A stretch of DNA of 24,526 nt from a virus. Lineage: Duplodnaviria > Caudoviricetes. The stretch spans positions 1-24,526 of IMG/VR virus record IMGVR_UViG_3300044820_000040. The stretch is one strand, 5' to 3'. The notes below the pieces were generated by a model. That model was not told the origin of the DNA and did not search any database. It was given only the letters and a program-made list of their open reading frames with translations. A program made the translations under genes and the position numbers. Shown here piece by piece: positions 1 to 24,526 of the stretch. Within the stretch, counting starts at the first letter, position 1. Each line of letters opens with the position of its first letter.

Positions 1-2
1 TT

Positions 3-242
3 GTCTCCGATGGCGCGCGCTGGACGCTAAATGGTTTCTCCCGAGGTTACGCACGAAAGCTTACTGATGCTGGTCTTTTATCCGAAACGCCTGAGCAAAA
101 TCTATATTCTCTGGTCATGGAAGCTCTCGAAGGTTTCGTTATGTGGTTCGACATTGCCCAGCAAAACACTGATAGCGAAGATGGACGAAGGTATGGTACA
201 ACATCGGATGGGCGTAGGTTCTTGACAACGCGGGGTTCGTGA
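3..242 (+). CDS. C-terminal end of probable terminase large subunit (5'-truncated by window)
   Basis: Frame starting at base 3 is open to TGA 240-242 (VSDGARWTLNGFSRGYARKLTDAGLL...LYSLVMEALEGFVMWFD...RRFLTTRGS*). Its stop overlaps the portal ATG (TGATG, 240-244). The slot immediately before the portal is where TerL normally lies. Not in the ORF track. Confidence 0.7.
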   Translation, partial: VSDGARWTLNGFSRGYARKLTDAGLLSETPEQNLYSLVMEALEGFVMWFDIAQQNTDSEDGRRYGTTSDGRRFLTTRGS

Positions 243-2452
243 TGGCTGACACAGAGGACGAAGATAAAAAAACAAAGCTCGATCCGCGCCCGGATAGCGA
301 GCAAGTCTCCGCGCCGTCCGCCGAAGAGGACGAGGACGCTATTGCCGAGGAAGAAAAGAACCTCGACCTTGAGGACCGGAAGAAAGACTACAGTGGGCTT
401 AAAAAAGTTAAAGAGCAGCTTGTTGAGGTGTACGATGCCGTGGTCAAAGGCTTCGAGGATAAGTCCGAGCAAAACAGCGTGGTTGATCGCGCGTGGGACA
501 TGTACAACTGTGTCCTTAATGAAAACCAGATGTATTCCGGTACGTCCGAGATTTATGTGCCACTGGTGCGGGACGCAATCGAAGCGCGTTGCACTCGGTT
601 CACCAATCAGATTTTCCCGCAGAACGGGCGCTACGCAGATGTTGTAGGGCAGGGCGATTTCCCTTGGGACATTACGGCGATCCTCGATCATTATGTGGGC
701 AAGACCAAGCTTAAATCCGTTGTGGTTCCTGCACTGATGCGCGAGGGCGATTGCTCCGGCCAGTACAGTCTGTTTCTTGATTGGACAACCAAAAAGCGCC
801 ACACCGTCAGGAAAATTAAAAAAGCCGAGGTTGTGTCCGAAGAGGGCGTGGACGACCCGGACGCCGATAAATTTGATGATCGTGAATACGAGGAAGTGAC
901 CGAAGAAAAACCCGACGTTGTGGTTTTGGACGCGCGTAACTTGTGCATCTTGCCGACCAATGTGGATGAGGTTGAGGACGCGGAGATCGTCGCTATTGCC
1001 ATGTGGCTGACCAAGGCCGGGATCAAAAAGCGCATTAAAGACGGGGTTTTTGATAAAGACGAGGGCGAGGCCCTGCTTGAAAACTTCGATCAGACCAACT
1101 CGGGCAACACCCAACAGCCGGACGTTGAGAAGAAAGCGGCGAACCAAGCTGGCGTTCGATCCGACAGCAAAGGCACAAAGCGTTGTCTGATTTACCGCGT
1201 ATGGACAAAGGTTAAAATCAAAGGCGAATACCGCCTTATGGACATATTCTTTGCGGGGCAGGACAGGGTTTTGTCGTGCAAGCGCCTCCCCTTCTGGAAC
1301 GATAAAATACCTGTGGTCTCGAAGCCTGTCCTTAAAGTTCCGGGGAGCATCTGGGGTAAGTCCCCATCGGAAGCGGTGGAGAAGCTCCAGTATCAGGCCA
1401 ACGACGCGGTAAACATCGGCATGGACAGCGCACAGTATGCGCTGTTGCCTATTGTTATGACCGATCCGGCCGACAATCCCAAGATTGGTTCGATGATCCT
1501 CGCGCAAGCGGCGATTTGGGAAACCAACCCCAAGTCCACGACCTTCGCGCAGTTCCCGCCCTTGTACAAAGACGCTCTGACGATTGTTGGGGTGTGCAAG
1601 GATCAGATCATGCAGTCGCTCGGGGTGAACCCGGCGATGATGCCCCATGCCTCGGGCGGCGGGGGCAAGAAACCTTCACAGGCTCAGGCCGCGCAGGAAC
1701 AGCAGGTCGCGCTGGAAAGCACTTCGAATGTGGTTTCGATCCTTGAAGAAGGGGTCCTGAACGAGGTTTTACACTGGTTCTACGATATGGATTACCAGTT
1801 CCGTACCAAAGCCATGACCATTCAGAAATTCGGACAGATGGGCCTTCAGGCAGACCTCCAGCAGGTTCCGCTCATTGAGGACAGCGCGCATTATGTGTTC
1901 AAGTGGAATGGGACAGAAGCCAACAAGTCCACACAGCAGGTCCAGCAGATGATCGCGGCCATGAACGTGATCCGAGGCATCCCGCCTGACCAACTGCCCC
2001 CGGGCATGAAAATCGACATCTCGCCAATTCTCGAACACATGGCAGGTGTGGCTTTTGGGCCGCGCTTGGCGCCGAAGGTCCTGATTGACCAGAAACACCA
2101 ACAGACCCTTGACCCAATGGTTGAGAACGAACTTATGGCGAGCGGGTTCCCCGTTCCAGTCCACCCCGGAGATAATGACGCGGAGCATGTTCAGGTTCAC
2201 CAGAAAATGATCGCCATCGACCAGCAGGGCTTTGTTCATCAGCATATTATGGAGCATTTAATGCAGATGAAAAAGAAATCAACCCCTCCCGCCCCTCCCG
2301 GTGGAGGCGGAGCGCCCGGTGTCCCCGGTGGCGCAGGACCCGGTGTCGCAGGAACCCCGCGCATGGGCGCACAGCCCGGTATGCCTCGTCCACAACAGCC
2401 CCCCGGCGCTGTTCATCAGGACCAGATGCCGCTCGCGCCGCCGCGCCGATAA
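242..2452 (+). CDS. Portal protein (podovirus, P22-gp1-like size and position)
   Basis: ~736 aa ORF between putative terL and scaffold/capsid genes. Portal-like segment 'PGSIWGKSPSEAVEKLQYQANDAVNIGMDSAQYALLP', acidic N-terminus, His-rich then Pro/Gly-rich C-terminal tail. ATG 242 is coupled to the upstream stop; GTG 239 is the alternative start. Confidence 0.85.
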   Translation: MADTEDEDKKTKLDPRPDSEQVSAPSAEEDEDAIAEEEKNLDLEDRKKDYSGLKKVKEQLVEVYDAVVKGFEDKSEQNSVVDRAWDMYNCVLNENQMYSGTSEIYVPLVRDAIEARCTRFTNQIFPQNGRYADVVGQGDFPWDITAILDHYVGKTKLKSVVVPALMREGDCSGQYSLFLDWTTKKRHTVRKIKKAEVVSEEGVDDPDADKFDDREYEEVTEEKPDVVVLDARNLCILPTNVDEVEDAEIVAIAMWLTKAGIKKRIKDGVFDKDEGEALLENFDQTNSGNTQQPDVEKKAANQAGVRSDSKGTKRCLIYRVWTKVKIKGEYRLMDIFFAGQDRVLSCKRLPFWNDKIPVVSKPVLKVPGSIWGKSPSEAVEKLQYQANDAVNIGMDSAQYALLPIVMTDPADNPKIGSMILAQAAIWETNPKSTTFAQFPPLYKDALTIVGVCKDQIMQSLGVNPAMMPHASGGGGKKPSQAQAAQEQQVALESTSNVVSILEEGVLNEVLHWFYDMDYQFRTKAMTIQKFGQMGLQADLQQVPLIEDSAHYVFKWNGTEANKSTQQVQQMIAAMNVIRGIPPDQLPPGMKIDISPILEHMAGVAFGPRLAPKVLIDQKHQQTLDPMVENELMASGFPVPVHPGDNDAEHVQVHQKMIAIDQQGFVHQHIMEHLMQMKKKSTPPAPPGGGGAPGVPGGAGPGVAGTPRMGAQPGMPRPQQPPGAVHQDQMPLAPPRR

Positions 2453-2461
2453 AATTCTCTC

Positions 2462-2489
2462 TTGCATCCTGTCCCAAATAGGATATATT
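2462..2489 (+). promoter_or_regulatory. Putative sigma70-type promoter for scaffold/capsid transcript
   Basis: TTGCAT (2462-2467), 16-bp spacer, TATATT (2484-2489) in an AT-rich intergenic gap. An inverted repeat ATCCT-N9-AGGAT (2466-2484) spans the spacer. Confidence 0.5.
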
Positions 2490-2501
2490 AACACTTACGC
2501 A

Positions 2502-2551
2502 TCGCCCCACGTTACGGGGTCCGACCAACAGGCCGTTAGCCGTTAGAGGAG
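2502..2551 (+). promoter_or_regulatory. Twin hairpins with identical CGTTA loop sequence directly before the scaffold RBS
   Basis: TCG-CCCC-A[CGTTA]C-GGGG-TC-CGA (2502-2524) and AAC-A-GGC[CGTTA]GCC-GTT (2527-2544), followed by AGGAG (2547-2551). Confidence 0.55.
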
Positions 2552-2558
2552 TGGCATC

Positions 2559-3335
2559 ATGGACGACGACAAGGAACTACCGACACCCGAACTCGATCTG
2601 GACAAAGACGATAAGGGGGGCGGAGAAGCCGAAGTCCCTCAAGAGGATGATCTTGAAGATGCTGACCTAGAGGACGCCGCCGAGCTTGAAGAAGGCGAGG
2701 GGGAAGAAGGCGAAGAGCAGCCCGAAGAAGATCAGCGTGGCCGCGCATCAGCCCGAATTTCCAAACTAGCCAACGAACGCAAGGCGGAACGTGAGCGAGC
2801 AGAAAAGGCCGAACGCGATGTGGCCGCTCTGAGGCAGCAGATGGAGGAGGTGCAACGCCGCCTTCAAGCCCCGCCTCAAGTTGACCCCAATGCCGAAGCT
2901 GAACTTCTTGCCCAGATGGACCCCGTTCAACGGGTGCAGTATGAGAGCCAGAAGCAAATCAATATGCTTCAATCTCAAATTCGCAGTGTCCAGTTAGCCT
3001 CTATCGACAGCGCGGACAAAGCTCAGTTTCTAAGCAATCTGTCTCCAAAAGAACTTGCCATTCGTCAGAAGTATCTGCCCAAGGTGGAAGAAGCTTTGGC
3101 TGATATGCGTAAAAAGGGTTTGAACGCTCCCCGCGAGGATATTTTTGACTATGTCCGTGGGAAAGCGATGCGCGAAGCAGAGCGCAAGGCGAACAAGGGT
3201 CTGGACGCGACGAAAGAAGCGGCTCGTACCCGGGTGACGAACACGCAGGGTAGGACAACTTCGGTCCGTAGTGACGCCCCGAGTGGACGTAAAGGCAAGT
3301 CGGCAGAAGAACGGCTTGAAAACGTAATTTTATAG
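2559..3335 (+). CDS. Capsid scaffolding protein
   Basis: 258 aa with very acidic N-terminus, coiled coil ('ISKLANERKAERERAEKAERDVAALRQQMEEVQRRL') and basic C-terminus. Lies between portal and capsid genes; RBS AGGAG. Confidence 0.8.
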   Translation: MDDDKELPTPELDLDKDDKGGGEAEVPQEDDLEDADLEDAAELEEGEGEEGEEQPEEDQRGRASARISKLANERKAERERAEKAERDVAALRQQMEEVQRRLQAPPQVDPNAEAELLAQMDPVQRVQYESQKQINMLQSQIRSVQLASIDSADKAQFLSNLSPKELAIRQKYLPKVEEALADMRKKGLNAPREDIFDYVRGKAMREAERKANKGLDATKEAARTRVTNTQGRTTSVRSDAPSGRKGKSAEERLENVIL

Positions 3336-3361
3336 GTCCCCTGCGGCGGTTCGTAGGGACC
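3335..3361 (+). promoter_or_regulatory. Hairpin between scaffold stop and capsid RBS (no U-tract)
   Basis: GGTCCC-C-TGCGG[CGGT]TCGTA-GGGACC forms an 11-bp stem with one bulge and two G-U pairs. It is followed by AAGGGAG and ATG 3381. Confidence 0.5.
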
Positions 3362-3380
3362 GCAACCAAGGGAGACTAAC

Positions 3381-4727
3381 ATGGCTGTCGCCGTAAATTA
3401 CCAAGGTACGTTCAATTCGGACGTAGAGAGTTACATTGCTGATAAAACCCTCCCGCTGACCCAGCGTCAGTTGGTTGCGTATCAATTTGGCGATCAGCTT
3501 CGTTTGCCTAAGGGCCGAGGTCTGACCTATACGGCTTCGCGCTATGACCGCGTGAACTTGCCGTTCGCACCGCTCTCCGAAGGCGTTCCGCCTACTGGTG
3601 AAGCACTCAACCTCACTCAGGTTACGGCTACCGCGCAACAGTGGGGTGACACGATCACCATTACGGACGTTGCGGACATGACCATCAAGCATCCGCTCTT
3701 CCAGAAAGCCATTGAGCTTATCTCGATGCAGATGGCTGAAACGCTGGAACGCAACACGTTCAACAACCTTCTGGCCGGTACTCAGATCAACTACGTCAAC
3801 TCCCGTGGCGCGCGCGCCTCACTGGTCGCTGGCGACGTTCTGAACCCGCACGAACTGAACCGCGCTGCGGCTTCGCTCTATACCATCGGCGCCCCTCAGT
3901 TTATGGGACAGATGGAAGAAAGCGCGAAGATTGCGGCCGACAAGCCCAATAAGTCCTCGGCGGCGCCGAAGGGTCACTCGCATTACGTCGCGTTGATCCA
4001 CCCTCTGCCCGAGAACGACCTTCGTGAAAACCAAACCATCGTTACCGCTTGGTCGTACAGCGACATCAACCGCTTGTACAACAACGAAATCGGTGAATGG
4101 TCCGGTATCCGCTTCTGTCGCTCGAACATGGTCCCATTCTTCGTGGGTGTGGCCGCTGTCACGGGTACGGCTGCGACGACTGGTTCTTTGGCTACGAACA
4201 ACTACTATGTTCAAGTCACTGGTTCGGTTGCTCAGAACGGCTACGAACAGCGCATCTATCAGGCTTCTGGCTCGGTGGCTGTCACTGGTCCGAACGGCTC
4301 GATCAACGTCACTGTTCCAACGCTGGCTGGCTTTACCTTCAACGTTTATGTTGGTCTGACTTCCAGCCCGACAAACTTGGGTACGTCGCCTTCTGGTCCG
4401 ACCTCGGGTTCGCTCGCGGGTCAGGCTGTCGGCATCCCTTCGGGTTCGACGGTCACGATCACCAACATCGGTATGGCTCGTACGCCTCCTGCGGCTCCGG
4501 CCACGGGTGTCACGGTGTTCCCGACCTTTGTGTTCGGTAAGAACGCTTTCGGTCAGGTTGTCCTTGACGATCCGAAGTTCACCTACCTGAAAACGGCTGA
4601 TAAGAGCGATCCTCTGAACCAGCTTCGCATCGTGGGTTGGAAAGTGATGTACGGTACGCTGATCCAGAACCAAAACTTCTTCATGCGTATTGAAAGCTCG
4701 TCCAACTTTGCGCCTAGCTTCGGTTAA
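3381..4727 (+). CDS. Major capsid protein, N4-gp56-like family (HK97 fold) with an inserted beta-domain
   Basis: 448 aa. Family-type motifs 'QFGDQLRLPKGRG', 'PLSEGVPP', 'QWGDTITITD', 'YVALIHP...DLR', 'EIGEWSGIRF', 'FVFGKNAFG', 'DKSDPLNQLRIVGWK'. Strong RBS and double stop TAATGA. Confidence 0.92.
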   Translation: MAVAVNYQGTFNSDVESYIADKTLPLTQRQLVAYQFGDQLRLPKGRGLTYTASRYDRVNLPFAPLSEGVPPTGEALNLTQVTATAQQWGDTITITDVADMTIKHPLFQKAIELISMQMAETLERNTFNNLLAGTQINYVNSRGARASLVAGDVLNPHELNRAAASLYTIGAPQFMGQMEESAKIAADKPNKSSAAPKGHSHYVALIHPLPENDLRENQTIVTAWSYSDINRLYNNEIGEWSGIRFCRSNMVPFFVGVAAVTGTAATTGSLATNNYYVQVTGSVAQNGYEQRIYQASGSVAVTGPNGSINVTVPTLAGFTFNVYVGLTSSPTNLGTSPSGPTSGSLAGQAVGIPSGSTVTITNIGMARTPPAAPATGVTVFPTFVFGKNAFGQVVLDDPKFTYLKTADKSDPLNQLRIVGWKVMYGTLIQNQNFFMRIESSSNFAPSFG

Positions 4728-4732
4728 TGAAT

Positions 4733-4760
4733 GAGGGGGCCGGGTAACTCCGGCCCCTTT
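4733..4760 (+). terminator. Probable intrinsic terminator after the capsid gene (short U-tract, probably leaky)
   Basis: GAGGGGGCCGG-GTAACT-CCGGCCCC-TTT: perfect 8-bp GC stem immediately after the MCP stop. Confidence 0.7.
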
Positions 4761-4789
4761 ACCGAGGCCCTAACAAACAGGAGAGCCAA

Positions 4790-5083
4790 ATGGCTACAAA
4801 GACCCTAGGAACCAACGCAACGAACTCGTTGACGGCTCTGCCGTTTGCGGGCGGCGGGCTGCTTCCTGCCGACGTGGCAACGCTCACGAACGGCATCAAA
4901 GACGACTTGACCAATACCAATCCGATTTTCCCGGGGGCTTTTTCGTCCCAAGGGCTGTTGTACATTCCGAACCGGGGTATCCTGCGCGTCCTGCCGGGGG
5001 ATTACGTCGCAATCGACAACAAGGGGTGGCCTGTGTTAATCTCAGCTAATTCCATCGCCACAGGCGCGTGGACCCACAGCTAA
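4790..5083 (+). CDS. Small hypothetical protein, possibly capsid-associated
   Basis: 97 aa, RBS AGGAG, directly after MCP. Contains 'LYIPNRGILRVLPGDYVAIDNKGWP'. Confidence 0.7.
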   Translation: MATKTLGTNATNSLTALPFAGGGLLPADVATLTNGIKDDLTNTNPIFPGAFSSQGLLYIPNRGILRVLPGDYVAIDNKGWPVLISANSIATGAWTHS

Positions 5084-5095
5084 TAGGAGATTAAA

Positions 5096-5557
5096 ATGGC
5101 ACGACCCCCTAGTACACCAAAGCCCGAAGCTCGTCCTGTTGGAGTTGCATCCGACCTGTTTACGCCAGAAGAGCTTAAAGAACTCGAACTTAAAGCCAAG
5201 GCCGAATACGAAGCTGAACAAAAAGAGCTTGCGGCCGAAGCTTTTAAGGACGAAACCAAGCGCAAATTGCGCGTGGCTGCTCTTCGCAAGGACGGCAAGG
5301 ACGCCTCTGGCGACAGCGTTGAGAACGTCCAGATTAATCTGGCGCCTCACTCGCCGTTCATCAGCTTGGACGGGCGCCTGTATTACCACGGGCTAAGTTA
5401 TAAGTTTACTCAGGGGCAAGCTCAGACTATAAAGGAAATCATGTCCCGCACATGGCAGCACGAACGAGAAATCGGCGGCGCTAACCTCAATGCGGAATAT
5501 GGTCGTACGCCTTTAAATCGTACGATTTCCCCCAACCAAGCCCAAGGAGCTATCTAA
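5096..5557 (+). CDS. Hypothetical phage protein
   Basis: 153 aa, RBS AGGAG, charged helical N-half. Stop overlaps next start (TAATG). Confidence 0.75.
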   Translation: MARPPSTPKPEARPVGVASDLFTPEELKELELKAKAEYEAEQKELAAEAFKDETKRKLRVAALRKDGKDASGDSVENVQINLAPHSPFISLDGRLYYHGLSYKFTQGQAQTIKEIMSRTWQHEREIGGANLNAEYGRTPLNRTISPNQAQGAI

Positions 5558-5967
5558 TGTCTGAGAAAACTTCCCCCGAAAGCCTAGTCGGTTACGTTTA
5601 CAAATTGACCACCATCCTTGGCGATGGGCAACAGCTTGAGATCACTGGCAATCTTGCACTCGACGCAGAAGTCGAGGACATGAAGAAACAGTTCAAAAAG
5701 CTGACCGTCGTTATGGACAGCCTCGCGGCCAAGCACAAGGCCGAGAAGAAGAAAGCCGACATCGCCGCTGACACCGCGCAAATCAACGCTATGAAAGCCG
5801 ACGTAGGACAACTCGACGCGACGGTGGCCGAAAAATATAAGGACCGCAAGCTCCCCACGGCAGAGGCAAACAACCGTGAAGCAATGCTCCGCAACATTAG
5901 GTTCCTTGAAGGCCGGGTGGCTGCGGCGCAGTCCGACCTCAAAGTCCTAGAGGAAGAAGCAAAGTGA
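5557..5967 (+). CDS. Hypothetical coiled-coil protein
   Basis: 136 aa, RBS AAGGAG, TAATG coupling, K/E/A-rich helical C-half. Confidence 0.75.
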   Translation: MSEKTSPESLVGYVYKLTTILGDGQQLEITGNLALDAEVEDMKKQFKKLTVVMDSLAAKHKAEKKKADIAADTAQINAMKADVGQLDATVAEKYKDRKLPTAEANNREAMLRNIRFLEGRVAAAQSDLKVLEEEAK

Positions 5968-5970
5968 GAA

Positions 5971-6657
5971 ATGGCTTATACATCGGCTCAAATCGTTGCT
6001 CTGTCCTGCCAGATCGCTAAGGTCCCCGGCTATGCAGTTCTCGCTGGGCAGTTGCTCAATGCAATGCTCGAAGAATTGTGGCAGACCAACGATTTCCAAT
6101 TCTCTCGAAAAACAACTTTTATAGACCTTACCCAAGCGCAGCCGACGCTTGGGTATTCTCTACCTTCTGACCATGAACGGACGCTGGACGCCTTTTACAT
6201 GGTGAACGGCGCTCCGCGCATCTTGACCCAGCTACCTATTGAACAATACGACAGCCTGTTTCAAGGCGTGTCTGGCAGTTCCTACCCGGAATTTATCTGC
6301 GTGGATGTATCGCAAACACCCCATACGATTTTGGCTTATCCGATCCCTCCGCTCGCGGCTGGGATCACTGTCCGTTATCTGCCCCAACAGCCCGTGATTG
6401 CGAACCCCGAAACCAATTCTACCTCCCCTTGGTTCCCGAGCCAGCTTTACCTCATTACGCGCCTCGCCGCTGAGATTATGATGATCTCCGACGACACCCG
6501 CACCGACAGCTATCTGAAACGCGCCGAAGGCATCCTCAGCAAGTTTATGACGATGGGCGACGATGATCGTGAGAATTATGTGCGGCAGGTTAAACTCGAT
6601 CCTAGGTACTTCCGCGCGAGCGGGGGCATGAGGGCCACGAAATCTATGCCGTTATAG
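5971..6657 (+). CDS. Probable head-tail adaptor / tail tubular protein A
   Basis: 228 aa. Helical start, beta-rich middle ('YSLPSDHERT', 'ILAYPIP...ITVRY') and helical end. Size and position before a ~570-aa beta-rich gene match the podovirus adaptor-nozzle pair. Confidence 0.7.
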   Translation: MAYTSAQIVALSCQIAKVPGYAVLAGQLLNAMLEELWQTNDFQFSRKTTFIDLTQAQPTLGYSLPSDHERTLDAFYMVNGAPRILTQLPIEQYDSLFQGVSGSSYPEFICVDVSQTPHTILAYPIPPLAAGITVRYLPQQPVIANPETNSTSPWFPSQLYLITRLAAEIMMISDDTRTDSYLKRAEGILSKFMTMGDDDRENYVRQVKLDPRYFRASGGMRATKSMPL

Positions 6658-6666
6658 GAGGGGGCT

Positions 6667-8370
6667 ATGGGTTACAGGAACGCACAGCCCATGAAGTTTA
6701 AACCCCGTGGCTATGTCGATAGCTGGGATGGCATGAATAGTGTCCCCGGGGGCATGAACCTTCTCCAGAACCTTATTCCAGACCCGTCCACGCCCAACGC
6801 GTTTCAATGTCGGCCCGCCGCTACGGTTATTCAGGATTTTATAGCCTCGGGGTTCTTTTCGAACCCGGGGTTTGTGTCCGTAGCTCTTACGATCAACAAT
6901 TTTGTCTATGGCATGGTTTCGTCGTCCCGCAATGTGGGGTTTGATGAGCCTTTCTGTTATAACCTAAGCACCGGGGCTTTTGTCACGGTGACAGGCATCA
7001 CAAACGCCAACGTCCCAGCTTCCCCGAGTCCGACAGGCGAGTGGTCGCCGCCCACAATGACGGTTATGGGACCGAACGTGGTTGTCACTCATCCGGGGTT
7101 CAATGGCGCGGGCAATGGTTACTTTGGCTGGTTCAATGTTTCGAACCCGCTCGCTCCTGTCTGGCACTCGGGAAACACCACCGCGAACGGACTGACGGCT
7201 GTGCCTACGGCGGTTCAGTTATTTTACAACCGTCTGTATTTTGCCGTGAGCAACACGCTCCAGTTTACGGACACCCTTACACTTAACCGGACGAACGCGA
7301 GCCAGTCTCTAACGGCGGGCGACACCAGCACTGTGACCGCGCTGTCCCTTTTCACTTTGACCACGACCACGCAGGGTATTTTGCAGGGTCTATTGGCTTT
7401 CAAGTCCAATACTATCTTTCAGGTCACGGGCGATGCCTCCCTGTCCGATTTAGCGATTAACTCCCTCAATACGGCGGCGGGTACGGTTTCCCCCGGATCA
7501 GTGGCGGCTACTCCAGCAGGTGTATTCTTTGTCGCGCCTGATGGTGTCCGTATTGTTCAAGCGGACGGCACAGTTTCCGAGCCGGACGCCGATGCGCGGC
7601 TACCCTTCCTGAACGCAGTTAACCCGACGCGCATGAACGGGTCTTATAACTCTGACGTTTATCGCATTTGCGTTCAGAACGGGAGTAAGCCCACCTCCCC
7701 GTGGGAAGAATACTGGTATGATATTGGCCGCGAGATTTGGACAGGCCCGCACACCTTCCAGCAAGACATAGCTCTGCCTTACAAAGCGGGCTTCATTCTG
7801 TTTTCGCATATCAACCCAGCAGCGATGTACAGTTCGCAGGTGACGCAGATCACAGGCTCTTCTTTCACTGAGCTTTCTAACCCGATGGTGTGGATTTATG
7901 CCACGACCCCCATCGGGGAAGAGGACAGTATGGAAGTGAACACTGTTAACATTGCCACGATCAACATGGCGTTTAGTTCTGGCTCTCCGCCTGTGTCTTG
8001 CACAGCGGCCGACCAAGCGGCGGGAACTCTCGCCACAGCGGTTATCAACCCTCCTACGACCACTGTGACGACGTGGGGCGCGTTTATTTGGGGTGCGGCG
8101 GTGTGGTTTGGGTATCAGTTTGGCATCACACCCCAGCTTATTCCGTGGACAAATCCGCTTGTTTTCACTAAACTGGTTTTCCAAGCCACGGCGCTGTCCT
8201 CTTTGGGTTTCAAGATCAGTAACTTCAGGATGCTGAACCAGCCCTCGCAGTACATTATTCCGTGGAATTTGGTTGGGAATACAGGAATTGTCCCCGGAGT
8301 TCCTGCCGTCAGCAGCTTCGTTTGGGACACGTCGATTTGGGACACAACTGGTTTGGTCTGGCCCGCATAG
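6667..8370 (+). CDS. Probable tail nozzle / tail tubular protein B (P22-gp10-like)
   Basis: 567 aa, beta-propeller-like strands ('FYNRLYFAV', 'LLAFKSNTIFQVTG', 'SVAATPAGVFFVAPDGVRIV') and W-x4-W motifs near the C-terminus. RBS AGGAGG. Confidence 0.75.
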   Translation: MGYRNAQPMKFKPRGYVDSWDGMNSVPGGMNLLQNLIPDPSTPNAFQCRPAATVIQDFIASGFFSNPGFVSVALTINNFVYGMVSSSRNVGFDEPFCYNLSTGAFVTVTGITNANVPASPSPTGEWSPPTMTVMGPNVVVTHPGFNGAGNGYFGWFNVSNPLAPVWHSGNTTANGLTAVPTAVQLFYNRLYFAVSNTLQFTDTLTLNRTNASQSLTAGDTSTVTALSLFTLTTTTQGILQGLLAFKSNTIFQVTGDASLSDLAINSLNTAAGTVSPGSVAATPAGVFFVAPDGVRIVQADGTVSEPDADARLPFLNAVNPTRMNGSYNSDVYRICVQNGSKPTSPWEEYWYDIGREIWTGPHTFQQDIALPYKAGFILFSHINPAAMYSSQVTQITGSSFTELSNPMVWIYATTPIGEEDSMEVNTVNIATINMAFSSGSPPVSCTAADQAAGTLATAVINPPTTTVTTWGAFIWGAAVWFGYQFGITPQLIPWTNPLVFTKLVFQATALSSLGFKISNFRMLNQPSQYIIPWNLVGNTGIVPGVPAVSSFVWDTSIWDTTGLVWPA

Positions 8371-8379
8371 GAGAGTTAG

Positions 8380-10380
8380 ATGCCTTCGAGTTCAATTAAC
8401 ATCACCCTCCCAGCGACAGGCTCCACAGCGTCCTCGGCGCAAATGCGCTCGCAGTTTCAGGCTGCGGCGAACGATATTAACACAATCTATGGGCTGATTA
8501 ACGCTTATCCCGTCCTGTCCCAAAAACCGTCGAACGTTTATATTAGCTCGACGGGGCAAATGACGCGTAGCGCGTTTGGCATCCCGATCTCTATGACTAA
8601 AATATGGTCGATCACCGCGCACGACGACGTGTCTGAGTTCTACACCACACCTCTGTACTATCCTAATTTTGTTTCGACGGCCTACAGCGGCCCCGCGATT
8701 ATTTTTCAAGGGTGGGACTGGTACATTTACGCGGTGAACGCGGTAACTGGCGCTCTTTTAACGGGTTTCCCTGTTGCAACGTCTGGCCCTTGCTATGGAC
8801 GATGCCAAGCTTCCAACATTGACACAGGCGGTTACGCCGGAATGACCATGATCTATGCCGCCACACACGGCGGTATGACTGGCGCAGGGTTTACGGGGCA
8901 AATTATTGCACTGCACAGCGACGGCACGAGCGCATGGGCAAAAGAAAATGTCTATGTTAACGAAGGCGGAAATGACGGCCATGCCTCGGTTTCCCTTGGA
9001 ACAGTTACAACCCTATCGGCTGCGATTACGACGGTGGGACAGACCGCGATCTCGGTAACTTCTGGTGCTAACATCGCCAATGGCAACCAGATTATGATTG
9101 GCATTGAAGTGTTGCTTGTGACAGCGGGCGGAGGAACGACTGCCTTGACTGTCCAGCGCGGTTACAACGGGACGACTGCGGCCACGCACATCATTGGGAC
9201 GACGGTCAATACAGGGTTTCCAACTGTCGGCGGAACCTTGACTACCGGGCTTTCGGTTACTTCCGCTACGAACTCCAGCGTGTCGATTACCCCGAACCCA
9301 TCTTGGGCGACGACGGCATGGACCCGTGTCGAAGGGCTTGGTTTTGGCGCGCTGGCGATGATTGTGTCCGGGACAGGTTCGGGGCAGCAGCGAGAGATCA
9401 CAGGGGTCACGGGCGGCGGAACCCTGACCATCAGCGGCACATGGGCGGTTAACCCCGATAACACATCAAAAGTTCAAATTCTTCCGCGCTATCAATCGGA
9501 CCTGTATTATCAGCATGCCGGAACCCTGAGCGTCGAAGGCGGAACAACTTATCTTTATTCGGCAAGTTTTGACTGTACGTTGGTCAAGCGCAACGCGGTT
9601 ACGGGCGCGACGGTATGGCGTTATTGGACAGGTGAGAACATCGAGCCGTTCCCGCTCGTGGCCCCGGTTACGGACACGGTCACAACTTCGATCTTGGTCA
9701 ACTCCATCGACGGGTACACGCACTGCGTCAATACCTCTGGAGCTTTGGTGTGGAAAACACAGGGGACCGCGAACATCGGTCTGGACAGCTACATCTCGGC
9801 CGCGAATGTTCAGAACAACGCGAATTTCCTCAACGTGGTTATTAACCAGCGTAGGAGCGGAAGCGCACAGGCGGGCCGTTGCTTTATGCTTCGCGGGGAC
9901 ACAGGCGCGAAGGTAGCTGTTTCTCAAGATCAACTTGGGGACAATTCTTCGCAGCCTCTCCTTGTCCCGCGCAATGACGGGTCTAATAAATACTGGATTT
10001 TCTCGGTAGGCAACGCATGTATCGCTTCGCTTTATGATGATGCGTTTAATGCTCTTTGGTCCCATCGCTATTCTGACGCTTCGGGCCTCGATCAGTTTCG
10101 GTCCTCGCCTTTCCTCGCGGATGTGAATTACGACGGTGTGAATGAAATTGTGGGCTGCATGCAGAACACCGGGACCATTGTAGTTTGGTCCTTAGGCGGA
10201 ACTGAGCTTGCCCAAATCAGGATACCGGGGCGCATCAAGGGGGACGGGATTACTTTCTCCCCCGATGGCGGCATTGAAGGGACCCCTTGCACGTTCACCA
10301 GTAACGGCTTGCTCTATGCGATTATTCCTTCAAAAGATGGGTCTATCGCTTGCTGGCAGTTCAACCAAAACGCAGGGTAA
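8380..10380 (+). CDS. Tail-associated protein / candidate receptor-binding protein with PQQ/FG-GAP-like beta-propeller
   Basis: 666 aa, Thr/Gly-rich. Blade repeats 'DWYIYAVNAVTGA', 'DCTLVKRNAVTGATVWRY', 'DGYTHCVNTSGALVWK', 'SPFLADVNYDGVNEIV', 'DGSIACW'. N-terminal fibre-type anchor; RBS AGGAG. Confidence 0.7.
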   Translation: MPSSSINITLPATGSTASSAQMRSQFQAAANDINTIYGLINAYPVLSQKPSNVYISSTGQMTRSAFGIPISMTKIWSITAHDDVSEFYTTPLYYPNFVSTAYSGPAIIFQGWDWYIYAVNAVTGALLTGFPVATSGPCYGRCQASNIDTGGYAGMTMIYAATHGGMTGAGFTGQIIALHSDGTSAWAKENVYVNEGGNDGHASVSLGTVTTLSAAITTVGQTAISVTSGANIANGNQIMIGIEVLLVTAGGGTTALTVQRGYNGTTAATHIIGTTVNTGFPTVGGTLTTGLSVTSATNSSVSITPNPSWATTAWTRVEGLGFGALAMIVSGTGSGQQREITGVTGGGTLTISGTWAVNPDNTSKVQILPRYQSDLYYQHAGTLSVEGGTTYLYSASFDCTLVKRNAVTGATVWRYWTGENIEPFPLVAPVTDTVTTSILVNSIDGYTHCVNTSGALVWKTQGTANIGLDSYISAANVQNNANFLNVVINQRRSGSAQAGRCFMLRGDTGAKVAVSQDQLGDNSSQPLLVPRNDGSNKYWIFSVGNACIASLYDDAFNALWSHRYSDASGLDQFRSSPFLADVNYDGVNEIVGCMQNTGTIVVWSLGGTELAQIRIPGRIKGDGITFSPDGGIEGTPCTFTSNGLLYAIIPSKDGSIACWQFNQNAG

Positions 10381-10383
10381 AAA

Positions 10384-11181
10384 ATGGCTACTATTGTCCC
10401 ATCGCTTCCGAATAATCTCACTAACGGAACCACAGCCGACGCCACTCAGGTTATGGCGAATTTCAACGCTGTCGTTGCAGCGGTTAATTCCAATGCGGCG
10501 AACTCCGGGGTTAACACCAACATCAACCAGATTGTGGGGTTAACCTCTCCCTTGTCCGTAAATCAAGGCGGGGTAGGGCTTACTTCAATTCCGGCCAACA
10601 GTGTTATGATTGGTGAAGGAACTTCCAATATCAACGTTGCCGCCCCCGGCGCCGCTGGTCAGGTCCTTGCCAGCAATGGCCCCACGAGCGATCCAAGCTT
10701 TCAGGGTGGGTTTGTTCCATCTGGCGTAGGTGTGTGGTGGCCCACGTCCACCCCTCCCGCGAATTGGGTTGAGGCAGCAGGGCAATCTACCTCAGGGATG
10801 TCCACGGCGATCATTGCTTTATATGGATCAAATCTCCCTGATATGCGCGGTGTGTTCCCTCGCGGTTGGGATCATGGTCGTGGACTTGATCCCAACGCCC
10901 CTTCGCTTCTGTCCTATCATGGGGATCAGTTCGCTTCGCACACCCATACGGACGCGGGCCATTTGCACAATATGTACCACCAGCAAGTTCGCGCTGGAAA
11001 CACAGGTAACTATTGGGAAGCTCTTATGAACGGCCTTAACGCTTCGTCGGGCGGGTCGGGGACTAACCCATCAGCCGTTGATACAGGCGGTATCCAGACA
11101 GGCAACGCAAACATTCAGGCCACTGGTGGCTCCGAAACCGCGCCTAAGTACATGCCGTGGATGTTTATTATCAAAACTTGA
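10384..11181 (+). CDS. Tail fibre protein with phage tail-collar domain
   Basis: 265 aa. Collar motifs 'VPSGVGVWWPTSTPPANWVEAAGQ' and 'NLPDMRGVFPRGWDHGRGLD', HxH motifs 'SHTHTDAGHLH', and C-terminal 'ETAPKYMPWMFIIKT'. Confidence 0.88.
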   Translation: MATIVPSLPNNLTNGTTADATQVMANFNAVVAAVNSNAANSGVNTNINQIVGLTSPLSVNQGGVGLTSIPANSVMIGEGTSNINVAAPGAAGQVLASNGPTSDPSFQGGFVPSGVGVWWPTSTPPANWVEAAGQSTSGMSTAIIALYGSNLPDMRGVFPRGWDHGRGLDPNAPSLLSYHGDQFASHTHTDAGHLHNMYHQQVRAGNTGNYWEALMNGLNASSGGSGTNPSAVDTGGIQTGNANIQATGGSETAPKYMPWMFIIKT

Positions 11182-11191
11182 GGAGTGTGTG

Positions 11192-11449
11192 ATGTTGGAG
11201 TATAACGGTCCCGAACGACGATCCGATTGTTGCACAGAAATGACCGGGAGGGTTGCTACCTTGGAGGCTAACCAAAACCACCTTGCGAGTTCTCTCGAAG
11301 AGGTTGTTAAGGACCTGAAAAGCATCGTGATCGACCTTGCTACAAGGAAAGGCGCGGAGAAGCTCGCGCTCGCCGGATTCGGAAGCCTTATGATGTTCCT
11401 TGGGTGGGCGGTTGAACACATGTCCCATGTATCAGCGGTTTTGAAATGA
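11192..11449 (+). CDS. Small coiled-coil + single-TM membrane protein, holin candidate
   Basis: RBS AGGAG 11181-11185 precedes ATG 11192 (85 aa; the track's 11078 start lies inside the fibre gene). Hydrophobic stretch 'LALAGFGSLMMFLGWAV'; ATGA overlap with the endolysin. Confidence 0.6.
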   Translation: MLEYNGPERRSDCCTEMTGRVATLEANQNHLASSLEEVVKDLKSIVIDLATRKGAEKLALAGFGSLMMFLGWAVEHMSHVSAVLK

Positions 11450-11871
11450 GCGTGGATTTTGACAAACTCAAAGCGCAGATTTCTGTTGAGGAAGGCCGAA
11501 AGGGAAAGGTTTATCCAGACCCGCGTGGCGTTCCTACTATCGGCATTGGCCGCAACCTGCGTGATGTGGGGCTTTCAGACGACGAAATTGATTACCTGTT
11601 TAAAAACGACATTTTGCGGGTGACGAATGACATTGCTAAAAATATTCCTTGGGTATTTGGCTTGGACGATGTTCGCCAGCGTGTCTTTTTTGATCTGGTA
11701 TTTAATATGGGAATTACGAAATTACTTACGTTCCAGCACACTTTGGCTTTGGCTAAGGCGGGGGACTTTGCAGGAGCCGCAGACGAGCTTCACCACTCGC
11801 TATGGGACAGCCAAGTTGGTAATCGTGCGCCCAAGCTCGAAGCCATGCTCAAAACAGGAGTTGACCAATGA
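11446..11871 (+). CDS. Endolysin, GH24/T4-lysozyme-like muramidase
   Basis: 141 aa. Catalytic triad spacing E-x8-D-x5-T in 'EEGRKGKVYPDPRGVPTIGIGRNL', plus 'DLVFNMG' and 'SLWDSQVGNRA'. Confidence 0.92.
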   Translation: MSVDFDKLKAQISVEEGRKGKVYPDPRGVPTIGIGRNLRDVGLSDDEIDYLFKNDILRVTNDIAKNIPWVFGLDDVRQRVFFDLVFNMGITKLLTFQHTLALAKAGDFAGAADELHHSLWDSQVGNRAPKLEAMLKTGVDQ

Positions 11872-11939
11872 AATTATGCTTCATTTGCGAGGGGGCGGAT
11901 TGGCCTGAGGCCCTTTTTCCGTTTTTGCGATGGCTTTAA
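11868..11939 (+). CDS. Putative 23-aa micro-ORF (MKLCFICEGADWPEALFPFLRWL)
   Basis: AGGAG 11856-11860, 7 nt before ATG 11868. ATGA overlap with the endolysin stop; TAA 11937-11939 lies just past the GNAT start (11930). Confidence 0.45.
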   Translation: MKLCFICEGADWPEALFPFLRWL

Positions 11940-12379
11940 CCTACCAAAAGGAAAAGTTCGCGGACATCATGCCCGAACTGCCGGAGCTTTTTTACGAAAA
12001 CTGGAGCGAAAATGAAGATACTGAACTCCCTCTGGACATTGATTGGCTTAGGCTTCTTCAAACTGAAGCTATGGGTATCCTCCACATTCTCACGGCTCGG
12101 GACGAAAATAAAAAACTGGTTGGGTACTTTTTTACCTACGTCCAAACCACCACAAAGTTTGCCTCCACCAAGCTCGCAGCCTCCGACGCCATCTTTGTAA
12201 AGCCCGGTCCTTACCGGGGAATTGCGATCCGCCGCCTTTTTGAAGAGGCAAAGAAAATGGCGCGTGACCTTGGCGCAAAAAAGCTTTATATTGTGGTGAA
12301 GGCAGGGTCGCCCGTGGCTAAACTCTTGTCCTTAATGAAAATGGATTTGGACGAGGAAACCTTCTCATGTCGGCTGTAA
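11930..12379 (+). CDS. GNAT-fold acetyltransferase-like protein
   Basis: 149 aa with motif-A-like 'AIFVKPGPYRGIAIRRLFEEAKKMARDLGAKKLYI'. Sits just before the ejection genes, the slot of P22 gp14/T7 gp13. Confidence 0.8.
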   Translation: MALTYQKEKFADIMPELPELFYENWSENEDTELPLDIDWLRLLQTEAMGILHILTARDENKKLVGYFFTYVQTTTKFASTKLAASDAIFVKPGPYRGIAIRRLFEEAKKMARDLGAKKLYIVVKAGSPVAKLLSLMKMDLDEETFSCRL

Positions 12380-13257
12380 CTGATCTTATTGGCAACGCCA
12401 CATCGTCCAGCTACGCGGCGCCGACGCAGTACAACACTTGGCAACCGGGCAATAACAACCTTGACACCCAGAACAATTCGTTCAATTCGGCGGTCAGCAA
12501 TAACCTGTCCCAAGGACAAGCCGCTACCCCCGGCTGGCAGTCTTATCTGTCGCAGCTTACCTCAAACCCCTACCAGACAGGCGCCCAGACCTCCGCGAAC
12601 AACGCGGGTACGGCTTATACGAACGTGGGCAACGCCGCCGTGGGCAGTTCCGCGAATATGACCAACGCTGGGAACCAGATTTATCAATCTGGCCTTGACC
12701 CGCAACAGGCTCTTTATAATCAGCAATACCAGCTTAATCAGGACCAAACGAACGCTAACCAAGCGCAGCGCGGGATCACAAATTCCGGGTATGGCGCCGA
12801 TCTTGCGAACCAATCCAGCCAAGAGTTTAACACCGCATGGCAAGCTAACCAGCTTCAACGCCAGATCGCGGGCGCACAGGGCGCGTCGAGCGCCTACAAT
12901 AGCGCGGGACAGCTTGGAACTTCCGGGGCTGCTTCGGTTGCCCAAGGCGGGGCGCAGCCTTTGTCCACTTACAATTCGGGCGTATCCAACCTCGGTCAGG
13001 GCCTCGGCACTTATGGATCGGGTACAAACCAACAAAGCCAGACCGCGCTTTCGGACATTATGTCGTACCTTGGCCTTGGTGCGAACCAGTCCAACCAGCA
13101 AGGGCAGTTCAACAACCAGTACTGGAACAACCAGAACGCGTACACGTCTGTCGAAAACGCGCAGAACGCGGCAATGTGGGGCGACATTGGAAACATTTTC
13201 ACTAATCCTATGGACCTTAAGAGCGCGAGCTTTATGGGCATGGGCGTTAGCAAATAG
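12367..13257 (+). CDS. Probable internal virion / DNA ejection protein 1 (Gln/Asn-rich)
   Basis: 296 aa dominated by Q, N, S, G, A. First of three genes after the GNAT; GAGGA upstream. Confidence 0.7.
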   Translation: MSAVTDLIGNATSSSYAAPTQYNTWQPGNNNLDTQNNSFNSAVSNNLSQGQAATPGWQSYLSQLTSNPYQTGAQTSANNAGTAYTNVGNAAVGSSANMTNAGNQIYQSGLDPQQALYNQQYQLNQDQTNANQAQRGITNSGYGADLANQSSQEFNTAWQANQLQRQIAGAQGASSAYNSAGQLGTSGAASVAQGGAQPLSTYNSGVSNLGQGLGTYGSGTNQQSQTALSDIMSYLGLGANQSNQQGQFNNQYWNNQNAYTSVENAQNAAMWGDIGNIFTNPMDLKSASFMGMGVSK

Positions 13258-13265
13258 AGGGTAAG

Positions 13266-14894
13266 ATGGCTGGAACTGATCTTGGTCTTGAAGGTTTTGG
13301 CTACGGCGCGAACGCTGGCAATCCTATGGGGTTCTGGCGGCAGGGCGATAATGCCAACAAGCAAGGGCAGTTGACCAATCAGCAGCTTCAAAACGCTATC
13401 CAAGAACAGCAGTATGATTTTAATGCCCAGAAGAAAGCCGACGATGCTCTCCCTTCGATCCTGATGGGTTTGGGACAGGGTGGCACGATGCCTATGCCCT
13501 CTGGCGGGCAACAGCCTCCAATGCCCGGGCAACCGAGCATGCCCCAACAGCCAACAGGTCCTCAGGGTGCGCCCCAAGGTGGTCCTCCGCCCCAGCAACC
13601 CCCGCAGATGCCTCCTCAGATGGCTATGCCTTCATCTGGTGTGTCGCGCATGCCCTCCACGGCAATGCCCTCCACGGCAATGCCCTCCACGCCGCCTCCT
13701 ATGCCTCAGGGAGCGGGTCCCAACATTCAACCTATGGACCAGCAGCAAGCTCCGCAAGGTAGTTCGATGCCGCAAGTACCGGGGGCAACACCCGGGTATG
13801 ACCTACCGTCCGTTATTCAGGCGATTAAGCAAAATTACCCGAACATCGACGGCGCCGCGCTTCGGAAAATGCTCACGACTATTAACCCGTTGATCCTGAC
13901 CCCTCAGGCGCGCGCGCAGCTTCAGGCCATGAAGATGCAAATGGAATACGCCAAACTTCCGGTTCAGCAAGAGAACGCGGACAGCCGTCGCGCTATGGCC
14001 CAGACAGGAGCGTTCAATGCCGGAAGCACCTACGCCAATCGGTTCGGTAATTTCCCGCAAGGCATGCCGGGTTCCCCCGGTCAAGTCGGTGGTCAAGGTG
14101 GACAAATGGGTCCCGGCGCCGCGCAGCTTCCTACGGCGGGTATGCCGCAGGTTCGTGCGAGTGATCTCAATAATTCTGGCATAGCCCCGACAGCCGTGGT
14201 CAAAGGCCAAAACGCTATGGCCGCGCAGGACGCTAAAACAGTGTCCCAATACGATCAGATGCGGCCCTCCGAAGAGCAGACGATGGACGCCCTTGGACAT
14301 CTGCAAACGATGGCCTCCAGTCCTGATTTTAGCCCCGGCGCTGGCGGCACATGGTCTGTTGCTGGTGCGAACTGGCTTGCGACGATCACGGGGGACCAGA
14401 ACCTAGCTAAAATGGCGGCGGCGGGCCAGATCGACCAGAAAGCTATTGCGGACGTTATTACCAACAAAATTGCCTCCAGTGGTTCCGGCCGCGTGGTCAC
14501 GGACAAACTCAAGAATTTTATCGAGCAGACCAAGCCGTCCATCGACCTGCAACCCGGCGCGTTTAAATCCGTCATTGCGGCGAACCTTGCCCAGATGCAG
14601 CGGCAGATGCTCTATGAAGATTTTTACTCGTCCGAAGTCCAGAAGAACGGACTTTTCAGCCCTCAGTCGCGGACAGCTTTCGAGAAGGCCCAGAAACAGT
14701 ATCCGCTGTTTATGACTGCGCCCGATGGCACAGTGGCGTTCAAACCTGAAAACGGACAGAAGTTTCAAGCTGCTCTCGAAAAAGCCCACGGTGGCGAGTT
14801 CTCGGCTGTTGGTGTTATGCCAGAGCAGGATGATATGAACCGCCCGTTGACACCCGAAGAGCTACAGGAATACAAGAAGCTGGGAGGGAAGTAA
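13266..14894 (+). CDS. Probable internal virion / DNA ejection protein 2
   Basis: 542 aa, Pro/Gln/Met low-complexity N-half and helical C-half. RBS AGAGGG; second gene of the ejection-protein slot. Confidence 0.65.
   Translation: MAGTDLGLEGFGYGANAGNPMGFWRQGDNANKQGQLTNQQLQNAIQEQQYDFNAQKKADDALPSILMGLGQGGTMPMPSGGQQPPMPGQPSMPQQPTGPQGAPQGGPPPQQPPQMPPQMAMPSSGVSRMPSTAMPSTAMPSTPPPMPQGAGPNIQPMDQQQAPQGSSMPQVPGATPGYDLPSVIQAIKQNYPNIDGAALRKMLTTINPLILTPQARAQLQAMKMQMEYAKLPVQQENADSRRAMAQTGAFNAGSTYANRFGNFPQGMPGSPGQVGGQGGQMGPGAAQLPTAGMPQVRASDLNNSGIAPTAVVKGQNAMAAQDAKTVSQYDQMRPSEEQTMDALGHLQTMASSPDFSPGAGGTWSVAGANWLATITGDQNLAKMAAAGQIDQKAIADVITNKIASSGSGRVVTDKLKNFIEQTKPSIDLQPGAFKSVIAANLAQMQRQMLYEDFYSSEVQKNGLFSPQSRTAFEKAQKQYPLFMTAPDGTVAFKPENGQKFQAALEKAHGGEFSAVGVMPEQDDMNRPLTPEELQEYKKLGGK
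13650..13691 (+). repeat. In-frame 15-bp tandem repeat (ATGCCCTCCACGGCA x2 + 12 bp)
   Basis: Exact copies at 13650-13664 and 13665-13679, partial copy at 13680-13691. Encodes MPSTA-MPSTA-MPST. Confidence 0.9.
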
Positions 14895-14895
14895 A

Positions 14896-17019
14896 ATGCC
14901 CACTCTGGCCGACCTCCAACGGCTCCGGGACCAGCAAAGTCAGCCGGACCCGGGCATTAAAATCGACGCGCCTCCGCCGCCTGAGAAGGCTATGAGCGGA
15001 CCGACGCTGTCCGACCTGCAAGCTCTGCGCGATAAAAACAAGCCAAAGGCTGCGCCGACACCGCCCGCCGATAAAGGCCCCGGAATTGGTAAGAAGGCCG
15101 CTGGCGTCCTCGCCGCGCCCGGATTTGCCCTCATGCAGACCGCTGGAGAGATCGGGGAGCATCCTATCAAGGGAACCGCCAATATCGTCAAGGACGCCGC
15201 TGTGGGCGGATGGCAGGGGGCAAAGCAAGGCTGGGAGGACCTCAAAAAGGCGGGCCACGCCGGGGCCAAAGCTGTAAGCCCAGACCTGTCCGCGCTTCAC
15301 CGGGCAAAACTTGCCGGGTATGGCCTTTTCAAAGGCGCTCAGGCTGTTGCCGATGTGCCGATGGGCGTATTGGAAAACACTTATGGCAAACGGGCCTCCG
15401 AAGGCTCCGCGATGGTCAACGATGGGAAGCCCCTGATTTCCCCGTCCTCGGCTTCGATCCTCCCATCCATGATGGTTGGTGGGAAAAAGAAAATTGCCGA
15501 AGAAGCCAAGACTTTCGCCGGGGCCGCGCAGCGGTTTGGTATGGATTTTTCCAAAGCAAAAGAGCCTTCGGACATTGCTGTCGAGGTTGGACGCGCCACG
15601 AAAGAAAACGTACAGAAGCTTGCTAACCTCATTTGGGACAGGTCCCCCAAGACGGCGGATATTAACAAACCCGGGGAAGTGGCTTCGAACGCGATCAAAA
15701 ATTTCCAATCGCGTAAAGGCGAAGAGAGCGCCCTGTGGTCACAGTCCGAAAACATGGGGAATAAAATCCCCGTGGATGTTAAACCCCACGTTGAGCAGTT
15801 ACAGGACCTTCGCAAAGCCGTCGCCGCGCGGATCGCCTCGGGAGAGGACACGCCCGACGTTAAAAAGGCTCAGGCCCTCATTGACCGCGTTCTTGGGGAG
15901 CTTGGCTCGCCCACGCAGCCGGAACAACAAATCATCGAGAAAACCAAGGAAGTCGGCGGGATCACAAAGACCACTCAGAGGGAGCGGCAGTTCCCGCAGG
16001 ACGCAGGACAGACCACCGTCAAAGAGGTCGAGCCAACGACCCAAATGGGCGGAAAAAAGTTCTCGGAAACCAGCCAGACCCCCGTGGAGACAAACACCAA
16101 CGTCAATGATAAGACCCGGACAACTACGCAAAGCCCGTACACGGTTACACAGCGGACAGTCAAAGGCGAGGCTCCAAAACCCGCGCGCGCAGCTACCGCA
16201 GGAGATATTGTCCGCGCGCGGCGCGCAGCGAACGACGGGCTTTACCATACCGCCGACAGGGGCGTGACCGGGGAGGTAAAAGATGTCCTCAATGGCGCTC
16301 TCTCCGATGTGGGTAAAAAAGAAAAGTCTTTTGCCAATGTCCACCAGAAGGCGCTCCAGAAAACCCAATCCAACGCGGATATTTACCGCGACGACGCGAA
16401 GGCGGCGAAGTTCGGCTTTGACGAGGAAACGCTTAACGCGCTCGGCGCGAAGATGCGGCAGGGCCGGGAAATCCCCACGGCTGTCCTTGAGAAAATCAAC
16501 GCGGGCGTGGACCAGATCAAAACTCCCGAGGACCTGCTATTTTTGAAGCGCACCCTCGACAAGCAGCAGTTTTCTATGGCGATGCGGGCGAAAGCCGCCG
16601 CCATTCTGGACGAAGCGGGTACGGACATTAAAAAAGTTGTGGGCGAGCGCCCCATGCTGGAAAAGATTTATGAACTCTCGGGGTTCCCGAAGGAGAAATA
16701 CACTCAACAGCTTGACGACCTGCAAGCCGTGGCCCGCGAGATGGACCATTACAATATTCCGTCCATGCCTCAGGTTGGCCCGGGCGTCGAGAAAGCCAAA
16801 TCCCGCATGCAGAGCCTCGTCAAGGCGCTCACTCTGGGCATGGCCTATTCGAACCCCAAACAGATGTTCTACCACCTCGGTCAGGCCGTGGCGCCCGCCG
16901 ACACTAACGCTGAACTGGCTCTTAAAGCCCTGAAAGGCCGCGCGAACCCGAAAGCTCCTACCAACATCCCCGGCGCCGCCATCGGTGGCGTCCTCAGCGG
17001 AACGGACAAACAGCAATGA
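14896..17019 (+). CDS. Probable internal virion / DNA ejection protein 3
   Basis: 707 aa, Ala/Lys/Gly-rich, predominantly helical-looking. RBS GGAGG; largest and last gene of the trio. Confidence 0.6.
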   Translation: MPTLADLQRLRDQQSQPDPGIKIDAPPPPEKAMSGPTLSDLQALRDKNKPKAAPTPPADKGPGIGKKAAGVLAAPGFALMQTAGEIGEHPIKGTANIVKDAAVGGWQGAKQGWEDLKKAGHAGAKAVSPDLSALHRAKLAGYGLFKGAQAVADVPMGVLENTYGKRASEGSAMVNDGKPLISPSSASILPSMMVGGKKKIAEEAKTFAGAAQRFGMDFSKAKEPSDIAVEVGRATKENVQKLANLIWDRSPKTADINKPGEVASNAIKNFQSRKGEESALWSQSENMGNKIPVDVKPHVEQLQDLRKAVAARIASGEDTPDVKKAQALIDRVLGELGSPTQPEQQIIEKTKEVGGITKTTQRERQFPQDAGQTTVKEVEPTTQMGGKKFSETSQTPVETNTNVNDKTRTTTQSPYTVTQRTVKGEAPKPARAATAGDIVRARRAANDGLYHTADRGVTGEVKDVLNGALSDVGKKEKSFANVHQKALQKTQSNADIYRDDAKAAKFGFDEETLNALGAKMRQGREIPTAVLEKINAGVDQIKTPEDLLFLKRTLDKQQFSMAMRAKAAAILDEAGTDIKKVVGERPMLEKIYELSGFPKEKYTQQLDDLQAVAREMDHYNIPSMPQVGPGVEKAKSRMQSLVKALTLGMAYSNPKQMFYHLGQAVAPADTNAELALKALKGRANPKAPTNIPGAAIGGVLSGTDKQQ

Positions 17020-18338
17020 GGATTTTAGTTATCGACAGCAACGCCTCGGCGCTCGATTGGACCATGCGCTGCATTGCGGACGGACACCAAGTAAAATGGT
17101 ATGTGCCTCCCAAGGATATAGGCCCCCGGGATTTTTATTCTCATGTGGGCAAGGGCGTCGTTGAGCGCGTGGATAACCCCCATGATTGGTATCGCTGGGC
17201 AGATTTAATTTTATTCACGGACAACACCAAACTTATCCACCTTGCGGACGCTTGGCGGAAGCAGGGCTGGCCTGTGATCGCGCCGTCTATGGAGACTGCC
17301 GCGTGGGAGCTTGACCGTGATTTAGGTACAAAAATCTTCAAAAAAGCCAAGGTAAAAACCATAGAAGGAAGGGGCTTCCATGACTACGACACTGCCATCT
17401 CCTACGTCGAAAAAGAAATGGAACGTTTTGTTTCGAAACCCAGCGGTGATGCTGACAAGGCGCTGTCCTACGTCGCCAAAAGCCCCGAGGACTTGGTTTA
17501 CATGCTCAAGCGGTGGAAGAAAAACAACAAACTCAAGGGGGACTTTATCCTCCAGAGGTTTGTCGGCGGGATAGAAATGGCTGTCGGCGGGTGGTTTGGA
17601 CCGCAGGGGTTTAACCAAGGCTGGTGTGAAAATTGGGAATTTAAAAAGCTAATGAACGATGATCTTGGCTGCGCCACGGGCGAGCAGGGGACCGTTGTCC
17701 GTTATGTGAAAAAGAGCCTGTTGGCAGAGCGGGTATTAAAACCCGTCGAGGACCAGCTTCACGCAGCGAACTATGTCGGCTATGTGGACGTGAACTGCAT
17801 CATTGATGAGGACGGAACACCGTGGCCCCTTGAATTTACCATGCGCCCCGGCTGGCCGCTTTTTAACATCCAGCAGCCCTTGCACACCGGGGACCACGCA
17901 GAGTGGCTCTACGACCTCGCAATGGGCAAAGACGCCAAGAATTTCAAGCTTAACGAAGTGGCCGTGGGTGTGGTATTATCCATTCCTGACTACCCCTATA
18001 GCCAGATCACCCGCAAGGATGTGCTAGGGGTCCCCGTGTACGGATTTGAAGAAAATGAGGACTTGCACCCATGCGAAATGATGAAGGGCATAGCCCCACA
18101 GGAGAGGGATGGGAAGATAGCGGATTTACCCTGCATGGTGACGGCAGGGGACTACGTTCTGGTGGCAACCGGGACGGGACAGACGATTTCTTCGGCGCGG
18201 GGGAAGGCTTACCGGACATTGAAGAAGCTCAAGGTTCCGAACAGTCCAATGTATCGGACGGATATTGGAAAACGCTTGCTCAAACAGTTGCCGGAACTGA
18301 CCAAGATGGGGTACGCGTCCGGGCTGGTTTACCAGTAG
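17016..18338 (+). CDS. PurD (GAR synthetase)-like ATP-grasp ligase with divergent substrate motifs
   Basis: 440 aa with PurD-like architecture: 'MRILVID', 'AAWELDRDLGTKIF', 'FVSKPSG', 'FILQRFVGGIEM', 'EFKKLMNDDLGCATGEQG', 'YVGYVDVNCII...PWPLEFTMRPGWP', 'TAGDYVLVATGTGQTISSARGKAY', 'MYRTDIG'. ATGA overlap with the upstream gene. Confidence 0.88.
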   Translation: MRILVIDSNASALDWTMRCIADGHQVKWYVPPKDIGPRDFYSHVGKGVVERVDNPHDWYRWADLILFTDNTKLIHLADAWRKQGWPVIAPSMETAAWELDRDLGTKIFKKAKVKTIEGRGFHDYDTAISYVEKEMERFVSKPSGDADKALSYVAKSPEDLVYMLKRWKKNNKLKGDFILQRFVGGIEMAVGGWFGPQGFNQGWCENWEFKKLMNDDLGCATGEQGTVVRYVKKSLLAERVLKPVEDQLHAANYVGYVDVNCIIDEDGTPWPLEFTMRPGWPLFNIQQPLHTGDHAEWLYDLAMGKDAKNFKLNEVAVGVVLSIPDYPYSQITRKDVLGVPVYGFEENEDLHPCEMMKGIAPQERDGKIADLPCMVTAGDYVLVATGTGQTISSARGKAYRTLKKLKVPNSPMYRTDIGKRLLKQLPELTKMGYASGLVYQ

Positions 18339-18610
18339 AAGTCACCACCCTTGAAAGTCTGATTGCGCCCGCTTTCCGTGTCCTCAAAGAGACTATGGAG
18401 ATCGAAATACATTTGGACGATCCCAATTACGCTCGCCTTGTTTCCGCGCGCAAGGACGCAGCCGTGGCTACGCTAAATGCCGCCCTTAAAGCGGACGAAA
18501 ACCAGTTCAAAAAGCGGAATAACGTTGTCCTCGAAAAACTGCTCGCGGAAATTCGAAAGGCCAAAGAACCTTTAACAATCGAGCAAAAGCCTCACCAAGC
18601 CGGAATATAG
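18071..18610 (+). CDS. Hypothetical protein overlapping the last 268 nt of the PurD-like gene
   Basis: GAGGA 18057-18061, 9 nt before ATG 18071. No other in-frame ATG/GTG/TTG until 18395. Acidic Gly-rich N-half in the overlap, amphipathic helical C-half beyond it. Confidence 0.65.
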   Translation: MRNDEGHSPTGEGWEDSGFTLHGDGRGLRSGGNRDGTDDFFGAGEGLPDIEEAQGSEQSNVSDGYWKTLAQTVAGTDQDGVRVRAGLPVEVTTLESLIAPAFRVLKETMEIEIHLDDPNYARLVSARKDAAVATLNAALKADENQFKKRNNVVLEKLLAEIRKAKEPLTIEQKPHQAGI

Positions 18611-19293
18611 CGGGTTGTGCCGTTGTCGTTAATCGGTATCCATTTGGTAGGGTTGCCCACCGCAGGAGCGTTTGTCAGGGTCCCCGCGTTAGCCGCCGCG
18701 CCGTTGGTCAGAGCCACAGAAGTTGTCAGAAGGGTCGTGGACCCGACAGTTACACCCGTGGACACAATTACGTTACCGCCCGTGGGCTGTAGGTTGATGT
18801 TCCCCGAAACGGTCTGGAGGGTAAGCTGGGCGTAGTTTGTTCCGCCGTTGATACCCGCGTCCGAACCTATATAGGCTTGGTTGGTGCCGCCCGATTGAAT
18901 TTTAATGAAACCGCCGAAGCCGGAAGCAACCTGAGAATTGACCGCCACTGTGCCTTGACCAACCGCGTTCGAAGCCGTCAAAACGTTGGCCGTAATAGCT
19001 GCCGGGGGTGCTGTGCCGCCGATGGACGGGGGCGAGGCCATATAGTTCGTGAAACCCGTACCAGAAACGGTGCTGGAAGCCGCCAGAGTGGTGAAAGAAG
19101 CCGCGCCGCCAGCGCCGACAGCGCCAAGGGCCGTAAGAGCCGCAGCAGCCGTAACCGCGCCTGTCCCACCTTGGGCAATGGGGAGGCCAGAAGAGCTATT
19201 CGCGCCGCCCGCCTGAGTGTTTAGCTGGTTAATCAGCCATTGGATCGCATCGTTGTCGGAGAGGTTGGCAGGGAGTGCGGGAATTACGGCCAT
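18592..19293 (-). CDS. Fibre/appendage-like virion protein
   Basis: 233 aa, A/G/T/N-rich and nearly uncharged. Fibre motif 'LPIAQGGTGAVTAAAA' and C-terminal 'GTLTNAPAVGNPTKWIPINDNGTTRYIPAW'. RBS AGGAG 6 nt before ATG. Confidence 0.75.
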   Translation of the reverse strand: MAVIPALPANLSDNDAIQWLINQLNTQAGGANSSSGLPIAQGGTGAVTAAAALTALGAVGAGGAASFTTLAASSTVSGTGFTNYMASPPSIGGTAPPAAITANVLTASNAVGQGTVAVNSQVASGFGGFIKIQSGGTNQAYIGSDAGINGGTNYAQLTLQTVSGNINLQPTGGNVIVSTGVTVGSTTLLTTSVALTNGAAANAGTLTNAPAVGNPTKWIPINDNGTTRYIPAW

Positions 19294-19595
19294 AGGTTGC
19301 TCCTGATAACGTCGAGTTTAAGTACACAGGCTTTCAATGCCTGATCTTGCTGGACAATGAATGATGCCACACAACTGTCCGTTTTACAATCGGGAACATC
19401 AGGGATTGGGACAGGGGAAAAAAGCTCAATGGGCGGGAGCAGCTTTTCCGTTTTGGTTTCCAGAACCGGAGTTTGTCCCGCGCATCCAAGCAAGAGTGTC
19501 AGCAAGGACAGGGCGAATAGGCCCGTCGCTAGATGCCGGAGAAGCCTTAATTCGGTCAAGCTGAGTTTGCGCGTTAACCGCGATCTTAAGCGCAT
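19284..19595 (-). CDS. Outer-membrane spanin (Rz1-like lipoprotein)
   Basis: RBS AAGGAG 7 nt before ATG 19595. Basic N-region, hydrophobic h-region, lipobox 'LLLG/C', Pro-rich mature part ('LLPPIELFSPVPIPDVP') and three further Cys. Starts inside the i-spanin gene. Confidence 0.85.
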   Translation of the reverse strand: MRLRSRLTRKLSLTELRLLRHLATGLFALSLLTLLLGCAGQTPVLETKTEKLLPPIELFSPVPIPDVPDCKTDSCVASFIVQQDQALKACVLKLDVIRSNLWP

Positions 19596-19845
19596 TGTCT
19601 TTCTCCTTCTGAACAGAGGCCAAGTCTCGTTTGTTCTTTTCTTGAAGGTCGGAAATAGTGCGCTCGTATTGGTCGTGCTGGACTTGCGCGTCGGCCTTTT
19701 GCTGTTTGATTATTTCTGCCTGTCCACCATAGGCTTTAATGCCGTAGATGCCGGACACAATGGCCGCTGTGAGGGCTGCGAATAAGCCGATCTTGGCCCA
19801 AGGCAACCCTCCAGCGAAACCAATGAGGTTGGTGAGGAAACCCAT
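19426..19845 (-). CDS. Inner-membrane spanin (Rz-like)
   Basis: 139 aa, N-terminal TM 'IGLFAALTAAIVSGIYGI' then coiled coil. Overlaps the lipoprotein gene by 170 nt in another frame. Confidence 0.85.
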   Translation of the reverse strand: MGFLTNLIGFAGGLPWAKIGLFAALTAAIVSGIYGIKAYGGQAEIIKQQKADAQVQHDQYERTISDLQEKNKRDLASVQKEKDNALKIAVNAQTQLDRIKASPASSDGPIRPVLADTLAWMRGTNSGSGNQNGKAAPAH

Positions 19846-20066
19846 TACTGAGCTTCCGGTTCACCGGGTTTTTCTACTTCCGGCTCGACAGCGTCCTCTT
19901 CGACCACCTTGGTAAGCTGTTCAATCGCTCCTTGGTAGGCGGCAATAACAGCGTCCACATGGTTCATCTGGGCTTGCAGAGTGGCTTTCGCCTGTTCCGC
20001 TAACGCCTTGTTTTCGGTGTTGATTTCGAGGCGCTTCTTAACTTTTTCCAACAGGGGGGAGGTCAT
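19845..20066 (-). CDS. Small coiled-coil hypothetical protein
   Basis: 73 aa, RBS TAAGGA, TAATG coupling to the i-spanin, heptad-like helix with acidic tail. Confidence 0.7.
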   Translation of the reverse strand: MTSPLLEKVKKRLEINTENKALAEQAKATLQAQMNHVDAVIAAYQGAIEQLTKVVEEDAVEPEVEKPGEPEAQ

Positions 20067-20077
20067 TTTGTTTGTCC

Positions 20078-20638
20078 TTAAGCTACACGGGTTAACATAA
20101 AGTAGGAACCAACAGCCACGGTTGTCGGGGTGGCGTTGGAGGTATTCTGAGCCGCTTGAACCAAGAGCGTACCGCCAGCGTTGACCACGAATGAGCCTTC
20201 AAAGGACAGGTAGGTGTAGGCGGCAGCCGAGTTTGAGAAGTCAGCCGCAAGAGCGGTGACGTTGGTTACTGCGTTCAAGGTTGTGCCGTTATAGTTGAAC
20301 CCGGTCAGGTTCATGGAGGTCAAGGTCAGACCACCGGAAGCAACGAAGGCAGCTTTGATACCGCCAGCCGCAGCCGCCGTACCTGTCAGCATACCCTTAA
20401 CCTGATACGTCGCGCCAGCCGCGAGAGGAATGGCCGAGAGGCCAGTGATCGAAGCCAAGGTCGTGTTCGACGTAGCCGACAAAGCCGTGGTGCAGGTGGC
20501 ATTGAGGACAGATTGAGGACCACCAGCGATATTGATGTTGGTGTTAATCAGGTTGACGAGGTTATTATATGCGTCTGTAGCGCCTTCGGCTGGCAGAACG
20601 CCATTGAAGAAGCTAAGAGGTGCGCCAGTTAAAGCCAT
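20078..20638 (-). CDS. Appendage-like virion protein with beta-sandwich (C1q/TNF-like?) domain
   Basis: 186 aa, A/T/N/G-rich with alternating beta patterns ('ATYQVKGML', 'LSFEGSFVVNAGGTLLVQAAQNTSNATPTTVAVGSYFMLTRV'). RBS GGAGA. Confidence 0.7.
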   Translation of the reverse strand: MALTGAPLSFFNGVLPAEGATDAYNNLVNLINTNINIAGGPQSVLNATCTTALSATSNTTLASITGLSAIPLAAGATYQVKGMLTGTAAAAGGIKAAFVASGGLTLTSMNLTGFNYNGTTLNAVTNVTALAADFSNSAAAYTYLSFEGSFVVNAGGTLLVQAAQNTSNATPTTVAVGSYFMLTRVA

Positions 20639-20690
20639 GAGAGTTCTCCGCGAGTGGTTTCACCGGGGAAAACCCGGACTGCCCGTTACA

Positions 20691-23573
20691 TTACTCCCCC
20701 TCTTCAGGTTTTGCAATCTTGTTTCCTTTGTCGTTCATAGGCAGGAACTCCTCGAAAGCTTCATTCACGTCAGTAAGCGCCTTATGGGTCGCGTCGATTT
20801 CCCAGCAGGACATTTTGACCGGGGACATAGCCACGACGCCCGCTGATAGAAGGGTGGACCGATTTCGCTGGAGCAGAAGCCCCGATCCCATAAGCGCAGC
20901 GCAGAACTCCGGGTATGGGATTTTAACTTTAAGGGCAAACTCACGCATGAGGGTGCTTGGGATAAAGATACGTCCGTTTTTCTTTTCGTAGCGGCCCTTC
21001 ACGGATTTGTATGCGGGTCGGTTATAAAGCTGGACAGGAACTTTGGGATTAAAAGGCCCGTCCACAATGACAAAATCAGGAGTGTGGTTACGGATAAATT
21101 CACAAGCTTGTTCTTCATAGGTGGTTTTCCCGTCTTTGTTTCTGGCGCTTTCGGCCACGACATCGAGCGCCCACTGGATGATAGCGGACGGAGTGAAATC
21201 CAACATAGGCTCCCCCGTGGTCTTGTCCGGGGTCGTTAGGATTTGTGCGGCTACCGCTACTGCCGCAATGGTCCGAAGGTTGTAGCGGTAATTATTGTCC
21301 AGTTTGAGTTTCAGCGCGAAGCTTTCTAATAGCGCCGTGGCCCTTTTTTCGAGGTCGCTCAGGTCAAAATTATTAAGCAGATGCGCGATAAAGACAGGCC
21401 CCGCCAGCCCGTAACATTTCTCGAACTCTTTGTTGAGCGTGGCCGAGTGGGTATTGAGGATATAATCGGGGACAATCAGCGGGACCTCGAAAATCCGGTT
21501 GGCTTGAGCGTGGTCGTTTGAGCTTCGTAACTGGTCCACCATAGGGCGGTTGGTTGTCCCGATTAAGATGGTTTTCCACGTTAGCGGTTCGCTGGTGCTT
21601 TTTCCCGCTTGGGTAAGACGGTTTTTGTCCCGCCCGCCTGTGAACTGCGTGACCAGCAAGCGCGTGATACCTGCATCTTCGGAACCCCATTCGTCGATAA
21701 CCACAGGGAGATTTTTAAGGATGCCAATGGATTTGAATTTCGCCGCGACACTCTCGGCTTCGGTAATTCTCAGGCTTCCGTTGACCGTTCCCCAGACGCT
21801 CTCCACTGCCGCCAGCATGGTTGATTTGCCGCGCCCGGACCCGTGGGACACGAGGGACACAATCCCGCCGCCTTCATCATTGGCAAACATCAGGTCCATC
21901 AAGGGCGCCGCGAAGGAACACAGGAACGGAAAGGCTTGGCTCTCACAGCCGGGGGTAAAAAGCTTGTTGGCAAGGCCCCGCCATTTGTTGAAATCTGCTC
22001 CGGGGGACGGGACCAGCTTGCCCGCGCGCGTTTCGAACTCTTCTGTCCCAGAGACTTCTTTCGATCCAAACTTGTAATACATTTTGCGGCCCGCGATGAA
22101 CTGCGTCCGTCCGTTCCTCCAGCCGAAAGAGCTATAGCAGGTGTCTGGTTTCTCCATTTTGAGCCTCGCGTCGATCATTTTGTTTACTAAACTTTTGAAC
22201 GGTTTTTCTGCACCGGATACGCACCGCACTCCCTTGTCTGCAAGGACAGCTTGCCAGTTGCTTCCCGTCAATTCGGAAATGTCCGCCGTGAACGACGACC
22301 AAGGCATGTGGGGCGTCCGCGTGGAGATTAAAACCGACTGGCTTCCGGCTGTGCCATTGGTTTCTTTTATGCGAATGTTGTCGATCTGGAAGGGGAACGG
22401 GCAGACCTCAACGAGAATGTATTTATGTTCGTCTGGCTCCGCTAACGGGTCTTTGATCCGCGCCATAATCGCAAGGTTGTTCCCCCACTCGAACCCGTCT
22501 GGCAACCAGAGTTTTCTGTCCACGGGCATTTCCACGGGGGGAGGGACAACCACGTCTTGTTTTTTGCCAAGTTGAATGGGGCTGGTCACGTTAAACGGAC
22601 AGCCTTTACAGCCTTCTGGGTTTAAATCCTTGAAGCGAGCGCAGGTGGTTGGTCCAGATCGGGTTCGAGCCTGTTCGAGCTTTCGTTCAGTTTCAACCTC
22701 ATTGTAAGCAGGGTGGCCTGAACTCCATTCTTGAGCCAGAGGCTCTCCATCGACGCAATGCGCCAACACACCCAGATTAGCATACCAGACAGGTTCTTCG
22801 ACCTTGCCGCCCAAATCTCTAAAGCTCTTGAGTTGTCCGCACCGTTGAACCGCCAGAACACCATAGGAAGGCTCATTAGGGGCGGCTTGTGCCAGTCCTC
22901 CCAAGAGGGATGAATTAAAGCTGTCCGATGGTATTGGGGGTAGCCCAGCCGGGTTAATTTTGCCCATAAATAGAGCGTTCGGAATAAAGTTTTGTAAGTC
23001 TCCGTCAAGGTACACCTCCTTCGGTTCTTCCGGGTTTTTCCAGTTCAGGGTTTGCGGGGGACGTAAGATAGACGAACGGTCCGCTGTCCGCGAGGCGTCC
23101 GCGTTGAGCTTATGGGAAATAGTTAGTTGTTTAAATTTATCAGCCGCCACGGTCCATTCTTTGCCGGGGATCGACTGCTCCAATGTCCACCACGCATGGA
23201 CGCCATAACCAGAACAAACAATCGTCGGGACCGGAACGCCAATGGCCAAGCAGAAAGACAGAAGCGCGTCTTTGGCCTCTTCGTACGTCGCGTATGGCTT
23301 CGCCTTTCCAACATCCAGATCGAGCCAGAAGGATTTTACAGAATGAACGTTGTCCTGCCCACGCGGTTTTTTAACCGAGAGATCGGTGAATGTGGCGCAA
23401 GCCAGATAAGAGTTCCATTGTCGCCCGTCGATGTTCCGCAACATGTGCGCCAACTCTTCGTTGGTCGAGGTGAAAAACGGATTAACCCTTTTATCTTTGA
23501 TTGCTACCGCGCACCTATGCCCTTGGCCTTCCGGTGGTAGAACGTGGTTGAGAAATTCGAGCATTGTGGACAT
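20691..23573 (-). CDS. DNA primase-helicase: AEP/RepB-like primase + Cys-rich domain + DUF927-like P-loop ATPase
   Basis: 960 aa. AEP motifs 'FWLDLDVG', 'SGYGVHAWW', 'DRSSILRPP'; Cys cluster 'RCGQL...HC...TTCARF...GCKGCP'; 'SFGW'; Walker A 'GSGRGKST'; Walker B 'VVIDE'; 'GRDKNRL'; 'WKTILIGTTN'. Confidence 0.88.
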   Translation of the reverse strand: MSTMLEFLNHVLPPEGQGHRCAVAIKDKRVNPFFTSTNEELAHMLRNIDGRQWNSYLACATFTDLSVKKPRGQDNVHSVKSFWLDLDVGKAKPYATYEEAKDALLSFCLAIGVPVPTIVCSGYGVHAWWTLEQSIPGKEWTVAADKFKQLTISHKLNADASRTADRSSILRPPQTLNWKNPEEPKEVYLDGDLQNFIPNALFMGKINPAGLPPIPSDSFNSSLLGGLAQAAPNEPSYGVLAVQRCGQLKSFRDLGGKVEEPVWYANLGVLAHCVDGEPLAQEWSSGHPAYNEVETERKLEQARTRSGPTTCARFKDLNPEGCKGCPFNVTSPIQLGKKQDVVVPPPVEMPVDRKLWLPDGFEWGNNLAIMARIKDPLAEPDEHKYILVEVCPFPFQIDNIRIKETNGTAGSQSVLISTRTPHMPWSSFTADISELTGSNWQAVLADKGVRCVSGAEKPFKSLVNKMIDARLKMEKPDTCYSSFGWRNGRTQFIAGRKMYYKFGSKEVSGTEEFETRAGKLVPSPGADFNKWRGLANKLFTPGCESQAFPFLCSFAAPLMDLMFANDEGGGIVSLVSHGSGRGKSTMLAAVESVWGTVNGSLRITEAESVAAKFKSIGILKNLPVVIDEWGSEDAGITRLLVTQFTGGRDKNRLTQAGKSTSEPLTWKTILIGTTNRPMVDQLRSSNDHAQANRIFEVPLIVPDYILNTHSATLNKEFEKCYGLAGPVFIAHLLNNFDLSDLEKRATALLESFALKLKLDNNYRYNLRTIAAVAVAAQILTTPDKTTGEPMLDFTPSAIIQWALDVVAESARNKDGKTTYEEQACEFIRNHTPDFVIVDGPFNPKVPVQLYNRPAYKSVKGRYEKKNGRIFIPSTLMREFALKVKIPYPEFCAALMGSGLLLQRNRSTLLSAGVVAMSPVKMSCWEIDATHKALTDVNEAFEEFLPMNDKGNKIAKPEEGE

Positions 23574-23829
23574 TTAGGGCTTCCAACAGGTAGGTCTTGC
23601 GTTTGAACTGAGTAACCTCTAGCGGGACAGGAAACGCCCCGTGGTCACACGCCCTCTGGATCATGCTGAGTTTCTTGCGGACCAGCATGTCCCGTGAAGG
23701 AGAGGGGATCGCGCCCCTCTCCCACGAAAGAACCGTACTGCGATTGCAGCCCAAGAGAACGGACAAATCCGAGGTGGACAGGCCGAACTGCTTTTTTAGG
23801 TGCTGCAATCGTTGCCTTACAGTCAACAT
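23515..23829 (-). CDS. XRE/Cro-like helix-turn-helix protein
   Basis: 104 aa with 'LQHLKKQFGLSTSDLSVLLGCNRSTVLSWERG'. TAATG coupling to the upstream gene; 59-nt overlap with the primase start. Confidence 0.8.
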   Translation of the reverse strand: MLTVRQRLQHLKKQFGLSTSDLSVLLGCNRSTVLSWERGAIPSPSRDMLVRKKLSMIQRACDHGAFPVPLEVTQFKRKTYLLEALNVHNARISQPRSTTGRPRA

Positions 23830-24524
23830 TAGTTAAGAACCCCTGCCAGCAAAGCGTCCAAATCTGCACTGGTTTTTGCGGGCTGGATTGGCGTTGCCTG
23901 AGCCGGAGCTTGTACGCCCGGAAGGTCAAACGTCATTTGCCCTGTAGGAGCCTCCGCTGGCTTGCCCTGTCCCGTTTGGGTAGCAGGGGCCGCTTCGGTA
24001 ACTTTCGGGCGTCCACGCCCCCGTTTTGGAGCTTCCTGAGGCATGCCCAGAGCCGCCATAGGGTCGGGTTGTTGCACCACTGGCTGTTGCTGAACCTGTT
24101 GGACAGGCCGAGGCTGGTGAGCATGCGCGGGGTGAGGGTTCGCTTGTGGCAGTTGAGCCGTTGCTGGCCTTGCCGTGTCGTTACCGTTGACCGCTTCCTT
24201 CGTTTCAGGGGCCGAGAGCCACTGATTGACAACACCCTTCTGGAAGTCGTCAGCATAGCCCGTGGGACGGAACTGAATTTTCGCGTAATCCACGTTTGGA
24301 TCAAACGAAAGCTGAAAAACAACGTGCGGGATGAAGATTTTGTTATTCGCGCAACGGGACATGATCTTGCTGAACTCCTGCAAGGACGCGCCGGGTATGC
24401 GAAGCTCAAAAACATTCCGTTCAGGGTCGTCAGCCAAAACAACCGCGATTTTTTTATAGTCCGCGCATGCTTTGGTTTTGTTGCCAAGCTCGTTAATCTT
24501 ACTGCCCCAAGCATTATGCGGACA
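23829..24524 (-). CDS. Phage replication-module protein, putative ssDNA-binding/annealing (5'-truncated by window)
   Basis: Frame is open to the window edge (CPHNAWGSKINELGNKTKACADYKKIAVVLADDPERNVFELRIPGASL...), so the track's TTG start at 24437 is artificial. Cys motif, beta-rich core, Pro/Gln linker and short terminal helix 'DLDALLAGVLN'. The function is inferred. Confidence 0.6.
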   Translation of the reverse strand, partial: CPHNAWGSKINELGNKTKACADYKKIAVVLADDPERNVFELRIPGASLQEFSKIMSRCANNKIFIPHVVFQLSFDPNVDYAKIQFRPTGYADDFQKGVVNQWLSAPETKEAVNGNDTARPATAQLPQANPHPAHAHQPRPVQQVQQQPVVQQPDPMAALGMPQEAPKRGRGRPKVTEAAPATQTGQGKPAEAPTGQMTFDLPGVQAPAQATPIQPAKTSADLDALLAGVLN

Positions 24525-24526
24525 GA

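Follow-up and report, generated by a model that had tools for sequence, protein, structure and literature searches.

The locus considered here raises the question of whether the 3' end of a phage ligase gene also encodes, in its -1 frame, the N-terminal part of a second protein and, if it does, where translation of that protein begins. The window, meaning the whole stretch of 24,526 nucleotides that was analysed, comprises positions 1 to 24,526 of the record IMGVR_UViG_3300044820_000040 (Caudoviricetes), a fragment that is 58% complete. The ligase carries Pfam matches to GARS_A (PF01071, 27.4 bits, cutoff 27) and to GARS_C (PF02843, 35.8 bits, cutoff 34.8, residues 316-420), and solved PurD structures (PDB 2yw2, 5vev and 1gso) align full length with its family profile (E 1e-26). 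With 85.7 bits it does not reach the TIGR00877 equivalog cutoff of 288 and, judged by these profile scores, the enzyme is PurD-like but no PurD equivalog. The features of the locus are collected in Table 1. The convergent ORF marks the end of the + strand late operon. Around the junction, an Rfam search of 17000-19400 gave no match, a look-up of RNA runs covering 17000-18700 listed none, and scans of 17700-19400 returned 2 promoter-like sites (0.7 expected) and 3 terminator-like sites (2.2 expected), nothing usable among them.

Table 1. Features at the ligase 3' end and its surroundings, in coordinates of the window.
Feature	Position	Strand	Basis
PurD-like ATP-grasp ligase gene, 440 aa, older reading frame	17016..18338	+	Pfam and profile matches
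Putative relic of the family's conserved -1-frame start, GTG	17903..17905	+	ATG in 49 and GTG in 6 of 65 open entries
Shine-Dalgarno-like GAGGA, 9 nt 5' of ATG 18071	18057..18061	+	Anti-SD duplex of -6.0 kcal/mol
Overlapping ORF, 179 aa, -1 frame of the ligase	18071..18610	+	ORF list; homologues P0001 and P0039 with the same Met
Dual-coded stretch, 89 codons; overprinted, predicted-disordered N-terminal part of the small protein	18071..18338	+	AlphaFold2; no -1 stops in 65 open entries
Helix 1 of the conserved C-terminal domain, ORF residues 94-110	18350..18400	+	AlphaFold2, pLDDT 81-97; mostly 5' of ATG 18395
Alternative start ATG	18395..18397	+	Existing public gene call; 71-aa product without helix 1
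Long helix 2 of the conserved domain, ORF residues 120-165	18428..18565	+	AlphaFold2; motif K.DAA...L...LK.DE..F
Convergent 233-aa ORF, sharing the final 19 nt of the small gene at its own 3' end	18592..19293	-	No family match
The window's own overlapping pair, for comparison with lambda-type spanins (Rz/Rz1)	19284-19595 and 19426-19845	-	ORF list and family scans

The -1 frame in the window and among relatives

The elements to which the first-pass annotation had drawn attention were all recovered. In the -1 frame of the ligase, a TGA (18056-18058) running into the GAGGA motif is followed, after a 9-nt spacer, by ATG 18071, from which the frame stays open for 179 codons to a TAG (18608-18610), and ATG 18395 is the next ATG, GTG or TTG in that frame. 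As expected of an overprinted gene, a second long ORF on the same strand thus lies over part of the ligase, sharing its last 268 nt and continuing for 272 nt beyond.

Taken alone, the window permits a simpler reading, in which only the 71-aa form beginning at ATG 18395 is made and the open -1 frame is a product of chance or composition. Synonymous-codon shuffling of the last 90 ligase codons (n=2000) gives an expectation of 2.38 stops in the -1 frame, and 7.4% of the shuffled sequences are stop-free, a probability of 0.074 that is weak alone. Other genes of the window also hold stop-free -1 stretches of 300-530 nt, the public gene call for the window sequence begins at ATG 18395 and gives exactly the 71-aa product, and Met is frequent near this column in relatives.

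Comparison with relatives speaks against chance. Relatives were taken from 80 of 147 IMG/VR matches, which together with the window gives 81 entries with a complete ligase 3' end. The -1 frame lacks any stop in the ligase's last 274 nt or more in 65 of these ("open" entries), while in the other 16 ("closed" entries) stops occur 4-58 nt from the ligase stop. A profile of the downstream domain matches 64 of 82 sources, contiguous with the ligase in 63 and separate in one (L080), and all 63 contiguous loci fall in the open set. In the comparison of homologous loci that had been proposed at the outset, the -1 frame is free of stops over at least 271 nt of the ligase wherever the domain directly follows it. 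Among unique open loci (n=56), synonymous shuffling of the last 90 codons predicts between 0.2 and 4.7 stops per locus and none is seen in any; unique closed loci (n=13) contain 3-16 stops in the -1 frame, matching expectation. For the unique loci with the long ORF (n=49), 132.5 stops are expected in the overlap and 0 observed, while the upstream two-thirds of the same ligase genes contain 456 in 14,389 codons. Individual loci differ in what they contribute: GC-rich relatives are often stop-free by chance (a probability of 0.2-0.8 per locus), while the relative L002 has a probability of 0.0045 compared with 0.074 for the window. In the 19 loci with a ligase GC of 0.57 or less, the frame opens a median of 15 nt 5' of the conserved start described below. 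Diverged relatives, then, keep the second frame open beyond what codon usage predicts, as overprinted genes do. Stop avoidance of this extent, far beyond chance, bears out the earlier view that the overlap is real, with the -1 frame apparently held open by selection.

Routes of translation

Most relatives possess a start signal upstream of that in the window. At one ligase column, the codon before an invariant Trp, 55 of the 65 open entries have ATG (49) or GTG (6), and the ORFs from this start are intact and 186-290 aa long, with the 186-aa case (L077) ending at the contig end. The conserved Shine-Dalgarno motif and ATG lie 436-463 nt before the ligase stop, which corresponds to an overlap of about 145-154 codons. 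Compared with this longer overlap, that of the window, at 89 codons, is shortened, a relation that the first-pass annotation could not see.

The codons from which the signal is built are atypical. Across the 56 unique open loci, the Glu/Gln codon at the start column has A as its last base in 46 of 52 cases (17.4 expected), while GGA encodes Gly in 26 of 51 (6.0 expected) and GAT encodes Asp in 34 of 56 (17.5 expected), which jointly spell GGAGAT-N9-ATG; the 13 closed loci show no such enrichment. Synonymous sites are near saturation, with a third-position identity of 0.500 compared with 0.465 at unrelated positions and a median ligase identity of 57%, so the signal is not explained by shared descent. 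Judging by this codon usage, the start signal of the relatives is maintained through atypical synonymous ligase codons.

In the window, the equivalent GTG at 17903 must be dead, as it is followed by -1 stops at 17951, 17987, 17999, 18047 and 18056. Its clade has a different signal in common. L002 has AGAGGA at the position equivalent to GAGGA, the arrangement of Shine-Dalgarno motif, 9 nt and ATG is common to the window and to L002 and L017, and the first Met of the database homologues P0001 (177 aa) and P0039 (182 aa) is that of ATG 18071. An own conserved initiation signal, a further property of overprinted genes, is thus found both in the family and in the window clade. Some caution applies to the window itself, since GAGGA derives from Glu-Asp codons of the ligase and its start signal could therefore be a by-product; ATG 18071 falls on the ligase Pro-Cys junction (ccA TGc), where many relatives have CTG.

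The protein encoded beyond the ligase bears directly on the choice of start. The suggestion that this part is a genuine helical protein holds, as it forms a conserved helical-hairpin domain of ca. 85 aa belonging to a large family of small phage proteins. Helix 1, with the pattern LAL..A.EIL conserved in 49 sequences, begins at the ligase stop; in the window it is predicted at pLDDT 90-97 and lies mostly 5' of ATG 18395, so that the short call would truncate the fold. The Shine-Dalgarno duplex at ATG 18395 reaches only -1.7 kcal/mol, compared with -6.0 before ATG 18071, and the nearest relatives have TTG (L002) or no start residue (P0039) at its column. Together with the absence of the 132.5 stops expected across 49 loci, these observations make translation of the short form alone decidedly improbable. 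Many loci moreover contain no ATG, GTG or TTG between the ligase stop and the helix, the first in L016 being 45 codons in.

Ribosomes terminating at the ligase stop might also re-initiate close by at a non-canonical codon, for example CTG 18359 or ATT 18362, with only the part past 18338 being translated. Coupling of this kind has parallels in the family, as the small gene of ligase-less relatives shares 1-4 nt with the gene before it, as coupled genes usually do, and the ligase stop reads TGATG in L043 and L064-L066. It would, however, leave both the stop-free -1 frame and the conserved start signal unexplained, and initiation at 18359 or 18362 would still remove the beginning of helix 1, so that re-initiation is very improbable as the route to this protein.

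A programmed -1 frameshift, fusing the helical domain to the ligase as in dnaX or lambda G/GT, would account for two features of the downstream segment: it is read in the ligase's -1 frame, and in 65 of 81 entries this frame runs through the junction without a stop. Shine-Dalgarno-like sequences within genes can also stimulate -1 shifts, as in dnaX. A conserved slippery site is missing, however: no alignment column has a heptamer of the form X XXY YYZ in more than 4 of the 58 unique open loci, and the window ligase contains none, which makes frameshifting unlikely. The enriched A yields an ATG with a properly spaced Shine-Dalgarno motif, which a frameshift does not need, and the frame opens just before that ATG. 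Further, the L080 ORF stands alone with only a 3' remnant of the ligase, and family members are known without any ligase. On these grounds a frameshift product is exceedingly improbable.

The reading that fits best is that 18071-18610 is likely a genuine overlapping gene in the -1 frame of the ligase, predicted from comparative sequence evidence and probably having its own ribosome binding site (GAGGA and ATG 18071). Ribosomes would initiate at internal sites within the ligase gene, and the product would combine a new, disordered and sequence-unconstrained N-terminus (89 residues here, 145-154 in most relatives), overprinted on the ancestral PurD C-domain, with an older, ordered C-terminal part. 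The window lineage may have lost the ancestral start, as GTG 17903 and the five stops suggest, and moved to a secondary start at 18071. As the -1 frame is stop-free in relatives far beyond chance, gene calls beginning past the ligase probably lack a portion of the protein. Public calls for the family span 65 to 244 aa and could be corrected in this light; the window's own call from 18395 removes a helix, which the longer ORF would restore.

The small protein with and without the ligase

The overlapping segment itself leaves little trace at the protein level. Its earlier description as disorder-like agrees with the AlphaFold2 prediction, in which ORF residues 1-90 adopt no secondary structure and score pLDDT 43-55. 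At third positions, identity reaches 0.526 within the overlap, compared with 0.500 upstream of it. Between L080 and L030 the overlap contains 30 differences; read in the ligase frame, 16 of the resulting codon changes are synonymous and 10 non-synonymous, while in the ORF frame 1 is synonymous and 22 are non-synonymous. To judge from these substitutions, the overlapped peptide evolves almost free of amino-acid constraint, and the second frame is, at the level of sequence, attested only by stop avoidance and the start signal.

The first-pass annotation had supposed that the overlap locks the two genes together and that the small protein may accordingly be the ligase's partner or substrate. An overlap does enforce co-transcription and co-inheritance, and it is retained in 63 loci. 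Each gene nevertheless occurs without the other, which leaves the supposed lock unsupported. The small gene is free-standing in five related loci without a detectable ligase, two of them in 100%-complete records (positive control run), where, as elsewhere, it closes the late (virion) operon. Conversely, the ligase occurs without a detectable small protein in five whole records (control run), of which one is 100% complete by CheckV and one, MW202796.1, was deposited as a complete circular genome; the latter is the only close ligase relative in phage GenBank records, against which tblastn of the 90-aa part gave no match, and it belongs to the set without the overlap. A ligase-derived N-terminus is also absent from 131 of the 151 family proteins examined. 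Co-folding of the ligase with the ORF (score 0.00, mark 0.32) counts neither for nor against binding. That the overlap exists because the small protein is an obligate partner or substrate of the ligase is unlikely; independent occurrence means that an overlap need not imply functional partnership, and the small protein is probably no obligate partner.

Searches for a function gave little to build on. Pfam, PHROGs, NCBIfam, PDB sequences and the ESM Atlas returned no usable match for the ORF or its C-terminal domain, and Foldseek with the domain model (pLDDT 86) against BFVD and PDB returned none at E <= 0.001. When VIA-align compared the same model with 48,161 chains, the highest Z was 6.0, obtained with generic helical hairpins. 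The small-terminase-like role once suggested finds no support in any family or fold match; the small gene adjoins the ligase and the convergent ORF, and no terminase was found among the 24 ORFs scanned in this 58%-complete fragment. A role in virion assembly, or as a virion-associated protein, is the most likely guess, made at low confidence from the gene's fixed last place in the late operon, which is kept in ligase-less relatives.

One relative illustrates how the two genes may come apart. In L080, an intact 245-aa ORF stands behind an Endonuclease_7 gene and a second ligase, and its homology to L030 starts ca. 15 nt 5' of the conserved ATG, at the Shine-Dalgarno motif. The family may tentatively be arranged as a natural series of de novo protein birth, a reading that is somewhat less likely than not, in which the N-terminus of an old small gene was extended over a captured PurD-like C-domain. 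The overlap would measure 145-154 codons in most relatives, 89 in the window and ca. 67-82 in L032 and L019, and would survive as a free-standing, ligase-derived "ghost" after redundancy or deletion of the ligase frame (L080, perhaps also P0005 and P0013). Collection scans for the context of P0005, P0013 and P0003 returned only L089, with a 26-residue match, and in a FastTree phylogeny of 162 C-terminal domains, which is too poorly resolved, and too confounded by truncated gene calls, to give an order of events, ligase-overlapping and other forms are interleaved. If the series is true, the ghost segment would be a new protein region outliving the gene on which it was written, and confirmed ghost forms would give dated intermediate stages in the origin of a protein segment de novo. 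Stop avoidance, a codon-level start signal, a domain without another start and a natural rearrangement combine to make this locus a clean candidate for experiment.

Comparison with known systems

The overlap is a well-supported new case of a known phenomenon, overprinting. No result listed by full-text literature searches concerns a gene overlapping a PurD-like or ATP-grasp gene of a phage. In tailed phages, out-of-frame overlaps as long as about 90-150 codons have rarely been backed by comparative evidence, and claims of them are often disputed.

The ligase resembles cellular PurD (GAR synthetase) in aligning over its full length, including the ATP-grasp A and C domains, but differs in lying in a phage late operon and in scoring below the equivalog cutoff. 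With programmed -1 frameshift products, such as lambda G/GT, T7 10A/10B and dnaX, the locus shares a -1-frame segment that runs past the stop of the upstream gene; unlike them it has no conserved heptamer, its Shine-Dalgarno motif and ATG are conserved, and the segment also exists as an independent gene.

Overprinted genes are well known from small viruses, as in phiX174 B, K and E and in many RNA viruses, and the novel frame of such a pair reportedly tends toward disorder. Here too an ancestral frame, that of the PurD C-domain, carries a younger one whose product is predicted to be disordered. In contrast to small viruses, the genome is tailed-phage-like, of ca. 42 kb and under no obvious size pressure, and the overlap of 89-154 codons does no more than lengthen the N-terminus of an older, free-standing gene. 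A parallel among phages is offered by the lambda-type spanin genes, of which Rz1 is wholly or partly contained in Rz and whose products act together. In both cases one stretch of phage DNA encodes two proteins on one strand, in different frames and from their own starts. The present pair differs from Rz/Rz1 in that the second gene is overlapped only along its N-terminal part, which shows no constraint on its sequence, and in that either gene is found without the other.

Layout of the window and the overlapping reading frame

The window covers 24.5 kb of an environmental virus record that is 58% complete (CheckV), with a gene layout like that of a tailed phage. Its ligase scores barely over the Pfam cutoffs for GARS_A and GARS_C, the profile of the ligase family aligns with solved PurD structures over the full length (E 1e-26), and the protein falls far under the PurD equivalog cutoff (85.7 vs 288 bits); judged from its sequence, it is PurD-like and not PurD.

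Features of the window around the ligase and the overlapping small gene
Feature	Position	Strand	Remarks
Portal	239-2452	+	
Major head protein	3381-4727	+	
Tail fibre	10384-11181	+	
Lysozyme	11446-11871	+	
Acetyltransferase, then three large unannotated proteins		+	between lysozyme and ligase
PurD-like ligase	17016-18338	+	440 aa; Pfam GARS_A, GARS_C
Small gene	18071-18610	+	179 codons; -1 frame of the ligase
Convergent ORF	18592-19293	-	233 aa; shares the small gene's last 19 nt
Rz/Rz1-like pair		-	
DUF927 primase-helicase		-	

In the -1 frame of the ligase, a TGA (18056-18058) and a GAGGA (18057-18061) are followed by ATG 18071, located where Pro and Cys meet in the ligase motif HPCEMM. The frame then spans the last 268 nt of the ligase and 272 nt further, the next ATG, GTG or TTG being ATG 18395. 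The open frame, the Shine-Dalgarno (SD)-like GAGGA, the start and the lack of alternative starts are all present as the first-pass annotation described them. When synonymous codons of the window's ligase were shuffled, no -1 stop fell in the last 90 codons in 7.4% of 2000 trials; other window genes also have stretches of 300-530 nt that are open off-frame, and, judged from the window by itself, the open -1 frame is unremarkable.

No terminator-like site lies at the junction between the small gene and the 233-aa ORF (18592-18610). A sigma-70-like site (TTAACG-18-TATTAT with TG, + strand) is found inside the ligase at 17950-17979, ca. 90 nt before ATG 18071, and is weak given that the scanned region holds 2 promoter-like sites vs 0.7 expected. 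On the - strand, an Rz1-like (LysC) ORF (19284-19595) and a second ORF (19426-19845) share 170 nt, an overlapped arrangement usual for spanin genes; this spanin-type pair (19284-19845) is the window's second same-strand overlap.

Stop avoidance and internal starts among ligase relatives

IMG/VR holds 147 ligase relatives, 80 of which (L002-L081) were analysed together with the GenBank phage record MW202796.1 (L001). L081, whose ligase 3' end is missing, was excluded from the -1-frame count, giving 81 entries composed of 80 relatives and the window. In 65 of these ("open"), the ligase ends with 274 nt or more without a -1-frame stop, while 16 are "closed" by -1 stops 4-58 nt from the ligase stop (L001, L051, L053, L056, L063, L067-L072, L075, L076, L078-L080; GC mostly 0.37-0.48). 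Synonymous shuffles of the last 90 codons predict 0.2-4.7 stops per open locus and all 56 unique open loci have none, with the 13 unique closed loci carrying 3-16 each, near expectation. The conserved absence of stops that the first-pass annotation had proposed to look for is also seen in 49 unique loci with a long form of the ORF (145-154 overlapped codons), where 132.5 stops are expected and 0 were found; the upstream two-thirds of the same 49 ligase genes contain 456 in 14,389 codons (3.17%). Shared ancestry does not explain this, because the loci have diverged (median pairwise ligase identity 57%, exceeding 90% in just 16 of 1128 pairs) and synonymous sites are close to saturation (third-position identity 0.500 vs 0.465 at unrelated positions).

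Of the 65 open entries, 55 have a -1-frame ATG (49) or GTG (6) at an identical ligase column, 436-463 nt ahead of the ligase stop. The ORF from this column is intact and encodes 222-290 aa where the locus is complete, or 186 aa in L077, where the contig end cuts it. The conserved ATG begins with the last base of the codon preceding an invariant ligase Trp. Across the 56 unique open loci, with expectations derived from each gene's own codon usage, A is the last base of this codon in 46 of 52 Glu/Gln cases (17.4 expected), GGA encodes the Gly four codons upstream in 26 of 51 (6.0 expected) and GAT the Asp after that Gly in 34 of 56 (17.5 expected). Combined, the enriched codons read GGAGAT-N9-ATG; none of these choices is enriched in the 13 closed loci. 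In the 19 loci whose ligase GC is at most 0.57, the closest upstream in-frame stop lies a median of 15 nt (0-114) from the conserved start. Read at the sequence level, these codon choices and the opening of the frame just before the start are marks of a real gene start within the ligase.

Lineages without the long form that they once had carry an SD and a start of their own, located further in (L019, GAGGA and GTG at -247; L032, ATG at -202). L043 and L064-L066 have an ATG at the ligase stop (TGATG) and an additional basic N-terminal segment. Overlap length thus varies (0, ca. 67, ca. 82, 89 or 145-154 codons) around an unchanging C-terminal domain. The ancestral start column of the window is GTG 17903, lacking an SD and followed by five -1 stops (17951, 17987, 17999, 18047 and 18056). 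The window and its nearest relatives, L002 and L017 (75-81% ligase identity), have in common an SD (GAGGA or AGAGGA), a 9-nt spacer and an ATG, and P0001 (177 aa) and P0039 (182 aa), database proteins from this clade, start at the same Met as the ORF from ATG 18071.

The C-terminal domain and the routes to its translation

Beyond the ligase stop, the -1 frame continues for 230-330 nt into a domain plainly homologous between loci, with the consensus ..LAL....EIL...L......F...L..K...A...L....RVDE..LR....D.L..LL. Its profile matches 64 of 82 sources, being contiguous with the ligase in 63, all open, and a separate gene in L080. The 18 sources without a match comprise 15 closed loci, L042, L077 (contig end) and L081. 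L042 (4311-4421; GC 0.62) is, contig-cut L077 aside, the sole open locus without the domain, its ligase -1 frame being open for 328 nt and the following 35 codons not matching the domain.

AlphaFold2 models the 90 residues after the ligase stop with a mean pLDDT of 86, helix 5-20 packing on a long helix (31-76). In the full 179-aa ORF, residues 1-90 have a pLDDT of 43-55 and no secondary structure, followed by helices 94-110 and 120-165 (pLDDT 81-96), and in this model the ordered domain starts exactly where the overlap ends. This fits the earlier description of a disorder-like overlap preceding a helical part.

The domain could alternatively be made only from ATG 18395, as in the public ESM Atlas record, where the window's protein is present only from residue 20 of the post-ligase part (18338-18607). 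Gene callers are inconsistent on the start, with family members of 65 to 244 aa in protein collections. This Met (residue 109), however, lies where helix 1 ends, and the helix pattern is kept across an alignment of 49 sequences. Many loci offer no start codon from the ligase stop up to helix 1 (the first in L016 is 45 codons in). Within the window's clade, L002 has TTG and P0039 has Ile-Leu at the column of this Met. The SD duplex is also weaker, at -1.7 kcal/mol vs -6.0 before 18071. A -1 ribosomal frameshift from the ligase would also reach the domain, but X XXY YYZ heptamers of the ligase frame recur at one alignment column in no more than 4 of 58 unique open loci, and the window's ligase has none at all. 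Comparative evidence supports well the first-pass annotation's core proposal of a real overprinted gene. In this family, translation of the -1 frame through the 3' end of the ligase is very probable, and a start of the window's product at 18071 is likely.

Constraint, separability and possible role

Among synonymous codon pairs, third-position identity reaches 0.526 within the overlap vs 0.500 upstream; closed loci give 0.461 vs 0.484. L080 (2935-5573) carries, in this order, an other-lineage ligase with -1 stops, an Endonuclease_7 gene (- strand; Pfam E 1.3e-19) and the 3' third of an L030-like ligase, in which a 245-aa overlapping ORF is intact. Homology with L030 starts ca. 15 nt before the conserved ATG, at the SD, with unrelated sequence further upstream; the retained unit is the ORF with its ribosome-binding site, and the locus looks like a homing-endonuclease-associated replacement with its junction at that site. 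The 439-nt overlap differs from L030 at 30 positions, which in the ligase frame alter 16 codons synonymously and 10 non-synonymously, and 1 and 22, respectively, in the ORF frame, with the C-terminal domain differing by one residue and a tail indel. From these identities and codon changes, selection appears to act on the ligase protein, the C-terminal domain, the internal start and the absence of stops, not on the overprinted residues. The overprinted peptide seems essentially unconstrained in sequence, which fits a disordered N-terminal segment mattering by presence or length.

A basic helix-like motif, MAG[KR]P.RRAR.AAL, forms the first ca. 18 overprinted residues in about 11 of 49 long forms (L026, L028, L030, L034, L036, L046, L049, L052, L055, L059 and L062), and the free-standing homologues P0051, P0076 and P0077 also have basic N-termini; the motif may mark a part of the new frame under local constraint.

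Searched with a profile, 1.84 billion representatives yielded 1165 family proteins at E <= 0.001 (516 at E <= 1e-10), with lengths of 65-244 aa and the domain always C-terminal. The N-terminus matches the ligase-overlap peptide in 20 of 151 compared (the 150 best matches and P0001), with no match in 131. P0005 (169 aa) and P0013 (167 aa) keep the ligase-derived motif MAG.P.RRA.. and lack the middle ca. 100 residues, P0005 also retaining the last ca. 20 overlap residues; both may stem from phages in which the ligase was deleted. The small gene is present in five IMG/VR loci (L082, L084-L087), with 134-161 aa in four and a frame open for 269 codons in L086; no ligase was found in these loci or their whole records (positive control 3/3), two of which are 100% complete. 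In the four mapped (L082, L084, L086, L087), the small gene is the last + strand gene, following a 900-1100-aa protein (overlapping by 1-4 nt in three) and preceding a convergent primase-helicase, a synteny as in the window with the ligase absent. Conversely, the domain was not detected in five whole records of the closed set having a ligase (positive control 4/4), among them a 49-kb record of 100% completeness and MW202796.1, a circular genome deposited as complete. Each gene thus occurs without the other, and coupling is not obligate.

Searches of Pfam, PHROGs, NCBIfam, PDB sequences and the ESM Atlas, and with Foldseek and VIA-align, gave no family or fold match for the small protein, the helical hairpin having only generic likeness to parts of many oligomeric assemblies (best VIA-align Z 6.0). 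The earlier guesses of a ligase partner or substrate, or of a small-terminase-like role, find no support. The small gene's fixed place as the close of the late operon, behind the presumed internal-virion proteins, may point to a role in virion assembly or a virion-associated one.

The locus is chiefly of value as a clean, testable tailed-phage case of a long overlap. Homology of the ligase frame to cellular PurD extends to residue ca. 420, which would make the -1 frame the younger one, and the loci may form a staged series in the de novo origin of a protein segment.
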